Sequence record: NC_049815.1
Strand: one strand, 5' to 3'
Length of the DNA: 51,012 nucleotides
Source of the DNA: Escherichia phage tonn
Below are positions 1 to 51,012 of this stretch, piece after piece. Positions within the stretch are counted from its first letter, which is position 1. Every line of letters begins with the position of its first letter. The notes under the pieces were generated by a model. It was not told where the DNA came from. It saw only the letters and a program-made list of their open reading frames with translations, and did not search any database. Both the position numbers and the translations under genes were made by a program.

Positions 1-666
1 AAATTCTACCGCGCCATCAAGCTTAATTTTTACTGTCATTTCCTCATCTCCTTTGTCATTTAGAACCTCGTCACTATACGGAAAATCTTGCTCGCTATCA
101 AGATTTAATTTAGCAATGCCAGCACGACCACGAAAGACAAGTGCAATGTGATTAACACGGATATTCGTCTGAATGGCGTCAAATTTAACCCAATCAGGAG
201 AATCAGGCTTCCAGTCTTCTTTAAGGTCTTCCTCAAATAAGTAATCACCAGTTTTATTATTACCCCAGCCTGGCTTGTCAATATCAACCGATGTGTAACC
301 AACTGAAATTTCCGCCGCGTCTTTCTTTTTTGCACTCTCAATTGCTCGCTTTGAGTAAATACTTAACGGAACTTCAACGCCAATCCCATTTGGAACACCA
401 GCGCCAGCACAAGAACCAACTACAACCTTTTCGGCGTTTTCTGGCGTTACCGTGACGTGACCAACCGTGACCGGCTTCCCTGCAAAGGTGGCGAGCGAGT
501 CGGCCTTGAATACTTCTGACGCAGGGCGAAATTCTCGGCGCTCACCGAAAGGAGTCTGATAGACTTGTAAACCAATTCGCGCCACGATAGGGCGATCAAC
601 TAAAAACCCGTTATCATCAAAGTGCGCCTTTACTTTGGCGCTATCAAATCTTTGTTTTGCCTTCAT
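1..666 (-). CDS. putative head maturation protease/scaffold-type head assembly protein, 5' part (ORF runs off the window start)
   Basis: ATG at 666-664 followed by 222 sense codons with no stop down to position 1 (own manual translation); directly downstream of the head morphogenesis gene; frame-continuous with 50581..51012 if window ends are joined. Confidence 0.4.
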   Translation of the reverse strand, partial: MKAKQRFDSAKVKAHFDDNGFLVDRPIVARIGLQVYQTPFGERREFRPASEVFKADSLATFAGKPVTVGHVTVTPENAEKVVVGSCAGAGVPNGIGVEVPLSIYSKRAIESAKKKDAAEISVGYTSVDIDKPGWGNNKTGDYLFEEDLKEDWKPDSPDWVKFDAIQTNIRVNHIALVFRGRAGIAKLNLDSEQDFPYSDEVLNDKGDEEMTVKIKLDGAVEF

Positions 667-676
667 TTAATACCTC

Positions 677-1432
677 TTAACTGTTCCAATCTGGTATGGC
701 CCAACAACGACAACCGAAAGGCTCACCAGGAAAATCATGTTCAGAATCTAGCGCAATGCGCTTACCTTCCCATTGTACATGCTGCAATCGCTCTCTGTCA
801 TCAAGCATACCATGCCAAAAATAATGAGTTACTTTTGAATCATAAAGACGCTGGCGCATGAGTCTACTATTCCAAGCGCCTATGATGTTTTCCGCCCTTG
901 TCTTACCCCAAGAGCTATACACTGCGAACCTCTTACCAGCCAATTCATTAACCTGGCTATCTCTCATTCCGCGAAAGTTTGCCAATCTAATATTGGTTGA
1001 CCAGTCAGACACGATGTTTCCAAATAGCTTTTGAAGAGATGCGATCGTCATGTCATGCCATTGACCGTATAGCGTCCTATACCAACTCTCATTCGCATTG
1101 GCCCCAATAGCCATAAGGATGATAACGGCTGAATTTGACTTGCCTCCCGTTGATTTGGCTACGTTAATAAATTGCTTCGCGTTGAATTTATAAACAGCAA
1201 GACCGATAGCCGGAAGTGATGCGGCGATGCCAGCTATTAGCTTTAACGCGAAGCTACTAATCTCATCCTCTGCGGCGTTGATTTCTTCGGTGTCCGCGTC
1301 AAATTTCATTTCCTTTGTTTTGCTGCGCATCAGCACAACAAGATCCCTTATCGCCTCCTGAATTGAGCGGCGCAATTGCCGCTCGCTTGCTTCAGGAAAG
1401 CGCCATTGTTTAACGACGCCTTTCACTATCAT
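677..1432 (-). CDS. phage head morphogenesis / minor head protein (Mu F / SPP1 gp7-like)
   Basis: 251 aa; position right after portal with ATGA overlap; sequence character of Mu F-like minor head proteins (recognised by eye). Confidence 0.7.
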   Translation of the reverse strand: MIVKGVVKQWRFPEASERQLRRSIQEAIRDLVVLMRSKTKEMKFDADTEEINAAEDEISSFALKLIAGIAASLPAIGLAVYKFNAKQFINVAKSTGGKSNSAVIILMAIGANANESWYRTLYGQWHDMTIASLQKLFGNIVSDWSTNIRLANFRGMRDSQVNELAGKRFAVYSSWGKTRAENIIGAWNSRLMRQRLYDSKVTHYFWHGMLDDRERLQHVQWEGKRIALDSEHDFPGEPFGCRCWAIPDWNS

Positions 1433-2727
1433 TGATTGCTACCCTCTGTTGTTCCTGGCTCCGGCTCTACGTCTTGCTCAGGTAATTTAATGTCATTGCC
1501 GTCTTTTAGTTTAACGTTAGGCGCAATGGCTCGCAATGTGTCGCGCGCCTCTTCTGCATCCATGAATTGACCGTCAATAGCCTTACTCAAAGAATCAATG
1601 TTCTTGTTCAAGATTTCGGCCTGGTCCTTTTCGCTTGGAACGCTTAACGGCGCAAACTGAATGCTCCATTCTTCCTCTTGAATAAGGAACGGGATCAGAA
1701 ATTCAAGGATTGGTTTGTATTCTTCCTTTCGCTTTCGGTCGATCAGCTTGTAGAAGGTTTCAAGCGCCGTGTTTTGGCTCGCGCTAACACCGCCAACGTT
1801 CTTGTTTTTGAGGATGATTTCATGGATGCCGGAAAGAGATACAATGCGATCCATCTTCTTTTCCAAGAACGAATCGACGGCAGAAATATCAGAATTTAAA
1901 ACATCATATTCCTCATCTTCCGCATCAATGCCGATCGCACGGCCTACGCCACCCTCATCATCAACTTGAGCAAGTCGCAAACGTGCGGCACTAACACCAT
2001 CATCATCATCACAAAGATCAGCAAGACCTTTAACTTTCCATACCGCCTGTTGCTTACGTCGCAACAATTGAGTTGCTAAGTTTTCGCAGTAGTTATAATC
2101 ACAAATAGCCTCAACAAGTCTCTTATTCAGGATCGACTCACCCCACCCATCATTTGATTGACGCCGCTGATTTGGTAGCCGCTCACCGTCGATAATACAG
2201 ACTCGCGAATAGTGAACCTGGTATTCTGGCAAGTCGACACCAGGTGAAATGGTGTAAATTAATGGCTCACCATATCTTACCTTGCGTGGATTAGTTTCGC
2301 GCTTTTCTACCCTAACCTGAAAGCGATCGTAAACGCGAACATCTTCAAGGATTGCACCAGGCGCTACAGGTGACTTTAACGACCTGCCATCCTGGACGAT
2401 TGCCACGATTGCAGCGCCACCAAAAAGACGCGACCAGCAAAGCGCATCAATGATTTTATCGTTTAGTCGCTTCTCATCCCACAAAGATCTAAAACTTTCC
2501 TCATCTTCCACGCCATCAATATTAAATCCAGGCGTCACCATTTCTTCTGGAACAACGTCGATGATTCGTTTTGCTAGGCCGTCACGAATGTAAAAATCAG
2601 CGTGCGTGGTGTATTCGAACCCCTGCATAAAGAAAGGCAACTCTACACACCCATTGCCCTTACTACCCTTGAAAATCTCGTTGTATCCATCGGCCTTAAC
2701 TAGCCTTGTTTTTTCGCTCATCGTCAA
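1429..2727 (-). CDS. portal protein
   Basis: 432 aa, acidic C-terminus, located between terminase large subunit and head morphogenesis gene. Confidence 0.8.
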   Translation of the reverse strand: MTMSEKTRLVKADGYNEIFKGSKGNGCVELPFFMQGFEYTTHADFYIRDGLAKRIIDVVPEEMVTPGFNIDGVEDEESFRSLWDEKRLNDKIIDALCWSRLFGGAAIVAIVQDGRSLKSPVAPGAILEDVRVYDRFQVRVEKRETNPRKVRYGEPLIYTISPGVDLPEYQVHYSRVCIIDGERLPNQRRQSNDGWGESILNKRLVEAICDYNYCENLATQLLRRKQQAVWKVKGLADLCDDDDGVSAARLRLAQVDDEGGVGRAIGIDAEDEEYDVLNSDISAVDSFLEKKMDRIVSLSGIHEIILKNKNVGGVSASQNTALETFYKLIDRKRKEEYKPILEFLIPFLIQEEEWSIQFAPLSVPSEKDQAEILNKNIDSLSKAIDGQFMDAEEARDTLRAIAPNVKLKDGNDIKLPEQDVEPEPGTTEGSNQ

Positions 2728-2734
2728 ATCTCCA

Positions 2735-2768
2735 TAATAAAAAAGGCTGGAAAAATCCAGCCTTGATT
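2735..2768 (-). terminator. hairpin AAGGCTGG-n6-CCAGCCTT followed by T-run (- strand) between terL and portal
   Basis: inverted repeat plus T6 on the coding strand; likely partial terminator or RNA stability element. Confidence 0.4.
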
Positions 2769-2776
2769 ATATAACT

Positions 2777-2798
2777 TTTTAGCAATTAGTGCTATTTA
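2777..2798 (-). promoter_or_regulatory. variant copy of the 21-bp intergenic motif (AAATAGCACTAATTGCTAAAA), followed by TATAAT
   Basis: motif match; its TAG is the terL stop codon. Confidence 0.45.
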
Positions 2799-4360
2799 TT
2801 GCGTAGACCAGCCAGCTTTTTCATCCTTGCTACCGGATCATCTGCCAAGTTCATTTCGACGTTAACAGCATCAACTATATTATCGACAATATCATCATGG
2901 GGATGAGAATCGTCAAAAGTGAACGCTGCAACCTCTGCCATTATCTCAGGTAACATGGGATGACTTTCTGGCAGTGCCACACGTCCGGCCCTCATTACTG
3001 GCGCGGCGTCCATTGCTCGCGTTACCTTGTCATTGCTTCGCTGAACGGGATTTATATCAATCGGGATCTTCTTTTTGGCCCCCTGAATCAAACCCGTGCC
3101 GCTGGCCTTATCCTCAATGTGGATACGTCGCAAGCTGCCACACTCCTTATTGCGCTTCCAGCACTGATTAACGAAGGCAATAAAATTTAATTCAAGATCC
3201 GGCGCTTCCCACTTTCCGCGAATGCCATCAATGAAGTAAACGCGATTCTTATACATCCCCCAATAACAAAAAACTGAATAGTCGTTAAGCTCTCCGGCCT
3301 TCTGCGCGGTATCACCAGTAATAAATGTGTATTCAAAGCGATCCGGTTTAGGAAGTGCGCATTTTTCGCCGCTGCCGTAATACTGGAACCACTCTGTTTT
3401 AAACACGTTGCCGCCAAGCGCGATGGGTTGCTGTTGGTACTGACTGGCGAACGTATAAGGATCTGCATTGCGCAATGCAAGCAATTCCTCCGCGCTTTCC
3501 TTCGCAGGCCAAAATGAATAATGAGCAACGCCATCTATCATCACTGGCTTACTTGACAACACATCACGATCAAATTCAGGCTTCAACCAATCAGGAAGCG
3601 TTTCGCGGTATTCTTTCGTAACCAGCGCCGGAATACTCACAACTTTAAACTCAATACCACCCATCCCGCCATTAAGCATAAACCAGGTGGAATCATTAAC
3701 GTGTAGTCGCTGTTGCACCATAACAATCGGCGTAGTGTCTTTCATTCGACGCGATCGCACTGTGTTTTTTAACCGCATGTGGATCGCCTCACGCTTGACC
3801 TTAGAAAGCATATCATCCGGCTTGTCTGGATCGTCCAGAACCAGCATACCAGTAAAACCATCGTCCATATAGCCGCCACGCAAACCTGTTACCTGTCCGC
3901 CAATAGAACGTGAGTTAACTTGCAATTTAACCTTGCCGCCATCCGTAACTATGAGATCTTTTGCGCTCGCCTTTGCCAGTTTTCCTGGCCATAGCTCTTG
4001 CCACTCAGGAGAACCGATAATCTCCTTTATCCTGTTGCTGTTTTGCTGGACAAGTCCATCACTAAACGAAAGGTTAAGGTTTCTCACCTTCCGACTTTTC
4101 AATGACGCGTAGGGTGACATGTGGATCGAGAAAATCTCAGTCTTACCGCTACCTGGCGTAATGTTGAAAATCACATTCTGCGACTCTCCATTGATGATCT
4201 TCTCTACCTCACTGCACAATAAGCTAAAATGCCAGTTGCTCTGGAATTTTTGCCCCTGCAATAACTGAAACCAGATTCTGATCATCTTTTCGAATGAATG
4301 CTCACTGATTTCTTTAATGGCTCGCTTTTGCGCCGCCGTCAAATCTTCCCATATGATCAT
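2792..4360 (-). CDS. terL: terminase large subunit
   Basis: 522 aa; Walker A-like NITPGSGKTE near N-terminus, C-terminal RNaseH-like nuclease region with acidic residues; TAATG overlap with upstream terS. Confidence 0.9.
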   Translation of the reverse strand: MIIWEDLTAAQKRAIKEISEHSFEKMIRIWFQLLQGQKFQSNWHFSLLCSEVEKIINGESQNVIFNITPGSGKTEIFSIHMSPYASLKSRKVRNLNLSFSDGLVQQNSNRIKEIIGSPEWQELWPGKLAKASAKDLIVTDGGKVKLQVNSRSIGGQVTGLRGGYMDDGFTGMLVLDDPDKPDDMLSKVKREAIHMRLKNTVRSRRMKDTTPIVMVQQRLHVNDSTWFMLNGGMGGIEFKVVSIPALVTKEYRETLPDWLKPEFDRDVLSSKPVMIDGVAHYSFWPAKESAEELLALRNADPYTFASQYQQQPIALGGNVFKTEWFQYYGSGEKCALPKPDRFEYTFITGDTAQKAGELNDYSVFCYWGMYKNRVYFIDGIRGKWEAPDLELNFIAFVNQCWKRNKECGSLRRIHIEDKASGTGLIQGAKKKIPIDINPVQRSNDKVTRAMDAAPVMRAGRVALPESHPMLPEIMAEVAAFTFDDSHPHDDIVDNIVDAVNVEMNLADDPVARMKKLAGLRNK

Positions 4361-4887
4361 TAAAGTTGCTCCAGAATATCAATAACAGCCTCTTTCACCT
4401 CATCGGCAGTTACTGCGTCAATGCTTGCATTAGCTGCCGCGCTAGCTTCAACGCTCACTGTTGCTGGCTTCTCTACGCCGATCTCTTTACCGATAAATCC
4501 AGCATTAATCATGTTATTTGCCGCAAGCTGGAATTTTTGCTCGTAAATTACTTTATCAACAAACTCCATCACATCGCAGAATCCAGGCTCTTTACGCCAT
4601 TTGCTTACGGCAGCCTCAGTCACGCCGAGATACAAGCTGAATCCGTTAACCGTGAAAACGCGAGGCTTGTAAACTCTGCTCTCGTACACGTCACCCTGAA
4701 AGGAAGCAGTTTCAGCCGCCTGGATGTGATTCTCTTCGGCCCAAGTGAAATAGCGGATCGCCATATCAAAAACCTGTTCCGGCGTGTACTTGTGGCGGTT
4801 GTTTAGCGTGACAATATCGCCATAAGTTTTATTATATAACTCTTTGAAATTTAATGCCTTTACAGCAGGCTCAACGTTTTTAGCCAT
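4360..4887 (-). CDS. terS: terminase small subunit (putative)
   Basis: 176 aa from ATG at 4887 with AAGGAGG 7 nt upstream; immediately upstream of and overlapping terL; listed ORF start 4929 is a TTG inside the promoter. Confidence 0.6.
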   Translation of the reverse strand: MAKNVEPAVKALNFKELYNKTYGDIVTLNNRHKYTPEQVFDMAIRYFTWAEENHIQAAETASFQGDVYESRVYKPRVFTVNGFSLYLGVTEAAVSKWRKEPGFCDVMEFVDKVIYEQKFQLAANNMINAGFIGKEIGVEKPATVSVEASAAANASIDAVTADEVKEAVIDILEQL

Positions 4888-4909
4888 TGTTAATCCTCCT
4901 TTGGTTAGA

Positions 4910-4935
4910 TGCCTGATTATACCAAACAACGGGCA
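4910..4935 (-). promoter_or_regulatory. sigma70-type extended -10 promoter (TGGTATAAT) for the packaging/head operon
   Basis: TGGTATAAT on - strand at 4924..4916, ~20 nt upstream of the terS RBS and just downstream of a terminator hairpin. Confidence 0.4.
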
Positions 4936-4936
4936 A

Positions 4937-4968
4937 TAAAAAACCCGCCGTGCGGCGGGTAATTTTTA
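4937..4968. terminator. rho-independent terminator hairpin ACCCGCCG-tg-CGGCGGGT flanked by A-run and T-run
   Basis: perfect 8-bp GC-rich stem with flanking A6/T5; separates early arm from terS. Confidence 0.55.
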
Positions 4969-5190
4969 AGCTGTATATTTTACTTTTCCATCTTTGGCTC
5001 GAATGGAATTTAGGATCTTGCTGCCGATCATCAGGTATTGACCACGTACAAGCCATTTCTTTTGTTTTTCGCTCCAGATGGCAGAAGCGTACCAACCTTT
5101 ATTAATCACGAACTTATAAGCAAAGCGCATGACAACGGAAAAGATAATGATAGCCATGATAAAACCAATGCAGAAAGATAATGCGATCAT
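4966..5190 (-). CDS. small membrane protein
   Basis: 74 aa, N-terminal hydrophobic helix (IALSFCIGFIMAIIIFSVV). Confidence 0.45.
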   Translation of the reverse strand: MIALSFCIGFIMAIIIFSVVMRFAYKFVINKGWYASAIWSEKQKKWLVRGQYLMIGSKILNSIRAKDGKVKYTA

Positions 5191-5468
5191 TGTAAAGCCC
5201 TCACAAGATTAATTGAAAATTGATGTGTTTCAGGATTAGCGCCCGATTGCTCTTTTGCTTTTGCTACTGCTTCCAGTTCATCAAGAGCATCAACTACGCA
5301 TTCATATTCCTGTTTGCATGATTGGCAGTTACGCCCCATTCGCCGGATCGTCATCTTCACTTTGTAATTCATCAGCGACAACCTCACGCTTAATGCTGGT
5401 AATGTTGTGAATCGGATAAGCAACATTGCCGATAGAAATGCAAGTTTCGTCACCGCCAAGCTGATCAC
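5187..5468 (-). CDS. hypothetical protein (start uncertain, probably an internal ATG at ~5339-5372)
   Basis: ORF overlaps 5329..5562 by 140 nt in another frame; C-terminal part contains CxxC..C cluster. Confidence 0.3.
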   Translation of the reverse strand: MISLAVTKLAFLSAMLLIRFTTLPALSVRLSLMNYKVKMTIRRMGRNCQSCKQEYECVVDALDELEAVAKAKEQSGANPETHQFSINLVRALQ

Positions 5469-5562
5469 TTGTCGCTTCTACTGTAAAGCTGTTAACAAAG
5501 CTATTGTAGAAAGGATGAATAACGGTATCACGGAAAGAAACGGTTAATTTGTATTTAATCAT
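5329..5562 (-). CDS. hypothetical protein
   Basis: 77 aa ORF with GGAG RBS upstream of ATG. Confidence 0.4.
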   Translation of the reverse strand: MIKYKLTVSFRDTVIHPFYNSFVNSFTVEATSDQLGGDETCISIGNVAYPIHNITSIKREVVADELQSEDDDPANGA

Positions 5563-5576
5563 TTTGGATCTCCATT

Positions 5577-5635
5577 AAAAAAGGCGATACGTCTTACGGA
5601 TTATTTTGCATTGCAAAAACCTCCTGCATATCGCC
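5577..5635 (-). other. structured intergenic element: stem GGCGATA/TATCGCC enclosing a 39-nt loop with inner palindrome TTTTGCA-t-TGCAAAA, followed by T-run
   Basis: inverted repeats read directly; sits between two - strand genes. Confidence 0.35.
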
Positions 5636-5724
5636 GTTGTTGTGTGACTATCGCGTCACGCGTTCGGACAAAGCCGCTCTTATGTAAACGACGCCATGCT
5701 AACCAATCAGGAAAGAGTTGTCAA

Positions 5725-5976
5725 TCATTCCCTGTCGAAAGCGTTCCCCCAACGTCCGCGCAAGTAACCACATAGCCAAATGAATTGAGTGATCGTCAAC
5801 ATTGGCGCGATTGGCTGGTAGTGTTCTGCAATGATTCCCTTCATTACTTCATCAACATACTTCCCGCGCTTTTCCACATCCGCTTTCATTGCCTCGCCGC
5901 ACTTTTTAGCCTGGCGTTTAGCTGCGTTGAATTGCGCCTCGTTCATGCCGAACATCAGTATCCTCTCCCCTTCCAT
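5725..5976 (-). CDS. hypothetical protein (alternative start at 5955)
   Basis: 83 aa ORF; lysine-rich N-terminal half. Confidence 0.45.
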   Translation of the reverse strand: MEGERILMFGMNEAQFNAAKRQAKKCGEAMKADVEKRGKYVDEVMKGIIAEHYQPIAPMLTITQFIWLCGYLRGRWGNAFDRE

Positions 5977-6083
5977 TCTTCCGCAAGTTTGAAATAGTTC
6001 ATAGCTTCTTCTACATCTCCGCGCTCAAGTGCTTCCTCCTGCTTCTCTTTGCACCATTGCGAGGGTTGTTTGTACTCATCCAT
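5955..6083 (-). CDS. small ORF (42 aa), stop overlaps possible start of downstream gene (TGATG)
   Basis: manual translation MDEYKQPSQW...; below the ORF-track size cutoff. Confidence 0.25.
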   Translation of the reverse strand: MDEYKQPSQWCKEKQEEALERGDVEEAMNYFKLAEEWKGRGY

Positions 6084-6153
6084 TAAATCACCTTACCAGA
6101 AAAATAGCTCGTTAGAATGCGATTGAGGCGCTCTAACGGCTATGCGTTTTTAA

Positions 6154-6468
6154 TTAAAAACCGTCGAGAATCTCTCGAAAGTTGTTTAGCGTCTTAACTT
6201 TGGCCTTATCCCACGTTACAGATCCTGCATCTTCCCACGGGGAACCAGGGCCGTGATTTGTCATATCATCAATCAAGCAAGAGATCTCATCAATAACAAC
6301 ATCTTTTAAATGCTCGCGGTACTCAATATCTTCTACAGGCTCAAAAGCCTGAATGACACCGCCTAAAACCTGTTGCTGTGCCTTTGCCTTGTCCAAATCA
6401 TCATGGATGAAACGATGCTCTTTCTTGTTCTCGTTAGTTCCGATTTGGTAGTAGTGAATATAAATCAT
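6154..6468 (-). CDS. hypothetical protein
   Basis: 104 aa ORF in early arm. Confidence 0.5.
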   Translation of the reverse strand: MIYIHYYQIGTNENKKEHRFIHDDLDKAKAQQQVLGGVIQAFEPVEDIEYREHLKDVVIDEISCLIDDMTNHGPGSPWEDAGSVTWDKAKVKTLNNFREILDGF

Positions 6469-6716
6469 AAACCTGATTCCTCCATAGTCTCGTTTATGCG
6501 CTTCCAGTCTTCAATAGCTTTCTGGATGTATCCAGCCTCGTTGCGCCATGCGGCAGTTTCTGCCGCTCGCGTTGGTGCTGGTGTAAGTTGACGGCAAATC
6601 TGATCCGCAACTTCACCCATAGCGCCTTCCATACCAAAGCCAGAAATGTAGCGCATCACTTGATATGCTTGCTTCTCTGAAAGGTTAATCGTGATCATTC
6701 TTCTACTACCTCGCAT
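6465..6716 (-). CDS. hypothetical protein
   Basis: 83 aa ORF, 4-nt overlap with neighbour. Confidence 0.5.
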   Translation of the reverse strand: MRGSRRMITINLSEKQAYQVMRYISGFGMEGAMGEVADQICRQLTPAPTRAAETAAWRNEAGYIQKAIEDWKRINETMEESGL

Positions 6717-6907
6717 TCGTCATGGTTAACACTAATATTGTCGCCAGCCTTGATAAACTCGCTGTTGCGCGGCGCAATAACACAATAAGATCCGTCGCTG
6801 AAATGTCCGTCAACTTCCAGCACATCACCAACAACCAAGCCACATTGCTCAAGAGTGATTGATCCGTCGCCGTTGATAGTGTCGATTTTGGTGATTTTGA
6901 TTTTCAT
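6695..6907 (-). CDS. small acidic protein
   Basis: 70 aa, strongly acidic (D/E rich) with Cys residues. Confidence 0.45.
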   Translation of the reverse strand: MKIKITKIDTINGDGSITLEQCGLVVGDVLEVDGHFSDGSYCVIAPRNSEFIKAGDNISVNHDECEVVEE

Positions 6908-6964
6908 TGCGCTTTCCTCTGTTTCGCTTCAATAAGGGCACTTTACCAAATGCCCTTGCGGAAG

Positions 6965-6986
6965 TTTTAACAAAAAGTGCTATTAA
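6965..6986 (-). promoter_or_regulatory. 21-bp intergenic motif copy
   Basis: TTTTAACAAAAAGTGCTATTA on + strand = motif on - strand; contains stop of upstream gene. Confidence 0.5.
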
Positions 6987-7273
6987 CTCAGATAGTAAAG
7001 CTCATCGCGCGCGAAGCCGTCAAAATCTCGCTGTGTCAGCGGTCGATCCTCTCGCGCCGCTTCCTCTATCATGTTGATCAAAAAATCGTTCATCACCCCT
7101 AGTCCGCCATCCGGCATATAGCAAGCTGCGAAAGCTCGCGCCCATGAACGAGTATTTTTGAATCCGGCGCGCTTCATTGTGATTGGCGAGTGTTTAGAGT
7201 CGTTCCACTTGTTACACTGCGCGATGTTTTCAAAAGCGTTAACCAGTAGTTTGCGGTAAGTTTTGTTTGCCAT
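6983..7273 (-). CDS. hypothetical protein
   Basis: 96 aa ORF ending inside motif copy. Confidence 0.5.
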   Translation of the reverse strand: MANKTYRKLLVNAFENIAQCNKWNDSKHSPITMKRAGFKNTRSWARAFAACYMPDGGLGVMNDFLINMIEEAAREDRPLTQRDFDGFARDELYYLS

Positions 7274-7284
7274 TTCATATCCCC

Positions 7285-7488
7285 TTATTTTTGTTTAAGC
7301 CCCATCAGCATCTTGCGCACACCATCCTTTTTCCCGTCAGAGTAGCCAGCAATTGAACCAGCGGCAAACATCATCAAGTTGCCCCAAAAGGCCATAATGC
7401 CCTCATAGTTAATGGTTAAATGACTGCCGAAAAGAATCAGGAAAAGAATAATAATACCAGTTTTCATTTTCACCTCAGTAACAATCAT
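7285..7488 (-). CDS. small membrane protein
   Basis: 67 aa, two hydrophobic segments. Confidence 0.45.
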   Translation of the reverse strand: MIVTEVKMKTGIIILFLILFGSHLTINYEGIMAFWGNLMMFAAGSIAGYSDGKKDGVRKMLMGLKQK

Positions 7489-7723
7489 TAACGTGAATCA
7501 GCACGGAAAAACGACACTTGCGTAAGCGGTGGCGCTTCTTGACGTACATATAAGCATCGCTGTAATACTTAAATTCAGTGGCAATGATGCCGAAAAAGTC
7601 GTCTGTAACATAGTGCCAATTGCCGCCTAAGCTGCGTCGCTGCACATGATAAGTAGAACAGTCGCGGCAAAATACGATCCGGTATTCCGGCTTAAACAGT
7701 CGTTTCAATGCGTTAAAAACCAT
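7475..7723 (-). CDS. hypothetical Cys-containing protein
   Basis: 82 aa; CRDC...C motif. Confidence 0.45.
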   Translation of the reverse strand: MVFNALKRLFKPEYRIVFCRDCSTYHVQRRSLGGNWHYVTDDFFGIIATEFKYYSDAYMYVKKRHRLRKCRFSVLIHVNDCY

Positions 7724-7822
7724 AGTAGCGCCCTCATGCTATAAAGAAAAAGTAGCATTGATAATACCGCAATCATTGCGGAATGAAAATCAAAAGGTGG
7801 CTTAGGATTCGTTGCGTTATTG

Positions 7823-8269
7823 TTATTTCCCAGCATTGCGCGCAATCCCCTTATACATGCCGTAAAAATCATCGCCAGGCTTTTTGAACTTGATCGCATT
7901 TCGCGCAAGTCGGCGCATACGTCGCGCATCGTATCTCGCTCGCTGAAATGGTGTTTTCATTGCCTTAACATGACGACCGAGATGATCGCTGATTCTCTTA
8001 AGCTCAATCAAAACTCCTTGAGTCGCCACTACGCAATAATTATCAAAGCCAATACGGCGAGTAATGATATAGCCATTATTGATGCGCGGACGGCAAAAGT
8101 CACCACTAACACCACGATAAATACTATCCACCGCAACAACCTGGCCCTTGCTAACGCCACAATATTTATCTGCCCAGGTTACGCGAAATTTTGTTCCAAC
8201 GCGAATGTCGTTTAACTCCACCATGATTGTTTCCTCTCGTTGATTGGTGTTTGCATTATAGCGAGGCAT
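7823..8269 (-). CDS. hypothetical protein
   Basis: 148 aa ORF; preceded by a TATAAT-containing cassette. Confidence 0.5.
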   Translation of the reverse strand: MPRYNANTNQREETIMVELNDIRVGTKFRVTWADKYCGVSKGQVVAVDSIYRGVSGDFCRPRINNGYIITRRIGFDNYCVVATQGVLIELKRISDHLGRHVKAMKTPFQRARYDARRMRRLARNAIKFKKPGDDFYGMYKGIARNAGK

Positions 8270-8280
8270 TGCGCCCCGCG

Positions 8281-8301
8281 TTTAGCAATTCGTGCTATTT
8301 A
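8281..8301 (-). promoter_or_regulatory. 21-bp intergenic motif copy (variant AAATAGCACGAATTGCTAAA) with TATAAT 22 bp downstream
   Basis: motif match; TAG inside motif is stop of kinase gene. Confidence 0.5.
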
Positions 8302-8885
8302 ATCTTTGTGTGCTTCCATTTGACAGCATTGACGATCTCGTTTACAGCCAGTTCCGGCTTGCCGTCCTGCAAGTGGAAGTCATAGTGATGGATTCGATAG
8401 TGATAACCGCTCAGGTCAATGTAGTCTCTCGAATCGCCAGCAAACGTGAAGCCGTCGCGATGCAATCGGCAAATATGCACATCATGCCCTGCCTTAACAA
8501 GCGGCTTGACTTCTTCGGGGAATCCTCCATCACTGATCACAACCGCCAAATCTCGGTACATCTCGTGAATCTCTTCAACCATGCGACGCCCGAAATAGTG
8601 ATCCCCAAAGACTGGCTTCATTACATCCTCGCTAATCCAGATCATGAATTGTCGAGGTGACTTGCCTCCTAAGATAACTTGAGGCTTTTCTTTTTGCTCA
8701 CGGTCGTTGTACAGGTCAATAAACTCATCATATCGAGTCGGGCCAAGCATGGAAAACGCAATATCGAACATCGGCTGTTTGAATGACGCCTTAACCGCTG
8801 GGTAACGATGGCCCGTTAGGTAAGCTGCAATAGTGTCCTTCCCGCAACCTGGCGGCCCATTAAGGATGATAATGTCTCGTTTCAT
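8295..8885 (-). CDS. P-loop kinase (T4 dNMP kinase / polynucleotide 5'-kinase-like)
   Basis: 196 aa; N-terminal Walker A NGPPGCGKDT resembling the GKDT P-loop of T4 gp1 and the GSGKST of T4 Pnk. Confidence 0.6.
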   Translation of the reverse strand: MKRDIIILNGPPGCGKDTIAAYLTGHRYPAVKASFKQPMFDIAFSMLGPTRYDEFIDLYNDREQKEKPQVILGGKSPRQFMIWISEDVMKPVFGDHYFGRRMVEEIHEMYRDLAVVISDGGFPEEVKPLVKAGHDVHICRLHRDGFTFAGDSRDYIDLSGYHYRIHHYDFHLQDGKPELAVNEIVNAVKWKHTKIK

Positions 8886-8887
8886 GA

Positions 8888-9037
8888 TTAATGATCTCCA
8901 TAGCGAAAAATCGCATTAAATTTTTTCCCGCGCTTCTTGTCTTCGTTGCGCTTCTTGCGTTGCTTTTTCACAAGCTCCACATGCTCATCGTACCCGCGAC
9001 GCTTCTTTTTGGTAATGATTTTTTCAAAGTTACGCAT
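8888..9037 (-). CDS. small highly basic protein (49 aa)
   Basis: manual translation MRNFEKIITKKKRRGYDEHVELVKKQRKKRNEDKKRGKKF...; GGGGGAG RBS; ends 2 nt before kinase ATG. Confidence 0.3.
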   Translation of the reverse strand: MRNFEKIITKKKRRGYDEHVELVKKQRKKRNEDKKRGKKFNAIFRYGDH

Positions 9038-9096
9038 CGTCTCCCCCTTTAGGTTTTCTCAACATGGCGCACTGCATGAATGCGCCATAGCAAGAA

Positions 9097-9282
9097 TCAC
9101 CACTCAAATTTCTGTTTGTCTCTGATGATCTCGTAAATTGCTAACCACACCCAAACAAACCAGAAAGCGAGAACGATTTTATCGTCCTTGTCTGTCGCGC
9201 CAGAATATTTCACAAACGCGCGGAACGTGAATAAGCCTGAAATGTAAAGAAAAACAACCAAAAAAGCAAGTAACAAAATCAT
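9097..9282 (-). CDS. small membrane protein
   Basis: 61 aa, two hydrophobic helices. Confidence 0.45.
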   Translation of the reverse strand: MILLLAFLVVFLYISGLFTFRAFVKYSGATDKDDKIVLAFWFVWVWLAIYEIIRDKQKFEW

Positions 9283-9542
9283 TTATTTTCTCCCTCTACT
9301 ACCAGAGTGTAAAGCAGAACAGGCTCTACCATGTCGCGGCGGCGCGGCTCTCGTGGCGAATCGAGCCATGCGCATTTCCCGTTTGACACAATATGGCCTA
9401 CCAGGTCACTAATTTTTGATATTCCATCTCGACGGATAACGTTGTACCCAATATCCTTGCCGTCAATAGAATGGATAGCAAAGAAGCTAGGCTCGCCGTC
9501 GATAATGTCTACAGCTTTAAAAAACTCGATCTTGTTAGCCAT
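9279..9542 (-). CDS. hypothetical protein
   Basis: 87 aa ORF with RBS GAGGA. Confidence 0.5.
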   Translation of the reverse strand: MANKIEFFKAVDIIDGEPSFFAIHSIDGKDIGYNVIRRDGISKISDLVGHIVSNGKCAWLDSPREPRRRDMVEPVLLYTLVVEGENK

Positions 9543-9600
9543 GATTTAATCCTCGTTTGTTGTTGATGGGCTTACTATACAGCAAGCCCGATGATCTGTT

Positions 9601-9621
9601 TTTTGCAAAAAGTGCTATTTA
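9601..9621 (-). promoter_or_regulatory. 21-bp intergenic motif copy (AAATAGCACTTTTTGCAAAA) with TATAGT downstream inside a hairpin loop
   Basis: motif match. Confidence 0.5.
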
Positions 9622-9776
9622 CGAACGCATAACGCTGTTACATCCTTCCCACTATCTGACATGTGGAGAATAACTTGCTTTCGCGCTTCCTGGCATCTTG
9701 ATTCGCCGTGGAACTCCTGCGACTCAATAGCTGCGGAGTTGTAACTTGTGACAAAGATTAAAAGCAACCAAGTCAT
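9615..9776 (-). CDS. small ORF (53 aa) with N-terminal hydrophobic segment, ATGA-coupled to phosphatase gene
   Basis: manual translation MTWLLLIFVTSYNSAAIES...; stop is the TAG of the motif copy, as for many neighbouring genes. Confidence 0.3.
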   Translation of the reverse strand: MTWLLLIFVTSYNSAAIESQEFHGESRCQEARKQVILHMSDSGKDVTALCVRK

Positions 9777-10327
9777 TTTAAACACTCCACGCCGTGAGAT
9801 TGCAGGTGAGCGTGCGGCTTGTCGTATTCAGTGACCTGATAGGTTGTGATCCCCAGGCTGCGGAAGTGCTTAACAACGTTCGGAGAATCGTCAAAGGCGC
9901 AAACAATATTGTCCAGGCCAATATCGCGCAAGGCTTCTTCTTTAATAACCGTATCCTTTCGGTTGTCCTCCTGGCGGCGCATGATGATTTCGTCAAACTT
10001 CACGCCGTTCTCATTCAACCATTTGCATGTTTCATAGCGCACTTCGTCGCTGCGTCCGGTCAAGATGACGATGGCAAATCCCGACACCCACAAACCGTTA
10101 ATAACCGCGATCGTGCTTTTAATCGGTGAATCTCCGGCGGCGGCCCTGTTAAATTCGCTCCACGATTCCGTAAGGTGTAAGTTTTCAGTTGGCAGCAAAT
10201 GCAAACGATGCGATCCGTCCGATAGTGTGCCGTCCAGGTCAACGATAACAATCGGCTTGCTGGTGATTAATTCGTACTTCTTGCCCCATAGTTCGAAAGT
10301 GTATTTTTTCATTATAAAACCTATCAA
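9773..10327 (-). CDS. HAD-family phosphatase, T4 Pnk 3'-phosphatase domain-like
   Basis: 184 aa; DLDGTL motif I and C-terminal RQEDNRKDTVIKEE / AFDDSPNVV blocks closely resembling the T4 polynucleotide kinase phosphatase domain (from memory). Confidence 0.7.
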   Translation of the reverse strand: MIGFIMKKYTFELWGKKYELITSKPIVIVDLDGTLSDGSHRLHLLPTENLHLTESWSEFNRAAAGDSPIKSTIAVINGLWVSGFAIVILTGRSDEVRYETCKWLNENGVKFDEIIMRRQEDNRKDTVIKEEALRDIGLDNIVCAFDDSPNVVKHFRSLGITTYQVTEYDKPHAHLQSHGVECLK

Positions 10328-10545
10328 TTAAAATGGATTTGCTTGTATTCTATTTCATCTGCCAGATCATTTAACTTATCTGCCAGCTTGCGCACTTGGT
10401 CAACGGTAAGTATCGACCTAAAATCCGGCCTACGCCCACCTTCAAACGTGCCATCAATAAAAACTCGATCGCCAAACTTGTATACATCAATCGCGTCGCC
10501 GTGGTTATCAGTAAACCTGTGCTTGACGCGCTTATTTGTTTTCAT
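10324..10545 (-). CDS. hypothetical protein
   Basis: 73 aa ORF. Confidence 0.5.
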   Translation of the reverse strand: MKTNKRVKHRFTDNHGDAIDVYKFGDRVFIDGTFEGGRRPDFRSILTVDQVRKLADKLNDLADEIEYKQIHFN

Positions 10546-10777
10546 CTTTCACTTCCTCAAATTCCGCGTCTGTAATCTGCTCAAACTCGGCAACTACGTT
10601 TTCAAACGCAACGATCTCTGTTCCATTCTCGCCGTTAAGGTAAAACTTGTATCCGTTGTTGCAGTGAACATGATAAGAGTGACCATCTCTTGTGTCCTTC
10701 TTGCCCTGGTACACCTTGCCAGGCGTGAAGAATGGTCTATTGCTCTTAACGCAAAGAAAATTGTTTTCAATGATCAT
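10532..10777 (-). CDS. small protein, member of intragenomic paralog family
   Basis: 81 aa; shares F.PG..Y...FLNG..GT...AEFE pattern with 10774..10995. Confidence 0.5.
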   Translation of the reverse strand: MIIENNFLCVKSNRPFFTPGKVYQGKKDTRDGHSYHVHCNNGYKFYLNGENGTEIVAFENVVAEFEQITDAEFEEVKDENK

Positions 10778-10995
10778 TGTTTCACTTCCTCAAATTCAGC
10801 CATTACCATAGCGTGTGCCATAACCTTAGTGCCTTCGCCGCCGTTCAGGAACATGCGATGCCCCTTACTATTGCTCACGTAAAAAGATCCGGTTGATGAT
10901 TTCAGTTTTTTCGCTGTATAGATTTCGCCAGGCTTGAACATACCAGAGCAAGCATAGTTAACGGAAACGCATTTCATCTTCTTTTTAATGTACAT
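10774..10995 (-). CDS. small protein, paralog of 10532..10777
   Basis: start moved to ATG at 10995 (GAAGGAG RBS); listed longer ORF would run into the promoter cassette. Confidence 0.5.
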   Translation of the reverse strand: MYIKKKMKCVSVNYACSGMFKPGEIYTAKKLKSSTGSFYVSNSKGHRMFLNGGEGTKVMAHAMVMAEFEEVKQ

Positions 10996-11049
10996 CGTTT
11001 TATCTCCTTCGTTGAAAGTAGGGCCATTATACCTGGCCCCACATTTGAG

Positions 11050-11071
11050 TTTTAACAATTCGTGCTATTTA
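11050..11071 (-). promoter_or_regulatory. 21-bp intergenic motif copy with TATAAT 21 bp downstream inside hairpin GGGGCC..GGCCC
   Basis: motif match; TAA of motif is stop of upstream gene. Confidence 0.5.
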
Positions 11072-11962
11072 CACTTTGACCTTCCACTTAACCATCGTTC
11101 CGCGCTTAATGCTGATCTCACCTGCAATCGTCCGGTTTTTATAGCCGCCGTAGTGAAGCAGAAGGATAACAACGTCATCATGAATCTCGATCGTCTTTGG
11201 TGTTGCCGTTACTTCATACCAGGTGCCGTCATCAAGCCGGACTCCTTTTAGAGTGGCTGCAACTGGCATATCTTCAATTGCGCCCTGCGTTACGATTTCT
11301 TGATTTGCAAATGCGCTCTTGTCAATGCGCCAGCCTCCAGGCGCTTTCATTTCGGCAGCCGCTTTGTGGATCTCATCGCCAATGATTTTTTGAATTGACG
11401 TCTTACCGCCGCCGAATGGAGTTTCTCCAAATAAGTGTTTTGTAATATCTTCCACGTAATACACTTTATCTTTTTCGTTGTGCGGATTGTATCTATTGTG
11501 ACCGTTGACAAAGAAATCAACTTTCAACTCTGATTTCGTACCATCGCTATAAACGCCATTGTCGCGCGATGTGAATCGAATCGTTGAATTACCAACCGTG
11601 TAGAACGTGATCGGATACTTGATATTGTCAACACTTAAGCACCACAGCTTTTTATAGTCGCATGTTTTCATCTCGACCATCGGAATCTCTGCGCGTTCCG
11701 GTGAGCGCACTGGCAACACCTGGCCTTTATATGGCTTGTAGTGGAAGCTGGTATATCCTGGCATTGCATAGCCATAGTCTTTAAGTGCGTTGTACTGCGT
11801 ATTGTGCGCATCAATAAAGTGTTCAATCTCCATGTCTGATGGGCTTAGTTTGTCGCTATTCATATCAACCTTATGGCATGTTTTTTCATCGGTAAAAATG
11901 TAATGACCAATGCCGCGAGATTCGAAGGTGATCGGGAATTTAATGTCAGCAAGTTTTAACAT
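11069..11962 (-). CDS. hypothetical protein (297 aa)
   Basis: long ORF with RBS GGAGAAAG; no recognisable motif. Confidence 0.55.
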   Translation of the reverse strand: MLKLADIKFPITFESRGIGHYIFTDEKTCHKVDMNSDKLSPSDMEIEHFIDAHNTQYNALKDYGYAMPGYTSFHYKPYKGQVLPVRSPERAEIPMVEMKTCDYKKLWCLSVDNIKYPITFYTVGNSTIRFTSRDNGVYSDGTKSELKVDFFVNGHNRYNPHNEKDKVYYVEDITKHLFGETPFGGGKTSIQKIIGDEIHKAAAEMKAPGGWRIDKSAFANQEIVTQGAIEDMPVAATLKGVRLDDGTWYEVTATPKTIEIHDDVVILLLHYGGYKNRTIAGEISIKRGTMVKWKVKV

Positions 11963-12041
11963 GGTGCTTTCTCCTGATTGGTTTTGTGGGCGACGCCGTG
12001 CCGCCCTATGTGATTTATTATGCCTGGTTATCGTTTTCGAG

Positions 12042-12063
12042 TTTTAACAAAAAGTGCTATTTA
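12042..12063 (-). promoter_or_regulatory. 21-bp intergenic motif copy with CATAAT 22 bp downstream
   Basis: motif match. Confidence 0.5.
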
Positions 12064-12246
12064 GAATTTGACCTCTTCCACAAGCTCAACCATCTTGTAA
12101 CCAAGACGATAAGAGTCACCGAACAACAAGATCCCCATAAATTCATCGTGGATTATTGACTCCTTGCCAACCGTTCTAAGCTCGCCGTTGTGAATCACAG
12201 TATCGCCGATCTTGATTTCTGACTTATGGACTAGTTTCGTTTTCAT
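12061..12246 (-). CDS. hypothetical protein
   Basis: 61 aa ORF. Confidence 0.45.
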   Translation of the reverse strand: MKTKLVHKSEIKIGDTVIHNGELRTVGKESIIHDEFMGILLFGDSYRLGYKMVELVEEVKF

Positions 12247-12261
12247 CTATTCACCTGCTAA

Positions 12262-12447
12262 TTAAAAGAACGCTACATAGTTTGCAATGCCTTTGGCGTC
12301 ATCGTTTGGCATTGCTTTTACAGCCAGGTCATAACCTGCCTCTACCTTCTGCTTTGCTGTTTCTTCGTTGTAGCCCCAGATAACCAGGATTTTAACTACG
12401 TTTTCTTTGTTCAGGACTTTAAGGTCTTTGGTGATGCGACGTGCCAT
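12262..12447 (-). CDS. hypothetical protein
   Basis: 61 aa ORF. Confidence 0.45.
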   Translation of the reverse strand: MARRITKDLKVLNKENVVKILVIWGYNEETAKQKVEAGYDLAVKAMPNDDAKGIANYVAFF

Positions 12448-12504
12448 TTTTGTTTCCTCAATCTCGTTTCGATGAGGCTATTATGCCAGGCTTTGCGCCT
12501 GGCG

Positions 12505-12526
12505 TTTTAACAAAAAGTGCTATTTT
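12505..12526 (-). promoter_or_regulatory. 21-bp intergenic motif copy with hairpin CCAGGC-n5-GCCTGG and CATAAT
   Basis: motif match; leader contains CATCGAAACGA. Confidence 0.5.
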
Positions 12527-12792
12527 GTCTCTACGGTCATATGTTCTGTCTTCGTGCCTTTGCCATTGCTTTTCGACACTTCCCAGCTAGTCGTGCCCTT
12601 ACAGTTGGTGAAGTAAACAGTGCGATCGTCATAGAATCGGTAAACGGTGCAACCGTCAGCGGTGAATAGCTCCCTTACGCTGTAGTCATCGCCAGGGTTA
12701 GCCATCTGCACATTGCCAACATGCGCGCCATCTTCTTTGCATCCGGTCAGGAATGCCATTGCCGCCAAAACGCTGATTAATGCCTTTTTCAT
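12520..12792 (-). CDS. lipoprotein (signal peptide with lipobox LTGC)
   Basis: MKKALISVLAAMAFLTGC N-terminus; ATGA overlap with upstream gene; second gene of the consensus-promoter operon. Confidence 0.55.
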   Translation of the reverse strand: MKKALISVLAAMAFLTGCKEDGAHVGNVQMANPGDDYSVRELFTADGCTVYRFYDDRTVYFTNCKGTTSWEVSKSNGKGTKTEHMTVETK

Positions 12793-13250
12793 TGCTCTTC
12801 CTCTTTGATGATTTCGCGGATCATATCCTGGTAGCGGCTTACGCCCTCGCAAGCCCCAGCCAGTTTATCCCCTTCCAGGTCAACGATATTCGGGATTGCT
12901 GCCAGTAAGCGATCGGCAAACTTTTTGATCGCCCTTGCCTTGATTGCTGGCAATTCTTCGGGTGTGATGATTTTCCTTTTCGATTCGCGCACCATGCGGA
13001 AAACGTAAAATTTATCATCTTCCGTTTCCTCTACCTTGATGCTTACCCGACCTGCGGCCCTTACTTCTGGAACGCGGTTGATAATGGTCCGGCTGTAGGA
13101 TGAACTGCGCGTGATCTTGTAGCAGTCGTCACCGCTTAACATTCCGGCCAGGTCAATTAGTGACATTTTATACTCTTCAATATCGCCACTAGCCAGGCGG
13201 CGACCAAGCTCGCGAAGCCAATCGCAATAGTCCTTAGTGGTCTTCTGTTC
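12789..13250 (-). CDS. hypothetical immediate-early protein
   Basis: ATG at 13250 with GGAGGAAAGGAA RBS, just downstream of consensus promoter. Confidence 0.5.
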   Translation of the reverse strand, partial: EQKTTKDYCDWLRELGRRLASGDIEEYKMSLIDLAGMLSGDDCYKITRSSSYSRTIINRVPEVRAAGRVSIKVEETEDDKFYVFRMVRESKRKIITPEELPAIKARAIKKFADRLLAAIPNIVDLEGDKLAGACEGVSRYQDMIREIIKEEEQ

Positions 13251-13284
13251 CATTTCCTTTCCTCCAGTTGTTGACTGTTGGCGC

Positions 13285-13312
13285 ATTATAAAAGCTATTT
13301 GGTGCGTGTCAA
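13285..13312 (-). promoter_or_regulatory. consensus sigma70 promoter TTGACA-16-TATAAT (leftward early promoter)
   Basis: perfect -35 (13312..13307) and -10 (13290..13285) hexamers on - strand with 16-bp spacer. Confidence 0.6.
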
Positions 13313-13419
13313 TGTTTTTGTTGTATTCAAAACGTTACCAATATCGAAAAACTACAAAATCATGCGCAAGTTATTGATTTCAGGGCTGTTATTTTTCTGT
13401 TCACGCTGTTAACGCAATC

Positions 13420-13630
13420 CGCCGGAAAAAGTATATATACATATGCAATCCGCCGCGCGCGCAACTATCCATATATACCCACACACAACCACACCATAAC
13501 CAACAAAAAGCACTGTAACAGTGAGAACAAAAAGAAAACATTATAGATATATATAAATAAATAATCTTTATTTTCAATGTATTATAAAGGATTTTTTTTG
13601 TTTTTTCCGTTTTCGATACACCGGAAAACC
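13420..13630. repeat. AT-rich noncoding element, copy A (homologous to 34036..34280)
   Basis: shared ordered blocks CGCCGGA..TATATACATA, CACAAACAACCAAAACCACAA-like CA-rich run, ATAAATAAATAA, TCGATA(A)CACCGGAAAAC. Confidence 0.55.
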
Positions 13631-13748
13631 GCGCGGAAACACGCCGCCTGAAATCGGTAACAGGGGTGAACAAAAGACAACAACCGCTGACAGCCAGGCG
13701 GAAAAGTGAGGCAAGAGGGGAAGGTTTCACTATCTCCCCTGCAACCAA

Positions 13749-13840
13749 TGATTAAACGTGATTACTTTTCTCATCAAATTTGCAAAGGCAATCATCATTT
13801 TGACGAGATTTGATTACGAATGATTACTTTTGATTATTTC
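13749..13840. repeat. iteron-like direct repeats of TGATTAC(TTTT) (5 copies)
   Basis: TGATTA at 13749, 13759, 13811, 13821, 13831. Confidence 0.5.
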
Positions 13841-13865
13841 GATCGCAATCCTGGCGATAACCGTC

Positions 13866-13886
13866 AAATAGCACTTTTTGTTAAAA
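13866..13886 (+). promoter_or_regulatory. 21-bp intergenic motif copy (rightward) with TACATT 22 bp downstream
   Basis: exact AAATAGCACTTTTTGTTAAAA; leader CATCGAAACGAAC at 13917..13929. Confidence 0.5.
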
Positions 13887-13946
13887 CCCAGGCCGCCTGA
13901 TCGGGTACATTACACACATCGAAACGAACCGCTCAGGAGATAGTAA

Positions 13947-14219
13947 ATGAACATCAGCAAAACCACTTTCAATTTCGCTAAGCGTCACGGTCTGGATCTG
14001 ACTGTTGAAGATTTTGGCGATGTTCTGCAACTCTGCATATGGGAAGCAGATAACGATTGCGAGTGGCTTTGCTCTTATCGCATTAACTACGATTGCTTGA
14101 CCTGGCACTGCAATATCTATCTGCCGCAAGAAGTGAAAGAAGAATTGCCAGCGACTATCAACAACGAAGTTTTCTTGCGCCAGGTGCTGAAATTTATCAG
14201 TAAGGAGATCAAGAAGTAA
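13947..14219 (+). CDS. hypothetical protein (Cys-rich)
   Basis: 90 aa; GGAGATAG RBS. Confidence 0.5.
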   Translation: MNISKTTFNFAKRHGLDLTVEDFGDVLQLCIWEADNDCEWLCSYRINYDCLTWHCNIYLPQEVKEELPATINNEVFLRQVLKFISKEIKK

Positions 14220-14485
14220 TGGCGGTGATTACCGAAAATGATTTGGATCTGGCGGAGGCGTTTTGCAGGGCCGCCAGGGCTAACCTGGATGTGACCACTA
14301 AATTTCTTCCGGCGCGACCACTCTTTTCGTGTGCGCCCGTGAATAAACCGACTCGCGTAATGATCGTGATTGAAGGTGATGGCCTGTACGCTGAAAAGAC
14401 GTTCCACATCAGCAACATTAAGGGCCGTGCTGATTTTATCAATGATGTTTGCTTATTGCAGGAGAAGAAAAAATGTTGGATGTGA
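14219..14485 (+). CDS. hypothetical protein
   Basis: 88 aa; TAATG coupling with upstream gene. Confidence 0.5.
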   Translation: MAVITENDLDLAEAFCRAARANLDVTTKFLPARPLFSCAPVNKPTRVMIVIEGDGLYAEKTFHISNIKGRADFINDVCLLQEKKKCWM

Positions 14486-14682
14486 TCAAGAAAGCACATG
14501 AGATGGGTATGGATGTTTCAATCTGCGACGCTTCCGCGCGTCACCCGTCAGCGCCTGAAAATATGGTTGTTGTCATCGTGCATAATCACCGCTATGAGTG
14601 CCGTGCGATGTTTGAGAAGCAGGATAAAGAGTATCAACGCTGTTTTATCAACGAAGTTTGCGATCTGTATGGGAGGATCTGA
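14473..14682 (+). CDS. hypothetical protein
   Basis: start set to ATG 14473 (AGGAGAAG RBS). Confidence 0.45.
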   Translation: MLDVIKKAHEMGMDVSICDASARHPSAPENMVVVIVHNHRYECRAMFEKQDKEYQRCFINEVCDLYGRI

Positions 14683-14683
14683 A

Positions 14684-14896
14684 ATGTTCAAGAAATTGTT
14701 ATGGCTGTACCGCTCCAGGCGCAATAAGGGATATTGCATGGGCACGGAAAGGAATCTTGACCGCGCTTATAAATACTGCCTGTTGTTGCTCGCCAGTCTG
14801 CCGGAAAACAGGAAGGAATATATTGCACTGCGAGAAATAACAATGCGGATATATAGTTACCGCAATAAACTATACGTCTTTAAATCTTTACGATAA
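14684..14896 (+). CDS. small basic protein
   Basis: ATG 14684 with GGGAGGA RBS; 70 aa. Confidence 0.4.
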   Translation: MFKKLLWLYRSRRNKGYCMGTERNLDRAYKYCLLLLASLPENRKEYIALREITMRIYSYRNKLYVFKSLR

Positions 14897-14908
14897 GGAG
14901 TAATAACC

Positions 14909-15172
14909 ATGAAAATTAATGCACCTATTCCAGTTAAGCGCAAAGCACGTTTGCTCAATAACGGGTGTTACGCCCTGCGGCCTGCATTTAAGGATCGCAC
15001 ATTTCCGGTTATCGTTAACGTGTCTCACGTAAGCCGTAGCGGAAATCTGGTATTCGTTAAAGGTGAAGATCTGGCGGCGCTTGGATTCTATGGCGGTGTT
15101 CACGGCGAACCGCTCGGATTCTGGCTTGTGGATCCGTTAACTGGAGAGCGTGAAATCGAATTCCTGGACTAA
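14909..15172 (+). CDS. hypothetical protein
   Basis: 87 aa, TAAGGAG RBS; stop TAA is first triplet of motif copy. Confidence 0.5.
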   Translation: MKINAPIPVKRKARLLNNGCYALRPAFKDRTFPVIVNVSHVSRSGNLVFVKGEDLAALGFYGGVHGEPLGFWLVDPLTGEREIEFLD

Positions 15173-15191
15173 ATAGCACTTTTTGTTAAAA
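15171..15191 (+). promoter_or_regulatory. 21-bp intergenic motif copy with TATAGT 22 bp downstream in hairpin loop
   Basis: exact motif. Confidence 0.5.
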
Positions 15192-15247
15192 ACGATGCGC
15201 TGCTGATTGGTATAGTAAGCGCATCGACAACAAACGAGGATTTAAAG

Positions 15248-15445
15248 ATGGAAAATCAGGTTGATGTTAAAGTTGTTAAGCGCGACAAGTCTCACGAAAA
15301 AGGTTTGTTTAAGAAAGGTGCTGAAATCACCATTGACCTTGATGATATGGAGGCGTACCACTCAGGGCTAACTTGGAATGTGCGCAAATGTGAAAACGGC
15401 CTGTTCAAGTTAAATGGCTTTGAAACATACATGGAGATCATCTAA
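15248..15445 (+). CDS. small protein (possible paralog family member)
   Basis: 65 aa. Confidence 0.5.
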   Translation: MENQVDVKVVKRDKSHEKGLFKKGAEITIDLDDMEAYHSGLTWNVRKCENGLFKLNGFETYMEII

Positions 15446-15657
15446 TGGCAAAGCAATTAAAAATTAAATGCGTAGAAACTTATGACTCAACTTGGAGATT
15501 TACGCGCGGAAAAGAATACCCGCTAATGGGAAATCTCAAAGAAGATCCTCATGTAATTTCAGATAATGGCCTTCACCTTTATTTAATGGAATACAACGAT
15601 GGATATATTGGTGCTGGTGTTCCAGGTCATAAATTTAAGATGAAAAATAAGAAATGA
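15445..15657 (+). CDS. small protein (possible paralog family member)
   Basis: 70 aa; pattern FTRGKEY...NG..LYL similar to 10532..10777. Confidence 0.5.
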   Translation: MAKQLKIKCVETYDSTWRFTRGKEYPLMGNLKEDPHVISDNGLHLYLMEYNDGYIGAGVPGHKFKMKNKK

Positions 15658-15765
15658 GGCTATTTATTTTCAAAAATGCCTGGATGGTAGCGGTTGCAAA
15701 TGACCATTACGGCGGCGACGGAAAAAGAGCACGACGCCATTCATATTTCAATTGAGGATATTTAA

Positions 15766-15993
15766 ATGAAAGCAAAAGTTTTAAACATTATGGCAACTAT
15801 TGACGCTCATCACCGCGTGGCTGTAAAACTTGATAAGTCTTGCGGAATTAGCCAAATCACTATCACCGAGGGCAAAGGCGGCTATCTTATTGGTATCCAT
15901 CCAGGCGGTAAGGTGCGCAAATACAATAAAGATCAGTTAAAAGAATTACTGGAAGAAAACGCTTTCTATATTCAAAGTTGGCGTGCTCTTTAA
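15766..15993 (+). CDS. hypothetical protein
   Basis: 75 aa; followed by hairpin GGCGGC-gtttt-GCCGCC. Confidence 0.5.
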   Translation: MKAKVLNIMATIDAHHRVAVKLDKSCGISQITITEGKGGYLIGIHPGGKVRKYNKDQLKELLEENAFYIQSWRAL

Positions 15994-16034
15994 TTAATAT
16001 GGCGGCGTTTTGCCGCCTTTTAAATGAGGTGGAA

Positions 16035-16151
16035 ATGATAGATAAGGCTATTGATTTCTTTTTTTATTCGATTATTGGCGCGGTTGGCTTTTTGGTTACT
16101 GCTGCTGGCCTGGCTATTATCTTGGCTGTTATTAAGGGGATTATGCGATGA
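16035..16151 (+). CDS. small hydrophobic peptide (38 aa, one TM helix)
   Basis: manual translation MIDKAIDFFFYSIIGAVGFLVTAAGLAIILAVIKGIMR; GAGGTGG RBS; ATGA overlap with next gene. Confidence 0.3.
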   Translation: MIDKAIDFFFYSIIGAVGFLVTAAGLAIILAVIKGIMR

Positions 16152-16372
16152 GTCAAGACGGATTTTTTGAGCGCCTTCAAATGGCAGAAGATGCCGGACT
16201 AAATAAAGAGGCGGCGCTTGAAGTGGCATATAAAATTAAGCCTCTTGATGAGGCTTTAGGTGATATGGATATGGATCTTGAATCAAGCGCAATATTTGCA
16301 GATCCCACTATGATTGTTAATGATTGTGGATGCGATTTCGATCCTGGTTGTCCGCGCTGTTTTCCGTTTTGA
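16148..16372 (+). CDS. small acidic Cys-rich protein
   Basis: 74 aa; C-terminal CGCDFDPGCPRCF cluster. Confidence 0.5.
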   Translation: MSQDGFFERLQMAEDAGLNKEAALEVAYKIKPLDEALGDMDMDLESSAIFADPTMIVNDCGCDFDPGCPRCFPF

Positions 16373-16383
16373 GGTAATGACGA

Positions 16384-17093
16384 TGTATAAAGGTTTAATA
16401 TTCTCCCTATTTGATGGATCTGGTAAAGCAGTTAAAGATTGGGCTGATAATGGATATAAGTGCATTTGCTTTAATGCTGACGGCGGCGATCACGGTGATT
16501 ACCAGTCAGTGCGCATACAGCATGAGAATATCGAATACGTTAACGTCTGGATTGATGATGCTTTTTATGTTAAGGCAATCAATAATGAGTTGGGCAATCC
16601 TGATTTTATTATGGCGTTCCATCCTTGCACCGACCTTGCAAATAGCGGATCTCGCCATTGGGCCAAAAAACGCCTTGAGAATCCATCGTTCCAGGATGAG
16701 GCCGCCGACACTTGCAGAATCGCGGCTGATATAGCTGATTATTTCGGTGTTCCTTACATGATCGAAAATCCGGTTGGCAAGTTGTCAACGTTATGGCGTA
16801 AGCCTGATTATACGTTCCATCCGTGCGATTACGCTGGCTATCTGCCGGAAGATGATAAACATCCCGACTTCCCTGATATTATTCCGGCGCGTGATCGCTA
16901 TTTTAAGAAAACGTGCCTCTGGACTGGCAACGGCTTTGTTATTCCTCCACGCGCTTTAATCCTGCCGAAAGAGGAAGACAAAGATAATCCAGGCTGGGCC
17001 AAAACTGGAGGCAAGTCATCGCGCACAAAGATGATCCGCTCCCTCACTCCGCGCGGATTTGCTCGCGCCGTCTTTGAGTCAAACTCAAAATAG
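16384..17093 (+). CDS. DNA cytosine-5 methyltransferase-fold protein, atypical and without a normal target recognition domain
   Basis: 236 aa from ATG 16384 (GAGG RBS); FSLFDGSG (motif I-like), HPC-T at residues 80-83 (motif IV-like), ENPVG (motif VI-like), PARDRYF (motif VIII-like) at M.HhaI-like spacing. Confidence 0.55.
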
Positions 17094-17108
17094 CACTTTT
17101 TGTTAAAA
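17088..17108 (+). promoter_or_regulatory. 21-bp intergenic motif copy with hairpin GCCAGGT-n6-ACCTGGC then CATAAT
   Basis: exact motif; TAG in motif is stop of methyltransferase-fold gene. Confidence 0.5.
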
Positions 17109-17162
17109 GCCAGGTGTAAAAACCTGGCATAATCACATCGAACAAACAAAGGAGATCTGATC

Positions 17163-17549
17163 ATGAATGTTATCTGTAATGAAACCAACGTATTGATGAA
17201 AGGCCGTTTTAAAACGGTTTATCAGAAGATTGCAGGAAGTGATGATGTGATCGAGGTGGAAGAGTTCCAGGTTAAGACGCTTGTTAAGGGTAGCCGCTGG
17301 CTTCCAGCAAACCGAGATGATTACCGCGCCATTAACACAAAAACCGTTCTTTGCACGTTTGTAGATCATAACATGCCGTGCAAAAAGCACTTTAAGCAGG
17401 GCAAGCGATACCAGATCGAGAAAGGGCGACCGCTTGGAAGCGTTGCGGGTTATGTTTTTGATGAGTGCGGCGACCGCTGGAACCTGTACCGTGAAGAGGT
17501 AGGATTCTCTGCTGGCGGCTGTTATCTGTTTGAGGGCAAATATCTGTGA
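17163..17549 (+). CDS. hypothetical protein
   Basis: 128 aa; GGAG RBS. Confidence 0.5.
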   Translation: MNVICNETNVLMKGRFKTVYQKIAGSDDVIEVEEFQVKTLVKGSRWLPANRDDYRAINTKTVLCTFVDHNMPCKKHFKQGKRYQIEKGRPLGSVAGYVFDECGDRWNLYREEVGFSAGGCYLFEGKYL

Positions 17550-17767
17550 TAAACAGTGAAAACCGTTACAAAGTAACGCATTCTACCACAAAGACTTTCA
17601 AGCCTGGCGATATAGTCAGGCCCATCAAAAAAACGGCGGTAGGTTGGCTGATTGGTTTTTCATATCATAAGGCGCTTTACTTTACGTTTAAGGATGGGAT
17701 TACAGGAGAATGCTACAGCGACCGCCAGCCTGATCGACTTCTGGTTGCAATAGAGCGGATCAAATAG
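17546..17767 (+). CDS. hypothetical protein
   Basis: 73 aa; ATGA-type overlap upstream. Confidence 0.5.
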   Translation: MINSENRYKVTHSTTKTFKPGDIVRPIKKTAVGWLIGFSYHKALYFTFKDGITGECYSDRQPDRLLVAIERIK

Positions 17768-17782
17768 CACTTTTTGACAAAA
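17762..17782 (+). promoter_or_regulatory. 21-bp intergenic motif copy (TTGACA variant) with TAAAAT in hairpin loop
   Basis: AAATAGCACTTTTTGACAAAA. Confidence 0.5.
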
Positions 17783-17835
17783 CGGGGTAGTATTGGGCCG
17801 TTAAAATTTACGGCCCACAAAGGAGAAGCTAACGA

Positions 17836-19416
17836 ATGTTTTCATTAGAAACGAACAAATTAACTCCACAACAAATAATCGCTATGGCTGAAAGCCAGAA
17901 CCTTTCGCCAGTTCGCGTATCAATTCAGGCTAACGGCTATCGCCAGTCGTCCAGCTTTTGGGGCGACGTAAAGGATGTGAATAGCGGTCACGATCGCTAC
18001 CCCGTTATTTCTCTTGGTAATGATATTGATGTTGTCGGCAAGTTATCACGCAGCATTGCGCGATCCGTTCAATTCCCTGAATCATCGGCTTACATGCACT
18101 TTATCGGCTGCATTTCTGCCGCTATGCTTGGACGCTTTACGGTTGACTATCACGGAACCGATCAGCCGACTGCGCTTTACGTCGTTACAAGCCAGCCGCC
18201 GTCAACTGGTAAATCTGCGATCAACAGCATGGCTATTGCTCCGATGATTGCGGAAGTTGAGAAGATCAACGAGCAACGCCGCAAGGAAAGAAAGAAAATA
18301 CAGGCAAAGCTGGCAGGTCTTGCAAAGGAGATGAAAAGCGAAAGATCCGGCGCTGATATGGAATCTCTATACCAGGAAAAAGAGGATCTGGAGGAAAAGC
18401 TGGAAAAAATGTGTGATATAACTTTTCCTGTTTCAGATACAACTCCAGAAGGCTTGGCGAAAATCAACAACAAGCAAGGTAACTTTGCCGTAATATCTGA
18501 TGAAGCAACAAGTATTAACAGTCTGTTAGGCTTGACCTATGCAAATAGCGAAAGGAAGACTAACAGTGAGTTAGTGCTTAAGGCGTGGGATAATGGTCAC
18601 GTATCAATTGCCCGTGCTAATGCTGACAATAATATGAGTTTTCGCGCGCTTGGATGTATGAGCGTCATAGCCCAGGATGAAACGATAAGCGGAATCATGG
18701 ACGCTGGATCGCGAGGCATCGGTGTTAGTGAGCGTTTTTTGTTGGTCCGAGAGGAATCATTCTTAGGCCGTCGCTCATTCATTGATGAAAATGGTGATTC
18801 TACCTATGAGGCGGTGGATTCTGAATTGAAAGCCCAATATTATCAATTGGTGCATAACATCATGAGCGAATCAAATATATCGCTGAAAATAAGCCGTTCA
18901 GCTATGCGAGTGCTCAACATTGCTCGCCAGGATATGGAACCGCATCTTGCAGACGGAGGAAAGTATTCTCATACAATGTTACGCGGTGCGCTGGGTAAAA
19001 TGGATAAACAGGTGATCAGGCTTGCTTCCGTCCTGCATGTTATCCGTAACTGGTTTAATCCTGCCGGATACCCGCAGAAGTCGAAAGAGATCGACGTGGA
19101 AACAATGCAAGAGGCGTTGATCATGTTTCAGGAATTGAGCAAAACATACATTAGCGCCGCCAATGCTTCTGGTTATGCTGGTGATGATGCTGAAATGGGT
19201 AAATTGATTGAATTGATCACGAGGCACGGCAAGGCTAATAAAGGGATTCTGAATATCCGCGCCCTGTACGAATCAGCGAGAAAGGTAAAACCTTTCGTTG
19301 GTCAGGCTGGCGTAATGAAAAGGATAGAAGGGCACTTACTGCCAATGCTGGAAGAAAGAAATTATGTTTGTGTGATTAATGGTGTTATTTTTGTCAATCC
19401 AATACTGCTGGGATGA
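17836..19416 (+). CDS. P-loop NTPase of unknown function (526 aa)
   Basis: Walker A-like SQPPSTGKSA (~res 120), charged coiled-coil-like insert, Walker B-like FAVISDEATS (~res 215); AAGGAG RBS. Confidence 0.6.
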   Translation: MFSLETNKLTPQQIIAMAESQNLSPVRVSIQANGYRQSSSFWGDVKDVNSGHDRYPVISLGNDIDVVGKLSRSIARSVQFPESSAYMHFIGCISAAMLGRFTVDYHGTDQPTALYVVTSQPPSTGKSAINSMAIAPMIAEVEKINEQRRKERKKIQAKLAGLAKEMKSERSGADMESLYQEKEDLEEKLEKMCDITFPVSDTTPEGLAKINNKQGNFAVISDEATSINSLLGLTYANSERKTNSELVLKAWDNGHVSIARANADNNMSFRALGCMSVIAQDETISGIMDAGSRGIGVSERFLLVREESFLGRRSFIDENGDSTYEAVDSELKAQYYQLVHNIMSESNISLKISRSAMRVLNIARQDMEPHLADGGKYSHTMLRGALGKMDKQVIRLASVLHVIRNWFNPAGYPQKSKEIDVETMQEALIMFQELSKTYISAANASGYAGDDAEMGKLIELITRHGKANKGILNIRALYESARKVKPFVGQAGVMKRIEGHLLPMLEERNYVCVINGVIFVNPILLG

Positions 19417-19808
19417 TTATGTTTTTGCTTGATCTGTATAAATGGTGTGAGTCATACGATTGGTTTAACAGGCAGCACATAGCCAAATTTATCTATCAGC
19501 ATAGAGAATGTGAGCGGCTCGCACGGGCCGCCGGACTTACGCCGCGAATGTTCGCCAGCCTTGCATCTAAGGAATTTTGCGCAAGAATGATGACGGCTGG
19601 TTATATAGATGGAGTCTGCGGAAAATACTGGTCCAAAGGATCGTCAAAGCGGCCTTTCGGATTCGAATTGTATAGCCTGGATGGTATGCGCAACGACTGG
19701 ATCAGGGATATAGCTAGAATAGGGGAGATGGGCGATGATGAATTGTTCCAGGCAAAAGCTAATAGACAAGATCTTGAAGCACTGCGCCGTAAATTCAATA
19801 TCACATGA
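19413..19808 (+). CDS. hypothetical protein
   Basis: 131 aa; ATGA overlap with NTPase gene. Confidence 0.5.
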   Translation: MIMFLLDLYKWCESYDWFNRQHIAKFIYQHRECERLARAAGLTPRMFASLASKEFCARMMTAGYIDGVCGKYWSKGSSKRPFGFELYSLDGMRNDWIRDIARIGEMGDDELFQAKANRQDLEALRRKFNIT

Positions 19809-19929
19809 TGATTTTATTCATGCTTTACTTACGCTACTTTATTCAGATATGCGAGCTTTTAGCACCACTGAACACGTTTTATGCAATGATGATGGTGTGT
19901 TATTGGTTACAGTAAAGCGTATGGAATAG
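19735..19929 (+). CDS. hypothetical small protein (overlaps 19413..19808 out of frame; start uncertain)
   Basis: ends with the TAG inside a motif copy. Confidence 0.3.
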   Translation: MMNCSRQKLIDKILKHCAVNSISHDDFIHALLTLLYSDMRAFSTTEHVLCNDDGVLLVTVKRME

Positions 19930-19944
19930 CATTTTTTGTTAAAA
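19924..19944 (+). promoter_or_regulatory. 21-bp intergenic motif copy with hairpin CCCGAC-n6-GTCGGG then TATATT
   Basis: GAATAGCATTTTTTGTTAAAA; leader CATCGAAACGAAC at 19975..19987. Confidence 0.5.
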
Positions 19945-20006
19945 CTCCCGACCTTGTGTCGGGTATATTTGTTTCATCGAAACGAACCAACCAAAAAGGA
20001 AAAATT

Positions 20007-20231
20007 ATGTCCAGCAAGTTTTTAGTAGTTCGCGTATACAATCATGCAAATGGATCTTCTTCTGAAATTCCGACAGTTTACGATAAGGATTCAGGCTGGA
20101 GTGAGCAATCGGCGGTTGAAAATGAGCGCAAGATTGCAGAAATGTACGGCGACACTTGCAGCATTGAAGTAAGGCAGTACGACGAATCGAACAAGCCAAC
20201 AAACGAAACTCATATGTGGCCCGACGCATAA
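20007..20231 (+). CDS. hypothetical protein
   Basis: start moved to ATG 20007 (listed start lies inside the promoter cassette). Confidence 0.5.
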   Translation: MSSKFLVVRVYNHANGSSSEIPTVYDKDSGWSEQSAVENERKIAEMYGDTCSIEVRQYDESNKPTNETHMWPDA

Positions 20232-20265
20232 AAATAAAGGAGGCATTAAGCCTCCTTTTTCTTTT
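20231..20265. terminator. bidirectional rho-independent terminator between convergent genes
   Basis: stem GGAGGC/GCCTCC with A-run before and T-run after. Confidence 0.6.
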
Positions 20266-20641
20266 CTCTCCAGTAAAGACAAATCAGCACAAGAAACACA
20301 ACAACGCATATGATTACTGGATCGTACCATCTGCCGTTATTACCCTGCACGACCTGAATTTTGTCTGCCTTGATGGTATTGGCCTGAATGGTTGATGTTG
20401 TGAAATCCTTCTTGCTGGACGTGTCCACCTTGTCAACCGCAGATTCCTTTATTGTGGTTTCCTGTTTTGTGCTGGCGTCCTGCTTTGCTGTAATGCCAAC
20501 TGTCTGCTTCACGTTCTCCGCTCCAGCCTGTGCTGTGATTTCCGGCTTACTGCCGATTAATCCGGTCAGTGGCGTAACGCTTGAACATCCAGACAAGATC
20601 ACCGCCATTGCGATTGGTGTAAGTAAAAAATTCTTCATCAT
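20246..20641 (-). CDS. unimolecular spanin (T1 gp11-like)
   Basis: 131 aa; N-terminal lipoprotein signal (AVILSGC) plus C-terminal TM helix ([16 protein letters not shown]); ATGA overlap with endolysin gene. Confidence 0.7.
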
Positions 20642-21129
20642 TTCAGATCCATTGTGCAATATTTGTATTCGACCTTGCGCCTGTTAAGTAAGCCTTTAGA
20701 CTTCTCGCGCTTTCCTGTTTTTGGGTTATGGTAATAAGTCCAACGATAAAGCTGATCGCAAGCCTCGTTTAATTTCCCCTGGTTGATGAGTTTCAGCATT
20801 GTTGAATTTCTGAAAGCTCCCACACCTGCATTGTAAGTGAATGAGTACATTGCTGCACGCATACTATCAGGAATATCAACCTTAACTTGCTTGTCAACTT
20901 CCTTTTTAGCAACCTGGATATGCTTAGCCAACAAAGCATCACACTCTTTTTTAGTGTACGTTTTCCCCAGGATAACATCTGGTCCGGTGATTCCTGCGCA
21001 AACCGTCCATACTCCAGCAATATCTTTGTATGGCTTGTATCTTACCCCTTCGATCTCTTCAAGAAGTGGAGAAGTCAAGGCAACCGCAACGCCAAAGGCC
21101 GCCGCCGCTACCCTGTTCTTTATGCTCAT
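20638..21129 (-). CDS. SAR endolysin (T4-lysozyme-like muramidase)
   Basis: N-terminal weakly hydrophobic Gly/Ala-rich SAR segment followed by E-x8-D-x5-T catalytic triad. Confidence 0.75.
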
Positions 21130-21344
21130 TACTTGCCCCTGATTTCAATAGCTTTTTGAATATCACCTTTTTCGATCGCCTCGTGGAATTTTTTACTATC
21201 ACGCCAGCGAAGGTAAGCGCCCCATGCACCGAATGCAGCCATTAAAACAAAGCTGGCAATAGCAATGGTTAACTGCCCTGTAGCGGCGCTTGCGATAGAT
21301 GAACCGCCAGATCCAGCGGTAGCTGCGTTAATAAAATCTTTCAT
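21129..21344 (-). CDS. holin (pinholin-like)
   Basis: 71 aa, Gly/Ala/Ser-rich first segment and hydrophobic second helix, charged C-terminus; TAATG coupling to endolysin. Confidence 0.6.
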
Positions 21345-21489
21345 TTTTATTCTCCATATTAATTAAAGTCAATATATTGACCGCATGATAAACGTACATG
21401 GTAAAAAATTAAACAAAAAAAAGAGGCGACAAACGCCGCCCCTTTGCAAGTTTTTGATTTAATTTGTCATTGATTTAAATAAAAATTCA

Positions 21490-22605
21490 TCAATTCATCA
21501 TTTCTGGATAGTGAACAAATCGCCCCACCTCTCCATGCTCTTTGTCGTAAATGATAACCGCCGCACGGCGTCGAGATCGCCAGCCACCGCGCGCGGCGTA
21601 TGCGTCTTTTGCCGCCAGGGTGCTATGCACCTCAACGATGCCAAGCGACGTTTCTGTCACGGTCTGGTGATGCCAGTGCCCTACGTGCGCATACATCGTT
21701 TTTGAGTTTCCGAAGTCCTCCCGCCAATCTGACGCGCACATCATTAGCAAAGCCTCCGGTTTACGCACTGTGTGCCCGTGATGGTACGCAAGGAAAGTTT
21801 TTCCGTATTGCGTGTGGTGCACAACGCGAGGGGAAACATCAACGTAAACGCGCGGCTCGTTTTCATATGCTGCCGCCATTGCTGCGCGTAGCCAAATCAT
21901 TCCTGATTGGTCATGATTGCCCTCTACGATCTGGACTTCAACATGTTTATGCTTTAACAACATTTTATTGATTGCGCGTCGCATTGCACGGATGGCAACG
22001 TAAACCAATTTTGCATATCGACTATCTTGATCCAGTACGTGACCGCTTGCAGGTGTAACCGCCTCCAGGCCGTCGCTATGCAGCATATCGCCACCAATCA
22101 GGATGACAGCCTTTTCGCTATCCGGTGCGCACATTAAAGCATAGTCGATAAAGTTATTCATAACGCGCTCTGCCGTGGCAGTATCCCAATTTTCGCCGCA
22201 TTCGTGCTTATGGGCCATAGCGCCTAAGTGCATGTCAAAGATCGGATACAAGGAAAGCGTTTCGTTATAGTCGCGCTCCTGTAATGGAACCGGATCTAAT
22301 CGCGGCACTTCCTCGCTAAATGCCTCCATTGCTGCGCGCATTAATGCTTCTAATTGCTCTTTATCCTTGCTGGTTTTAGTCCACTTTAGGATTATGTTGC
22401 CTTCTTTGTCAGTCATTACTGACTCACCATGAACGCCAAAACCAGGCGCTCCAATGGTGGATACCTGGCCTTGCTTTGCAAGTCGCGCCGCGCGACGCTC
22501 GACGCTTCTCACATTCATTCCGTACTCTTGAGCGATCTGTTTATATGTCTTACCCGCCGCCCGTTCGATCTTGAATTGCTCATCTGTAATTTTTACATTT
22601 TTCAT
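21490..22605 (-). CDS. calcineurin-like metallophosphoesterase (Mre11/SbcD-like) with N-terminal HTH
   Basis: start at ATG 22605 (MKNVKITDEQ); DMHLG, GDMLHSDG and GNHD motifs. Confidence 0.6.
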   Translation of the reverse strand: MKNVKITDEQFKIERAAGKTYKQIAQEYGMNVRSVERRAARLAKQGQVSTIGAPGFGVHGESVMTDKEGNIILKWTKTSKDKEQLEALMRAAMEAFSEEVPRLDPVPLQERDYNETLSLYPIFDMHLGAMAHKHECGENWDTATAERVMNNFIDYALMCAPDSEKAVILIGGDMLHSDGLEAVTPASGHVLDQDSRYAKLVYVAIRAMRRAINKMLLKHKHVEVQIVEGNHDQSGMIWLRAAMAAAYENEPRVYVDVSPRVVHHTQYGKTFLAYHHGHTVRKPEALLMMCASDWREDFGNSKTMYAHVGHWHHQTVTETSLGIVEVHSTLAAKDAYAARGGWRSRRRAAVIIYDKEHGEVGRFVHYPEMMN

Positions 22606-22699
22606 TCTGCTACCTATCTCATCACTATATGGTACATAACTGTAACAGCGATGATAACTGGTAACGGTAGAACAAACAAGCGCCACATGATAACTATCC

Positions 22700-22963
22700 T
22701 CATTTATAATATTTGCGAGGCTCTCGGATTTTAGCCATTGCCTCTTTGAAATCAATTTTTGTTGGAACTGCTGGAACTCTTACCATTTTTCGCGGCCTTT
22801 CCTTGAGGAAAGTCATCTTATCACCGCTAATTATGCTCACATCTGCAATATCAAAGTATTGCGCGATCTTCTTTATATCGTCTGCTATTCCGCATTCTTT
22901 AGCGTGATTCCATACCGCCTCTCTACCTTGTTCAACCTTCATGCTTATAATATGCCTCCGCAA
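22700..22963 (-). CDS. hypothetical protein
   Basis: 87 aa. Confidence 0.45.
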   Translation of the reverse strand: MRRHIISMKVEQGREAVWNHAKECGIADDIKKIAQYFDIADVSIISGDKMTFLKERPRKMVRVPAVPTKIDFKEAMAKIREPRKYYK

Positions 22964-23117
22964 ATTCTAATGGGTAGTGACCATATGCAACGCGAAGTAG
23001 AATCATTGCAGCGCCCCAATCAAGCTGCATATTGTTTTTCGTTCCACCTTTTACCGCCTCGCGTGCGGCTTGTTGCGCCTGGTCAAATGCTTTCTTGCTA
23101 TATACTACCATTTTCAT
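22932..23117 (-). CDS. hypothetical protein
   Basis: 61 aa; preceded by motif cassette and GAGGAAATGAAA RBS. Confidence 0.4.
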   Translation of the reverse strand: MKMVVYSKKAFDQAQQAAREAVKGGTKNNMQLDWGAAMILLRVAYGHYPLEFAEAYYKHEG

Positions 23118-23168
23118 TTCCTCACGTTCGTTTCGATGAAATAATTATGCCCGACAAAATGCCGGGCG

Positions 23169-23189
23169 TTTTAACAAAAAGTGCTATTA
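23169..23189 (-). promoter_or_regulatory. 21-bp intergenic motif copy with hairpin and CATAAT; leader CATCGAAACGAAC
   Basis: motif match. Confidence 0.5.
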
Positions 23190-23444
23190 GTGGATCATTC
23201 CGTTCTGAAAATTCCACGAATCGACAAACTCTTGCATGTCATTTCTTATTTGTTCGTGCCATTTTTCAAGATGTAGTTTTCTTGTATCCTCAAAGCTCAT
23301 ATCTAATGCGCTTGAAAATTCCCACGGATCGCAATCAATCATCTTTTTCACGTTAGGGTTTTTATCAAGTGCATCGCACACCATAGCGCGAAATAACAAC
23401 CACTCGCCAGTTTCATTTAAATAAACGCTTCTCTCTTTTTTCAT
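23187..23444 (-). CDS. hypothetical protein
   Basis: 85 aa. Confidence 0.5.
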   Translation of the reverse strand: MKKERSVYLNETGEWLLFRAMVCDALDKNPNVKKMIDCDPWEFSSALDMSFEDTRKLHLEKWHEQIRNDMQEFVDSWNFQNGMIH

Positions 23445-23448
23445 CGTG

Positions 23449-24174
23449 TTAGCTCCGTTTGCGCGCGCGGCGTTCGGTTACAGAAGGGCAAATATCGCTG
23501 ATCTTAACGTATCGCGTTTTCTGCTCTTCGCCTTCTTTAAGTTTACGCATGACAAAAATCACGCTCCCCTTATTGTTGCCCTGTACAGGCTCGCCAGTCA
23601 ATCCAGACACAAAGGCGATTCTTCCGGTGCGGGAATATTCCACTCCCCCCTCTTCGTAAACCTCGCCAGTGATCCAGATGATTTCAGCCGCGTTTTTCTG
23701 CGCCTCATAAAACCATGCTGTAGAGTTGTCGGATGGCAACAAAACATCAATTTGGTTGTTGTGCTCCATTTGCTCAATTGCTTTCTTGATAAATGGAGTT
23801 GGGTTGCTGTGCGGCGGGTTAAGCCATACGTGCTTGTTGCTACCCCACCAACGCTTTAAGCAATTTGTTTCCTTGCTGTAGAACTTCTCGCAAACTGCGT
23901 TTTCCTGGCTTGCTGCCGCGTCGAGATCGTATTCACCAAATTCTGATTCCATCCACTCCACGATCTCTTGAGGCGTGCTCCACATATCGCGCACAACGTC
24001 CGGCGTAGTGCTTCCAGCGTATCGGTTGCCGCTTACCTTATAATATTGATTTGGCTTTACTGCCTGGTAATGGCCTCCAGTTGCAAGAGCATTTCCTATA
24101 AACGTTTCTCTCTCCAACTGCTCAAAGCTAACGAATGCGTCATATGTGTCTTTATCTAAAATATCTTTAGCCAT
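23449..24174 (-). CDS. dam: DNA N6-adenine methyltransferase (phage Dam family)
   Basis: W-x-TP motif near N-terminus and NPPHS (DPPY-type) catalytic motif. Confidence 0.7.
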   Translation of the reverse strand: MAKDILDKDTYDAFVSFEQLERETFIGNALATGGHYQAVKPNQYYKVSGNRYAGSTTPDVVRDMWSTPQEIVEWMESEFGEYDLDAAASQENAVCEKFYSKETNCLKRWWGSNKHVWLNPPHSNPTPFIKKAIEQMEHNNQIDVLLPSDNSTAWFYEAQKNAAEIIWITGEVYEEGGVEYSRTGRIAFVSGLTGEPVQGNNKGSVIFVMRKLKEGEEQKTRYVKISDICPSVTERRARKRS

Positions 24175-24239
24175 TTTCATTTCTCCGCTATTAAAAGCCA
24201 TCTCGTGTTATTGAATTATGGCGCAATCCATCGCGCCAG

Positions 24240-24261
24240 TTTTAACAAAAAGTGCTATTTA
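24240..24261 (-). promoter_or_regulatory. 21-bp intergenic motif copy with hairpin GGCGCG..GCGCC and CATAAT
   Basis: motif match. Confidence 0.5.
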
Positions 24262-24674
24262 AGCATGTATTCAATAGCTAACTTAAACTGATTAAATCCG
24301 TAGGCGACCGCAGCGAATCCTCCTAAGCTGCGAACGCGACGCAAAAAAGACTTTTGTTCATCGCTGACTGGTGATGCTTTCCCCTTGCCTGATTTATTAA
24401 CTCGTTTGATCTCAATCGCTGCAAAGGGGTATTTTCCGTTTGAACCAATCAGGATGATGAAATCGCTTACCCCCTTAACCAAGCCGGACTGCTGATCAAT
24501 CATCGCCGTTACTTTCGACTTCTCATTCTCGTTTACCGTATGCCACGCTAGCAAATAAGGATGAGCATAAGTCAACCACTGAAAGCTATCTATCTGGTGA
24601 TTAACTTCCTTTCTCGTGTCGGTTGGATCTCTTTCGTAAAACTCAAGATAATCTCCTTTATCAGTTATAGCCAT
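24255..24674 (-). CDS. VRR-NUC domain nuclease
   Basis: 139 aa; D-x(n)-E-x-K PD-(D/E)xK-like core (DFIILIG...AIEIK). Confidence 0.55.
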   Translation of the reverse strand: MAITDKGDYLEFYERDPTDTRKEVNHQIDSFQWLTYAHPYLLAWHTVNENEKSKVTAMIDQQSGLVKGVSDFIILIGSNGKYPFAAIEIKRVNKSGKGKASPVSDEQKSFLRRVRSLGGFAAVAYGFNQFKLAIEYMLK

Positions 24675-26671
24675 TAAACAAACTCCCGTTTTGCAATGTT
24701 ATCCTCACCTTTGCCGTTTTTGCGATGCGTTACGCGTACAGGCGGCATGATGTGATGAGCGTATGACATTATTTTACGAGCATTTCTATAGCTCGCCACC
24801 ATACCAGCAATCTTGCGATCCGGTATGTGCTGCAATGCTATTTTTCTCCATATCGTCCGGCAAATGTTGCTTTCTGACTCAGGGAAAAATCTTTCGTATG
24901 CCTTGAACGTGTCTCCGTTGGCCTCAAGCTCATAGCAAAAAATAATTCCTTTCTGGTTTTTCGTCATATCAACGAGGAAAGATTTAACGTTGCACCAATC
25001 GTTTTTGGTGTAGTGCTTACCGCTTAACTTCTCGTTAGGATCGACAAGAGAAATATCGCAACAACGGCATACTCTCGCCACTACGTCGTTTTTTGTTCCG
25101 CAACCGCGCTTGATTATCTTTTTCGTTCTCTGATCTACCTGGTCCTCGCAAATTCTGTAAGTCCAAAAATGCTCACATCGCTTCCCGTTATCGTCTACGT
25201 GCATACATCGGCGAGCGTAAAAGCTGTTTAGCGTTCCACATATCGGACAAGTCTTAGGCTCTTTCCCGTTTGTAAATCTCTTTTGGAATTGCGCTTGCTC
25301 AAGGATTGGATCGAAATACAAATCACCTAACTCATCCATAGTACCTGCAAAATCCAATACAAGATGATCTTTTTTCTTGAATCCCTGCTCAATGTGCCAT
25401 TGCTTAAGCAGTCGCATGCCGCGCCCCAAAAGCTGGATAAGCAATGTTAGAGATCCTATCTTTCTCAGTATTACAGAAGTATCCCAAAACGGAACGTTAA
25501 CGCCAGTGGTAAGCGCCTGTACCTGGAAGATGTATTTTACTTTTCCCTCGTATGCCTCCCTCAGCCACTCTTTACGCTGATTATCTCCAGTCTTGCCAGT
25601 TATGATCCTGTATTCAACGCCTGGCGGCAGTGCGGCGGCGGCCTCCTTGCAGTGCCTTTCCCCTGCGCATGTAACTAAAACTCCGTTCCTGTCTTTGCAT
25701 ATCTCATGGACTTTAGCCATGATTTTCTGTGTCATTGTTGCGTCTTGATGGATCTTTTCTTCCATCTTGCGCAATGTTTTAGCGTCAAAGTCTGAAACGC
25801 CATCCTCGCTACTGGCTTCGAACTCTGAAAGGTCATAACCCAGGTCGCCTACGTCGCCGAAGTTTGTTGGCACTACCGAACCGAATTTGATTAAGTAGTT
25901 TGTGTCTATGTTAGTCACCTGCTCACGCCAGAATCCCTTTTTGTTCTTATCTTCAACCAGTATTGGAACCACGCCGCGAAACTCAGATCCAGTCATGCCG
26001 AATATTCGCAATTCGTGCCCGTATGCCTCGCGACACCTACGCATCATTTCCATGATTATTACGGTGTACTGTGTGCGCCCTGTTCCGAACATTGGATCGC
26101 CATTGGAATCAAATTGCTGTTCTTCTCCAATCAGTACAGGCAAATCCTTCTTAGTGGTCATCTGCTGGTAAGATTCATTATTTTCTATCGCGTCCGCGAG
26201 ATCCTCCCAATCCACCTGGTGACATTCATCAATACCGATAACGTGCGGAACATAGTCACCTAACGACTTAAACAATCCGTTTACTACAGTGCCCTCAGAA
26301 CCGACTACGATCGGAAAGTATGCGCTTTTTGTTTTCAGTCCTGCGCAATAGATTGAGTTTGGCACGCCAAGATTGCTGATCTCTTCCGAATCCTGATCAA
26401 CAATTTCAGCCTGGCGAGCAAGGACCATCATTTTCAATCCCATTTTGCGGCATTGCGCCGCAACCATCGCAAACATCAATGTTTTGCCAGCCGATACAGA
26501 AGCCTTAACAAAGAAAGGATGCTCATAGTTTTTCATGCGCTTTGCGATCTCAGCATACGCAACGCACTGATAAGGATAAGGCACTATATTGCCAACCGTG
26601 AATCGCTCTTGGATGCTTTTTATTACTGCCTCGCCTAACGCTGATATTTGTTTTTCGATATTTGGAATCAT
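24674..26671 (-). CDS. SF2 DNA helicase
   Basis: 665 aa; Walker A VSAGKT, DEAD-like GIDECH, C-terminal Cys-rich zinc-finger-like region. Confidence 0.8.
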   Translation of the reverse strand: MIPNIEKQISALGEAVIKSIQERFTVGNIVPYPYQCVAYAEIAKRMKNYEHPFFVKASVSAGKTLMFAMVAAQCRKMGLKMMVLARQAEIVDQDSEEISNLGVPNSIYCAGLKTKSAYFPIVVGSEGTVVNGLFKSLGDYVPHVIGIDECHQVDWEDLADAIENNESYQQMTTKKDLPVLIGEEQQFDSNGDPMFGTGRTQYTVIIMEMMRRCREAYGHELRIFGMTGSEFRGVVPILVEDKNKKGFWREQVTNIDTNYLIKFGSVVPTNFGDVGDLGYDLSEFEASSEDGVSDFDAKTLRKMEEKIHQDATMTQKIMAKVHEICKDRNGVLVTCAGERHCKEAAAALPPGVEYRIITGKTGDNQRKEWLREAYEGKVKYIFQVQALTTGVNVPFWDTSVILRKIGSLTLLIQLLGRGMRLLKQWHIEQGFKKKDHLVLDFAGTMDELGDLYFDPILEQAQFQKRFTNGKEPKTCPICGTLNSFYARRCMHVDDNGKRCEHFWTYRICEDQVDQRTKKIIKRGCGTKNDVVARVCRCCDISLVDPNEKLSGKHYTKNDWCNVKSFLVDMTKNQKGIIFCYELEANGDTFKAYERFFPESESNICRTIWRKIALQHIPDRKIAGMVASYRNARKIMSYAHHIMPPVRVTHRKNGKGEDNIAKREFV

Positions 26672-26738
26672 CTTAAACCTTTAAAAAATGCCATTTGGAG
26701 TATATAATAGACTCATTACAATAAACTGTTTTAACAAA

Positions 26739-26758
26739 AAATGCTATGAGGTGACTAG
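26739..26758 (-). promoter_or_regulatory. 21-bp intergenic motif copy (variant) with TATTAT 22 bp downstream; promoter candidate for helicase operon
   Basis: CATAGCATTTTTTGTTAAAA on - strand. Confidence 0.45.
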
Positions 26759-27235
26759 ATGAAAGATGCACGAATTGCAGTTTCTACGGGTGAGATCGAC
26801 AAGCGCACTATTAACGGTAACAACGGAACGCGACGAGGTAAAGACAAAAAGCCACGAAAACACCGAACCGGATTTCTTATCCTGCGAGATGAGGTAAAAG
26901 CAAGCCTGAAATCTCGCCTGGATATTCTGATCGAGTATTATGGCGGTGTTCCTGCTATGGCTCGACGTCTACGCGTATCTCAGCAAGTCGTTAACCAATG
27001 GCGAAAGCGTGGTATGATTTCAGCCGCTGGAGCACAAAAGGTGCATAACGACTACAAATATAATGGATGCAAAGGATACCGCGCATCATTTTGTCGTCCA
27101 GATCTGCGGTTTGATTCTAACGGTAAGCCTCTTACTACCCGTTGCGACAAATACGAGATGTTGCGCGTAGTCAAAAATTCAGACTACGAACCAGGCGGAC
27201 GATTCTACAAAGGTGATAACAGCACAAATAGCTAA
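26759..27235 (+). CDS. Cro/YdaS-like HTH DNA-binding protein (putative regulator)
   Basis: HTH-like segment GGVPAMARRLRVSQQVVNQWRKRG. Confidence 0.5.
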   Translation: MKDARIAVSTGEIDKRTINGNNGTRRGKDKKPRKHRTGFLILRDEVKASLKSRLDILIEYYGGVPAMARRLRVSQQVVNQWRKRGMISAAGAQKVHNDYKYNGCKGYRASFCRPDLRFDSNGKPLTTRCDKYEMLRVVKNSDYEPGGRFYKGDNSTNS

Positions 27236-27290
27236 TGATAAGGCTCAGCGAAATGATAATATTTGCTGGGCTTTTTTATTGAGGTTTGCC

Positions 27291-28220
27291 ATGAATACTG
27301 AAAACTTTATGACCTATCAGAAAGAAGATGTTTTGCCATATATGAAGGGGTTATGGCGTGAAGCACTACAAAGCATTTGCGGACTGCATAGCGATGTTTT
27401 CAACAAAAAGCATCAGCCTTGCCCACACTGCGGCGGTAAGGATCGTTTTAGGTGGACTGATAAGCTAAATGAAGAGGGCGACGGCGGCGCGATCTGCAAC
27501 GTATGCGGCAACGACACGGGGATCGGTTGGTTAATGAAATTAACTGGCGAACCTTACAGCGAGGCCATCAACATTTTGGGCCGCTTCCTCGGAAAAGTGC
27601 CACAAGATTACAGAATCAGAGCAAACAAACGCGCTTCGCGTTCTTCTGGTTACTCGTTCGGGAAACAGGCAAGTCATGAATGTTGCGAAAAAGTGATGGC
27701 AAAAACATTAAAATTCGATCGCACACCTTTAAGCGTTTATGAGGGGATATATCCGCCGGAAGATTGTCATTATGATTGCGGCGTCAAGGATGGTCGATAC
27801 ATTCACGCGCTACCTTGTCACCTGGTGCATGATGACGGGCTGGATGATGAAATGTGTAACGTGCTTTTCATTGATGAGGATGGAAAGGATTGGTTTTTAG
27901 CTCGCGACTACACGCGCGGATCTGTTGTTAAAACAGGTAGCACAGATAAGACGATCTATTTGTGCCTTGATTGGGTTGATTCTCAGCATGTTCATTTATC
28001 AACTGGTCAAGAGGTGTGGGCCTGTTTTACTCCTTCAAATCTTGAAATGGTTGCGCATAGATATAAAGGAGAAAGAAGAATGCGCGTAGTCTGCCGGAAA
28101 GATGATCGTGATGTGATAATCGCGGCAGAGGAAAGAGGGCTTGACATAATGATGCCTGTTAACGATAATTTTAAACATGGCGTAGAAAGAAAAATCTACA
28201 AGCCTGAATCACTGCTATAA
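27291..28220 (+). CDS. DNA primase (zinc-binding domain)
   Basis: CPHCGG...CNVCGN zinc-ribbon near N-terminus; start set to ATG 27291 with GAGG RBS. Confidence 0.6.
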   Translation: MNTENFMTYQKEDVLPYMKGLWREALQSICGLHSDVFNKKHQPCPHCGGKDRFRWTDKLNEEGDGGAICNVCGNDTGIGWLMKLTGEPYSEAINILGRFLGKVPQDYRIRANKRASRSSGYSFGKQASHECCEKVMAKTLKFDRTPLSVYEGIYPPEDCHYDCGVKDGRYIHALPCHLVHDDGLDDEMCNVLFIDEDGKDWFLARDYTRGSVVKTGSTDKTIYLCLDWVDSQHVHLSTGQEVWACFTPSNLEMVAHRYKGERRMRVVCRKDDRDVIIAAEERGLDIMMPVNDNFKHGVERKIYKPESLL

Positions 28221-28236
28221 AACTCCGCTAGTATTG

Positions 28237-28261
28237 CCCCGCTTATGCGGGGTTTTTTTTT
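28237..28261 (+). terminator. rho-independent terminator after primase gene
   Basis: CCCCGC-ttat-GCGGGG followed by T9. Confidence 0.65.
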
Positions 28262-28326
28262 GCATTTAAAAATGCTATTATCTGAATTGTCATTGGCAAA
28301 AAGTGCTATTTAGGAGGATTTTACAA

Positions 28327-30321
28327 ATGGCGATTTACAGACAAGGCCAAGCGTCTATGGACGCGCAAGGTTATGTAACTGGTTACGGTACAAAATGGCG
28401 TGAGCAATTAACCTTGATTCGCCCAGGTGCAACTATTTTCTTTCTTTCTCAACCTTTGCAAGCTGCTGTGATTACGGAAGTGATTAGCGATACAAGCATT
28501 CGCGCAATTACTACTGGCGGCGCGGTAGTACAGAAGACAAATTACCTGATCTTGCTTCATGACTCGTTAACGGTTGACGGTCTTGCGCAAGACGTAGCGG
28601 AAACGCTGCGTTATTACCAGGGGAAGGAATCGGAGTTTGCTGGATTTATTGAGATCATCAAGGATTTTGATTGGGATAAGCTACAGAAGATCCAGGAAGA
28701 CGTAAAGACAAATGCTGATGCAGCATCAGCAAGCAAGCAGGCAGCTAAAACCAGCGAGAATAACGCGAAGACAAGCGCAACAAATGCAGCGAATAGCGAG
28801 AAAGGTGCTGATACTGCAAAGGCTGCCGCTGAATCCGCGCGCGACGCTGCAAACACTGCAAAGACTGGAGCTGAAACAGCAAAGTCTGGCGCTGAATCCG
28901 CGCGTGACGCTGCGAACACTGCAAAGGCAGGAGCTGAAAGTGCGCGAGATCAAGCGGAGGAATACGCAAAGCAGGCCGCAGAACCTTACAAAGATTTATT
29001 GCAACCGTTGCCGGACGTGTGGATACCGTTTAATGATTCACTTGATATGATAACTGGTTTTGCGCCTGGGTATAAAAAGATAAAAGTTGGTGATGATGTG
29101 ATCAATATGCCGTCAGATAAAGTTGTAAATTTTAAGCGAGCATCAAAGGCGACATACATTAATAAGTCGGGATTTCTTACTGATGCTGACATTGACGAAC
29201 CGCGTTTTGAACGTGAAGGCTTGCTAATTGAGGGGCAGAGAACAAACCTTCTCATAAATAGTACCAATCCTTCAAAATGGAACAAGTCATCAAACATGGT
29301 GTTAAGCCAATCAGGAGTTGATGATTTCGGTTTTTCATTTGGCAAGTTTACATTAAAGCCAGAAATGGTAGGGAAAACATCGGCTATTAACATAGTTACA
29401 GTATCTGCTAATAAGGGTTTTGATGTTACTGGTGAAGAAAAAAGAGTAACAATCTCATGCAGAGTCAAGGGTGGTGAAGGAAACATAAGATGCAGACTTA
29501 AATTTGAAAGTTATAATGATAGCGGATATACCTTTCTAGGTGGTGCTTATCTCGGTCTTGAGGATTTGTCAATAGAAAAAACCGGCGGCGCTGCAAACAG
29601 GATAACAGCAAGAGCGGTAATGGATGAGTCAAGCAAATGGATATTTTTTGAGGCTACGATCACAGCATTAGAACAGGAAAGCATGATTGGTGCAATGGTG
29701 CAATATGCCCCGCGAAAAGGAGGAAGCACAGAAGTTGATGATTACATATACATCTCAACACCTCAATTGGAAGGTGGTGCGTGCTCGTCGTCATTTATCG
29801 TCACAGAGGGAACTCCTGCGACAAGGGCTAGTGACTTAGTTAATGTCGTGTCATTTAATAATTTAATATCTCACCCGCTTAGTTTTTTGCTTGAGGTAAA
29901 TAAAACATGGACTACCTTACCAAATTCATCGCCGAGGATATGGGATATTGGTGCGCCTGATGTTGGCGAGTCAATGGTATGCTCAATAAGAAGCGATAAA
30001 CATTCAACATACTGGAATATTGCTAGATATGGCGAGTCACCAACCGTATACATTTCCACTGAAATAAAGAATAATTATGATTCTGCTCAGGGAGCAATAA
30101 CAGTTGGCGGAGTATACGACGGGAGTTATGCGTATATCTTTTCAAATTCCGTAAAAGGGAACAAAGCAGAGGTTAAGCATGGTTTTAAGCCAACAACCAG
30201 TAAGATAATAAGATTCGGTGGCGCAGGATCTGATGGTGCTCGTCACTTTTTCGGACACTTAAGAAACTTCCGCATATGGCACAAGACACTAACAGATCAC
30301 CAAATGGGGGAAATTGTATAA
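28327..30321 (+). CDS. tail fibre protein
   Basis: ATG 28327 with AGGAGG RBS; Ala-rich 21-aa tandem repeats typical of fibre shafts; C-terminal beta-rich domain. Confidence 0.8.
   Translation: MAIYRQGQASMDAQGYVTGYGTKWREQLTLIRPGATIFFLSQPLQAAVITEVISDTSIRAITTGGAVVQKTNYLILLHDSLTVDGLAQDVAETLRYYQGKESEFAGFIEIIKDFDWDKLQKIQEDVKTNADAASASKQAAKTSENNAKTSATNAANSEKGADTAKAAAESARDAANTAKTGAETAKSGAESARDAANTAKAGAESARDQAEEYAKQAAEPYKDLLQPLPDVWIPFNDSLDMITGFAPGYKKIKVGDDVINMPSDKVVNFKRASKATYINKSGFLTDADIDEPRFEREGLLIEGQRTNLLINSTNPSKWNKSSNMVLSQSGVDDFGFSFGKFTLKPEMVGKTSAINIVTVSANKGFDVTGEEKRVTISCRVKGGEGNIRCRLKFESYNDSGYTFLGGAYLGLEDLSIEKTGGAANRITARAVMDESSKWIFFEATITALEQESMIGAMVQYAPRKGGSTEVDDYIYISTPQLEGGACSSSFIVTEGTPATRASDLVNVVSFNNLISHPLSFLLEVNKTWTTLPNSSPRIWDIGAPDVGESMVCSIRSDKHSTYWNIARYGESPTVYISTEIKNNYDSAQGAITVGGVYDGSYAYIFSNSVKGNKAEVKHGFKPTTSKIIRFGGAGSDGARHFFGHLRNFRIWHKTLTDHQMGEIV
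28828..28953 (+). repeat. two tandem 63-bp direct repeats inside the tail fibre gene
   Basis: GCTGAATCCGCGCG(C/T)GACGCTGC(A/G)AACACTGCAAAG... repeated at 28828 and 28891. Confidence 0.7.
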
Positions 30322-30599
30322 TGCGTGATTTAACACTGAAATTTGTAGACAAGGCGGAGTTTTCCGCCTTTATTGAAAAAATCGAATGGAAAGAAAACGA
30401 AAATATTCAGAATGCAATCCTGCTCGATGTAATCGGTACTACTTACACAGTAGTTGCACGATCTGACGATGGCGATGAGATTGCACAAAAGAACGACGGT
30501 TATTTTGTCAATGTTCGAATCATTGATAATAAGTTTGATTCCGTAATTTTTAATGATTATGTTGTTGAGTTGGATCAGCCGATTAGAGAATGGGCTTAA
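30321..30599 (+). CDS. hypothetical protein (fibre-associated?)
   Basis: 92 aa; TAATG coupling to tail fibre gene. Confidence 0.45.
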   Translation: MRDLTLKFVDKAEFSAFIEKIEWKENENIQNAILLDVIGTTYTVVARSDDGDEIAQKNDGYFVNVRIIDNKFDSVIFNDYVVELDQPIREWA

Positions 30600-30605
30600 G
30601 GAGTT

Positions 30606-31286
30606 ATGAAAATGGCTACAGTTACTAATATTCCTGGTGATATAACGAAGCTGAAAAGTGATGTTTCGACACTAAAACAGGATGTTGCAGGAAAAGCATC
30701 AACTACTGATGTTGACAATAAGTTGAAGCTGTATCTAAAACAAACTGATCTATCATCCGAGTTGGATAGCGGAAGGTATAGTGGGAGTTTTTACCCACTA
30801 ACTGGTAACGATGCATTTTATTTATTTAATCTTAACACAACCGCTCAATCAGCAAACTTATGGCTTGATCCAAATGCTGGAGTGTCGCAAGTTTTACGCT
30901 CCACTTCCTCTTCTCGTTATAAGCGCAGCGTAGAATCGGTTATTGATGAATATGCGGATCTGATGCTTGAAATGCGTCCTGTGTGGTATCGGTCAACTTG
31001 TGAAAGCGACCGTAAAGATTGGGGATGGTACGGGCTAATCGCGGAAGAGGTTGGAGAAATTGCGCCGGAGTACGTTCACTGGCGACCGCTGCAAGAAGGA
31101 GAAGATCCTGCCATTGCTTCAAGTAATGGCATGGTAGCGGAAGGCGTTATGTATGACCGCCTCACTGTTCCACTGATTCACCACGTTAAGAAACTGAAAG
31201 CGGAAAACGATGAGATGAGAAAAGAAATTGACGAGCTAAAAGCGGTTGTAGCGGCACTGGTAAACAAACCAACCACGTTAGACTAA
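30606..31286 (+). CDS. protein with peptidase S74 / intramolecular chaperone-like domain (fibre accessory)
   Basis: S.RYKRSVESV..EY..LMLEMRPVWYR...WYGLIAEEV.EIAPEYV pattern resembling the autoproteolytic chaperone domain of endosialidase-type fibres. Confidence 0.55.
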   Translation: MKMATVTNIPGDITKLKSDVSTLKQDVAGKASTTDVDNKLKLYLKQTDLSSELDSGRYSGSFYPLTGNDAFYLFNLNTTAQSANLWLDPNAGVSQVLRSTSSSRYKRSVESVIDEYADLMLEMRPVWYRSTCESDRKDWGWYGLIAEEVGEIAPEYVHWRPLQEGEDPAIASSNGMVAEGVMYDRLTVPLIHHVKKLKAENDEMRKEIDELKAVVAALVNKPTTLD

Positions 31287-31315
31287 AAAATGCCCCGCAT
31301 ATGCGGGGCTTTTTG
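31285..31315. terminator. bidirectional rho-independent terminator between convergent fibre and SSB units
   Basis: GCCCCGC-atat-GCGGGGC with flanking A6 and T5. Confidence 0.65.
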
Positions 31316-31318
31316 TTA

Positions 31319-31771
31319 TCAGAATGGTATATCGTCGTCAAAGTCAATCGGAGGCTGATTGCTTTGCTGCGGCTGCTGTTGAGTATTTTGTTTCTGTTGC
31401 TGTTGTGGTTGCCCCCAGCCTCCTTGCGTTCGCTGCTGATATTGTTGCTGGCTTTCACCTCTCTGGCTAAATAGCAAGTTTGCAAATCCGCCAGGCTGCA
31501 CGGTGCTGTAAATCTTTCCGTTGTATTCTCGCGTTTCAACTCGCAAGGTATCGCAGGAAACAGAAACAACCTTTCCTACCTGGAACGCCTCGGCATACCA
31601 ACCATTCAGGCCGTCTGTTTTCGCATTAAAGAAAAACACATAGTTTGTATACTGCCAATTTCCTTCTCGGTCTTTGTATCGCTCGGAAAGCTCAATAACA
31701 TATAGCGTGCTGCCGTTAGGCATTTGCTTTACTTTTGGCTCTTTTCGAATCTCACCTGTAATAACGTGCAT
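31319..31771 (-). CDS. ssb: single-stranded DNA-binding protein
   Basis: OB-fold-like N-terminal domain, Gly/Gln-rich linker and C-terminal acidic tail DFDDDIPF; AGGAGAAAACAAA RBS before ATG 31771. Confidence 0.85.
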   Translation of the reverse strand: MHVITGEIRKEPKVKQMPNGSTLYVIELSERYKDREGNWQYTNYVFFFNAKTDGLNGWYAEAFQVGKVVSVSCDTLRVETREYNGKIYSTVQPGGFANLLFSQRGESQQQYQQRTQGGWGQPQQQQKQNTQQQPQQSNQPPIDFDDDIPF

Positions 31772-31814
31772 TTTGTTTTCTCCTATGACAAAAGGGGCGC
31801 AAGCGCCCCGTTTA

Positions 31815-32471
<657 letters not shown>

Positions 32472-32729
32472 TTATTCCTTCTCGCTTTCAAGCATTTTAA
32501 TAAATTCTTCTGTTGATTCAGCAACCAACCTCTCGCGCTCTTTGTTTCCCTTGCTCATCGTTGCAACAAGGATAACGTTGTCAATGGATGCAACCACGTC
32601 CTTGATGTAAGTCTTCATTTCTTCCGACTCTTTAATGTTCATCGGCTTAATAAATTCTTTCATTGCAATGGTTACTCGATCAATGAATCGTTCTAAATGC
32701 AATAATGTGGCATTGTCTTTGTCTGTCAT
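32472..32729 (-). CDS. hypothetical protein
   Basis: 85 aa. Confidence 0.5.
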   Translation of the reverse strand: MTDKDNATLLHLERFIDRVTIAMKEFIKPMNIKESEEMKTYIKDVVASIDNVILVATMSKGNKERERLVAESTEEFIKMLESEKE

Positions 32730-32804
32730 TTCTCATTCTCCCGTTATCTGGTTGGCGAATTATATCACCAACCATTATAAAAGTTTAGCTATTTGTTTAG
32801 TTTA

Positions 32805-33860
32805 TCAAAGATAATGCCTGAATTGAGCACGAACCCAATCAGGAGTATCAAGATCAATTTCCGGTTGCCCGTTTGCATACGAAGGCCATTCGTCTAACTG
32901 CTGGCAAACGTTGAACTTGTTGATCACGCTCATGTACTGGATGCGCCCGATCTTCAATTGCTCAATATTCATGCGGAAAGCAAGCGGCAAGTAAGGCTCT
33001 TTCTTCTCCTGCGCAAGCAATCTTACAATTACTGGCCTTTCCTCGTCTGGATACGCCTTTTTGAATAAGTCATGTTGCAAAGCCATTTTAAGATAATAGC
33101 CGTGATTGTAAGCCAGGCGCTGGAAGTCAACCGGATTTGCGCTAACCGTTGTTTTGTAGTCAGTGATAATCACCGCTTCTGGATAGGTGACTTCTTCATA
33201 AATCGGCCTGCCTTTTTCGTCGTAACCGTTAATGATTGTTGCCTTTACATCCTTGTTTACGTCAACGTGATCAAGACGCACTTTTACTTTTACGCCGTTG
33301 ATGATCCCAAATATTGACATTTCACGCTGCGCGGTTGGGCTGTTCATGCAAGCGTTATGCTCCGGTATGGCCTCAAGTACGCGCCGCATCGCTACACAGG
33401 CATCATAATCTTTAGCGTCTATTAACTGCACTCCGTCCGCTGCGGCCTGGCATTCTGCCATCATTTCGATAAGCCACCACACATTGAGATCCTCGCCGCA
33501 CTTGTACAGCATTTCCAGTAATTCAGGGTATTGTTTACCCGTTGTACCTTTCAGGCCAAAAGATTTCAGCTTTGATGCTAACGCCGTTTGACTAGTGATC
33601 AGATCTTTAAAATCATCCTGCGACGGTGCGCGGCGATATGTTTTTTCGAATAGCTCCTTGCTTTCAAAGTTGGTATGCGACTGCGTACCGAAAACAAGTG
33701 CTTTAGTTTCCTGGCGCGGCTTGTACTTCCAGTACGCCGGGCAAGTGCTGTAAATCTCCGCCAGGCTGGAACCGCTGACATATTCAGCCGTCCACGCGTT
33801 AGGATCATGATAAAGCTCGTTGCTCATTTCTTCGCTAGTGTAGGCTTTAAAATCACTCAT
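32805..33860 (-). CDS. PD-(D/E)xK recombination exonuclease (RecE/YqaJ/Cas4-like)
   Basis: 351 aa; D...E.K-type block IITDYKTT; strong AAGGAG RBS. Confidence 0.6.
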   Translation of the reverse strand: MSDFKAYTSEEMSNELYHDPNAWTAEYVSGSSLAEIYSTCPAYWKYKPRQETKALVFGTQSHTNFESKELFEKTYRRAPSQDDFKDLITSQTALASKLKSFGLKGTTGKQYPELLEMLYKCGEDLNVWWLIEMMAECQAAADGVQLIDAKDYDACVAMRRVLEAIPEHNACMNSPTAQREMSIFGIINGVKVKVRLDHVDVNKDVKATIINGYDEKGRPIYEEVTYPEAVIITDYKTTVSANPVDFQRLAYNHGYYLKMALQHDLFKKAYPDEERPVIVRLLAQEKKEPYLPLAFRMNIEQLKIGRIQYMSVINKFNVCQQLDEWPSYANGQPEIDLDTPDWVRAQFRHYL

Positions 33861-34035
33861 CTTTAATGCTCCTTGTTGCTTTATGCGTGCATTGTAGCCA
33901 TTTGGTTGATTTAGTCAATAGCTGTTTTGTTTTTTTCTGTTTTCTAAACGTTCTCAGATGGCAAGAAAACAGATTTGACTCATAAGTTAATGATTAATAT
34001 GTGTTATTTTTCTTGTTCCCCTGTTCTCTCAGATA

Positions 34036-34280
34036 CGCCGGATTATATACATACACATGAATGATGGCACATACAGATACTCAGAAAGAAAAATCACCAC
34101 AAACAACCAAAACCACAAGAAACGCAGATAACAAGAAAAAACAAATATACATACATAAATAAATAAACTATTGATTTTATATGTATATATCTATTTTATT
34201 GATTGTTTATTGATCTTATGTTGTCTAAATTTTGCGCTAAATTTACGCCGTCTTAAATTCGATAACACCGGAAAACAAAA
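34036..34280. repeat. AT-rich noncoding element, copy B (homologous to 13420..13630)
   Basis: same ordered sequence blocks as copy A, same orientation. Confidence 0.55.
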
Positions 34281-34286
34281 AATAAC

Positions 34287-34306
34287 AAATAGCACTTTTT
34301 GCTAAA
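34287..34306 (+). promoter_or_regulatory. 21-bp intergenic motif copy (AAATAGCACTTTTTGCTAAA) with TATAGT 21 bp downstream
   Basis: motif match. Confidence 0.5.
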
Positions 34307-34362
34307 CGCGATGCCCAAGATCGTGTATAGTTGCATCCAACAACAACTAAGGAGTATTGAAG

Positions 34363-34632
34363 ATGAAAAAGTTAATCGCAGTTATCGCCACTGTAGCCGC
34401 TCTGACAGGATGCGCAGCGTCGCCTACTGGCAACTTCAAGGAGATCGATTGCACGGCAAAATTTAACGTTAAAACATTCCCTGTTAACGGATTCCATGAA
34501 GTCAAAATTAATGCAGTCCGCGAAAACAGATTCAGCCAAAAGCAATACAGGTTGAGCGTTGACAATAAAGAAGTTAAATTTATCAACCGTTGGCAAAATG
34601 AAAGTAAATTTATTGATTTGAGGTGTAATTAA
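34363..34632 (+). CDS. lipoprotein (possible Cor/Llp-like superinfection exclusion protein)
   Basis: MKKLIAVIATVAALTGC lipobox; AAGGAG RBS; next to tail tip gene. Function is inference. Confidence 0.5.
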   Translation: MKKLIAVIATVAALTGCAASPTGNFKEIDCTAKFNVKTFPVNGFHEVKINAVRENRFSQKQYRLSVDNKEVKFINRWQNESKFIDLRCN

Positions 34633-34910
34633 TGGCGCAATATGGTTATGCAATATATGACGATCGAGGAAGGGAAGTTACAGGACTTTTAACGCCTGTT
34701 TTCTTCCTTGATAAATTCACTCAGCCATCAGGTAGCAAGACTTACCAAAACAGGCCGCCAGGTAAATCATTGAAAGCAATATATGTTGGCATGAATTCCT
34801 GGCGTGGTGGCGACCCTGGCGCACCAAACTTAGGGGTAAGTGGCGACACCGTTACATGGAGTGGGCTTTCTGGATCTGATTCAAGATATATATATACTTT
34901 TTGGGGGTGA
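34632..34910 (+). CDS. hypothetical protein
   Basis: 92 aa. Confidence 0.45.
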   Translation: MAQYGYAIYDDRGREVTGLLTPVFFLDKFTQPSGSKTYQNRPPGKSLKAIYVGMNSWRGGDPGAPNLGVSGDTVTWSGLSGSDSRYIYTFWG

Positions 34911-35527
34911 TAATGTACGGGATGAGTATAAAAAAATCAGACGGATCGTTATGGTTAAGTCCAGATTTCACTCCAGTTAATCTAATTGATCGGGCCGTAA
35001 TATCTGCTAATACCGGAACCGTTTTTACTTCGTCAATTCCTGTTGATAGGGTATGTTTTTTCTTTGTTAGATTGACCGCTAAATCATACATATCATTCAC
35101 GCAATTTAACAATGGTGGAAGGCACGCAATAAGACTTGATAGATCTGATAATCAGGGTGAGGTTATTGTTTATGCTTTTAGTAATATGGTGACTCCCCCA
35201 GGTAGTCACGGCATAGCGTTTTATAATGCTCATGGTGAAATGGTTTATCATGGAAAAATGAGGCCGCTAGATGCAAAGCAAGTAGGCGTAAGCGGGATCG
35301 CATTTGATGTTAACATGGGCTATCCTTGCGCCATAATGCCATCACTGACAGCATTAAACTCTGTTCCTAATCCGGCTTTAGGTGGATTCATGATTTTTGA
35401 GTCTCAAGCTGCCGCGTATGGTAACGGGATCTACTCTTTTTCTAGGCAGGTTGCACAAACTCCTGGACCTGTTGGTATTTACACCGCTTCATCTGTTTTG
35501 GTTATAAATGCATCACACTATGATTAA
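34901..35527 (+). CDS. hypothetical protein
   Basis: 208 aa. Confidence 0.5.
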   Translation: MGVIMYGMSIKKSDGSLWLSPDFTPVNLIDRAVISANTGTVFTSSIPVDRVCFFFVRLTAKSYISFTQFNNGGRHAIRLDRSDNQGEVIVYAFSNMVTPPGSHGIAFYNAHGEMVYHGKMRPLDAKQVGVSGIAFDVNMGYPCAIMPSLTALNSVPNPALGGFMIFESQAAAYGNGIYSFSRQVAQTPGPVGIYTASSVLVINASHYD

Positions 35528-35555
35528 AATTAAAGGGGGCTATGCCCCCTTTTTT
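35527..35555. terminator. bidirectional rho-independent terminator
   Basis: GGGGGC-tat-GCCCCC flanked by A-rich and T6. Confidence 0.6.
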
Positions 35556-38500
35556 ACCAGCTTCCGGTAATCCTTCCGACTTCAACCCTCAATACTCCGT
35601 TTGCATCTTTTACCTTCAATCCCTCATTGGTGAATTTAGTAGCTCCTTCTCCTGGCGTTGATCCGTAATTCTCAAAGATTCCGTTTTTATCAAGCCTCCA
35701 TCCTTGCTGGTTTTGAACAAAGTTGTTTGACTGAATCACATTACCAATCATGGCATTAGTGATTGAACCGTTCTTCACCAAAAGACTATTAATGAAAACC
35801 TGATTATTCTCAACCACGAAAGGCAAAGTAAAAGTCCCTCCAGTAGAGCTAGTCATAATGGCGAACCTGTTAGCATCAAACAAAATTTGCGAGATAAGGC
35901 CGGATGAACCCTGCGAAAGCTGCATCACCATTCCTGCGCTGTATTGCTGGCCTTTGTAAGTAAGGCCAAGTTTCATAGCGTATTTAGCGCCAACTGAATC
36001 AACGCTCGCCCAAGAATCCAACTTTTCAACCAATGCAGATTCAACGTCGCCAAATCGTGCTGTTAATGCCTGGTCAGCCTGAACCCTTGCCTCTGTCTCA
36101 TTGGCGATCGCCTGTTTCACTTCTGAGATGTTAGCCTCGACTTCTGTTTTGATAACTCCGTCAAGGTCGTTTATCTCTTTCGTGAACTTAGCGTCAAGCT
36201 GCTGAACGGCCTGAGCGCGCGCTTCTGACTCGTTAGTGATTGTCTGCCTTACATCGCTAATGCTTGCAGAAGTATCCTTGCGCACGCCGTCGATTTCTTT
36301 TGTGAATTTAGAATCAAGCTGCTGAATTTGAGTCGCTCGCGTCTCTGATTCAGTGGCAATTGCCTCCTGCACTGTCTTGATGCTTGATGTTATCTCGCCA
36401 TCAATTGATGCCCTTAACTCTTCGATTTGAGTTACGCGCGCTTCTGTTTCATTGGCGATAAGCTCAAGAGCATGACCATATTCAGCCTTGCGCTTTCCGT
36501 TTTGCACTCGCGTCCACTTCACATCTGCATCATTTGCCAACGCGTTCTGTATGATTGATTGTGCCTGGTCTTTGATTTTATTGGCGCTGTCTATGGCGTT
36601 CTCTTTGATTTCTTGACCAGCTTCTGTATCAAAAATCTTGTCCAGAATGTCGCCCAAAACAGATTCAACATCATCTGACGCCATACCGCGAACAAAGTCA
36701 GTCCAACTGGAAACGTTGCCTATTCTGTCAACGCTGCGGATTCTATACCATACAACTTGCCCCGCTGGTAACGTGCTATGCCAATACTCATATTGAGGAT
36801 ATGGAATCAGCGTAAGCAGACTTGAGTTTTCAACCGTTCCGTCTGGCGATTGGTGAAGCTCAATGTAAGCCGTATCGCCTGATCCTTCCGGCATACCCCA
36901 TTTGACACGAATGCCAAAAACTTCATTATCAGAAGCCGTAAGATTAATCGGCGCTCCTGGCTCGCCAACTTTACCTGTCAGAGTGGCGGTTGCAATCTTT
37001 GACCACGGGGAAGCGTTACCGCTTGCAGAAACGGATCTCACCCTTACTTGGTAGTTGCCAGAGTAAATCCCTTCTACCTCTATCTCTTTGTTAGCGGTCT
37101 GCGGCGTATTCAGCCAGTTACCATCACCTTTTCGCCACTGCATTTCATAAAGCGATGCGTAAGGAACCTTATCCCATGAAACAACCATAGTCTCAACGCT
37201 AACACCCTGCACGACGCGAGAATAAGATGAGATCTTAACGTTCTCAGGCGCTGCCATCACGTCAGGCTGAACAATTGAAATCGGTCTGTCATCAATGTTT
37301 ACTCCATAATCAATCTCGTCGTATTTGTTCGGATCGTACTCTACAGCCGTGATTGAATAGGTAAACTCGTTTTCGTCATCACCCTTGCTGATGGTTGTCA
37401 CAACGTATTGCTGCAACGCAAGATCAGTACGGTCAATCGCAAAAACAGTATCAGGCTTAACATCAAAACCAAATCCAATATTTAACTCAATGGTTTTTCC
37501 GTCTGCGCTAACCTTTGAGATCGTGCGCTTAACTGGCTTGCCGTCCGGCTTGTTGATGATAATAAAATCACCAGGGCGAGCATCAACCTTAAACGGAACG
37601 AAAACCTGCAATCCTGAAACTTCCATCACTCGGCCCGATAGGTTTAACGTTAGGTTGCTGCTCTGAAAATTATCAGCGATAGCAATCACATCACCTATTG
37701 ATGGAATCATCCCCTCTAGTCCGGTAGCAAAGTTTACAGTAGTGCTTCTAAGGTTTGTTTTCAAAACCCACCGACCGCGACGATTCGCTTCGCTCCTGCG
37801 TGTACAACCGATCGCTGTAATGCTTGTTGGATTGTATCCAAATCGTAATGCAGCCTCAGTATCAAAAACCCCCTCTACGTCCTGCTGATACATGTTTTGT
37901 TCGTCGTCAAACGTCACGTTACACTGCGTGTACATGCTTTTTTCGCTTGCGTTTGTGTACTGAAAATCACCGTTGATGACGTTTTCATTAGTAAACACGT
38001 ATGATGGATCGCGCGGCTTATCAATCACGATTGATAAGCTCTCACCATTCCAAAAACTCATTCCGCGAAAGATTGAGCAAATGTCACGGATTAGCTGATA
38101 AGCCTCAACTTGATTCTGAATCACCACATCGCATAGGTAGCGAGGCTCTGTACCACCCTTGCCGTCTGGAACTTTCTGATCACAGTAAACGCCCGCCTCG
38201 TATAAGCTCCACTTGTCGATCTGTATTCCTAACTCTCGCTGATCAAGTCCGTAACGCTGATTTGTCACCAGATCATAAAGAACCCAAGCCGGATTATTTG
38301 ACCACGCTTTTTTAAAAGTCCCATCCCATGACCCGTGATATTCTCTTGATATTGGATCATAGTTGCTTGGCACATTAATAATCTTCCATTTCTTTTTTAT
38401 AGAAATGTTAGGGATTTGCGTAGGAAACAATTCGCTGTCAAATTCTACGAATACAAGGCCAGTCAGAGGATAACGGAATTTTGCATCAACAACCTCAGCG

Positions 38501-39132
38501 TAACTTTGCAGCTTGATTTTATCAGTCACCTTTGAAGATGTGCTGTCTGGAGTCAGTCGCTTTACTCGGATTAAAACGCGCTCATCAAACTTAGGAAGAT
38601 CAATCCTTCTGCTGCGGTCGTATCCTGATCTTGTCTTGCCGTCAATTACATCTCTCATAACCTCGCTATAAGAACCGCCATCAATAGCCATATCTACGGC
38701 ATACTCAACCCTTACGCCAACAAGATCGCCGTTATCCTCCTGTTTTATGCCAACTGGCATCAGAATCTTGATTCTTATTGCAGAAAGATTTTTGTTTGTC
38801 ACAGAGATAATATAGGGATTGTCTGTTGTAATGTCTCGCGAAACTGTCACCTCGCTTGATGTGTCAGTAAACCCCTGGATGTAATCTTGCGTCTGTGTGC
38901 CTGGTCTATATTCAGCCGTAACTCCCTCGTAGTTAACAGTGCCATCGCTGGCAATAACCGGAACATCATCAAGATAAAGATCGCGCAACGTGAAATCTGG
39001 ATCGCACTCGCCATCAGATACAGCCAGCAAAACTTTAATCTTGTTTATCGAGATCAGGTTATCTTCCATCTCTTTTGGCACGTATGGCTTTTTGCTTCCG
39101 CCCTTACTGCCGCTTATCATATATTTAGCCAT
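35554..39132 (-). CDS. tail tip / host specificity protein (lambda J-like)
   Basis: ~1192 aa from ATG 39132; last gene of M-L-K-I-J-type tail tip cluster. Confidence 0.85.
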   Translation of the reverse strand: MAKYMISGSKGGSKKPYVPKEMEDNLISINKIKVLLAVSDGECDPDFTLRDLYLDDVPVIASDGTVNYEGVTAEYRPGTQTQDYIQGFTDTSSEVTVSRDITTDNPYIISVTNKNLSAIRIKILMPVGIKQEDNGDLVGVRVEYAVDMAIDGGSYSEVMRDVIDGKTRSGYDRSRRIDLPKFDERVLIRVKRLTPDSTSSKVTDKIKLQSYAEVVDAKFRYPLTGLVFVEFDSELFPTQIPNISIKKKWKIINVPSNYDPISREYHGSWDGTFKKAWSNNPAWVLYDLVTNQRYGLDQRELGIQIDKWSLYEAGVYCDQKVPDGKGGTEPRYLCDVVIQNQVEAYQLIRDICSIFRGMSFWNGESLSIVIDKPRDPSYVFTNENVINGDFQYTNASEKSMYTQCNVTFDDEQNMYQQDVEGVFDTEAALRFGYNPTSITAIGCTRRSEANRRGRWVLKTNLRSTTVNFATGLEGMIPSIGDVIAIADNFQSSNLTLNLSGRVMEVSGLQVFVPFKVDARPGDFIIINKPDGKPVKRTISKVSADGKTIELNIGFGFDVKPDTVFAIDRTDLALQQYVVTTISKGDDENEFTYSITAVEYDPNKYDEIDYGVNIDDRPISIVQPDVMAAPENVKISSYSRVVQGVSVETMVVSWDKVPYASLYEMQWRKGDGNWLNTPQTANKEIEVEGIYSGNYQVRVRSVSASGNASPWSKIATATLTGKVGEPGAPINLTASDNEVFGIRVKWGMPEGSGDTAYIELHQSPDGTVENSSLLTLIPYPQYEYWHSTLPAGQVVWYRIRSVDRIGNVSSWTDFVRGMASDDVESVLGDILDKIFDTEAGQEIKENAIDSANKIKDQAQSIIQNALANDADVKWTRVQNGKRKAEYGHALELIANETEARVTQIEELRASIDGEITSSIKTVQEAIATESETRATQIQQLDSKFTKEIDGVRKDTSASISDVRQTITNESEARAQAVQQLDAKFTKEINDLDGVIKTEVEANISEVKQAIANETEARVQADQALTARFGDVESALVEKLDSWASVDSVGAKYAMKLGLTYKGQQYSAGMVMQLSQGSSGLISQILFDANRFAIMTSSTGGTFTLPFVVENNQVFINSLLVKNGSITNAMIGNVIQSNNFVQNQQGWRLDKNGIFENYGSTPGEGATKFTNEGLKVKDANGVLRVEVGRITGSW

Positions 39133-39424
39133 GACTTTTAACCTTTTGTGCTGTTTCTTGGTTTGCACATTATAAATGCACAAAAAAACCAGCGCAATGC
39201 TGGTTAAATCTACTTTCCGTGGTTTATGTGGAATTTGTTTAAAACTTCAATCTCTATCATCTTTTCTGCCGCTTCCTGCCTCACTTCCTTTCTTTATCCT
39301 TCTTCCTACGTCTACAGCCCAAAATAACTTACCGTCATTATAATAAAAAATATCACGCCACATGATCACATCCTTAATTAATTGTAAAGCGAAAATCCGT
39401 TTTCGCTTTAACATATTGTGCTAT

Positions 39425-40021
39425 TTATGCTTTGTCCTCTGCGTAGCTGCCAGCCGACCAGATCGCGCCGCCTACTGTCCTATATCCATATGGCAAAGGA
39501 ACCGGATAACCTGCCGCCGTGGTATTTACTGCGCCTCCGAAAGCGTAAGAAGGCTTATTTTCTGCTGATTGGCTTTGCAGTTTCATTCCGCCCTGCTGCG
39601 GCGAGATCATTTGCATGACACCGCCAAGCGCGATAGCACCACCCATCATAAATGCGGAAGATGCAAAAGCGCCCATAGCCGCCAGGCTTGCACCGCCAGT
39701 AATGAACGCAGTAGCCATAATTACAGCACCAAAAACAACATTGAACAGGCCGCCGGACTTAGAACCAGTTGGAACAGGAACTATTCGAACCTCTCGCGCG
39801 CACTTCCATGATTTTTCATCATGCTGACCAACGTTTTTTCCATCAACGAATACAGCGTACTTCATGCGCGATCCTACTTCGCTTTGCATGTAGTCTTTGA
39901 ACCCTTCAACCTGGGAAGATAACGCACGTATTGCTTCGGGGTATGAGTCAACCGCCATTTTGTGAAAGACGCCAAATCTACGCCCCAGTGAACCAGATAG
40001 CTTAATTACTTTCAATGTCAT
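39425..40021 (-). CDS. tail assembly protein (lambda I-like)
   Basis: 198 aa; Gly/Ala-rich hydrophobic C-terminal half; downstream of K-like gene. Confidence 0.7.
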   Translation of the reverse strand: MTLKVIKLSGSLGRRFGVFHKMAVDSYPEAIRALSSQVEGFKDYMQSEVGSRMKYAVFVDGKNVGQHDEKSWKCAREVRIVPVPTGSKSGGLFNVVFGAVIMATAFITGGASLAAMGAFASSAFMMGGAIALGGVMQMISPQQGGMKLQSQSAENKPSYAFGGAVNTTAAGYPVPLPYGYRTVGGAIWSAGSYAEDKA

Positions 40022-40733
40022 ATTTCAGATCCTTATGTCGGCAAATTTTTACAGTGTGCTCCTGATACCATCCAGAATACAAGTCGATGCGAGATAGCTT
40101 TCCAAACGCATGATGTAATAGCTGGTTGTTACCCAAATAAATTCCCGCATGATTCCAGACTGGTGATGATAGTTGCATAATCACCATATCACCAGGTTTT
40201 GGAGGCTCGTTAGTTTCAACAAATCCCTCTTTCAAATAATTATCCTGGTAAAGATTTTCACCATATTCTGACTTCCACCACTCGTAAGGCTTTCGGAAGT
40301 CATTCAATACTACTCCGTGCTGTTTATGCCATGCCATGATAAGACCCCAGCAATCGAACGACCCCAGCGACCACGGGCGACCGATAAGCGGCCTCTCCTG
40401 CGGCTCGACAATTCTCATATCACCTTCGGGCCATGAAACTATAATCCACGACACACCCATTTCATCGCACATACATGAGTCGTGCGCGCTCGGTATCGTA
40501 CTAGCACCATCACCGCAATGGGAATGCACCACCGCGATTAATTCGCCTTTGTCGAGCGATTCAGCGTATTCTACGGCGTCCATTTCAAAGTGATTTTCTG
40601 GATCGTCATGCACGTTGGTTATGCGGTGATATTTCTGTACCCGTGACTTTTGAGTTATGACGCCGCAAGCCTCTTTAGGGTATTCCTCTTTAACGTGCTG
40701 CATTATTTCAAGTTTAATTTTTGCACTAATCAT
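40002..40733 (-). CDS. tail assembly protein (lambda K-like; JAMM/MPN plus NlpC/P60)
   Basis: HSHCGDGASTIPSAHD JAMM-like motif; C-terminal Cys/His peptidase-like region; TAATG coupling to L. Confidence 0.75.
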   Translation of the reverse strand: MISAKIKLEIMQHVKEEYPKEACGVITQKSRVQKYHRITNVHDDPENHFEMDAVEYAESLDKGELIAVVHSHCGDGASTIPSAHDSCMCDEMGVSWIIVSWPEGDMRIVEPQERPLIGRPWSLGSFDCWGLIMAWHKQHGVVLNDFRKPYEWWKSEYGENLYQDNYLKEGFVETNEPPKPGDMVIMQLSSPVWNHAGIYLGNNQLLHHAFGKLSRIDLYSGWYQEHTVKICRHKDLKYDIESN

Positions 40734-41494
40734 TATTGATTCCTCCGTAGCAGTGACGCCACCGCGCAACCGCCGAAATCCAACTCGTTTTGCTGACCGA
40801 ATCTCAATTTGCAAGCCGTTACAGTTCCGGCGCAATAGTCTTGTGATGGATCTGTTACTGGCTTATTGTCTTTATCGAACATTGCCGATCCGTTATAAGA
40901 GCAACCCTTTCCGCTCCTGTACCATCCCCTTTGCGCCCAATAGCAAACGCTTTGAGTGATGCGCGGCGGGATCATCAGTCCATCCATATCGTAAGGCGAT
41001 GTTAGATCAAATTTCGCTATCTCTCTATTGTACTGGCTTGGGCGCTCAATGTAATAAACCAATTTTCTGTAAGCGCCATCTTTGATTGCTCCGCCTTCTC
41101 CGATAAATTCCTTTGCCGTTATCCAGAAAGTCACCTTTGCTTGCATCATGCCATTGTAATTTCTGATCATGGCGCTCACCCTGCTGTCAAGGTTTGACAC
41201 TATAAGCTGAGGCTTATCTGCCCTGCCGTTACTTGTGAAGTTAATACCGCTCACACCGAAAGGCCGCGCTCCGTAAACCTCACCCTGAAAAATAATATCT
41301 TTCGGCGGCAATATTCCGGTTTGCTGCGCTTGCATTAATTCTTCGGCAGTATAAGAGATGTTCTCATTGTGAAATCGGTAAATATTTGCTCCGAACTTCG
41401 TCCCGTCAATCTCTACAAGCGTTATAATTTCGCCTGGGTACAAACTTTGTAGGCAGTTCTCAAATTCAACTCTACCTGATTCTTTATTAGCCAT
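40733..41494 (-). CDS. minor tail protein (lambda L-like)
   Basis: 253 aa; between M-like and K-like genes. Confidence 0.7.
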   Translation of the reverse strand: MANKESGRVEFENCLQSLYPGEIITLVEIDGTKFGANIYRFHNENISYTAEELMQAQQTGILPPKDIIFQGEVYGARPFGVSGINFTSNGRADKPQLIVSNLDSRVSAMIRNYNGMMQAKVTFWITAKEFIGEGGAIKDGAYRKLVYYIERPSQYNREIAKFDLTSPYDMDGLMIPPRITQSVCYWAQRGWYRSGKGCSYNGSAMFDKDNKPVTDPSQDYCAGTVTACKLRFGQQNELDFGGCAVASLLRRNQ

Positions 41495-41556
41495 TTTCTA
41501 CCTCCTTTTTGCTCATTGTAACATCAAGAAAAAAGCCGCACAAAGGCGGCTTTAAA

Positions 41557-41913
41557 TTACTGCATTGATGTAAATTGTTCCGTAAAAGTGGCTTTTACTT
41601 CCTGAACGGTTGGCGACAATGGAGTAAGGCCGACGCTACCGCTTTTCACCCTAAACAATCCAGGGCTTCCATCTGGCATGATCCACAAGAAAGGTTTTAG
41701 CCTGTGCTCATTCAGGAACTTGACAACATCTCTGTAATCAAGCCCAGCGTAAACAATGCTGAACTCTCGCCGGATTGTGTTAAAACCTCCAGATGCTACC
41801 TGTGTGTATCCGTTACCGAATGCAATCTCTCGATCGTTATTCGATGACGTCATGGCCCCGCCACCATTCTGAACCTGCGTACACCACTTAAACTGATCCA
41901 GCTTCATTATCAA
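41557..41913 (-). CDS. minor tail protein (lambda M-like)
   Basis: 118 aa; immediately downstream of tape measure gene with 4-nt overlap. Confidence 0.65.
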   Translation of the reverse strand: MIMKLDQFKWCTQVQNGGGAMTSSNNDREIAFGNGYTQVASGGFNTIRREFSIVYAGLDYRDVVKFLNEHRLKPFLWIMPDGSPGLFRVKSGSVGLTPLSPTVQEVKATFTEQFTSMQ

Positions 41914-44591
41914 CCTCGCTTGCTCATAACAAATTCGTAAACCTCGCCGCCCTGCATACAGGAACGTTTAATCATATCAGTAAAGATCATCTTAACACCA
42001 GTTTCGATGCCCTTCGGATCGTTTCCGTTAGTGATGCTAACATCAATCCCGCCGATGTTAAATTGAGGTGCTCCACCAGTTACAGCGCCACCGCCAGTAT
42101 AGCCGGAACTACCAACAACGCCGCCGTTAGCATAGCCTCGCATCATGCGGTACAAGTTTCCTACCCCGATACGCTGCGTCGCCTCCTTCGTCATGACAAA
42201 TTCACCTTTATGGACAATTCCGGCTGGCTCATACTTCCCGCCGTCTCCAGTGTATCCACCGCCAGCAAATCCGCCAATATTCTTAAGCAAGCTCCCCATC
42301 GTCCAGGTTTGACCACCCATCAGGCCAGATAACGCATTAAAGACGACCATTTTCGTGATCATCTGAATAATCATTTTGATGATAGCCGTCGAGAAGTCTT
42401 TAAAGTTTGCCTTGCCAGTAGCGATAAAATTCGCTAATTGGTTTGTAAGGCCGTTTAACGCCTCGCTTGCGATCTGCTGAACATTGCCATAGGCATTGTT
42501 TGCATCTTCCGCGAACATCTCCCATGCGTTTTTTGCTCCTGCCAACCAGTTGCCTTGAACCTCATCCTGTGTCTGATAATACTGCTTAAGTTTCGCCTCC
42601 ATTTGCTGAAAAACTTCATCGCTAACGCTTCCGCCTTGCGCCTCGTAGTCGGTGCGCAGCTTGCGTAACTCTAGCTCACGCTCGATCTGCTTTTCAGTGT
42701 AGCCAAGTTGCTTAAGGCCAAGCACATCAATAGCCGCCTGAGTTTCACGGATAAACTTAATGCTATCTTGCTCCAGCTTGTTTTTGCGCTCCTGTAAAAC
42801 AATCTGATCCCCTAGCTCCGCTTTTTGCCTTGCCATTTCAAGAACGGCTTTTTGCTCGTTTAGTAGCGCCTGTTCCGCTCCGGTCAATTTACGCTTGCTC
42901 TGCGCTTCCTCCAGGATCTCGATCTGCTTTTCGATACTCCATAATGATTTACGCTGGCGAGAAATAACATCGTTAACAGTGCGATGCTCTTTAAGCATCT
43001 CCAGTTGCGCTTTTAAAACGTACAACTCTTTATCAAGCTGCTCAGTCGGGCCGCGAACTATTCCACCTTTAGCCTCTTTCTTTTTCTGCTCCTGCTTCTT
43101 GATTTCCTCAAGCTCTTTGCGCCTAAACTCCACGTTTTCAGCCGCTCGCTTTTTCAGTTCTTCATCAGCCGAACGCGCCACATTTTTCTGATCCTCAATG
43201 GCTTTGTTTAAAGCCTCCTGTGCTGCGCGCACTCTGTTTAAGGCCAGGTTTTCTTTGTCGATTCGCTCCGCTCGTTCAGCCATGTCCTTATTCGCATCTT
43301 TTACGACCTTTCCAATGTCTTCATAAGTGTTAAGTGCAAACTTAAGCATAGGGTTAACATAGCCAAGCTCCTTACCTAACAGGCCGCCGGACGGGGAAGC
43401 GTAATCACGCTTCGCTTTCAAAACCTCATACCACGAATCGCCCAACTCAAGGACTTTGTTTTTGTGGTTTGCAATTTCGTTATTCAAGCTGACAAAGCTA
43501 GACGCGCCCTTGTACTCGTTGACTTTCTTTTTTGCGTCATCATAAGTCATGCCAACGTCAACCAGTTTTTTAATCGCCTCGCTCGCGCCGTCTTTCGTGG
43601 TGATGTAAGCCTTTGCCAGATCTTCGGCGCTTTCGCCTGTCTTGTCGGAAAGCTCCTTGATTCCTATAGCAATCTTTTCGGCAAACTCACCACTCAAGCC
43701 AGTTGTTTCCTGAACTGTTTTTTTAATTTCCTCAAGCTCTGTCTGTGCTTTGTAGGCATTATATGCAGCAATTGCCAGCGTGCCTGAAAGTAAGCCAAAC
43801 GCCACGTTTACCGGATTCAGGAAAGATAGCAACGCTTTTAAAGCATTGGATGCGCCACCAAAAGAATCCTTAATCTGTCCGCCCTGCTGGATTGCGACCA
43901 ACCAAACAGGCATTCCAGAAGCAAGTGAAGTCACCACGTCTGTGATCTGCATTGGCAATTGCGCCATTGCTTGTTTGTATTGGCCCGTAGAAATTCCAAG
44001 TTTTTGGATCTGCTTTTCCTGCTCTTTCAGCCTTGCGATGTAAGGCGCTGCCTCCTGGCTAACACCAAGCTGTGCCGCTTTCATTTCCAGCAATTCAGAC
44101 TTGCTTTTTCCGGCTGCTTCTTCCTGCTCACGCAAAGCCTGGACGAATTTTTTAGCCTCTTCCGCTGCACGCGCTTTGTTCTTTGATTCCTCAAGCGCCG
44201 CGCGGCCTTCCTCCGTCATCGCTTTTTTTGTTGCGATCAGCTTGTTTTGCTGCGTCTCAAGAATTGCCCCAAGCTCAAAAAAAGTCTGATCAGGAACAAT
44301 GCCCTTTTTCCATAGCGCATCAAGCTGTGTCGCTGCCTTTCGCAGCTTATCCATCTTTGACGCTGTGGGATCAATTGACTCCTGGATTTTCTTAAATTCT
44401 GCTTTCTGGCGCGCCAGTTCTTCGGCAAGCTGTTTTGCTTGCTGTCGGGCCACAACCTCAGAATCAACAAATTCATTAACGCTTTTTTTTGCGTCGTCGT
44501 TTGCCTTCTTGAATTGCTGCAATGATTTAACAGCATTGTTGACCTGCGACACGTCAACGCCTAGCGTTAGGCCAGCGTATTTTTCAGCCAT
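41910..44591 (-). CDS. tail tape measure protein
   Basis: 893 aa, long alpha-helical/coiled-coil charged repeats, Gly-rich C-terminal region. Confidence 0.85.
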   Translation of the reverse strand: MAEKYAGLTLGVDVSQVNNAVKSLQQFKKANDDAKKSVNEFVDSEVVARQQAKQLAEELARQKAEFKKIQESIDPTASKMDKLRKAATQLDALWKKGIVPDQTFFELGAILETQQNKLIATKKAMTEEGRAALEESKNKARAAEEAKKFVQALREQEEAAGKSKSELLEMKAAQLGVSQEAAPYIARLKEQEKQIQKLGISTGQYKQAMAQLPMQITDVVTSLASGMPVWLVAIQQGGQIKDSFGGASNALKALLSFLNPVNVAFGLLSGTLAIAAYNAYKAQTELEEIKKTVQETTGLSGEFAEKIAIGIKELSDKTGESAEDLAKAYITTKDGASEAIKKLVDVGMTYDDAKKKVNEYKGASSFVSLNNEIANHKNKVLELGDSWYEVLKAKRDYASPSGGLLGKELGYVNPMLKFALNTYEDIGKVVKDANKDMAERAERIDKENLALNRVRAAQEALNKAIEDQKNVARSADEELKKRAAENVEFRRKELEEIKKQEQKKKEAKGGIVRGPTEQLDKELYVLKAQLEMLKEHRTVNDVISRQRKSLWSIEKQIEILEEAQSKRKLTGAEQALLNEQKAVLEMARQKAELGDQIVLQERKNKLEQDSIKFIRETQAAIDVLGLKQLGYTEKQIERELELRKLRTDYEAQGGSVSDEVFQQMEAKLKQYYQTQDEVQGNWLAGAKNAWEMFAEDANNAYGNVQQIASEALNGLTNQLANFIATGKANFKDFSTAIIKMIIQMITKMVVFNALSGLMGGQTWTMGSLLKNIGGFAGGGYTGDGGKYEPAGIVHKGEFVMTKEATQRIGVGNLYRMMRGYANGGVVGSSGYTGGGAVTGGAPQFNIGGIDVSITNGNDPKGIETGVKMIFTDMIKRSCMQGGEVYEFVMSKRG

Positions 44592-44630
44592 TTTAAAACC
44601 TCCAGATATTAAAAAAGCGCCTCGCGGCGC

Positions 44631-45265
44631 TTATGTTTTGTTTGAATGAATCATTTCTAGCGCCTTTTGTTCCATGATGCGCAAATCATTTAGCGCCATC
44701 TCCCGATCCTCAATCTTGTAAATGTCAAAAAGCATAGGCAAAACGTTATAGTCGAACCCATACACACTGCCGCTAGTCGATCTCCATTGCGTCTGCATAG
44801 CGCAAAACAGATCCCAAGATTGAAACATTGATTCATCAAAAATTACCTCCGGCGGCTCCTCCCCTTCGTAGTCTGAACGGGATAGGCCGACGGCCTCTAA
44901 TTGTGCGTCAGTTGGCGGCTTGAGGTAAAACAGGTAAACCGCCCGCTTTAGTTTTTTACCCGCTGCCCCGCAAGTGCTTTCATATAATGACCAGTCAGCG
45001 ATAATGACGCAGACGGGTAATAATCCAGCAATTTAGCAACGTTTTCCTCGTTAAATTCATCTTCCAGATCCCAACCGGAAGCAAGGAAGGTGATCATTTC
45101 TACGTCGCTCATCGGCTTTTCTGCCGTGTATCGTTCGTGAATTTCGCTTGCCTTCTTGTGGCGCACGGTAAAAACAATAACTTGCTCATCACCATTTGGA
45201 AGCACGAAAGAAACAGGCAGCTTAAAATCAGGCAGTGGGCCTAACGTTAGTTTCATCTTTGCCAT
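44631..45265 (-). CDS. tail assembly chaperone GT-like fusion made by -1 programmed frameshift
   Basis: -1 frame after A_AAA_AAC continues open for ~106 codons to stop at 44631 (manually translated ...KLKRAVYLFYLKPPTDAQLEAVGLSRSDYEGEEPPEVIFDESMFQSWD...). Confidence 0.5.
44948..45265 (-). CDS. tail assembly chaperone (lambda G-like)
   Basis: 105 aa ORF directly upstream of tape measure gene; ends at slippery site. Confidence 0.7.
   Translation of the reverse strand: MAKMKLTLGPLPDFKLPVSFVLPNGDEQVIVFTVRHKKASEIHERYTAEKPMSDVEMITFLASGWDLEDEFNEENVAKLLDYYPSASLSLTGHYMKALAGQRVKN
44951..44957 (-). other. slippery heptamer A AAA AAC (programmed -1 ribosomal frameshift site)
   Basis: codons GTA AAA AAC TAA at end of the G-like ORF; X_XXY_YYZ pattern. 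Confidence 0.55.
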
Positions 45266-45277
45266 CTTAAGATCTCC

Positions 45278-45298
45278 TTATAGCACTTTTTGTTAAAA
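45278..45298 (+). promoter_or_regulatory. 21-bp motif copy in antisense orientation within the tail module
   Basis: TTATAGCACTTTTTGTTAAAA on + strand while flanking genes are on - strand. Confidence 0.35.
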
Positions 45299-45337
45299 GT
45301 GGAATTAATTTATTTGATAGATTGATTTTACAGGAAT

Positions 45338-45366
45338 GAAAAAAGGGGCGCAACGCCCCTTGTTTT
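45338..45366. terminator. rho-independent terminator immediately after major tail protein gene
   Basis: GGGGCG-caa-CGCCCC flanked by A7 and TTGTTTT. Confidence 0.6.
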
Positions 45367-46027
45367 ACTTAACGTCGGAAGGTAAGAACGTGAATCGGCC
45401 TTTCAGAGATACAGAAAGGGAAACAGTTTCCATTTCGTTCATAGTTGTTTGCGGAATGTCATTAAAAGACAATACGCCAGCCCAGCAACGCATCTCTTTA
45501 GCTTTCGGCACGTACATACGCAAAGCGGTTACGTCGCCGGATTCCTCAGCCTCGCGCAAGATCGGATAAATCGGATTATCATATTCATGCGCGAAAGTAT
45601 AGGTAAGAGAAACGGCGCTCTTGTAGGTCGGCAACTGCTGTTCCTGGTCATCAGCCAAACACTGATAAGTGTAATACTGTTGCTCGCCGCCGTCCTGCGC
45701 AAGATCCTGTACGCAAGGAACCTCTACCCAAGATTTCACCTCTCGGAAAGTTGCTGTATTAGAACCAGCCGGAAATACGTTTTGATCGATTGTGTCTACA
45801 CCTTCAAGAGTTACGCTTGCGTTATCAGATACTTCTTTTACCCGCAACACACGACTAACCAGTTTACCCCAGGAAGACGTTTCAATCAGAACATAAGCAC
45901 CTTTTTTGATCTGCTGTGAATTACTAACAGTAAAAACCGGATCTTTAGCGTTTGAAATATCAGTAGCGCTAATTGGCTCACCCATATTAACGCCGATGAA
46001 AATTTGAGAACCATTAGGCAAGTGCAT
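45365..46027 (-). CDS. major tail protein
   Basis: 220 aa; upstream of G/GT chaperone and followed by terminator, the usual arrangement for the abundant tail tube protein. Confidence 0.65.
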   Translation of the reverse strand: MHLPNGSQIFIGVNMGEPISATDISNAKDPVFTVSNSQQIKKGAYVLIETSSWGKLVSRVLRVKEVSDNASVTLEGVDTIDQNVFPAGSNTATFREVKSWVEVPCVQDLAQDGGEQQYYTYQCLADDQEQQLPTYKSAVSLTYTFAHEYDNPIYPILREAEESGDVTALRMYVPKAKEMRCWAGVLSFNDIPQTTMNEMETVSLSVSLKGRFTFLPSDVK

Positions 46028-46029
46028 GA

Positions 46030-46464
46030 TTATTCCTCCTTTGTGTCAAGCCTAACACTGAAACGGATCGGTAAGAACCAACCTGTTTCACTTTTTAGTA
46101 ATGTGTGGACCTTTGCCCCATCGCTAATATAGCCAGTTTCAAACATTCTACCATCATAGAAAAATCTCGCAATCTCTTTAGCCAGCAAACGCGCTTTATC
46201 AGTGCCGCCGCCAGGAGGCATAACAATTCCAACCTGAACCAATCCGATATAAGAAACGCATTTTCTATCAAGAGATATGCGATCTGTGTCGGCTTCCATG
46301 TATTCAAATTTTAACCACATCGAACCATCACCAGGCGGAACAAAATCAACGTTTTCATAGGCGATCTTGAATCGTGATTCATATTCCGCCGCCAGCGCCT
46401 TACGCGCCGATAGCATTAATTCATAGTGACTCATGTTGAACTCCGTGATTTTTGTGGTATCCAA
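46030..46464 (-). CDS. tail terminator / tail completion protein (putative; start probably internal)
   Basis: position immediately upstream of major tail gene. Confidence 0.45.
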   Translation of the reverse strand: MDTTKITEFNMSHYELMLSARKALAAEYESRFKIAYENVDFVPPGDGSMWLKFEYMEADTDRISLDRKCVSYIGLVQVGIVMPPGGGTDKARLLAKEIARFFYDGRMFETGYISDGAKVHTLLKSETGWFLPIRFSVRLDTKEE

Positions 46465-46930
46465 AATTTAATTCTGCATCTTTTCTTGCTTTAGCAGCCT
46501 CATCAAAGCTAACAAAGAAACCTAAGTGCAACCTCTTTTTGTTGTGCATTATTTGAGCGTACCATTTCTTGTTTTTTCGATGATAGTAAACACCGGTAAC
46601 TCCGCTTGAGTTTCTTTTGTCGATTGTTTTGTTTCTCATGTTTCCAGATCTATCAACAATCCTTAGATTCTCAATTCTGTTGTCAGTTGTGTCGTGATTA
46701 ATATGGTCAATCTCCATGCCGTCAGGAATTGGCCCGTTGTGCATCTCCCAAACTATGCGATGAACCCTAAACTGACCGCCAAACATATTAACAACAACGT
46801 ATCCGCGATTATTTACATTTCCAGCTACGTCGCCAACAGAACAAGGATACTTACATTTTGACTGATCTTTAATCTGAATCTTCCAGTAAATAAGTCCATC
46901 TTTGTATGTGAATATATCATCATAGTGCAT
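46421..46930 (-). CDS. HNH homing endonuclease with AP2-like DNA-binding domain
   Basis: HNH block IDHINHDTTDNRIENLRIV...N, and YYHRKNKKWYAQI...LGFF AP2-like block; overlaps both neighbours. Confidence 0.8.
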   Translation of the reverse strand: MHYDDIFTYKDGLIYWKIQIKDQSKCKYPCSVGDVAGNVNNRGYVVVNMFGGQFRVHRIVWEMHNGPIPDGMEIDHINHDTTDNRIENLRIVDRSGNMRNKTIDKRNSSGVTGVYYHRKNKKWYAQIMHNKKRLHLGFFVSFDEAAKARKDAELNFGYHKNHGVQHESL

Positions 46931-47363
46931 TTTTATCCCTCGACTCTTTTATTGCTTCAGCCATATAAGATCTCAACTTAACCGCGACAATCCCAAGCAC
47001 ACCCGCTGGCGCTTGTTTTGAATGACCGTACTCAAGTACGTTAGCGTAAATAAGCATATTTGAAAAATAAATGGCCCTTACTGCGCCGCCACCTCGTAAC
47101 ATTGCGTATATAGCTCGCTTACCTTCCGCGATCGTTTTGTCGCCGTGCTTATCGTACTGGTTAAGCGCATACAATGGCGGCTTGTTTGCTGTTACCTGCC
47201 AGTTTGCACGGTAACGACCAGTATCAACCGGAGAACGCTTAACAAGGTCTGTATGCACTTTTTCGGCGAATAACTCCACGCAATCCTTTAGTCCACTATC
47301 AACGGCGTTTATCCACGCATCAATGTTGCCGTGAAATTCCCTTATCGTATAGTTTTTAGCCAT
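46920..47363 (-). CDS. head-tail joining / tail completion protein (putative)
   Basis: 147 aa; position in connector module. Confidence 0.45.
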   Translation of the reverse strand: MAKNYTIREFHGNIDAWINAVDSGLKDCVELFAEKVHTDLVKRSPVDTGRYRANWQVTANKPPLYALNQYDKHGDKTIAEGKRAIYAMLRGGGAVRAIYFSNMLIYANVLEYGHSKQAPAGVLGIVAVKLRSYMAEAIKESRDKNAL

Positions 47364-47733
47364 GCACAGAAATCCTTCTCAAAATAGGCCGATAAGCAAC
47401 TGTGACATTGGTTTGTCTGATTGGTCTTGCTTCAACTACAACATATAATTCACCATCAACATCAATATGATACCCGTTCTTAATTTCAACTTTATTGTTA
47501 AAAGCTCCCAACTTATCAGTTACTCGTATTGTTTCTCCGTCAACCTCGCGTACTTTTGGTGAGCGAATTAAACCCTTAATCATTACACTGATCTCTGGCT
47601 TTTCTACTTCTTCGCCTCCGATGATTTCAACGCTTCCACGCTGCGTTATGCACTTAAACTCACCGTTGCCATCACTAAAGAAGTTAATTCCTTCAGTTGC
47701 CATTCTTGCGATCTCGTTATAGTTCATTTGCAA
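47356..47733 (-). CDS. head-tail connector protein (putative)
   Basis: 125 aa; overlapping neighbours in connector module. Confidence 0.45.
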
Positions 47734-48140
47734 CGCCTCCTAAATCCAGTCACAAGACCAAATCCACCGCCTTTCTTACGATTTAGCGTTTCGTACATTT
47801 TCCCCCAGGGAGTTTGTCTAATATCTTTTCCGCCAGAGTCGCCTGACACTCGATCAAAAGTCTGGCTAAATTCACCAGTCAGTGAAAATGACGCAACTCG
47901 CCGCGAGTAACTTTCTACGCTTTCCCCTTCTTGCTTCATGGCTCCATCAAGCGTCATAAGGTGCAACGTATAAAGAGCAACCGCTTTAGGATATGACTCT
48001 TTAAACCGCTTCTTGCAAACAAATTCCTTTGCAAGCTCAATCCATGACACCATTAAATCTGGATCAATCTGCTTCATCGGTGGCGCTAATTTCACGATTT
48101 GCTGCGTGATTTCTGCGTCAGTGAAAAATTCATCAACCAT
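47724..48140 (-). CDS. head-tail connector protein (putative)
   Basis: 138 aa. Confidence 0.45.
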
Positions 48141-48187
48141 TGTGTTTCCTCCAGATATGACAAAGGGCGCTTATAGCGCCCTCTTTA

Positions 48188-48460
48188 TTAATAGATGCCG
48201 CCGTCTTCAAGTTCGGCTTTGCTCTTGCCCTCTCGCGGGTCTTTTTTACGTTTGCTTGCTGCGCTCTGTTTGATTTCTTCGTTCAATGCGGAGTTATCTT
48301 TAACCTCCAGATCGCCTTTTGCAATTAGATATTCAAACGCGCTTGTTTTCAATTTTGATTCTTCTACGTCAAACTCTTTGCCTGGATGATAATGCTCACC
48401 ATCAACAATAATAAGGCATACGCCGGAAACCTTTAGCGTTACAGTTTTTTCTTTAGCCAT
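48188..48460 (-). CDS. hypothetical structural protein
   Basis: 90 aa; between major capsid terminator and connector genes. Confidence 0.45.
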   Translation of the reverse strand: MAKEKTVTLKVSGVCLIIVDGEHYHPGKEFDVEESKLKTSAFEYLIAKGDLEVKDNSALNEEIKQSAASKRKKDPREGKSKAELEDGGIY

Positions 48461-48474
48461 TTTATAACCTCCAA

Positions 48475-48503
48475 TAAAAAAGGGAATCCAGTTAAGGATT
48501 CCC
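48475..48503 (-). terminator. rho-independent terminator after major capsid gene
   Basis: GGGAATCC-agttaa-GGATTCCC followed by T6 on the - strand. Confidence 0.55.
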
Positions 48504-48516
48504 CAATGTTATACGA

Positions 48517-49491
48517 TTAACTTGATTTTTTCAAGCCAGTAATAAGCACTAGCGTAAACGGACGGTAAATCGTCAGGCCAGTACATTTTGAAGTGCAGGG
48601 AACTTTGAAATGCAGATCTTTTGGTTGCGCCGGAAGCATGTTAAATGCTTCTGGAATTTCGATCGACATGTTCATCGGGTCTTTCTCATATACCAGACAG
48701 CCTTTCGTTCCTGTGCCGTCAATATCCTCAAGCTCTGCGATCGAGTCAATGGCGATTCCGCTGTTTTGTTTCTGGAAGTATTCCAGATAACTTTCAGTGG
48801 TGTTTTCCATTCGAACGGAAAGAACCTTGCGCATAGACGGCGGAATCAGGATATTGGTTGCGCGGTGCTGACCATTGGTAATGGTCTGAATGGTTTCAAT
48901 AGCCTTTTCCAGTTCATCAGATGCCGCCTGTGGGAACTTGGTGTTTTCATCAGCGCTTAACCAGCCAGCTGACGTAATTTTTGTCAGGTTAGGATGTTCA
49001 AACACCGAAAGAATCTTATGCGGCTTTGAACCCTTAAACACCAGGCGGTTAACTTCCTGATCATGAGCGTTTTGCGCTGCGTTTGCCTTGCGAGTGGAAA
49101 GGCTCTTACCAGTACGCTGACCAGACTTGATTTCGTCAATTGAGATCAAGAACGCGTTACCCAAGCGGAAAACTTTACCGAATTCGCTAGACATCAGCGC
49201 GTCAACGGTCGGCAGGTCGTCGGTGTAATCAGCGATAATTTTTGCGTAACCAACTTTGTCAAACATCTGATATTCAAAAGTCTTATCAGTATCAGAAAGC
49301 TCATTAGTTACAGGGAATACACGAAGCGCAGAACCTGCCGGATATTCTTTCTCGTAAGCATCAGAGCGAATCTTATGCAGTTCTTTAGCGGCCCAAATAC
49401 CCATGTCGTACGCATCACCTTTAACGCCGCGAGTAGCCAGATAGCTAGAAACAATATCCGCATCTAGCTGATCAAATTTTTCTTTTTCCAT
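48517..49491 (-). CDS. major capsid protein
   Basis: 325 aa from ATG 49491 (GGAGGAAGAAA RBS); position after two small head genes; followed by terminator. Confidence 0.65.
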   Translation of the reverse strand: MEKEKFDQLDADIVSSYLATRGVKGDAYDMGIWAAKELHKIRSDAYEKEYPAGSALRVFPVTNELSDTDKTFEYQMFDKVGYAKIIADYTDDLPTVDALMSSEFGKVFRLGNAFLISIDEIKSGQRTGKSLSTRKANAAQNAHDQEVNRLVFKGSKPHKILSVFEHPNLTKITSAGWLSADENTKFPQAASDELEKAIETIQTITNGQHRATNILIPPSMRKVLSVRMENTTESYLEYFQKQNSGIAIDSIAELEDIDGTGTKGCLVYEKDPMNMSIEIPEAFNMLPAQPKDLHFKVPCTSKCTGLTIYRPFTLVLITGLKKSS

Positions 49492-49536
49492 TTTCTTCCT
49501 CCATATATAAAGGCTGTTAGTATGTAACGCCACAAT

Positions 49537-49555
49537 GATAGCATTTTTTGTTAAA
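49537..49555 (+). promoter_or_regulatory. degenerate 21-bp motif copy in antisense orientation upstream of major capsid gene
   Basis: GATAGCATTTTTTGTTAAA on + strand. Confidence 0.3.
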
Positions 49556-49574
49556 CGTGCAACATAATTTTGTG

Positions 49575-50021
49575 TTATGCGTTAATGCTTACCCCGACAA
49601 TATATGAATCATGATCAACCTTTACATGTTCGCCAGTAAAGATCCAACCAATCAGCAAGTCGCCTTCACTGTATGCTGCATCTCCATCTTGCGTTACAAA
49701 TACTTTGTCTCCATATTCTGGCGCTTCGCTCTCAGAAGTTAAGCACCACACAATACCTCGACTAACAACACTAACTGGATCGCCATCCTCATATATGCAC
49801 GAGCCCAGCGGCCTTACTGCCACGCCAATAACAAGATCCCCATTAATACTGGCTATTTTGTATCCATTTGTTATATGTGATAGTCGAACAATCTTACCTG
49901 GCGCAATAAATTCATCTCCGCACACGAAAGAACCGTTAATCACCATTATTGAAGAATCGACCATGCACCCTGGCGACTCAGCGCCAACAATGACTGAATA
50001 ATCACTCATAAGAAACTCCAA
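49575..50021 (-). CDS. head structural protein (paralog of 50056..50568; decoration-like?)
   Basis: shares GVAV, G.VW.L..E..AP.(F/Y)G.K and W(I)(A/F)TG blocks with upstream gene. Confidence 0.5.
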   Translation of the reverse strand: MEFLMSDYSVIVGAESPGCMVDSSIMVINGSFVCGDEFIAPGKIVRLSHITNGYKIASINGDLVIGVAVRPLGSCIYEDGDPVSVVSRGIVWCLTSESEAPEYGDKVFVTQDGDAAYSEGDLLIGWIFTGEHVKVDHDSYIVGVSINA

Positions 50022-50025
50022 ATAT

Positions 50026-50048
50026 AAAAAAGGCGCTCAGTGAGCGCC
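50026..50048 (-). terminator. terminator-like hairpin GGCGCTC-agt-GAGCGCC followed by T-run on - strand
   Basis: between the two paralogous head genes. Confidence 0.45.
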
Positions 50049-50055
50049 ATATTTA

Positions 50056-50568
50056 TTAACCTGCTGAAGATGCAGGAACTTTTTGCACCTGAACCTCTAC
50101 CAGCTTCAAGTCTTGAAACTTGGTAAAGTCACCAGTTGCGATCCAGTTTGTTTCGATAGTGCCAGACCCGGTATCAACCTGACCATCATCAGACAGTTTG
50201 ATTTTAGTGCCGAACGCTGGCGCGGTGGCGTCTTCAGCCAACATCCAAACACGCCCTTCAGTCATTACGTTGATTCCGCCGCCAGATTCATAAATCATTC
50301 GGCCGTCAGACGAAGTTGTCTGAAAGTGAGATCGAATTGCAACGCCGTAAGCCTTGCCGCTTGCCGCCATCGGCTTAATTAGCTTATTGCCCATAGCATC
50401 AACGCCGCCATGCTGGACTGCAACACCAACAAAAATGTTTTTGTTCTGGTTGCCTTGCGCATTCTCAAGAACACAAGCGCCATCAATATTATAAGCTGAA
50501 GTGTCAGAAACCTGACCAGGTAACGCACGAGACATTACAGCAAAATAACTTGCTCCAATTGTAGCCAT
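50056..50568 (-). CDS. head structural protein (paralog of 49575..50021)
   Basis: 170 aa; see paralog blocks above. Confidence 0.55.
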   Translation of the reverse strand: MATIGASYFAVMSRALPGQVSDTSAYNIDGACVLENAQGNQNKNIFVGVAVQHGGVDAMGNKLIKPMAASGKAYGVAIRSHFQTTSSDGRMIYESGGGINVMTEGRVWMLAEDATAPAFGTKIKLSDDGQVDTGSGTIETNWIATGDFTKFQDLKLVEVQVQKVPASSAG

Positions 50569-50580
50569 GTTTATTTCTCC

Positions 50581-51012
50581 TTATTTAAGTTTTTTCAAAC
50601 GCGCAGTCGGATCAAGGGAGTCGGTTTTTTCACTCTTGCCAGATTCGAAAGAATCGCCCTTAACAGATTTACGCTGCGCCGCCATTTTATCAGACTGCTT
50701 CGCAAGGTCAAAAGCTGTTTCAATATATGCATCGGCTTTTTCTGAAATATCGGCGCCGGTGACTTCTTTGACGTAAGCAACTTTGATCGCTTTGGCGTCC
50801 AAGCCGTCACACTTGATGCCAATTTCAGTTGCATCTGCAACCAGCTTGGCGTGTTCTTCTGCGTCAGTCTTTGCCTTCTTAACAGCTTCTGCAATCTGCT
50901 CCGGAATGCCATCGACTTTAGTTTTCAGGGCGTCGCGCTCGGCCTCAAGGCCATCAGCTTTTTCGGTTGCAGCTTTTGCATCTGCCTTTAACGCCTCAAT
51001 ATGATCAGCAAC
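50581..51012 (-). CDS. scaffold-like head protein, 3' part (ORF enters from beyond the window end)
   Basis: frame open from 51012 to stop at 50581 (144 codons); Ala/Lys/Glu/Asp-rich helical composition typical of scaffolding proteins. Confidence 0.5.
   Translation of the reverse strand, partial: VADHIEALKADAKAATEKADGLEAERDALKTKVDGIPEQIAEAVKKAKTDAEEHAKLVADATEIGIKCDGLDAKAIKVAYVKEVTGADISEKADAYIETAFDLAKQSDKMAAQRKSVKGDSFESGKSEKTDSLDPTARLKKLK

What the first reader, a model, noticed from the sequence alone, without database searches (positions are those of the whole stretch)
21490..22605. Mre11/SbcD-like metallophosphoesterase with an N-terminal HTH and no SbcC partner
The protein has phosphoesterase motifs in SbcD-like form (DMHLG, GDMLHSDG, GNHD, HHGH), preceded by a ~50-residue HTH-like segment (TYKQIAQEYGMNVRSVERRAARL). 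No SbcC/Rad50-like ATPase is encoded nearby. It may act as a stand-alone nuclease or phosphatase, possibly counteracting host signalling or processing DNA ends.
Basis: partly seen in the sequence, partly recalled or inferred. Interest (0 to 1): 0.45.

Follow-up and report, generated by a model that had tools for sequence, protein, structure and literature searches.

The report
Phage HTH-fused metallophosphoesterase (T1 gp16 family)
This gene is the already-annotated "phosphoesterase / DNA repair exonuclease" of T1-like coliphages: a probable stand-alone DNA-cutting enzyme with its own DNA-binding head, ordinary as a finding, but still without a proven job and a good candidate for the unidentified enzyme that destroys the host chromosome.

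Summary
Window 21490..22605 (-) encodes a 371-aa protein with a basic N-terminal HTH, a beta-hairpin/helix linker and a metallophosphoesterase (MPE) domain. All five metal-binding motifs are intact.

The gene is not new. The window is a complete Warwickvirus (Drexlerviridae) genome. An identical protein is already annotated as "putative phosphoesterase". It matches PHROG 704 over its full length and is the ortholog of T1 gp16, TLS gp66 and Bas01_0050. Relatives occur in 2039 of 50,697 phage records and in many proteobacterial chromosomes.

It is not an SbcD/Mre11 ortholog. It has no capping domain, matches no SbcD/Mre11 profile, and has no SbcC/Rad50 partner in this genome or in about 85 related loci. 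Its motif style and nearest solved folds do place it in the nuclease branch of the MPE superfamily.

Published genetics show that Bas01_0050 is dispensable, toxic in E. coli, and mutated in phages that escape DRT7.

Best reading (about 0.5): a stand-alone, HTH-tethered DNA nuclease. It is possibly the unidentified host-chromosome-degrading enzyme of T1-like phages, analogous to but not homologous with T5 A1. Its presence in temperate phages argues against that role for the whole family.

Novelty: already known. Interest: modest.

The parts
21490..22605 (-). Complete CDS, 371 aa: HTH-metallophosphoesterase, ortholog of T1 gp16 / TLS gp66 / Bas01_0050
   Evidence: ORF list; PHROG 704 E = 7.5e-149, full length; 100% identical to the JLBYU01 'putative phosphoesterase'; 56% to T1 ORF16, 77% to TLS gp66, 59% to Bas01_0050.
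22462..22605 (-). N-terminal three-helix HTH domain (aa 1-48), basic (pI 10.2 for aa 1-50); the least conserved part of the family
   Evidence: Sub-threshold Sigma70_r4_2 / HTH_28 / HTH_23 hits at aa 16-47; HTH families hit in many of 34 family members; helices 8-16, 21-27, 32-44 at pLDDT 84-90; profile hits to DeoR and GerE HTH chains; pI and 22% mean pairwise identity.
22306..22461 (-). Family-specific beta-hairpin plus helix (aa 49-100) with conserved S62, G69, W75, K77, D81
   Evidence: Strands 56-65 and 71-80, helix 82-97 in the model. W75 is invariant in A4 and nearly invariant in A2. Relatives that lack the HTH (Vibrio and Campylobacter phage hits start at aa 62-66) retain most of this segment.
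21493..22266 (-). Metallophosphoesterase (calcineurin-like) catalytic domain, aa 114-371. Motif I DMHLG 22222-22236; II GDMLHSDG 22069-22092; III GNHD 21910-21921; IV HHGH 21772-21783; V GHWHH 21667-21681
21410..21445 (-). Intrinsic terminator immediately after the gene (11-bp G+C-rich stem, loop of 4, T-run). It closes the transcription unit ahead of the holin gene.
   Evidence: Terminator scan; sequence read; a rho-independent terminator is annotated at the same place after T1 ORF16.

Best explanation
The gene encodes a self-contained, two-metal phosphodiesterase of the nuclease branch of the metallophosphoesterase superfamily, fused to a basic N-terminal helix-turn-helix.

Proposed mechanism: the HTH, and possibly the conserved hairpin/helix behind it, holds the protein on DNA. 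The MPE domain then hydrolyses backbone phosphodiester bonds using the canonical ligand set (D124, H126, D173, N230, H276, H310, H312, with H231 and H176 as catalytic helpers). Three strongly conserved, family-specific loops around the site (aa 126-141, 176-199, 327-347) would form the substrate groove. It works alone, without a Rad50/SbcC-type ATPase.

In the phage it is a dispensable, host-toxic accessory function. The most likely role in T1-like phages is to start or carry out the breakdown of the host chromosome. That supplies nucleotides for phage DNA synthesis and shuts the host down. The DNA damage it causes would then be what makes Bas1 sensitive to the DRT7 defence.

Shown: the anatomy, intact active-site residues, fold, absence of a partner, orthology to T1 gp16 / TLS gp66 / Bas01_0050, and, from the literature, toxicity, dispensability and the DRT7 escape phenotype of the ortholog.

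Inferred: DNA as the substrate (about 0.65) and host-chromosome degradation as the role (about 0.35).
For: Active site fully conserved across 34 representatives at 30-56% identity, so the protein is an enzyme rather than a scaffold.

MPE fold, with the nuclease members Mre11, SbcD and PolD DP1 among the top solved matches. The motif style DxHxG / GDxxH matches those nucleases (own knowledge of the Mre11/SbcD motifs).

The N-terminal HTH is basic.

[quoted passage not shown] It is hit by missense and frameshift mutations in Bas1 phages that escape DRT7, alongside lambda gam mutants (bioRxiv 10.64898/2026.02.16.706125).

T1 and TLS degrade the host genome and reuse the nucleotides, and the authors state that the responsible genes are unidentified (PMC11447400). 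The T1 mutants defective in host degradation were recovered as transducing phages (title of Roberts & Drexler 1981, cited there). I infer from this that the function is dispensable, which matches the dispensability of Bas01_0050.

In this genome and in swan01 the only other nuclease-like genes are a RecE-like exonuclease paired with Erf and a VRR-NUC resolvase-type protein. Both are explained by recombination.

Precedents exist. T5 A1 (N-terminal DNA-binding domain plus predicted metallo-phosphatase) is necessary and sufficient for host DNA degradation and is toxic. Mycobacteriophage A10ZJ24 gp48, an MPE, disrupts host genomic DNA.

A defence that senses m6-dAMP released by phage-induced chromosome degradation protects against a Tunavirinae phage, Bas12.

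In chromosomal loci the gene lies near dNMP kinase and other nucleotide-pool genes in some cases (9 and 5 of 75 loci). This is weak evidence.
Against: No biochemical data exist for any member of the family.

Pfam Metallophos is below threshold for this protein, and no solved structure is similar at the sequence level. Substrate inference therefore rests on fold and motifs only. MPE folds also include cyclic-nucleotide, lipid and protein phosphatases that score only slightly lower.

The family is common in temperate phages and prophages. In lambdoid mEp044 and an E. coli prophage it sits in the early replication module between the O-like initiator and the DnaB helicase. An indiscriminate chromosome destroyer expressed there should be incompatible with lysogeny.

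T5 A1 is only an analogue: the profile-profile match is limited to 22 columns around motif III (probability 30%).

I could not find the mapping of the classical T1 host-degradation mutants to ORFs.

The DRT7 authors did not show that the protein is the trigger.
Confidence: 0.5

Rival explanations
1. It is an accessory nuclease for the phage's own DNA replication or recombination. It would act like a minimal Mre11 or PolD-DP1: trimming ends, opening hairpins or flaps, or nicking to start rolling-circle or recombination-dependent replication. The HTH would direct it to phage DNA or to the replisome.
For: In lambdoid mEp044 and an E. coli prophage the gene lies between the O-like initiator and the DnaB helicase. 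In T1-likes it follows the helicase / VRR-NUC / Dam block. Structural neighbours include PolD DP1 and the B subunits of Pol alpha, delta and epsilon. The TLS authors annotate gp66 as a 'proof-reading exonuclease' with a possible replication or recombination role. A role on phage DNA is compatible with carriage by temperate phages. The variable HTH could confer phage-specific targeting.
Against: The gene is dispensable in Bas1. T1-like phages encode no DNA polymerase to proofread for. Its genomic position is highly variable: after lysis genes, in a moron-like island among tail genes, or in a nin-like region. No replication gene is a conserved neighbour in 75 chromosomal loci. Toxicity in uninfected E. 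coli shows that it acts on host targets without phage DNA.
Confidence: 0.27
2. It is a small-molecule or protein phosphoesterase that interferes with host signalling or immunity. Examples would be hydrolysis of cyclic (oligo)nucleotide messengers, Ap4A or (p)ppGpp-like alarmones, or dephosphorylation of a host protein.
Against: The PPP signature motifs (GDxHG, GDxVDRG, GNHE) are absent; the motifs are of the DxHxG / GDxxH type (motif knowledge is my own). There are no profile hits to CpdA/Icc, ApaH or PP2A-type families and no PADLOC match. A conserved DNA-binding-type HTH is unexplained by this reading. Strong toxicity in E. coli fits a nuclease better.
Confidence: 0.08
3. It is primarily a transcription regulator. 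The sigma-region-4-like HTH would redirect or repress transcription, and the MPE domain would serve as a sensor or dimerisation module.
For: The best Pfam hit is to sigma-70 region 4. NCBI names some homologues 'winged helix-turn-helix domain-containing protein' or 'Rrf2 family transcriptional regulator'.
Against: All catalytic residues are invariant, and the MPE domain is much better conserved than the HTH (40% against 22% mean pairwise identity). Some relatives lack the HTH entirely.
Confidence: 0.05
4. It is a true SbcD that borrows the host's SbcC to form a hybrid SbcCD complex.
For: E. coli hosts encode SbcC (own knowledge). The nuclease-type motifs resemble those of SbcD.
Against: There is no capping domain and no C-terminal SbcC-binding helices: the protein ends about 59 residues after motif V. 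No SbcD profile matches in Pfam or NCBIfam. The family occurs across very diverse hosts with one conserved stand-alone architecture.
Confidence: 0.03

Closest known systems
T1 gp16 (ORF16, YP_003929) / TLS gp66 / Bas01_0050 / PHROG 704 'DNA repair exonuclease'
   Same: Orthologs: 56%, 77% and 59% identity over the full length. They share the HTH-hairpin-MPE architecture and the same position upstream of a terminator and the holin-endolysin-spanin cassette.
   Different: Nothing of substance; this is the same gene in another Drexlerviridae genus. The family has no biochemical characterisation. The only phenotypes on record are toxicity and DRT7 escape for Bas01_0050.
Phage T5 A1 (PHROG 1745), the host-DNA-degradation protein
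   Same: Same design: an N-terminal DNA-binding HTH-type domain plus a C-terminal metallophosphatase-type domain with the motifs GDIH, HDVxD, SNHD, GHTH. It is toxic in E. coli, and mutations in it let phages escape reverse-transcriptase-based defences (retrons Ec67 and Eco2).
   Different: Not the same family. The profile-profile alignment covers only 22 columns around motif III (probability 30%). A1 is 556 aa with a long middle region, is essential, is pre-early, and works with A2 in second-step DNA transfer. The T1-type protein is 371 aa and dispensable.
Mre11 / SbcD nuclease subunits
   Different: No capping domain, no Rad50/SbcC-binding helices and no partner ATPase gene. No match to SbcD or Mre11 sequence profiles. 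Only 12-15% identity and TM about 0.4. It carries an N-terminal HTH and three family-specific loops instead.
PolD small subunit DP1 and eukaryotic polymerase B subunits
   Different: No OB-fold domain is modelled and there is no cognate polymerase: T1-like phages encode none. The B subunits are catalytically dead, whereas this protein keeps all ligands.
Mycobacteriophage A10ZJ24 gp48 (cluster A phage MPE)
   Same: A phage-encoded MPE that is toxic, has phosphodiesterase activity in vitro, and damages host genomic DNA to blunt defences.
   Different: Motif I lies at residue about 10 (the D10G mutant), so there is no N-terminal HTH. Homology to the T1 gp16 family was not tested here.
PdeM / Pseudomonas putida MPE (ligase-associated Mn-dependent DNA endonuclease; TIGR04123, PDB 6nvo)
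   Same: A stand-alone MPE nuclease without a Rad50 partner. It is the best, though insignificant, NCBIfam hit and a weak PDB sequence hit, both around motif III.
   Different: 16.5 bits against a cut-off of 150. About 210 aa with no HTH. It is encoded in a bacterial Lhr-ligase repair operon (own knowledge).

Membership tests
T1 gp16 / PHROG 704 family (phage HTH-MPE) | Full-length profile match with the same domain order and length (about 370-420 aa) | tested here: met
   PHROG 704 E = 7.5e-149, aa 5-370 on profile positions 3-389 of 390. The best 150 representatives are nearly all 360-420 aa and match end to end.
T1 gp16 / PHROG 704 family (phage HTH-MPE) | Orthology and synteny with the T1, TLS and Bas1 genes | tested here: met
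   56%, 77% and 59% identity over the full length. In all four phages the gene lies downstream of the helicase / VRR-NUC / Dam block and upstream of the lysis cassette. A terminator follows the gene in T1 (annotated) and in the window (scan).
Metallophosphoesterase (calcineurin-like) superfamily | Five motifs supplying the binuclear-metal ligands | tested here: met
   D124-x-H126, G172-D173, G229-N230-H231, H276 and G309-H310-x-H312 are present. They are invariant or nearly invariant in 34 distant homologues.
Metallophosphoesterase (calcineurin-like) superfamily | Beta-sandwich MPE fold | tested here: met
Metallophosphoesterase (calcineurin-like) superfamily | Pfam PF00149 above the gathering score | tested here: not met
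   16.6 bits against a cut-off of 21.5 for this protein. Metallophos or Metallophos_2 hits at E <= 0.01 occur in only 9 and 6 of 34 family members. The family is too divergent for the Pfam model, so membership rests on motifs and fold.
Mre11 / SbcD | Match to SbcD/Mre11 sequence models (Pfam SbcD_C and Mre11_DNA_bind, NCBIfam SbcD) | tested here: not met
   None listed at E <= 1 in Pfam or NCBIfam. Neither phmmer nor a profile search against PDB sequences finds any Mre11 or SbcD chain.
Mre11 / SbcD | Capping domain and Rad50/SbcC-binding helices C-terminal to the nuclease domain | tested here: not met
   The protein ends 59 residues after motif V, and those residues are core beta-strands. The extra sequence lies at the N-terminus instead.
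Mre11 / SbcD | Co-encoded SbcC/Rad50 SMC-like ATPase | tested here: not met
   None in the 51-kb genome. None in the 10 loci examined individually or among the recurrent neighbour gene clusters of the 75 chromosomal loci.
Mre11 / SbcD | Mn-dependent exo/endonuclease activity on DNA | not testable with these tools
   No biochemistry exists for any family member. The activity is inferred from motifs, fold and the toxicity of the ortholog.
T5 A1 family (PHROG 1745) | Sequence-profile homology to A1 | tested here: not met
   A1 hits only PHROG 1745. hhalign of the two family alignments gives probability 30% over 22 columns.
T5 A1 family (PHROG 1745) | Architecture: N-terminal DNA-binding domain plus C-terminal metallophosphatase; toxic; host-DNA degradation | tested here: inconclusive
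   Architecture and toxicity are shared. Host-DNA degradation by the T1-type protein is untested.
Lambda-type PPP Ser/Thr phosphatases | GDxHG / GDxVDRG / GNHE signature | tested here: not met
Known anti-phage defence effectors (e.g. Calcineurin-CE) | Match to a PADLOC model | tested here: not met
   0 families at E <= 1.

The most novel reading that the evidence does not exclude
The T1 gp16-type HTH-metallophosphoesterase is the long-sought enzyme that initiates host-chromosome destruction in T1-like phages. This is the function lost in Drexler's high-transducing T1 mutants, and the TLS authors still described its genes as unidentified in 2024. The DNA ends or nucleotides it releases would be the infection signal read by DRT7 and perhaps by other DNA-damage- or nucleotide-sensing defences. 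If so, a single mobile gene present in about 4% of sequenced phages, including many temperate ones, would be a portable 'host genome demolition' module. It would have arisen independently of T5 A1 and T4 EndoII.
Probability: 0.3. Interest if true: 0.6.

Novelty: already known. Interest (0 to 1): 0.3.

Why it matters
As a sequence feature it adds nothing: the identical protein is already in GenBank with the same annotation.

Its value is as a pointer. A very widespread phage family (2039 phage records, 5175 clusters at 50% identity) has an intact nuclease-type active site and a DNA-binding head, yet has no assigned biochemical activity. Its ortholog was recently found to determine sensitivity to the DRT7 reverse-transcriptase defence.

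In my analysis of these genomes it is the only nuclease-like gene of T1-like phages not already accounted for by recombination. That makes the old question of how T1 destroys the host chromosome, and why some mutants transduce better, directly testable with one deletion and one purified protein.

Knocking it out could also matter practically. Drexlerviridae are used in phage therapy, and host-DNA degradation governs generalised transduction.

Tried and rejected
- Sequence searches against PDB chains with the single protein and with the family profile found no MPE hit of any significance. The only significant hit was a designed repeat protein ("CAP REPEAT", 8vd6; E = 9.6e-5) matching the HTH region; weaker, insignificant hits matched DeoR- and GerE-type HTH chains.
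- NCBIfam and PADLOC gave nothing usable.
- I tested whether the family is homologous to T5 A1 by building an A1 family alignment and running hhalign. The match was confined to motif III, so I rejected 'member of the A1 family' and kept 'analogue'.
- I looked for a conserved partner gene (an SbcC-like ATPase, an immunity protein or an inhibitor):
  - Ten loci were inspected by hand and 75 chromosomal loci were clustered.
  - The commonest neighbour family is a lysozyme, in 13 of 75 loci and at variable positions.
  - Some subclades have a homologous 183/208-aa downstream ORF, a 50-53-aa hydrophobic ORF or a Rha/Ant-like gene. None of these is present in the window.
- I tried to find which T1 ORF corresponds to the classical host-degradation mutants. 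The held literature contains nothing on this.
- I considered the longer ORF with a TTG start at 22755 (421 aa) and the RefSeq-style GTG start (398 aa). Both were rejected because homologues do not share the extension.
- The first structure model, from 16 close homologues, was mediocre (pLDDT 72.6). It was replaced by a model from 51 sequences (pLDDT 83.6). The loop at aa 337-343 remains unreliable.

Full report
**What the window is.** The 51,012-bp window is a complete genome of a T1-like siphovirus. The 4.5 kb around the finding is 99.8% identical to Escherichia phage vB-Eco-KMB46 and about 99% identical to swan01, the type species of Warwickvirus (Drexlerviridae, Tempevirinae). In these records the gene is already annotated as 'putative phosphoesterase' or 'DNA repair exonuclease'. 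A protein 100% identical to the window's product is annotated in phage JLBYU01.

**Checking the observation.**
- The minus-strand ORF 21490..22605 encodes 371 aa.
- A fifth motif, GHWHH (309-313), completes the canonical metallophosphoesterase (MPE) set.
- The ATG at 22605 is the real start. T1, TLS, Bas1 and all aligned homologues begin within about three residues of it. The longer TTG start in the ORF list (421 aa) and the GTG start equivalent to the RefSeq swan01 model (398 aa) add unconserved sequence.
- A strong intrinsic terminator (11-bp stem, T-run) follows the stop codon at 21445..21420, as annotated after the T1 ortholog.

**Family and fold.**
- The protein matches PHROG 704 ('DNA repair exonuclease') end to end, E = 7.5e-149.
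- Pfam sees it only below threshold: Metallophos at 16.6 bits against 21.5, and Sigma70_r4_2, HTH_28 and HTH_23 at aa 16-47. NCBIfam and PADLOC see nothing meaningful.
- An exhaustive profile search found 5175 clusters at 50% identity with E <= 1e-3. Of these, 1290 had E below 1e-30, and nearly all of the best 150 are 360-420 aa and match over the full length.
- Across 34 representatives at 30-56% identity, D124, H126, G128, D173, T184, N230, H231, H276, G309 and H312 are invariant, and H176, D178, D232 and H310 nearly so. Every metal ligand of an MPE is retained, so this is an enzyme, not a degenerate scaffold.
- The best AlphaFold model (51 sequences, pLDDT 83.6) shows four parts: a three-helix N-terminal bundle (8-16, 21-27, 32-44); a beta-hairpin (56-65, 71-80) with a helix (82-97); a short linker; and an MPE sandwich (114-371) with nothing after it.
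- The N-terminal 50 residues have pI 10.2 and are the least conserved part of the family (22% mean pairwise identity against 40% for the MPE domain). Three family-specific loops next to motifs I and II and at 327-347 are among the most conserved segments.
- HTH families of many kinds are hit in the N-termini of family members. The family profile picks up DeoR- and GerE-type HTH chains in the PDB.

**Is it Mre11/SbcD-like?** Only at the level of the nuclease branch of the superfamily.
- Foldseek on the better model ranks archaeal Mre11 first (E = 2.6e-7). TM-scores are only 0.36-0.41, and a COG0622 phosphoesterase, PolD DP1 and Rv0805 lie within about five-fold in E-value.
- The DxHxG and GDxxH forms of motifs I and II are the forms I know from Mre11, SbcD and DP1. 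This rests on my own knowledge, not on a test.
- Against membership: no SbcD or Mre11 profile matches, and there is no capping domain or Rad50/SbcC-binding tail.
- There is also no SMC-like ATPase. The genome has only eight stop-to-stop ORFs of 400 aa or more, and all are accounted for: portal, TerL, DUF3987 helicase, the target, SNF2 helicase, tail fibre, J-like tip and tape measure.

**Distribution and context.**
- tblastn finds the family in 2039 of 50,697 phage records. These include Drexlerviridae of Escherichia, Klebsiella and Shigella, and about 42-45-kb Salmonella and Escherichia siphoviruses such as SETP13. They also include Era103, Vibrio, Rhizobium, Roseobacter and Campylobacter phages, and the lambdoid phages mEp010 and mEp044.
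- A genome scan recovered it inside large chromosomal contigs of many Alpha-, Beta- and Gammaproteobacteria, most likely as prophages.
- Its position is not fixed:
  - before the lysis cassette in T1-likes;
  - between the O-like initiator and the DnaB helicase in mEp044 and an E. coli prophage;
  - after the lysis genes at the end of the late operon;
  - in a nin-like region;
  - in an oppositely oriented island among tail genes, next to a superinfection-immunity gene and a pRha/ANT gene.
- Clustering all ORFs within 6 kb in 75 chromosomal loci gave no conserved neighbour. The commonest is a lysozyme (13 loci). After it come dNMP kinase (9), terminase and a 509-aa protein of unknown function (7 each), trypsin-like protease and GH108 lysozyme (6 each), and portal, DUF1937 and a dATP/dGTP diphosphohydrolase domain (5 each).
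- The gene is therefore a self-contained, mobile accessory module.

**What experiments say.**
- Bas01_0050 of BASEL phage Bas1 is a 59% identical, syntenic ortholog. [quoted passage not shown] Lambda escaped through loss of gam. The gene could not be co-expressed with DRT7 because it is toxic in E. coli. It is therefore dispensable, harmful to the host on its own, and a determinant of defence sensitivity.
- The 2024 re-annotation of TLS states that T1 and TLS degrade the host genome and reuse its nucleotides, and that the genes responsible have not been identified. The same paper lists gp66, 77% identical to the window protein, as a 'proof-reading exonuclease'.
- Two precedents show phage MPEs destroying host DNA. 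T5 A1, a predicted metallo-phosphatase with an N-terminal DNA-binding domain, is necessary and sufficient for chromosome digestion and is toxic. Mycobacteriophage A10ZJ24 gp48 is the second.
- I built an A1 family alignment. A1 carries MPE-like motifs (GDIH, HDVxD, SNHD, GHTH), but profile-profile comparison with the T1 gp16 family aligns only 22 columns (probability 30%). A1 is an analogue, not a relative within the same family.

**Most likely mechanism.** The protein is probably a stand-alone DNA nuclease. The HTH tethers it to DNA, and the two-metal centre cuts the backbone.
- In this genome the other nuclease-like genes are a RecE-type exonuclease next to Erf and SSB, and a VRR-NUC protein. 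Both have obvious recombination roles. This gene is therefore the best candidate for the unassigned host-DNA degradation activity of T1-like phages.
- The T1 mutants defective in that activity were recovered as transducing phages (title cited). I infer from this that the function is dispensable, which matches the dispensability of Bas01_0050.
- A defence triggered by m6-dAMP from chromosome breakdown acts on a Tunavirinae phage, Bas12.
- I put DNA as the substrate at about 0.65 and host-chromosome degradation as the role at about 0.35.

**Main counter-argument.** The family is common in temperate phages and can sit in the early replication operon. An indiscriminate chromosome destroyer there should prevent lysogeny. 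This keeps alive the rival that it is a replication or recombination accessory nuclease acting on phage DNA (0.27). Signalling phosphodiesterase or protein phosphatase (0.08), regulator (0.05) and SbcD-with-host-SbcC (0.03) readings are weak, for the reasons given in their entries.

**Verdict.** The feature is already known and annotated, so it ranks low for surprise. Its residual interest is that the family is large, enzymatically intact and biochemically untouched. It is also linked to DRT7 sensitivity, and it offers a one-gene test of a question about T1 that has been open since 1981.

Noticed in passing
window 22606-22686 (-); L011 44826-46022: Public records disagree on the start codon. 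RefSeq swan01 models 398 aa, which corresponds here to a GTG 27 codons upstream. KMB46, T1, TLS and Bas1 use the ATG that gives 371-377 aa. The extension is not conserved in homologues.
   Followed up: yes
L010 5257-5967 (mEp044_11) and L013 7479-8150: A pRha/ANT-type (antirepressor-like) gene lies directly beside the HTH-MPE gene in a lambdoid phage and also in a Jersey-like phage contig. The two proteins are 44% identical. This suggests that the two genes sometimes travel together as a cassette.
   Followed up: partly
L006 9125-9676; L014 7134-7760: In two unrelated phage contigs an ORF of 183 or 208 aa overlaps the stop codon of the HTH-MPE gene. The two are weakly homologous (27% over 143 aa, E = 7.5e-7) and have no Pfam hit on record. 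This may be a subclade-specific partner or inhibitor. It is absent from the window.
   Followed up: partly
L007 9155-9316; L008 1259-1411: Small hydrophobic ORFs of 53 and 50 aa, homologous to each other, sit immediately downstream of the HTH-MPE gene in two temperate-phage contigs.
   Followed up: no
window 23449-24201 (-) and 16314-17093 (+): The phage encodes both a Dam-type adenine methyltransferase and a Dcm-like cytosine methyltransferase. If the HTH-MPE attacks host DNA, phage-specific methylation is one possible way for the phage to spare its own genome. This was not examined.
   Followed up: no
It has no [AG]xxxxGK[ST] Walker A match in a simple regex scan.
   Followed up: partly
window 8295-8885 (-); chromosomal loci L016-L095: This ORF is annotated as dNMP kinase in KMB46 but has no Pfam hit here. 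In chromosomal loci, dNMP kinase (PF21448), a dATP/dGTP diphosphohydrolase domain and DUF1937 recur within 6 kb of the HTH-MPE gene (9, 5 and 5 of 75 loci). This hints at a link with nucleotide salvage.
   Followed up: partly
window 20000-24500: The megablast search listed 20 records named 'Campylobacter phage' (host Campylobacter jejuni) among the nucleotide-level matches to this E. coli phage region. This is odd for such distant hosts and may reflect mislabelled or contaminated records.
   Followed up: no
L003 1706-3376 (T5 A1) and its homologues: Relatives of T5 A1 at 45-49% identity carry different recognisable HTH domains at the N-terminus (HTH_23, HTH_38, resolvase HTH, HTH_psq). The DNA-binding head of that nuclease family is therefore also swappable, as in the T1 gp16 family.
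   Followed up: no

What the first reader, a model, noticed from the sequence alone, without database searches (positions are those of the whole stretch)
28327..31286. Tail fibre with 63-bp tandem repeats and a separately encoded S74 chaperone-domain protein
The fibre gene contains two near-identical 63-bp tandem repeats (28828..28953) encoding 21-aa Ala-rich units, a substrate for length variation by slippage or recombination. The intramolecular-chaperone (peptidase S74-like) domain that is normally the cleaved C-terminus of such fibres is instead on a separate 226-aa protein (30606..31286) with a coiled-coil-like N-terminus, after an intervening 92-aa gene. This suggests a trans-acting chaperone or a second fibre/spike fragment.
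Basis: partly seen in the sequence, partly recalled or inferred. Interest (0 to 1): 0.5.

Follow-up and report, generated by a model that had tools for sequence, protein, structure and literature searches.

The report
Two-fibre lateral tail-fibre gene cassette
This is the side-fibre operon of a T1-like coliphage, in which the small protein carrying the "chaperone" domain is most likely a second, self-folding mini-fibre that plugs onto the main fibre and not a helper that folds it; this is a known design, seen here in a little-studied, widely shared cassette.

Summary
The window is a Warwickvirus (T1-like, Drexlerviridae), 99.5% identical to phage ityhuna across this locus. Between two near-identical terminators lies a three-gene operon:
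- a 664-aa lateral fibre (28327..30321);
- a 92-aa protein (30321..30599);
- a 224/226-aa protein with a genuine Peptidase_S74 intramolecular-chaperone (IMC) domain (30612/30606..31286).

The 63-bp repeat is real, but its best register is 28813/28814 and its copies are 85-89% identical. Its copy number does not vary in 15 T1-like relatives.

The "trans-acting chaperone" reading is not supported. The fibre-plus-92-aa pair occurs without the S74 gene in 43 of 80 related loci. In 34 loci the third gene starts with the same 15-residue N-terminal peptide (MATxTxIPxDITxLK). Its distal modules differ, and each brings its own folding aid, either an IMC or a separate Tfa chaperone.

The S74 gene carries independent frameshifts or stop codons in about a third of Warwickvirus isolates, while the fibre gene stays intact. 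Intact copies are nevertheless under purifying selection (dN/dS 0.06-0.21).

Best reading: an optional, self-chaperoned branch fibre, cleaved at T100|S101, and the smallest allele of a modular second-fibre slot. It is ordinary in principle and modestly interesting in detail.

The parts
28236..28253 (+). Intrinsic terminator after the primase gene; upstream boundary of the fibre operon
   Evidence: GCCCCGCTTATGCGGGGT followed by T8. Nearly the same hairpin as the downstream terminator.
28327..30321 (+). Fibre A: lateral (side) tail fibre protein, 664 aa
   Evidence: ORF with an AGGAGG ribosome-binding site at 28312-28317. PHROG tail fibre/tail protein families. Annotated as lateral tail fiber protein in BASEL relatives.
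28327..28851 (+). Fibre A N-terminal virion-anchor domain plus the start of the coil (aa 1-175)
   Evidence: phmmer E 1.7e-54 to residues 1-175 of PDB 7vyv/7vz3/7lzj 'Depolymerase'. According to the BASEL paper, the far N-terminus is the only part of the fibre that is highly related across Drexlerviridae.
28699..29001 (+). Ala-rich heptad (coiled-coil) shaft of fibre A, aa ~125-225
   Evidence: About 12 consecutive A-x-x-[AS]-x-x-x heptads, read directly from the translation. Constant length in 15 T1-like relatives.
28799..28939 (+). 63-bp tandem repeat (2.2 copies), equal to three heptads per unit
   Evidence: TRF period 63, 85% matches, score 212. Best register 28813/28814, 56/63 identical. 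Annotated as repeat_region in phage ityhuna.
28975..29247 (+). Conserved 'neck' of fibre A (aa ~217-307); candidate docking region (inferred)
   Evidence: Highly conserved between T1-like and lambdoid cassettes. DNA identity to relatives stays at 87-94% up to 29247.
29247..30248 (+). Hypervariable distal domains of fibre A (aa ~307-641); the likely receptor-binding part
   Evidence: DNA homology to other Warwickviruses breaks at 29247 or ~29840 and resumes at 30248. NCBIfam GTA_spike_fiber at aa 300-501, 66 bits against a cut-off of 36. PDB RcGTA head spike fibre 6tb9, E 2.6e-5. Weak Laminin_G_3 hit at aa 593-659.
30321..30599 (+). 92-aa protein invariably coupled to fibre A; function unknown
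30612..31286 (+). Fibre B: self-chaperoned mini-fibre, 224 aa (226 aa if read from the ATG at 30606)
   Evidence: AAGGAG 8 nt upstream. The start is conserved in relatives, whereas 30606 is AGG in most. dN/dS 0.06-0.21.
30612..30656 (+). Conserved N-terminal adaptor peptide MATVTNIPGDITKLK
   Evidence: 60-100% identical over 15 aa among third-gene products whose remainder is unrelated. Also matches the N-termini of phrog_4563 and phrog_19752.
30630..30692 (+). 21-aa (63-bp) coil unit IPGDITKLKSDVSTLKQDVAG of fibre B; one copy here
   Evidence: Two copies in SECphi27, tunus, AV105, orkinos, tuinn and EC195; +7 aa in PeterMerian, JLBYU07, JLBYU10 and Phunderstruck; an out-of-frame partial duplication in KMB46.
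30771..30905 (+). Small fibre tip (aa ~56-100), the passenger folded by the IMC; ends at T100
   Evidence: T78 and T79 are invariant; A83, N84, R98, S99 and T100 are nearly invariant, together with the IMC.
30906..31283 (+). Peptidase_S74 intramolecular chaperone domain (aa 101-226); predicted cleavage before S101, with K106 as general base
   Evidence: Pfam S74 profile position 1 aligns to S101. K106, Y105 and E110 are invariant; S101 and S102 are at least 90% conserved. Same T|S...K(+5) spacing as T5 pb1 T1263|S1264...K1269. Fold hits 7dc3, 3gud and 3gw6.
31292..31309 (.). Bidirectional intrinsic terminator shared with the convergent SSB gene; downstream boundary of the operon
   Evidence: GCCCCGCATATGCGGGGC with T-runs on both strands.

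Best explanation
The locus is a self-contained, three-gene lateral tail-fibre cassette that builds a two-component (anchor plus branch) fibre.

**Fibre A (664 aa).** It attaches to the tail through its T1-type N-terminal domain and extends as an Ala-rich trimeric coiled coil. It ends in two exchangeable beta-sandwich, lectin-like domains that probably bind surface glycans.

**The 92-aa protein.** It is an obligatory partner of fibre A, acting as an assembly factor or a docking platform. Which of the two is not resolved.

**The 224-aa S74 protein (fibre B).** It is an optional second fibre.
- Its first ~15 residues are a conserved adaptor peptide that docks it onto the conserved part of the A/92-aa assembly.
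- A short coiled coil of variable length (7- and 21-residue steps) acts as a stalk.
- Residues ~56-100 form a tiny trimeric tip.
- The C-terminal 126-residue IMC trimerises and folds that tip in cis. It then removes itself by Ser101/Lys106 autoproteolysis at T100|S101, leaving a mature trimer of ~98 residues per chain.

The S74 domain therefore serves its own polypeptide and not fibre A.

**Shown:** gene structure, domain identities, the conserved peptide, modular replacement of the third gene, its optional presence, purifying selection, and recurrent inactivation.

**Inferred:** physical docking, autocleavage, presence in the virion, and the ligand.
For: **Genuine IMC with a substrate in cis.**
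- Pfam S74 hit at the gathering score; 29 of 30 homologues hit S74.
- Fold match to MyRF, GA-1 and K1F IMC domains.
- K106 is invariant; S101, T100 and R98 are nearly invariant, together with upstream T78, T79, A83 and N84.
- The T|S...K(+5) geometry is identical to T5 pb1 (PMC4690869).

**The slot holds interchangeable fibres.**
- Among 80 IMG/VR loci found with the 92-aa protein, 34 have a third gene that begins M[AV]TxTxIPxDI[TK]xLK.
- The distal parts fall into at least four unrelated types: the 227-241-aa S74 mini-fibre; a 345-351-aa type with S74 at ~225-278 (48-59 bits); a 583-aa type with S74 at 464-516; and a 330/340-aa Gp34_trimer type followed by a separate Caudo_TAP chaperone.
- Each allele brings its own folding aid.

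**The third gene is optional.** Fibre A plus the 92-aa gene are adjacent in 79 of 80 loci. In 43 of 80 no third fibre gene follows.

**The cassette is conserved as a unit.** It occurs in Hanrivervirus and in lambdoid temperate phages after J-lom, with a lambda-Stf-type N-terminus. The S74 gene is found in 810 of 5,426 complete E. coli genomes.

**Selection.** dN/dS is 0.06-0.21 for intact copies, the lowest of the three genes in most comparisons that could be computed.

**Accessory status.** Nine independent frameshift or nonsense events lie in the S74 gene. None lies in fibre A or the 92-aa gene across 14 T1-like loci.

**Coil length.** The coil of fibre B varies in heptad steps, as expected of a stalk.

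**Homologous tip-plus-IMC blocks end bona fide fibres.** Examples are P0034 with the Phage_tail_fib N-terminal domain, and P0039/P0040 with LQTAR..FDG repeats.

**Literature precedent** for second receptor-binding proteins docked by a conserved N-terminal peptide, and for branched LtfA/LtfB fibres: PMC6872550 and PMC4728585.
Against: - No direct evidence that the protein is in virions. The literature searches run here turned up no virion proteomics for this protein, and the T1-like phage proteomes read do not list it.
- Docking is inferred from a conserved peptide alone. No multimer prediction could be run, and no T4gp10-like branching domain was detected in fibre A by Pfam.
- The mature passenger (~98 aa, tip ~45 aa) is far smaller than any IMC passenger characterised so far. 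It is highly conserved (92-97% within the genus) while fibre A's distal domains vary. That is unusual for a receptor-binding tip and would also fit a structural or regulatory role.
- The N-terminal half of the AlphaFold monomer model has low confidence (pLDDT 30-60).
- The 80 IMG/VR loci are redundant: only 31 distinct 92-aa sequences, apparently mostly enterobacterial prophages.
- Some frameshifts sit in short homopolymers and could be sequencing errors. One of the records is flagged UNVERIFIED.
Confidence: 0.68

Rival explanations
1. Trans-acting chaperone. The S74 protein folds or trimerises fibre A (or caps it during assembly) and is not itself a functional fibre. This is the sense of the BASEL annotation 'putative lateral tail fiber chaperone'.
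For: - It lies in the same operon as fibre A.
- It carries a chaperone-type domain.
- It is annotated this way in PeterMerian and KarlJaspers.
- It is more conserved than fibre A's variable domains.
Against: - Fibre A plus the 92-aa gene occur without it in 43 of 80 loci.
- It is knocked out in about a third of Warwickvirus records while fibre A, a target three times larger, is never hit. The chance of nine of nine events falling in it by length alone is ~2e-6.
- The slot is filled elsewhere by proteins with large passengers of their own, or by a fibre with its own Tfa.
- The cleavage site and the upstream tip are conserved in cis.
- Fibre A's distal domains are globular beta-sandwiches: RcGTA head-spike-fibre-like and LamG-like. 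They are not the triple-beta-helix or interdigitated tips that IMCs are known to fold (PMC4690869).
Confidence: 0.1
2. Evolutionary relic. The ORF is the leftover 3' end of an ancestral single-polypeptide fibre with a C-terminal IMC (as in phage PGN590), stranded when the middle of the gene was replaced by the lectin-type module. It is now decaying.
For: - PHROG families 5481, 1980 and 6578 hold both the T1-type fibre N-terminus and this C-terminus.
- PGN590 has a one-gene fibre with an IMC at the same locus.
- Many isolates carry disrupted copies.
Against: - It has its own ribosome-binding site and a conserved start.
- dN/dS is 0.06-0.21.
- Each disrupted copy carries a single lesion in an otherwise open frame, so the lesions are recent.
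- The N-terminal adaptor peptide is shared with other third-gene alleles.
- It is conserved at 55% identity in lambdoid phages and found in 810 of 5,426 E. coli genomes.
Confidence: 0.04
3. Docked regulator or cap. The protein does attach through its adaptor peptide, but its role is to mask, brace or regulate fibre A and not to bind a receptor. Comparable cases are transient chaperone caps and T4 fibritin whiskers.
For: - It is strongly conserved while fibre A's receptor domains vary.
- The tip is tiny.
- In T5 the uncleaved IMC masks the binding site (PMC4690869).
- Chaperone 'caps' are described for Alteromonas phages (PMC10579305, cited).
- Recurrent loss in laboratory isolates would fit relief of an inhibitory element.
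Against: - Larger alleles in the same slot have passengers of 220-460 aa, or a gp34/gp37-like fibre with its own Tfa. These look like ordinary receptor-binding fibres.
- No evidence of interaction with fibre A's distal domains.
- The catalytic dyad is conserved, which argues for release of the IMC.
Confidence: 0.12

Closest known systems
[quoted passage not shown]
   Same: A C-terminal ~130-residue IMC with a central helix. The scissile bond is Thr|Ser, with Lys five residues after the Ser. It is the lateral fibre of a siphovirus and is dispensable on rough K-12.
   Different: In T5 the IMC ends a 1,396-aa single polypeptide and folds a ~290-aa bullet-shaped domain. Here it makes up more than half of a 224-aa separate protein whose passenger is ~98 aa. 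Sequence similarity is limited to the S74 motif.
Branched lateral fibres LtfA/LtfB of T5-like phages DT57C and DT571/2 (PMC4728585, PMC10713586)
   Same: Two fibre proteins encoded side by side. One anchors to the tail and the second attaches to the first.
   Different: No sequence relationship was tested or found. An extra 92-aa gene lies between the two here. Fibre B is minimal. Branching is inferred here and has not been demonstrated.
Anchor-branch dual receptor-binding proteins with a conserved N-terminal peptide (Klebsiella KP32/KP34 groups, G7C, K1-5/SP6; PMC6872550)
   Same: The second receptor-binding protein lacks a virion anchor and carries a short conserved N-terminal peptide, while its distal part is freely exchanged. 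Truncated second proteins are common.
   Different: Those systems are in podoviruses and myoviruses and use a T4gp10-like branching domain. No such domain was detected here by Pfam, and the peptide sequence (MATxTxIPxDITxLK) is different.
K1F endosialidase / GA-1 neck appendage / MyRF ICA domains (PDB 3GW6, 3GUD, 7DC3)
   Same: Same fold by Foldseek and the same Ser-Lys motif.
   Different: Different passengers: a sialidase beta-propeller plus stalk, an appendage, and a eukaryotic transcription factor.
Lambda Stf-Tfa side tail fibre locus
   Same: The same genomic slot (after J-lom) holds this cassette in lambdoid phages IdasGreatGrand and PhiR55_1, with a lambda-Stf-type N-terminus. Both are accessory fibres. 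From general knowledge, laboratory lambda PaPa carries an stf frameshift.
   Different: Lambda uses a separate Tfa (Caudo_TAP) chaperone and a single fibre protein. Here there is a 92-aa protein of unrelated fold plus an optional second fibre.

Membership tests
Peptidase S74 / intramolecular chaperone auto-processing (IMC/ICA) domain | Match to the Pfam PF13884 profile at or above the gathering score | tested here: met
   22.1 bits against a gathering score of 22.0, residues 101-157 on profile positions 1-57. This is marginal on its own, but 29 of 30 aligned homologues also match, best E 9.2e-9.
Peptidase S74 / intramolecular chaperone auto-processing (IMC/ICA) domain | Nucleophilic Ser at the domain start, with the catalytic Lys five residues downstream | tested here: met
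   The sequence reads S101-S-S-R-Y-K106. K106 is invariant and S101 is at least 90% conserved in 30 homologues. The T100|S101...K106 spacing is the same as T1263|S1264...K1269 in T5 pb1.
Peptidase S74 / intramolecular chaperone auto-processing (IMC/ICA) domain | IMC fold: mixed alpha/beta region, beta-hairpin and a long C-terminal helix | tested here: met
   In the AF2 model, residues 110-226 have pLDDT 77-96, and helix 183-219 is present. Foldseek hits 7dc3 (E 7.8e-5, prob 1.0), 3gud and 3gw6. TM-scores are modest (0.39/0.60) because a monomer of an obligate trimer was modelled.
Peptidase S74 / intramolecular chaperone auto-processing (IMC/ICA) domain | C-terminal position, with a trimeric passenger immediately upstream in the same chain | tested here: met
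   The domain is C-terminal. Residues ~56-100 are conserved together with it. Homologues carry longer fibre shafts upstream.
Peptidase S74 / intramolecular chaperone auto-processing (IMC/ICA) domain | Autoproteolytic release after trimerisation | not testable with these tools
   Needs expression of wild type against S101A/K106A mutants, or virion mass spectrometry.
Anchor-branch (dual receptor-binding protein) fibre systems | The first protein carries the virion anchor; the second lacks it | tested here: met
   Fibre A aa 1-175 matches the N-terminus of PDB 7vyv/7lzj (E 1.7e-54). According to the BASEL paper, the far N-terminus is the part of the fibre that is conserved across the family. Fibre B has no such domain.
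Anchor-branch (dual receptor-binding protein) fibre systems | A short conserved N-terminal peptide on the second protein, with exchangeable distal modules | tested here: met
   The first 15 aa are 60-100% identical among at least four distal types that share no other similarity, or only ~25% within the IMC.
Anchor-branch (dual receptor-binding protein) fibre systems | A recognisable branching domain (T4gp10-like) in the first protein | tested here: inconclusive
   No such domain appeared in the Pfam, NCBIfam or PHROG scans of fibre A. The 92-aa protein might play this role.
Anchor-branch (dual receptor-binding protein) fibre systems | Physical attachment of the second protein to the first | not testable with these tools
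   Only monomer structure prediction was available.
Tail fibre assembly chaperones (Caudo_TAP / lambda Tfa, Mu U, T4 gp38/gp57A), considered for the 92-aa protein | Sequence or fold similarity to a known Tfa family | tested here: not met
RcGTA head-spike-fibre domain (NF048003), for fibre A's central domain | NCBIfam profile match above the curated cut-off | tested here: met
   66 bits against a cut-off of 36, aa 300-501. phmmer E 2.6e-5 to PDB 6tb9 Rcc01080. PGAP names prophage homologues the same way.

The most novel reading that the evidence does not exclude
The 92-aa protein is a previously unrecognised branching adaptor. It turns a lectin-type side fibre into a plug-in socket for any protein that starts with MATxTxIPxDITxLK. 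The ~98-residue mature product of the S74 gene would then be the smallest IMC-folded fibre known. It would bind a conserved (non-O-antigen) surface structure, and its binding would be counter-selected during isolation on laboratory strains. That would explain why about a third of sequenced Warwickviruses carry fresh knock-outs of exactly this gene.
Probability: 0.25. Interest if true: 0.6.

Novelty: new member of a known kind. Interest (0 to 1): 0.4.

Why it matters
Lateral fibres decide which surface glycans a siphovirus can use, and they are the main target of host-range engineering.

This cassette is shared by virulent T1-like phages and by lambdoid prophages. The third gene matches DNA in 810 of 5,426 complete E. 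coli genomes. It appears to have a defined socket (fibre A plus the 92-aa protein) and a 15-residue plug that accepts unrelated distal modules. That would make it a natural plug-and-play system.

Public records label the third gene 'chaperone'. The label probably misleads: it suggests the gene cannot be removed without losing the main fibre, whereas natural isolates lose it repeatedly.

The recurrent knock-outs are also a warning. Sequenced laboratory isolates may not represent the wild fibre complement, as happened with lambda PaPa.

Tried and rejected
1. **Relic hypothesis.** The PHROG matches suggested that the 226-aa ORF maps to the ends of long fibres. Rejected after the dN/dS values, the conserved start and adaptor peptide, and conservation in lambdoid phages.
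2. **Copy-number variation of the fibre's 63-bp repeat.** None was found in 15 T1-like relatives. The 63-bp length differences between records (for example SECphi27, 3,264 against 3,201 bases) lie in the S74 gene.
3. **Contingency-locus idea for the frameshifts.** Only three of five frameshift sites lie in A4/T5 runs, and three further lesions are substitutions to stop codons. The contingency-loci preprint does not address this gene.
4. **PDB sequence search with the S74 protein.** Nothing useful came back. Only the fold search worked.
6. **Virion proteomics in the literature.** The T1-like phage proteomes read do not report this protein.
7. **Promoter scan.** No convincing sigma-70 promoter lies upstream of 28327, and the number of sites is no greater than in shuffled sequence.
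8. **Structure prediction with lambdoid 92-aa sequences in the alignment.** It was rerun without them.


Full report
**Identity and layout**

The region 28200..31400 is 99.5% identical to Escherichia phage ityhuna and 97-99% identical to KMB46, JLBYU01 and SECphi27. All are Warwickvirus, Tempevirinae, Drexlerviridae, that is, T1-like siphoviruses.

The finding lies between the primase gene and the convergent SSB gene. The BASEL papers describe this position as the lateral tail fibre locus of Drexlerviridae. They report it as very diverse, with the fibre proteins highly related only at the far N-terminus.

Two almost identical G+C-rich hairpin terminators bound the unit, at 28236..28253 and 31292..31309. 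Between them are three genes on the + strand:
- the fibre, 28327..30321, 664 aa, with an AGGAGG ribosome-binding site;
- a 92-aa gene, 30321..30599, overlapping the fibre stop codon as TAATG;
- the S74 gene, 30606 or 30612..31286.

**Checking the observation**

Tandem Repeats Finder reports a 63-bp period at 28799..28939, with 2.2 copies, 85% matches and score 212.
- The best register starts at 28813/28814, with 56 of 63 identical.
- The repeat is three heptads of a run of about twelve Ala-rich heptads (aa ~125-225), which is a coiled-coil shaft.

The small protein matches Pfam Peptidase_S74 at residues 101-157 with 22.1 bits, against a gathering score of 22.0. Three results confirm this marginal hit:
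- 29 of 30 homologues match S74, best E 9e-9.
- An AlphaFold model is confident over residues 110-226.
- The model's best PDB neighbours are the MyRF ICA domain (7dc3, E 8e-5), the GA-1 appendage IMC (3gud) and the K1F endosialidase IMC (3gw6).

The start codon is better placed at 30612. AAGGAG lies 8 nt upstream of it, and the ATG at 30606 reads AGG in most relatives.

**Anatomy of the three proteins**

*Fibre A*
- Residues 1-175 match the N-terminus of solved 'Depolymerase' chains 7vyv, 7vz3 and 7lzj at E 2e-54. This is the virion anchor plus the start of the coil.
- Residues 300-501 match the NCBIfam GTA_spike_fiber domain (66 bits, cut-off 36) and the RcGTA head spike fibre in the PDB.
- The C-terminus has a weak Laminin_G_3 match.
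- DNA comparison with eight other Warwickviruses and one Hanrivervirus (KarlJaspers) shows homology breaking at 29247 or ~29840 and resuming at 30248. The exchangeable, presumably receptor-binding, part is therefore aa ~307-641. Everything else, including the 92-aa and S74 genes, belongs to the conserved frame.

*The 92-aa protein*
- It models confidently (pLDDT 92) as a small alpha+beta fold.
- It has no informative structural or profile neighbour.
- It belongs to a narrow family of stand-alone ~90-100-aa proteins.

*The S74 protein*
- A conserved N-terminal peptide.
- A heptad coil.
- A short conserved stretch (aa ~56-100, with T78 and T79 invariant and A83, N84, R98, S99 and T100 nearly invariant).
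- The motif S101-S-S-R-Y-K106, with K106 invariant. This reproduces the T|S...K(+5) arrangement of T5 pb1, T1263|S1264...K1269 (PMC4690869).

**Is it a relic?**

PHROG matches place the protein at the C-terminal ends of long fibre families. Several of those families also contain the T1-type fibre N-terminus. Phage PGN590 has a one-gene fibre with an IMC at this locus. A stranded gene end was therefore a reasonable idea.

It fails on four counts:
- The fibre/92-aa/S74 trio is conserved as a unit in Hanrivervirus KarlJaspers. It is also conserved in lambdoid temperate phages, after J-lom, with a lambda-Stf-type N-terminus.
- Intact copies have dN/dS of 0.06-0.21.
- Stand-alone proteins of ~225-235 aa dominate the homologue list, with clusters of 2,928 and 650 members.
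- DNA at least 90% identical to the lambdoid copy occurs in 810 of 5,426 complete E. coli genomes. PGAP calls it 'tail fiber domain-containing protein', next to a 'phage head spike fiber domain-containing protein'.

**Is it a trans-acting chaperone for fibre A?**

Three independent lines say no.

1. *Gene content.* IMG/VR was scanned with the 92-aa alignment, giving 80 loci.
   - The 92-aa gene sits directly after a fibre with this distal architecture in 79 of them.
   - In 43 of the 80, no third fibre gene follows. A ~97-aa membrane-protein gene comes next.
   - Fibre A and the 92-aa protein are therefore the obligatory pair, and the third gene is optional.

2. *What fills the slot.* In 34 loci the third gene begins with the same peptide, M[AV]TxTxIPxDI[TK]xLK. 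It continues in at least four different ways:
   - the S74 mini-fibre (227-241 aa);
   - a 345-351-aa type with a ~220-aa passenger and a strong S74 domain (48-59 bits);
   - a 583-aa type with S74 at 464-516;
   - a 330/340-aa type with a Gp34_trimer domain, followed by its own Caudo_TAP assembly chaperone.

   The first 15 residues are 60-100% identical across these types. The rest is unrelated, or ~25% identical within the IMC only. This is the signature of a second receptor-binding protein docked by a conserved N-terminal peptide. It has been described for Klebsiella, G7C and K1-5 systems (PMC6872550), and it is analogous to the branched LtfA/LtfB fibres of DT57C. Each allele brings its own folding aid, so the IMC here serves its own chain.

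3. *Natural knock-outs.* In 14 T1-like loci the fibre and 92-aa genes are intact everywhere. The S74 gene carries nine independent lesions:

   | Phage | Lesion | Window position |
   |---|---|---|
   | brachmannus | 1-nt deletion | 30737 |
   | AV105 and orkinos | +1 in a T5 run | 30793 |
   | JLBYU10 | +2 | 30840 |
   | ityhuna | 1-nt deletion | 30985 |
   | SECphi27 | 1-nt deletion | 31238 |
   | KMB46 | out-of-frame partial repeat duplication | N-terminal coil |
   | Phunderstruck | GGA>TGA | 31023 |
   | tuinn | GAG>TAG | 31047 |
   | EC195 and JLBYU07 | TAC>TAA | 31071 |

   - Each copy has a single lesion in an otherwise open frame, so the events are recent.
   - If lesions fell by gene length, the chance that all nine hit the S74 gene is about (226/982)^9, or ~2e-6.
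   - If the protein were needed to fold fibre A, the fibre gene, a target three times larger, should decay equally.
   - By the tblastn listing, about 12 of ~37 distinct records are affected.
   - Caveats: some frameshifts lie in short homopolymers, one record is flagged UNVERIFIED, and most of these phages were isolated on K-12.

**Repeats and length variation**

The fibre's Ala-rich coil has identical length in all 15 T1-like fibres aligned. It is longer only in the lambdoid versions and in PGN590. There is thus no sign of ongoing slippage at the 63-bp repeat.

A different 63-bp unit does vary. It encodes IPGDITKLKSDVSTLKQDVA(G/T) in the coil of the S74 gene.
- One copy here.
- Two in SECphi27, tunus, AV105, orkinos, tuinn and EC195.
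- One extra heptad in PeterMerian, JLBYU07, JLBYU10 and Phunderstruck.
- A 50-bp out-of-frame duplication in KMB46.

Variation in heptad steps fits a stalk.

**Mechanism proposed**

*Shown:* domain identities, operon structure, the conserved plug peptide, modular and optional use of the third slot, purifying selection, and recurrent recent loss.

*Inferred:*
- Fibre B trimerises on its IMC, which folds the ~45-residue tip and coil.
- Ser101, activated by Lys106, cuts T100|S101. The IMC leaves, and a mature trimer of ~98 residues per chain remains.
- The mature trimer docks through its N-terminal peptide on a conserved part of the fibre A/92-aa assembly. Candidates are the neck, aa 217-307, and the 92-aa protein itself.

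Its ligand is unknown. Its strong conservation suggests a conserved surface structure or a structural or regulatory role, not O-antigen specificity.

**Comparison and novelty**

The S74 domain passes every membership test that could be run. The system behaves like known anchor-branch fibres, but no T4gp10-like branching domain was detected, and attachment could not be tested.

Public records already annotate the gene as 'chaperone of endosialidase', 'putative lateral tail fiber chaperone' or 'tail fiber domain-containing protein'. The ityhuna record marks the repeat. The objects themselves are therefore not new.

What this analysis adds is the reinterpretation as a self-chaperoned branch fibre, the plug peptide, the invariable fibre/92-aa pairing, and the knock-out pattern. 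I rate it a new member of known kinds, of moderate interest.

Noticed in passing
window 30612..31286, and loci L002, L008, L010-L017: The S74 gene is intact in this window. In relatives it carries nine independent single-hit frameshift or nonsense lesions, while the neighbouring fibre gene, three times longer, is never disrupted. About 12 of ~37 distinct records are affected. This may be laboratory or host adaptation, comparable to the lambda PaPa stf frameshift.
   Followed up: yes
window 30630..30692; L001, L007, L008, L011, L012, L014, L015: A 63-bp (21-aa) unit in the coil of the S74 gene varies in copy number between close relatives (1 or 2 copies, or +7 aa). KMB46 has a 50-bp out-of-frame partial duplication of it.
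   Followed up: yes
window 28236..28253 and 31292..31309: The two terminators that bracket the fibre operon have nearly the same hairpin (GCCCCGC[T/A]TATGCGGGG[T/C]). They might serve as short homology for cassette exchange. This was not tested.
   Followed up: no
L005 5719..6006, L006 5688..5981, and many of L022-L099: In lambdoid prophages the cassette is followed by a conserved ~95-99-aa protein that looks like a membrane protein (MDI[ST]PxLHALCAVAAQ...). It is absent from the T1-like phages. It could be a superinfection-exclusion or lysogenic-conversion gene.
   Followed up: no
L019 6048..7947: In one E. coli prophage, a reverse-transcriptase-domain gene plus a SLATT-domain gene sits immediately downstream of the fibre cassette. 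This looks like a defence system in the usual moron position.
   Followed up: no
L018 3706..5946: A DLP12-like prophage remnant (essD-rrrD-rzpD ... appY-ompT) in E. coli L2_E1649 keeps a truncated fibre A (314 aa), the ~93-aa gene, an intact 234-aa S74 gene and the membrane-protein gene.
   Followed up: no
L004 5836..7660 (phage KarlJaspers): Hanrivervirus KarlJaspers carries four extra genes after its S74 gene, among them one annotated 'putative sugar-binding protein'. These are absent from the window. The locus can therefore hold further accessory host-recognition genes.
   Followed up: no
window 27213..28220: The mechanical ORF for the primase starts at a GTG and gives 335 aa. Relatives annotate a 930-nt (309-aa) gene, so the true start is probably downstream of 27213.
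   Followed up: no

What the first reader, a model, noticed from the sequence alone, without database searches (positions are those of the whole stretch)
39184..39424. Unusual 240-bp noncoding spacer between tail genes I and J
In lambda-like tail clusters I and J are adjacent, but here they are separated by ~240 bp containing a hairpin right after the I stop (AAAGCGAAAA-n4-TTTTCGCTTT at 39385..39410), a ~60-nt polypyrimidine tract on the + strand (polypurine on the coding strand, 39243..39300), a terminator-like hairpin AACCAGC-n5-GCTGGTT plus T-run (39187..39205), and a TTTATAAT promoter-like element before J. It may give J independent transcription or encode a small RNA.
Basis: seen in the sequence. 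Interest (0 to 1): 0.35.

Follow-up and report, generated by a model that had tools for sequence, protein, structure and literature searches.

The report
Decayed homing endonuclease gene between tail genes
The extra DNA between tail genes I and J is the leftover of a selfish HNH homing-endonuclease gene that lost its catalytic core in a 323-bp deletion, which is an ordinary stage in the life of such elements rather than a new regulatory spacer or small RNA.

Summary
The window is a Warwickvirus (T1-like, Drexlerviridae) phage that matches Escherichia phage ityhuna at 3799 of 3801 bases around this locus.

Close relatives show three states at the I-J junction:
- Empty: a 78-nt spacer.
- Occupied: an intact 158-aa HNH endonuclease gene (Pfam HNH_3, E 1e-15), found in 8 phages.
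- Deleted: the same cassette lacking 323 internal bp, found in this window and in ityhuna.

The deletion lies between imperfect repeats CAGGA(A/T)GCG, shifts the reading frame and removes residues 32-139, including the whole HNH domain. What remains is:
- the cassette's 5'-UTR hairpin;
- a 38-codon stub, which matches phrog_99 (HNH endonuclease) at E 6.7e-5;
- the purine-rich gene ends, which form the "polypurine tract";
- the last 22 codons, now out of frame.

The terminator hairpin and the TATAAT are not part of the extra DNA. All 41 diverse Drexlerviridae I-J junctions examined carry a hairpin plus T-run followed by a -10-like hexamer. Independent transcription of J is therefore plausible, but it is ancestral and unrelated to the spacer.

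There is no support for a small RNA.

The element is ordinary: low interest, a new member of a known kind.

The parts
39425..40021 (-). Tail assembly gene I (198 aa). Its last codons carry the two synonymous variants (GAG GAC instead of GAA GAT, at 39437 and 39434) that are strictly linked to cassette occupancy.
   Evidence: Pfam Lambda_tail_I 9.2e-21. Fixed differences at -13 and -10 from the end of the stop codon.
39206..39423 (-). Remnant of a free-standing HNH homing-endonuclease cassette: about 218 nt here against about 541 nt in the intact allele. It is inserted between the I stop codon and the ancestral terminator.
   Evidence: Three-state alignment of empty, intact and deleted alleles. 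Query spans of 587, 1124 and 801 nt. Deletion geometry.
39385..39410 (-). Cassette-borne hairpin (10-11 bp stem, 4-nt loop) in the 5' UTR of the endonuclease gene, 9 nt upstream of its Shine-Dalgarno sequence. It is absent from empty sites.
   Evidence: -11.4 kcal/mol, z -3.8. Unique in the window. 100% identical in all intact copies, so there is no covariation information.
39367..39375 (-). Shine-Dalgarno-like AAGGATGTG. Most intact copies have AAGGAGGTG. The G>T at 39370 is shared with the intact mar001J1 allele.
39247..39363 (-). Truncated endonuclease ORF of 38 codons plus stop. Codons 1-31 are native N-terminus. Codons 32-38 (GRKDDRD) are out of frame after the deletion.
   Evidence: tblastn of the intact protein against the window. 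phrog_99 HNH endonuclease E 6.7e-5. Annotated as hypothetical protein ityhuna_47.
39270..39272 (-). Deletion junction. A 3-nt GCG microhomology sits inside the imperfect 9-nt direct repeat CAGGA(A/T)GCG. 323 bp are missing, covering residues 32-139 and the whole HNH_3 domain.
   Evidence: The HNH_3 domain maps to residues 51-95 of the intact protein.
39210..39278 (-). Last 22 codons and TAG stop of the endonuclease gene, now in a different frame from the N-terminal stub. There is one substitution, G>T at 39259.
   Evidence: tblastn residues 137-158, 91% identity..
39243..39321 (-). Purine-rich tract on the coding strand. It is the Lys/Arg/Gly/Glu-rich coding sequence on both sides of the deletion, brought together by it.
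   Evidence: Up to 86% pyrimidine on the + strand, the most extreme stretch in the window. Alignment.
39182..39205 (-). Intrinsic-terminator-like hairpin (7 bp, loop 5) plus T-run. It is homologous to the terminator that follows I directly in empty-site phages. Here it carries the cassette-linked compensatory stem variant (CCAGC/GCTGG instead of CCCGC/GCGGG).
   Evidence: Terminators are annotated at this site in phages Sip, Sazh and Sushi.
39169..39197 (-). Promoter-like arrangement overlapping the terminator: TTGCGC (39197..39192, hairpin loop and 3' arm), a 17-nt spacer containing the T-run, then TATAAT (39174..39169). It is ancestral to the junction, not part of the insert.
   Evidence: Sequence. 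TA[TC]A[AC]T present in 41 of 41 junctions and TTGCGC at 17-nt spacing in 31 of 41. The sigma-70 scan does not call it, because the -35 matches only 3 of 6.
35554..39132 (-). Tail tip / host specificity gene J (1192 aa), starting at the ATG at 39132.
   Evidence: Pfam FNIII-A_GpJ, Phage-tail_3 and Phage_Tail_Tip. Start as annotated in ityhuna and relatives and conserved across genera.

Best explanation
The extra DNA between I and J is a dead copy of a free-standing HNH homing-endonuclease gene (HEG).

**Origin (shown by comparison).** An ancestor of this phage acquired a cassette of about 540 nt. The cassette comprised a 5'-UTR hairpin, a Shine-Dalgarno sequence and a 158-codon HNH gene. It was inserted between the I stop codon and the terminator that normally follows I.

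**Decay (shown by comparison; mechanism inferred).** A 323-bp deletion later removed codons 32-139, including the entire HNH catalytic domain, and shifted the frame. The deletion lies between imperfect direct repeats CAGGA(A/T)GCG. The likely mechanism is replication slippage or microhomology-mediated recombination.

**What is left.**
- the hairpin;
- a 38-codon stub;
- the out-of-frame last 22 codons;
- purine-rich coding sequence, which accounts for the polypurine tract.

**Present function (inferred).** The remnant can no longer cut DNA or home and is most likely inert. As a passive consequence, it probably still protects the site from the intact endonuclease of co-infecting relatives. The insertion and the linked point variants in the last codons of I and in the terminator stem are retained.

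**Terminator and TATAAT.** These belong to the ancestral I-J junction. They most likely act as a terminator or attenuator after the I transcript, with an overlapping weak promoter for J. This function is inferred from sequence conservation only.
For: **Three allelic states in otherwise collinear relatives of 96-99% identity.**
- Empty: the match spans 584-588 nt in all 27 further listed records.
- Intact HEG: 1124 nt, in 12 records representing 8 phages.
- Deleted: 801 nt, in this window and ityhuna.

**The intact gene is an HNH endonuclease.** Pfam HNH_3 scores 57.5 bits against a cutoff of 24.8, over residues 51-95. phrog_99 gives 4e-49. Full-length homologs occur in 1230 phage records, and an intact paralog lies in this window at 46930..46442. 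The long form is therefore ancestral and the window's form is the derived deletion.

**The remnant matches the intact gene.**
- Residues 1-31 are identical and residues 137-158 are 91% identical, in two different frames.
- The junction has 3-nt microhomology inside an 8/9 repeat, and 323 is not a multiple of 3.
- The 38-aa stub on its own hits phrog_99 at 6.7e-5.

**Signatures of mobility.**
- Cassette divergence among the 8 intact copies is 0.22%, against 2.93% in their flanks.
- Of 331 variable flank columns, only 4 segregate with occupancy, and all 4 lie within 13 nt of the insertion site or in the adjacent terminator.
- These linked markers were never found without the cassette.
- A different HNH gene (39% identity) occupies the same junction on the opposite strand in another lineage.

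**The deletion is real.** The window and ityhuna differ by 1.1% over 16 kb elsewhere but share the identical junction.

**The terminator and -10 module is ancestral.** It is present in 41 of 41 junctions, with 18 stem variants.

**Precedent.** T4 I-TevIII carries an inactivating internal deletion (PMC2790892).
Against: - No experiment shows that the intact protein cleaves or nicks the empty junction, so homing is inferred from population patterns.
- The stub ORF keeps a start codon and a partial Shine-Dalgarno sequence, so a 38-aa peptide could still be made.
- Only two genomes carry the deletion, and probably both come from one study. No selection test is possible.
- The roles of the 5'-UTR hairpin and of the terminator/-10 module are untested.
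- The low divergence of the cassette could partly reflect recent common ancestry of that segment through ordinary recombination rather than endonuclease-driven homing.
Confidence: 0.88

Rival explanations
1. The spacer is a purpose-built regulatory region. It would uncouple J transcription from I (terminator plus promoter) or encode a small RNA.
For: - A terminator-like hairpin plus T-run is present.
- A perfect TATAAT lies 7 nt after the T-run, with TTGCGC at 17-nt spacing.
- The module is conserved across genera.
- It resembles experimentally described promoter-coupled terminators (bioRxiv 10.64898/2026.08.19.745784).
Against: - The module sits in the 78-nt junction of phages that lack the extra DNA, so the 214 extra nucleotides add nothing to it.
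- There is no Rfam family match: the best is RyhB at 19.3 bits against a gathering score of 55, E 0.73.
- The whole spacer folds no better than shuffles, z 0.00.
- The extra DNA is explained base for base by the HEG cassette.
Confidence: 0.04
2. The remnant is retained because it is useful. Either the 38-aa N-terminal stub is a functional micro-protein, for example a DNA-binding decoy. Or the truncated cassette is selected as an immunity allele that blocks cleavage and gene conversion by HEG+ relatives without the cost of a nuclease.
For: - The stub keeps its ATG and an AAGGATGTG Shine-Dalgarno-like sequence that also occurs in an intact allele.
- All occupancy-linked target-site variants are retained.
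- The allele is shared by two phages that differ by 1.1% elsewhere.
Against: - The allele is seen in only two genomes. The exact ORF is on record only in ityhuna, and the junction is absent from IMG/VR.
- The tail of the stub is frameshifted.
- The stub has no family match other than the parent HNH family.
- Target-site protection would be a passive by-product of any insertion and does not need selection.
Confidence: 0.06
3. The shortened cassette is an assembly or cloning artefact, caused by collapse between short repeats in a purine-rich region, and the phage really carries the intact gene.
For: - The deletion lies between near-identical 9-mers in low-complexity purine-rich sequence.
- Both carriers probably come from the same sequencing study. 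The window length of 51,012 equals that listed for phage tonn in PMC7552041.
Against: - Two distinct genomes, 98.9% identical over 16 kb elsewhere, carry exactly the same junction and the same private substitution at 39259.
- A 9-nt imperfect repeat is far too short to collapse a short-read assembly.
Confidence: 0.02

Closest known systems
T4 I-TevIII, a defunct HNH homing endonuclease with an inactivating internal deletion (full-length version in phage RB3)
   Same: - It is an HNH-type phage homing-endonuclease gene inactivated by an internal deletion.
- It persists in the genome while intact versions circulate in relatives (PMC2790892).
   Different: - I-TevIII lies inside a group I intron in nrdB and is mobilised in trans by MobE.
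- The element here is free-standing in an intergenic region, with no intron and no evidence of a helper.
- There is no detectable sequence relationship beyond the HNH superfamily. The HNH part is missing here, so this could not be tested directly.
Free-standing HNH homing endonucleases of phages (for example T4 mobE; Pfam HNH_3 / phrog_99 family)
   Same: - The intact allele in relatives is a small HNH_3 protein inserted in an intergenic region between conserved genes.
- It shows presence/absence polymorphism at a fixed site.
- Linked point variants lie next to the insertion.
- The cassette is far less diverged than its flanks.
- Like mobE, it appears promoterless, has a hairpin near its 5' end, and relies on the host operon's signals (for mobE).
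   Different: - The window's copy lacks the HNH domain, so it is not a functional member.
- Nicking or cleavage and homing have not been shown for this subfamily.
- The nearest other homologs are at most 47% identical and sit at other loci.
Cyclical model of homing-endonuclease gain, degeneration and loss (Goddard and Burt, from own knowledge)
   Same: Empty, intact and degenerate alleles of one site coexist in a closely related population, exactly as the model predicts.
   Different: - No precise-loss allele (an empty site carrying cassette-type flank markers) was found.
- The model was formulated for intron and intein HEGs in eukaryotic organelles, not for free-standing phage HEGs.
Promoter-coupled terminators (Fletcher et al., bioRxiv 10.64898/2026.08.19.745784)
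   Same: The ancestral I-J junction has a stem-loop whose DNA supplies a -35-like TTGCGC. The T-tract lies in the spacer, and a -10 hexamer follows immediately downstream. This is the described architecture.
   Different: - This concerns only the ancestral module (39169..39205), not the extra spacer.
- No TSS or TTS mapping exists for these phages.
- The -35 matches only 3 of 6, and the generic scan does not call a promoter.

Membership tests
HNH_3 homing endonuclease (PF13392 / phrog_99): functional member | Presence of the HNH catalytic domain (the His/Asn motif DHxxHN...N) | tested here: not met
   In the intact allele, HNH_3 covers residues 51-95. The window lacks residues 32-139. Pfam finds no domain in the 38-aa stub.
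HNH_3 homing endonuclease (PF13392 / phrog_99): gene remnant by descent | Sequence homology of the surviving parts to a bona fide family member | tested here: met
   The nucleotide alignment to the intact cassette has 2 substitutions in the 231 retained cassette nt outside the deletion. Residues 1-31 are 100% and residues 137-158 are 91% identical. The stub hits phrog_99 at E 6.7e-5.
Mobile (homing) genetic element | Presence/absence polymorphism at an identical site in collinear genomes, with the element less diverged than its flanks | tested here: met
   Empty, intact and deleted alleles are aligned. Cassette divergence is 0.22% against 2.93% in the flanks. Occupancy-linked variants are confined to within 13 nt upstream and to the adjacent hairpin.
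Mobile (homing) genetic element | Endonuclease cuts or nicks the empty allele, and the element is inherited at super-Mendelian frequency in mixed infection | not testable with these tools
   This requires purified protein and phage crosses.
Rho-independent (intrinsic) terminator | G+C-rich stem-loop immediately followed by a U-run, with the stem maintained by compensatory changes in relatives | tested here: met
   Hairpin at 39205..39187 plus T-run, -12.6 kcal/mol. 41 of 41 related junctions have such a hairpin, with 18 different stem sequences (folds). Termination itself is untested.
Promoter-coupled terminator | A -10 element just downstream of the T-tract, with a -35 in the stem-loop DNA, and mapped TTS and TSS within about 35 bp | tested here: inconclusive
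   Sequence layout met: TTGCGC-17 nt-TATAAT, conserved in 31 to 41 of 41 junctions. RNA ends are not available, and the generic promoter scan is negative.
Known small RNA or cis-regulatory RNA family (Rfam 15) | Covariance-model match at or above the gathering score | tested here: not met
   The only match is RyhB at 19.3 bits against 55, E 0.73, and it overlaps the terminator hairpin.

The most novel reading that the evidence does not exclude
The truncated cassette may be a selected 'disarmed' allele rather than junk. It would keep the cassette ends and the linked target-site variants, so the phage resists cleavage and gene conversion by HEG+ relatives without paying for an active nuclease. 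The J-proximal terminator-promoter module would stay intact. Possibly a 38-aa N-terminal peptide that interferes with the intact enzyme is still produced.
Probability: 0.08. Interest if true: 0.4.

Novelty: new member of a known kind. Interest (0 to 1): 0.15.

Why it matters
Mainly for annotation and interpretation.

- ORF ityhuna_47 and its equivalent here should be labelled an HNH endonuclease pseudogene fragment, not a hypothetical protein or a regulatory spacer.
- The locus is a tidy natural snapshot of the homing-endonuclease life cycle. Empty, intact and decayed alleles occur in phages more than 96% identical. This could serve as a simple system to test homing and target-site immunity in T1-like phages.
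- It shows that the I-J junction of Drexlerviridae is a recurrent landing site for such elements.
- The conserved terminator-plus-promoter-like module before J is the more general point for phage gene regulation. It is independent of this finding.

Tried and rejected
- **Rfam scan of 38900..39700 at a permissive E-value.** Only a sub-threshold RyhB hit on the terminator hairpin. The sRNA idea was dropped.
- **Fold of the whole 292-nt spacer.** z 0.00 against shuffles, so there is no global structure.
- **My first guess that 'FHINHGK' was the remnant of the HNH motif was wrong.** It is the native C-terminus, and the HNH_3 domain lies wholly in the deleted part.
- **I also suspected a C-terminal AP2 domain.** Pfam does not report it for the intact I-J protein. 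Only the window's paralog has a weak sub-threshold AP2 hit (23 bits against 33.3). It is not claimed.
- **Exact searches in IMG/VR.** The deletion junction, the intact junction and the cassette-linked flank markers all gave no hits.
- **One metagenome scan.** It found a single contig with the intact cassette.
- **Phage P817 homolog.** It looked as though it might sit at I-J, but it lies in the lysis cassette.
- **Accession MN850596 (phage tonn).** Its listed length of 51,012 bp equals the window length. It is not in the collection, so the window's identity as tonn remains an inference.
- **PDB sequence search and NCBIfam.** No hits for the intact protein.
- **The 55-aa upstream-ATG version of the ORF.** It is not on record and has no Shine-Dalgarno sequence. 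The start at 39363 is preferred.
- **Literature.** Nothing specific on this locus.
- **Formal pair counting on alignment A2.** Not done. The hairpins of different genera are out of register in the MAFFT alignment. Per-locus hairpin detection was used instead.

Full report
**1. The observation**

The tail genes lie on the minus strand.

- I (Pfam Lambda_tail_I) ends with TAA at 39427..39425.
- J (FNIII-A_GpJ, Phage-tail_3, Phage_Tail_Tip) follows it.

- The 10-11-bp hairpin lies at 39410..39385. It is unique in the window, at -11.4 kcal/mol, z -3.8.
- A purine-rich coding-strand tract spans 39243..39321. It is the most extreme 58-nt purine/pyrimidine bias in the whole 51-kb window.
- A terminator-like hairpin plus T-run lies at 39205..39182.
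- TTTATAAT lies at 39176..39169.

The gap is larger than stated. J most probably begins at the ATG at 39132. That ATG is the annotated start in the nearly identical phage, and it is conserved across genera together with its leader. The spacer is therefore 292 nt.

**2. What the window is**

The region 38900..39700 is 99.9% identical to Escherichia phage ityhuna (Drexlerviridae, Tempevirinae, Warwickvirus). There are 2 mismatches in the 3801 nt around the locus.

Elsewhere the two genomes differ by 1.1% over 16 kb, so they are distinct phages.

The window length of 51,012 bp equals that listed for phage tonn from the same Danish wastewater study (PMC7552041). That record is not in the searchable collection, so this identification is only an inference.

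**3. Three states of the I-J junction**

Close relatives (96-99% identity) fall into three classes.

- Most have an empty junction, with 78 nt from the I stop to the J ATG.
- Twelve records, representing eight phages, carry an annotated HNH endonuclease gene there. The phages are Phunderstruck, atuna, orkinos, mar001J1, Kalemo, JLBYU01, JLBYU10 and brachmannus.
- The window and ityhuna carry an intermediate form.

The nucleotide alignment shows that the window's spacer is that same cassette minus 323 internal base pairs.

The intact protein has these properties:

- It is 158 aa from the ATG that follows a perfect AAGGAGGTG Shine-Dalgarno sequence.
- Pfam HNH_3 hits it above threshold over residues 51-95.
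- It matches phrog_99 'HNH endonuclease' at 4e-49.
- Full-length homologs occur in 1230 phage records.
- One is an intact 36.6%-identical paralog in this very window, at 46930..46442.

The long form is therefore ancestral and the window's form is the deletion derivative.

**4. Anatomy of the remnant**

The deletion joins ...GAGGCAGGAAGCG to GCAGAAAAG... It lies between imperfect direct repeats CAGGA(A/T)GCG, with 3 nt of exact microhomology (GCG, 39272..39270).

Because 323 is not a multiple of three, the reading frame shifts. What remains:

- The ORF from 39363 encodes 31 native residues, then GRKDDRD and a stop at 39247.
- The last 22 native codons and the TAG stop (39278..39210) survive in another frame.
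- The entire catalytic domain is gone.

The 38-aa stub by itself still matches phrog_99 at E 6.7e-5. In ityhuna it is annotated only as a hypothetical protein.

The polypurine tract is the Lys/Arg/Gly/Glu-rich coding sequence on both sides of the deletion, brought together by it.

The hairpin right after the I stop is part of the cassette. It lies in the 5' UTR, 9 nt upstream of the Shine-Dalgarno sequence, and is absent from empty sites.

Two substitutions distinguish the remnant from most intact copies.

- The one in the Shine-Dalgarno sequence (39370) is shared with the intact mar001J1 allele.
- Only 39259 is private.

**5. Evidence that the cassette is a mobile homing element**

This evidence is population-level. 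No biochemistry was done.

- Among the eight intact copies the cassette differs by 0.22% on average, while their 3.6 kb of flanks differ by 2.93%.
- Of 331 variable flank columns in 18 genomes, only four segregate perfectly with occupancy.
  - Two are synonymous changes 13 and 10 nt before the end of I (GAG GAC against GAA GAT).
  - Two are in the terminator hairpin, a loop base and a 3'-stem base. The 5'-stem partner of the latter lies outside the compared flanks and also differs, so the stem change is compensatory (ACCAGC-ATTGC-GCTGGT against ACCCGC-CTTGC-GCGGGT).
- Other polymorphisms are freely shuffled between occupied and empty genomes.
- The linked markers were never found without the cassette.
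- In another Drexlerviridae lineage (IMG/VR loci L045 and L046), a different HNH gene occupies the same junction on the opposite strand. It is 167 aa and 39% identical. The site is therefore a recurrent landing place.

These are the classical signatures of a free-standing homing endonuclease and its protected target site.

An inactivating internal deletion of a phage HNH homing endonuclease has a textbook precedent in T4 I-TevIII (PMC2790892).

**6. The terminator and TTTATAAT**

These belong to the ancestral junction, not to the extra DNA.

I extracted the I-J junction from 44 IMG/VR loci that encode an I homolog.

- Of the 44, two carry the other HNH gene.
- One very distant locus was left out of the motif count.
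- In 40 of the remaining 41 the gap is 74-83 nt. The one outlier is locus L029, with an inferred gap of 109 nt.

All 41 junctions have a G+C-rich hairpin plus T-run directly after the I stop, with 18 different stem sequences. All 41 also have a -10-like hexamer just downstream:

| Hexamer | Junctions |
|---|---|
| TATAAT | 29 |
| TACAAT | 10 |
| TATACT | 2 |

TTGCGC lies in the hairpin loop and 3' arm at 17-nt spacing in 31 of the 41.

Terminators are annotated at this position in phages Sip, Sazh and Sushi.

The layout matches the 'promoter-coupled terminator' architecture recently described experimentally in bacteria (bioRxiv 10.64898/2026.08.19.745784).

Some transcriptional punctuation before J is therefore plausible. 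It is a family-wide property, and it is untested. The generic sigma-70 scan does not call a promoter here, because the -35 matches only 3 of 6.

**7. Rival readings**

- **Small RNA or structured regulatory spacer.** Not supported. There is no Rfam family match, and the spacer folds no better than shuffles.
- **Assembly artefact.** Unlikely. Two distinct genomes share the identical junction and the private substitution.
- **A functional micro-protein or a selected immunity allele.** Cannot be excluded, but nothing positive supports it. The allele is rare, with the exact ORF on record only in ityhuna.

**8. Verdict**

The finding is real as a sequence observation, but its explanation is ordinary. 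It is a decaying free-standing HNH homing-endonuclease gene sitting upstream of a conserved terminator and -10 module. It is a new, previously unlabelled member of a well-known kind. Interest is low (0.15).

The mechanism of deletion, the inertness of the remnant, its probable passive protection of the target site, and the function of the terminator/promoter-like module are inferences. The allelic series, the deletion geometry and the domain loss are shown directly by the sequence comparisons.

Noticed in passing
window 39169..39205 (- strand); related loci L003, L019-L023, L025-L067: The I-J junction of Drexlerviridae carries a conserved terminator hairpin plus T-run, followed within a few nt by TATAAT, TACAAT or TATACT. 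TTGCGC lies in the hairpin at 17-nt spacing. The hairpin and hexamer are present in 41 of 41 junctions, with 18 stem variants. This matches the recently described promoter-coupled terminator layout and suggests J is transcriptionally set apart from the upstream tail genes across the family.
   Followed up: partly
L045 2106..2609 (- strand in locus) and L046, IMG/VR contigs 3300045988_066863 and 2149837016_000013: A different 167-aa HNH endonuclease gene (39% identical to the Warwickvirus one) sits in the same I-J junction in the opposite orientation. It lies after the terminator and displaces the -10-like element. This is an independent invasion of the same site.
   Followed up: partly
window 46442..46930 (- strand): An intact paralogous HNH endonuclease gene (162 aa; Pfam HNH_3 4.6e-22; weak sub-threshold AP2 hit). 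It is 36.6% identical to the intact I-J endonuclease. The phage therefore still carries at least one apparently intact homing-endonuclease gene of this family.
   Followed up: partly
window 39379..39386 (- strand), just after the cassette hairpin: A TACAAT hexamer overlaps the 3' end of the cassette's 5'-UTR hairpin (CGCTT-TACAAT-TAATTAAGGA). This superficially mimics the hairpin-plus-minus-10 layout of the ancestral junction. No credible -35 is present, and the leader would be very short.
   Followed up: no
whole window (length 51012): The window length equals the genome length listed for Escherichia phage tonn (MN850596) in Olsen et al. 2020 (PMC7552041). That accession is absent from the searchable collection. 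The first 25 kb are closest to phages KMB46 and swan01 (99.0% and 98.9%), while the tail region is nearly identical to ityhuna. This suggests a mosaic relationship among these Warwickviruses.
   Followed up: partly
L029 (IMG/VR 2974632794_000001), I-J junction: This Hanrivervirus-like contig has a shortened T-run and a different sequence in place of the usual J start. The inferred gap is 109 nt, with a non-ATG start by homology. This may be a local rearrangement or a sequencing error at the J 5' end.
   Followed up: no

What the first reader, a model, noticed from the sequence alone, without database searches (positions are those of the whole stretch)
44631..45265. Programmed -1 frameshift (A AAA AAC) producing a G/GT-type tail assembly chaperone
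The 105-aa ORF upstream of the tape measure gene ends ...GTA AAA AAC TAA. The heptamer A_AAA_AAC (44957..44951 on the - strand) is a classical slippery site, and the -1 frame is open from there through the separately listed 65-aa ORF to a stop at 44631, giving a ~210-aa fusion. This is the conserved G/GT arrangement of siphovirus tail assembly; a hairpin with T-run (44614..44634) follows the fusion stop.
Basis: partly seen in the sequence, partly recalled or inferred. Interest (0 to 1): 0.5.

Follow-up and report, generated by a model that had tools for sequence, protein, structure and literature searches.

The report
Tail chaperone frameshift in T1-like phage
This is the usual programmed −1 ribosomal frameshift that lets a T1-like E. 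coli phage make a short and a long form of its tail assembly chaperone from one gene; it is real and well supported, but already known in this phage family.

Summary
The window is a Warwickvirus (Drexlerviridae, T1-like) coliphage. The 105-aa ORF 45265..44948 (−) matches Pfam Phage_TAC_4 and ends GTA AAA AAC TAA. The heptamer A_AAA_AAC lies at 44957..44951, in the X_XXY_YYZ phase. The −1 frame stays open to the stop at 44633..44631, which gives a 211-aa fusion whose C-terminal part matches DUF1799.

Comparative evidence for the frameshift is strong:
- The frame under purifying selection switches from 0 to −1 at the heptamer.
- The first 41 post-slip codons are conserved as protein but have no ATG/GTG/TTG start.
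- In 76 of 78 metagenomic relatives, some only about 30% identical, the second ORF is in the −1 frame.
- The site varies while keeping the slippery pattern: A_AAA_AAC, T_TTA_AAC, G_GGA_AAC, G_GGA_AAG, A_AAG_GGT.

No conserved RNA stimulator was found. The heptamer always abuts the stop codon. The hairpin with a T-run after the fusion stop is a conserved terminator, annotated as such in T1.

The arrangement works like lambda G/GT but shows no sequence similarity to lambda G or T. The frameshift is already annotated or described in related T1-like phages (LL5, Stevie, U136B, Solomon). It is missing from the closest GenBank records. Verdict: real, ordinary, low novelty.

The parts
45274..45279 (-). 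Shine-Dalgarno-like AAGGAG, 8 nt upstream of the chaperone ATG
   Evidence: Read directly from the sequence.
44948..45265 (-). G-like tail assembly (tape measure) chaperone ORF, 105 aa plus TAA stop. This is the product of standard decoding.
   Evidence: ORF list. Pfam Phage_TAC_4, E=5e-31, full length. The exact protein is on record as TfmA / tape measure chaperone of Warwickvirus.
44951..44957 (-). Slippery heptamer A_AAA_AAC. It spans the last two sense codons of G and directly abuts the TAA stop at 44950..44948.
   Evidence: Sequence. Same position in relatives, with variants T_TTA_AAC, G_GGA_AAC, G_GGA_AAG and A_AAG_GGT.
44631..44951 (-). T-like extension read in the −1 frame: 106 codons (LKRAVYL...HSNKT) plus TAA stop at 44633..44631. 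It has no start codon before ATG 44828.
   Evidence: Translation. Pfam DUF1799, E=1.5e-12, over extension residues 23-101. pN/pS 0.23 in the −1 frame against 1.4-1.6 in the other frames. Start-codon survey. AF2 model pLDDT 79, matching the C-terminal halves of annotated fused tape measure chaperones.
44631..45265 (-). Full extent of the predicted 211-aa trans-frame GT-like fusion (G residues 1-105 plus 106 residues from the −1 frame).
   Evidence: PHROG 17368 matches the fusion end to end, 1-211 of 213, E=6e-99. The orthologous joined CDS is annotated in phage LL5.
44611..44632 (-). Intrinsic-terminator-like hairpin (AAGCGCC GCGA GGCGCTT) with T-run, between the fusion stop and the tape measure gene RBS.
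   Evidence: Terminator scan. Kept with different stem sequences in 67 of 91 relatives. Annotated as a rho-independent terminator at the same position in T1.
45343..45361 (-). Intrinsic-terminator-like hairpin after the tail tube gene, upstream of the chaperone gene.
   Evidence: Terminator scan. The equivalent terminator is annotated in T1.
45365..46027 (-). Tail tube (major tail) protein gene, upstream neighbour. Presumed binding partner of the T-like domain.
   Evidence: Pfam Phage_tail_3, E=6e-63.
41910..44591 (-). Tape measure protein gene, downstream neighbour. Presumed binding partner of the G-like domain.
   Evidence: Pfam TMP_2 and Tape_meas_lam_C.

Best explanation
A programmed −1 ribosomal frameshift on A_AAA_AAC (44957..44951) at the very end of the tail assembly chaperone gene of a T1-like (Warwickvirus) coliphage.

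Most ribosomes terminate at the adjacent TAA and make the 105-aa G-like chaperone. A small fraction slips back one base: tRNA-Lys moves from AAA to AAA and tRNA-Asn from AAC to AAA. Those ribosomes read CTA AAG CGG... in the −1 frame and make a 211-aa GT-like fusion with a DUF1799 C-terminal domain.

By analogy with lambda G/GT, many G copies would coat the tape measure protein, and the rare fusion would use its T-like domain to recruit the tail tube protein. Neither protein would end up in the virion.

No RNA stimulator appears to be involved. The low intrinsic efficiency of the heptamer in E. coli, possibly modulated by the abutting stop codon, would set the G:GT ratio. Terminators on both sides of the gene probably grade transcription from tube protein to chaperones to tape measure.

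Shown here: the sequence anatomy, the frame switch of purifying selection, conservation of the signal, and family assignments. Inferred: slippage efficiency, the protein-protein roles, and terminator function.
For: - **Anatomy.**
- **Family matches.** Phage_TAC_4 plus DUF1799. The DUF1799 match starts 18 codons before the first ATG of the −1 frame.
- **No start codon.** There is no ATG/GTG/TTG in the 68 open −1 codons before ATG 44828. Most relatives also lack any start before codon 41.
- **Conservation from the slip site.** The post-slip residues LKRAVYL are invariant or nearly so.
- **Frame switch of selection.** In the 20 codons upstream, pN/pS is 0.45 in frame 0 against 1.48 in frame −1. 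In the 33 codons downstream, it is 1.55 in frame 0 against 0.23 in frame −1.
- **Other frames closed.** Frames 0 and +1 downstream carry stops at varying positions in all 13 genomes.
- **Relatives.** In 76 of 78 IMG/VR relatives, down to about 30% identity, T is in the −1 frame. A phased slippery heptamer abutting the stop is present in 68 of them, in four sequence forms; a fifth form, A_AAG_GGT, occurs in phage WaterSpirit.
- **Profile and annotation support.** PHROG 17368 covers the fusion end to end. The LL5 record annotates the joined frameshift product. The T-domain model matches the C-terminal halves of fused 'tape measure chaperone' entries from phages Solomon, Scapp and Shivani.
[quoted passage not shown] U136B chaperone annotated by hand via a slippery sequence (PMC8104045). 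Lambda G:GT about 30:1 and its roles (PMC5009743). A_AAA_AAC is a low-efficiency heptamer in E. coli but is a proven frameshift site in an IS element (IS1-type, by my reading) (PMC4066793).
Against: - No protein-level observation of the fusion exists for this phage. The exact fusion sequence is absent from a 15-billion-protein collection.
- A_AAA_AAC is a poor shifter in E. coli, and no conserved stimulatory hairpin or SD-like element was found. The efficiency may therefore be very low.
- Eight relatives carry imperfect heptamers, A_AAG_GTC or A_AAA_GTT. These require a single-tRNA slip or a less favourable re-pairing.
- There is no sequence similarity to lambda G or T, so the assigned protein roles rest on analogy.
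Confidence: 0.9

Rival explanations
1. No frameshift. The downstream reading frame is an independent small gene translated from ATG 44828 into a 65-aa protein, as several GenBank records annotate it.
For: The 65-aa ORF is annotated separately in JLBYU16 and other records. M147 of the fusion (the ATG) is invariant in the 13-genome alignment.
Against: - The 41 codons upstream of that ATG are under strong purifying selection in the same frame (pN/pS 0.23). They belong to the DUF1799 and PHROG 680 profiles.
- No SD lies within 5-10 nt of ATG 44828; the GGAGG lies 17 nt upstream.
- Gene callers pick at least six different starts in relatives, giving 63-136 aa.
- Conservation begins exactly at the heptamer.
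Confidence: 0.04
2. The fusion is made by transcriptional slippage. RNA polymerase adds one A in the A6 run, so a fraction of mRNAs encode ...VKK-LKR... in one continuous frame.
For: The site contains a homopolymeric A6 run. One extra A would put T in frame. Two metagenomic contigs show length variation in this run (A5), though that is probably sequencing error.
Against: - Homologous sites in relatives are G_GGA_AAC, T_TTA_AAC, G_GGA_AAG and A_AAG_GGT. These keep the tRNA re-pairing pattern but lack any long homopolymer.
- Known bacterial slippage sites use longer runs, about 8-9 or more (my own knowledge; the topic is reviewed in PMC5009743).
- The phase of the heptamer relative to the G frame is strictly conserved, which matters for ribosomes and not for RNA polymerase.
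Confidence: 0.04
3. Termination-reinitiation. Ribosomes terminate at TAA 44950..44948 and restart nearby in the −1 frame, producing a free T-like protein and no fusion.
For: The stop always abuts the start of the conserved −1 coding region. A few relatives have a GTG or ATG 4-7 codons after the stop (EC3a, IME347).
Against: - The window and most relatives have no canonical start within 41 codons of the stop.
- The first post-slip residues L-K-R-A are invariant or nearly so, which is not expected upstream of a restart codon.
- The slippery pattern is maintained through compensated changes, which reinitiation would not require.
Confidence: 0.02

Closest known systems
Tape measure chaperone frameshift of T1-like phages (Drexlerviridae): joined CDS in Escherichia phage LL5 (MH491968), Citrobacter phage Stevie (PMC4319613), Escherichia phage U136B (PMC8104045), Klebsiella phage Solomon (A0A873WVD6)
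   Same: These are the same protein family, and the T1-like ones are most likely orthologues (LL5: 74% protein identity to the fusion, 69.6% at DNA level). They share the gene position. LL5 has the same A_AAA_AAC heptamer abutting a TAA stop, the same −1 extension and the same downstream terminator. The other three were seen only through their papers or a fused database entry.
   Different: No biological difference was found. The only difference is in annotation. The closest records (tinuso, swan01, SECphi27, JLBYU16) list G alone or two separate ORFs, and the exact fusion sequence is not in the protein collection.
Phage lambda G / GT tail assembly chaperones (Levin, Hendrix & Casjens 1993; Xu, Hendrix & Duda 2004, 2013, 2014)
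   Same: Two overlapping ORFs lie between the major tail and tape measure genes. [quoted passage not shown] No RNA stimulator is known. The expected outcome is a low fusion:short ratio.
   Different: - There is no detectable sequence similarity: lambda is Phage_TAC_2 plus Phage_tail_T, this locus is Phage_TAC_4 plus DUF1799.
- The lambda heptamer is G_GGA_AAG, with 5 codons before the G stop. Here it is A_AAA_AAC directly abutting the stop.
- Lambda T overlaps H. Here a terminator hairpin separates T from the tape measure gene.
IS1 insA-insB' −1 frameshift on A_AAA_AAC
   Same: The same heptamer is decoded by E. coli ribosomes, with low efficiency and no established stimulator, to set a low level of a fusion protein (PMC4066793).
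   Different: The proteins are unrelated (a transposase, not a tail chaperone), and the IS1 site is not placed against the zero-frame stop in the same way (my own knowledge, not tested here).

Membership tests
G/GT-type tail assembly chaperone pair with conserved programmed frameshift (Xu, Hendrix & Duda 2004) | Two overlapping ORFs located between the major tail (tube) protein gene and the tape measure protein gene | tested here: met
   Phage_tail_3 gene at 45365..46027 and the TMP_2 / Tape_meas_lam_C gene at 41910..44591 flank the pair.
G/GT-type tail assembly chaperone pair with conserved programmed frameshift (Xu, Hendrix & Duda 2004) | Second ORF in a different frame (usually −1), lacking its own credible start and RBS, yet conserved as protein | tested here: met
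   −1 frame with no ATG/GTG/TTG for 68 codons. pN/pS 0.23 in the −1 frame after the heptamer. −1 arrangement in 76 of 78 relatives.
G/GT-type tail assembly chaperone pair with conserved programmed frameshift (Xu, Hendrix & Duda 2004) | Slippery sequence in the overlap, in the phase that allows tRNA re-pairing, conserved among homologues | tested here: met
   A_AAA_AAC at 44957..44951. Conserved, or replaced by T_TTA_AAC, G_GGA_AAC, G_GGA_AAG or A_AAG_GGT. Eight relatives have imperfect heptamers.
G/GT-type tail assembly chaperone pair with conserved programmed frameshift (Xu, Hendrix & Duda 2004) | Fusion protein actually synthesised at a low fixed ratio to the short product | not testable with these tools
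   Needs mass spectrometry, western blot or a reporter assay.
G/GT-type tail assembly chaperone pair with conserved programmed frameshift (Xu, Hendrix & Duda 2004) | G part binds the tape measure protein, T part binds the major tail protein, both required for tail assembly and absent from virions | not testable with these tools
   Inferred by analogy with lambda (PMC5009743).
Pfam Phage_TAC_4 (PF08748) tail assembly chaperone | Score above the Pfam gathering threshold over the full model | tested here: met
   107.9 bits against a cut-off of 21.1; residues 1-105 on model positions 1-124.
Pfam DUF1799 (PF08809) | Score above the Pfam gathering threshold | tested here: met
   48 bits against a cut-off of 26; extension residues 23-101 on model positions 3-80.
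Lambda gpG (Phage_TAC_2) and gpT (Phage_tail_T) sequence families | Detectable sequence or profile similarity to lambda G or T | tested here: not met
   hhalign probability 0.1% against G and 0.7% against T. The lambda proteins hit different Pfam families.
Stimulated −1 PRF signals (dnaX / IS3-type) | Conserved downstream hairpin or pseudoknot 5-9 nt after the heptamer, or an upstream SD-like element | tested here: not met
   - A GGCGGUUU/AAGCCGCC stem 7 nt downstream exists in the window (z = −1.26).
- RNAalifold finds no consensus structure in 13 relatives.
- The named stem shows one compensated change in one sequence, 3-4 sequences broken at four of its eight pairs, and no excess over shuffles.
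- No conserved SD-like motif lies upstream.
Transcriptional slippage sites | Long homopolymer run conserved among homologues | tested here: not met
   The window has only A6. Homologues use GGGAAAC, TTTAAAC and AAAGGGT.
Intrinsic (rho-independent) terminator | GC-rich hairpin followed by a T-run, conserved in position with compensatory stem changes | tested here: met
   Found by the scan. Six or more different stem sequences occur at the same position in 67 of 91 relatives. Annotated as a terminator in T1. Termination activity was not tested.

The most novel reading that the evidence does not exclude
In this chaperone family the slippery heptamer directly abuts the zero-frame stop codon in all 76 loci with the −1 arrangement. 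This holds across five heptamer types and all three stop codons, with no conserved RNA stimulator. Lambda, by contrast, has five codons between the two.

The most novel reading is that the stop codon is itself part of the recoding signal, a 'shifty stop'. Slow release-factor decoding would give the tRNAs time to slip, so the G:GT ratio would be tuned by termination kinetics and could respond to host RF1/RF2 levels.

The alternative is that adjacency only reflects selection for G to be exactly the N-terminal module of GT.
Probability: 0.25. Interest if true: 0.35.

Novelty: already known. Interest (0 to 1): 0.15.

Why it matters
- **Annotation.** The closest GenBank and RefSeq records (tinuso, swan01, SECphi27, JLBYU phages) list only the short chaperone, or two unrelated-looking small ORFs often mislabelled 'tail length tape measure protein'. 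The 211-aa trans-frame product is absent from a 15-billion-protein collection. Recognising the frameshift gives the correct gene model for a tail assembly protein likely to be essential in Warwickvirus phages, which are commonly isolated as candidate therapeutic coliphages.
- **Biology.** It adds no new principle. It is another instance of the conserved tail chaperone frameshift.
- **Modest added value.** The family-wide survey shows that the slip site always abuts the stop codon and lacks RNA stimulators. That makes it a clean natural set for testing stop-codon effects on −1 frameshifting.

Tried and rejected
- **Downstream stimulatory RNA structure.** A stem 7 nt after the heptamer folds in the window. 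It is not conserved: RNAalifold gives no consensus in 13 relatives, and pair counts show no meaningful covariation. Rejected as a conserved element.
- **Upstream SD-like stimulator.** The G-rich stretch upstream follows the conserved A-G-Q-R codons and is not kept as an SD-like motif in relatives.
- **Sequence homology to lambda G and T.** None was found by profile comparison.
- **Solved-structure relatives.** None by sequence for the fusion profile. None by fold for the T-domain model.
- **Folding the fusion protein.** Only the T extension was modelled.
- **Frame-0 49-aa ORF 44839..44690 with a well-spaced GGAGG.** It is interrupted by stops in most relatives, and its SD-like and ATG bases are forced by the conserved PEVIFDES codons of the −1 frame. 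Spurious.
- **Independent initiation, reinitiation and transcriptional slippage.** Considered and rejected as main mechanisms; see the rival explanations.
- **Contigs L042 and L043, the two exceptions to the −1 rule.** They carry A5C instead of A6C, and L043 has further frame breaks. Most likely homopolymer sequencing errors.
- In the output the labels of the 0 and +1 frames were swapped. The analysis was redone with correct labels.

Full report
**Identity of the window.** The 1.1 kb around the finding is 100% identical to Escherichia phage tinuso and several other Warwickvirus phages (Drexlerviridae, Tempevirinae; T1-like siphophages of E. coli). Pfam matches give a lambda-like order of tail genes on the − strand:
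- HK97-gp10-like tail completion gene;
- an inserted HNH endonuclease gene;
- tail terminator;
- tail tube protein (45365..46027, Phage_tail_3);
- the 105-aa ORF of the finding;
- tape measure protein (41910..44591, TMP_2 plus Tape_meas_lam_C);
- M-, L-, K-, I- and J-like tip proteins.

**Check of the observation.** On the − strand the ORF 45265..44948 ends ...GGG CAG CGG GTA AAA AAC TAA. The heptamer A_AAA_AAC is at 44957..44951, in the phase X_XXY_YYZ relative to that ORF. The −1 frame is open from 27 codons upstream of the stop, runs through the listed 65-aa ORF (ATG 44828) and ends at TAA 44633..44631. A tandem −1 slip gives a 211-aa product with the junction ...AGQRVKN|LKRAVYLFYLKPPTD.... 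The hairpin AAGCGCC-GCGA-GGCGCTT (44632..44615) with its T-run is found by the terminator scan. One phased heptamer in a 28-codon overlap would occur by chance about once in ten (my estimate), so the argument has to rest on comparative data.

**What the two parts are.** The 105-aa protein is a full-length match to Pfam Phage_TAC_4 (E=5e-31). The −1 extension matches DUF1799 (E=1.5e-12) over residues 23-101, so the domain begins 18 codons before the first ATG in that frame. PHROG 17368, a 213-position profile, matches the predicted fusion from end to end (E=6e-99). Fused versions of this protein must therefore already exist in phage annotations. An AlphaFold2 model of the extension (18-sequence alignment, pLDDT 79) has a less confident N-terminal 40 residues. 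These are followed by a confident helix, β-hairpin, helix and long helix. The model matches no solved structure. It does match the C-terminal halves of fused 'tape measure chaperone' entries: Klebsiella phage Solomon (210 aa), Serratia phage Scapp (236 aa) and Salmonella phage Shivani (277 aa).

**Evidence that the −1 frame is translated from the heptamer onward.**
1. In the window there is no ATG, GTG or TTG in the 68 open −1 codons before ATG 44828. Six of the twelve diverse Drexlerviridae relatives likewise have none before codon 41.
2. Those 41 codons are highly conserved as protein (LKRAVYL.YQKPPTD.EL..VGL.R.DYEGEEP.E.IFDE.M). L106, R108 and A109 are invariant from the first post-slip codon.
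3. Across 13 genomes the frame under purifying selection switches at the heptamer. In the 20 codons upstream, pN/pS is 0.45 in frame 0 and 1.48 in frame −1. In the 33 codons downstream, it is 1.55 in frame 0, 1.44 in frame +1 and 0.23 in frame −1 (one search gave the same result with two labels swapped).
4. Downstream, frames 0 and +1 carry stop codons at varying positions in every genome, and only the −1 frame is always open.
5. Gene callers give the 'T' ORF lengths of 63 to 136 aa with at least six different starts. This is what one expects when there is no real start.

**Evidence that the heptamer is the signal.** In twelve annotated relatives from six or more genera or subfamilies the site is A_AAA_AAC directly before the stop in ten. 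It is A_AAG_GGT in WaterSpirit and the imperfect A_AAG_GTC in Jk06. A scan of IMG/VR gave 78 loci, down to about 30% identity. The second ORF is in the −1 frame in 76 of them. The heptamers are A_AAA_AAC (most), T_TTA_AAC, G_GGA_AAC and G_GGA_AAG. Eight loci carry A_AAG_GTC or A_AAA_GTT. The nucleotide sequence changes while the tRNA re-pairing pattern and phase stay the same. Ribosomal slippage predicts this; transcriptional slippage on an A-run does not. The two exceptions (L042, L043) have A5C instead of A6C, and L043 has other frame breaks, so homopolymer sequencing errors are likely.

**Stimulators.** A stem (GGCGGUUU/AAGCCGCC) starts 7 nt after the heptamer in the window, but the fold is not unusual (z = −1.26). 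RNAalifold finds no consensus structure in 13 relatives. The named stem shows one compensated change in one sequence, 3-4 sequences broken at four of its eight pairs, and no excess over shuffles. No SD-like motif is conserved upstream. The only constant context feature is the stop codon (TAA, TGA or TAG) immediately 3' of the heptamer, present in all 76 loci. In lambda, five codons separate G_GGA_AAG from the G stop. [quoted passage not shown] A low efficiency suits a chaperone pair whose lambda counterpart works at about 30:1 (PMC5009743).

**The hairpin after the fusion stop.** It is terminator-like. It lies at the position annotated as a rho-independent terminator in phage T1. It is kept in 67 of 91 relatives with at least six different stem sequences (GCGCC/GGCGC, GAGCGCC/GGCGCTC, GCCGCC/GGCGG, CCTCC/GGAGG, CCCGC/GCGGG, GCCCC/GGGGC). 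This is good evidence for a conserved structure. A second terminator follows the tail tube gene (45361..45343). The likely role, which is inferred, is graded transcription: tube protein, then chaperones, then tape measure. The hairpin lies after the fusion stop, so it is not a frameshift stimulator.

**Comparison with what is known.** The arrangement works like lambda G/GT. It is not a sequence relative of it: profile comparison with lambda G and T gives probabilities below 1%, and the lambda proteins belong to Phage_TAC_2 and Phage_tail_T. Within the T1-like phages the frameshift is already known:
- The LL5 record carries a joined 'tapemeasure chaperone protein frameshift product' at the orthologous site.
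- The U136B announcement describes manual annotation of the chaperone via a slippery sequence (PMC8104045).

The closest records to the window do not annotate it. Tinuso and swan01 list G only; SECphi27 and JLBYU16 list two separate ORFs. The exact 211-aa fusion, with either Asn or Lys at the junction, is absent from the protein collection, whereas G and the 65-aa ORF are present.

**Verdict.** The mechanism, a −1 tandem slip on A_AAA_AAC giving a minor GT-like fusion, is very likely (about 0.9). The fusion has not been observed directly. The protein roles, G on the tape measure and T on the tube protein, are by analogy. Rivals are each unlikely for the reasons given under rival explanations: independent initiation at ATG 44828, transcriptional slippage, and termination-reinitiation. 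The feature is ordinary and already known for this phage family, and its practical value is a corrected gene model. The one mildly interesting point is the invariable contact between slip site and stop codon, which could mean that termination kinetics help set the ratio.

Noticed in passing
window 46421..46930 (−): An HNH_3 + AP2 homing-endonuclease gene is inserted between the tail completion gene (46920..47363) and the tail terminator gene (46030..46464). Only 4 of 94 matching phage records (BEK12B, BEK7, BEK1-23, BEC3; about 95.5% identity) carry it. Tinuso, vojen and most others join the two tail genes directly.
   Followed up: partly
window 45343..45361 and 44611..44632 (−): The chaperone gene is bracketed by two intrinsic-terminator-like hairpins. 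Both positions are annotated as rho-independent terminators in T1. This suggests stepwise attenuation of transcription from tail tube to chaperones to tape measure.
   Followed up: partly
window 44948..44957 (−); loci L017-L094: In all 76 relatives with the −1 arrangement, the slippery heptamer directly abuts the zero-frame stop codon (TAA, TGA or TAG). In lambda five codons intervene. A possible role of the stop in the recoding signal was not tested.
   Followed up: partly
L058, L060, L065 (Rogunavirus-like) and L069-L071: These relatives carry imperfect heptamers, A_AAG_GTC and A_AAA_GTT, at the same position. They would require a single tRNA-Lys slip or poor A-site re-pairing. Whether they frameshift as efficiently is unknown.
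   Followed up: no
L042 and L043 (IMG/VR contigs): The A-run at the slip site is A5 instead of A6, which puts T in the +1 frame. L043 has further frame breaks in G. These are probably homopolymer sequencing errors and not biology.
   Followed up: partly
window 44690..44839 (−): A 49-aa frame-0 ORF with a well-spaced GGAGG lies inside the T-coding region. It is broken by stop codons in most relatives, and its signals are by-products of the conserved PEVIFDES codons. Spurious.
   Followed up: yes
window 39247..39414 (−): A 55-aa ORF between the I-like and J-like tail tip genes has no Pfam match. Its sequence (…DIFYYNDGKLFW…) loosely recalls the N-terminus of the HNH endonuclease at 46421..46930, so it could be a remnant. 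This was not tested further.
   Followed up: partly
search results: About 20 GenBank records named 'Campylobacter phage' (host C. jejuni) match this T1-like coliphage DNA at 71-74% identity over the chaperone genes. That is unexpected for the stated host and may reflect mislabelled or contaminating phages.
   Followed up: no
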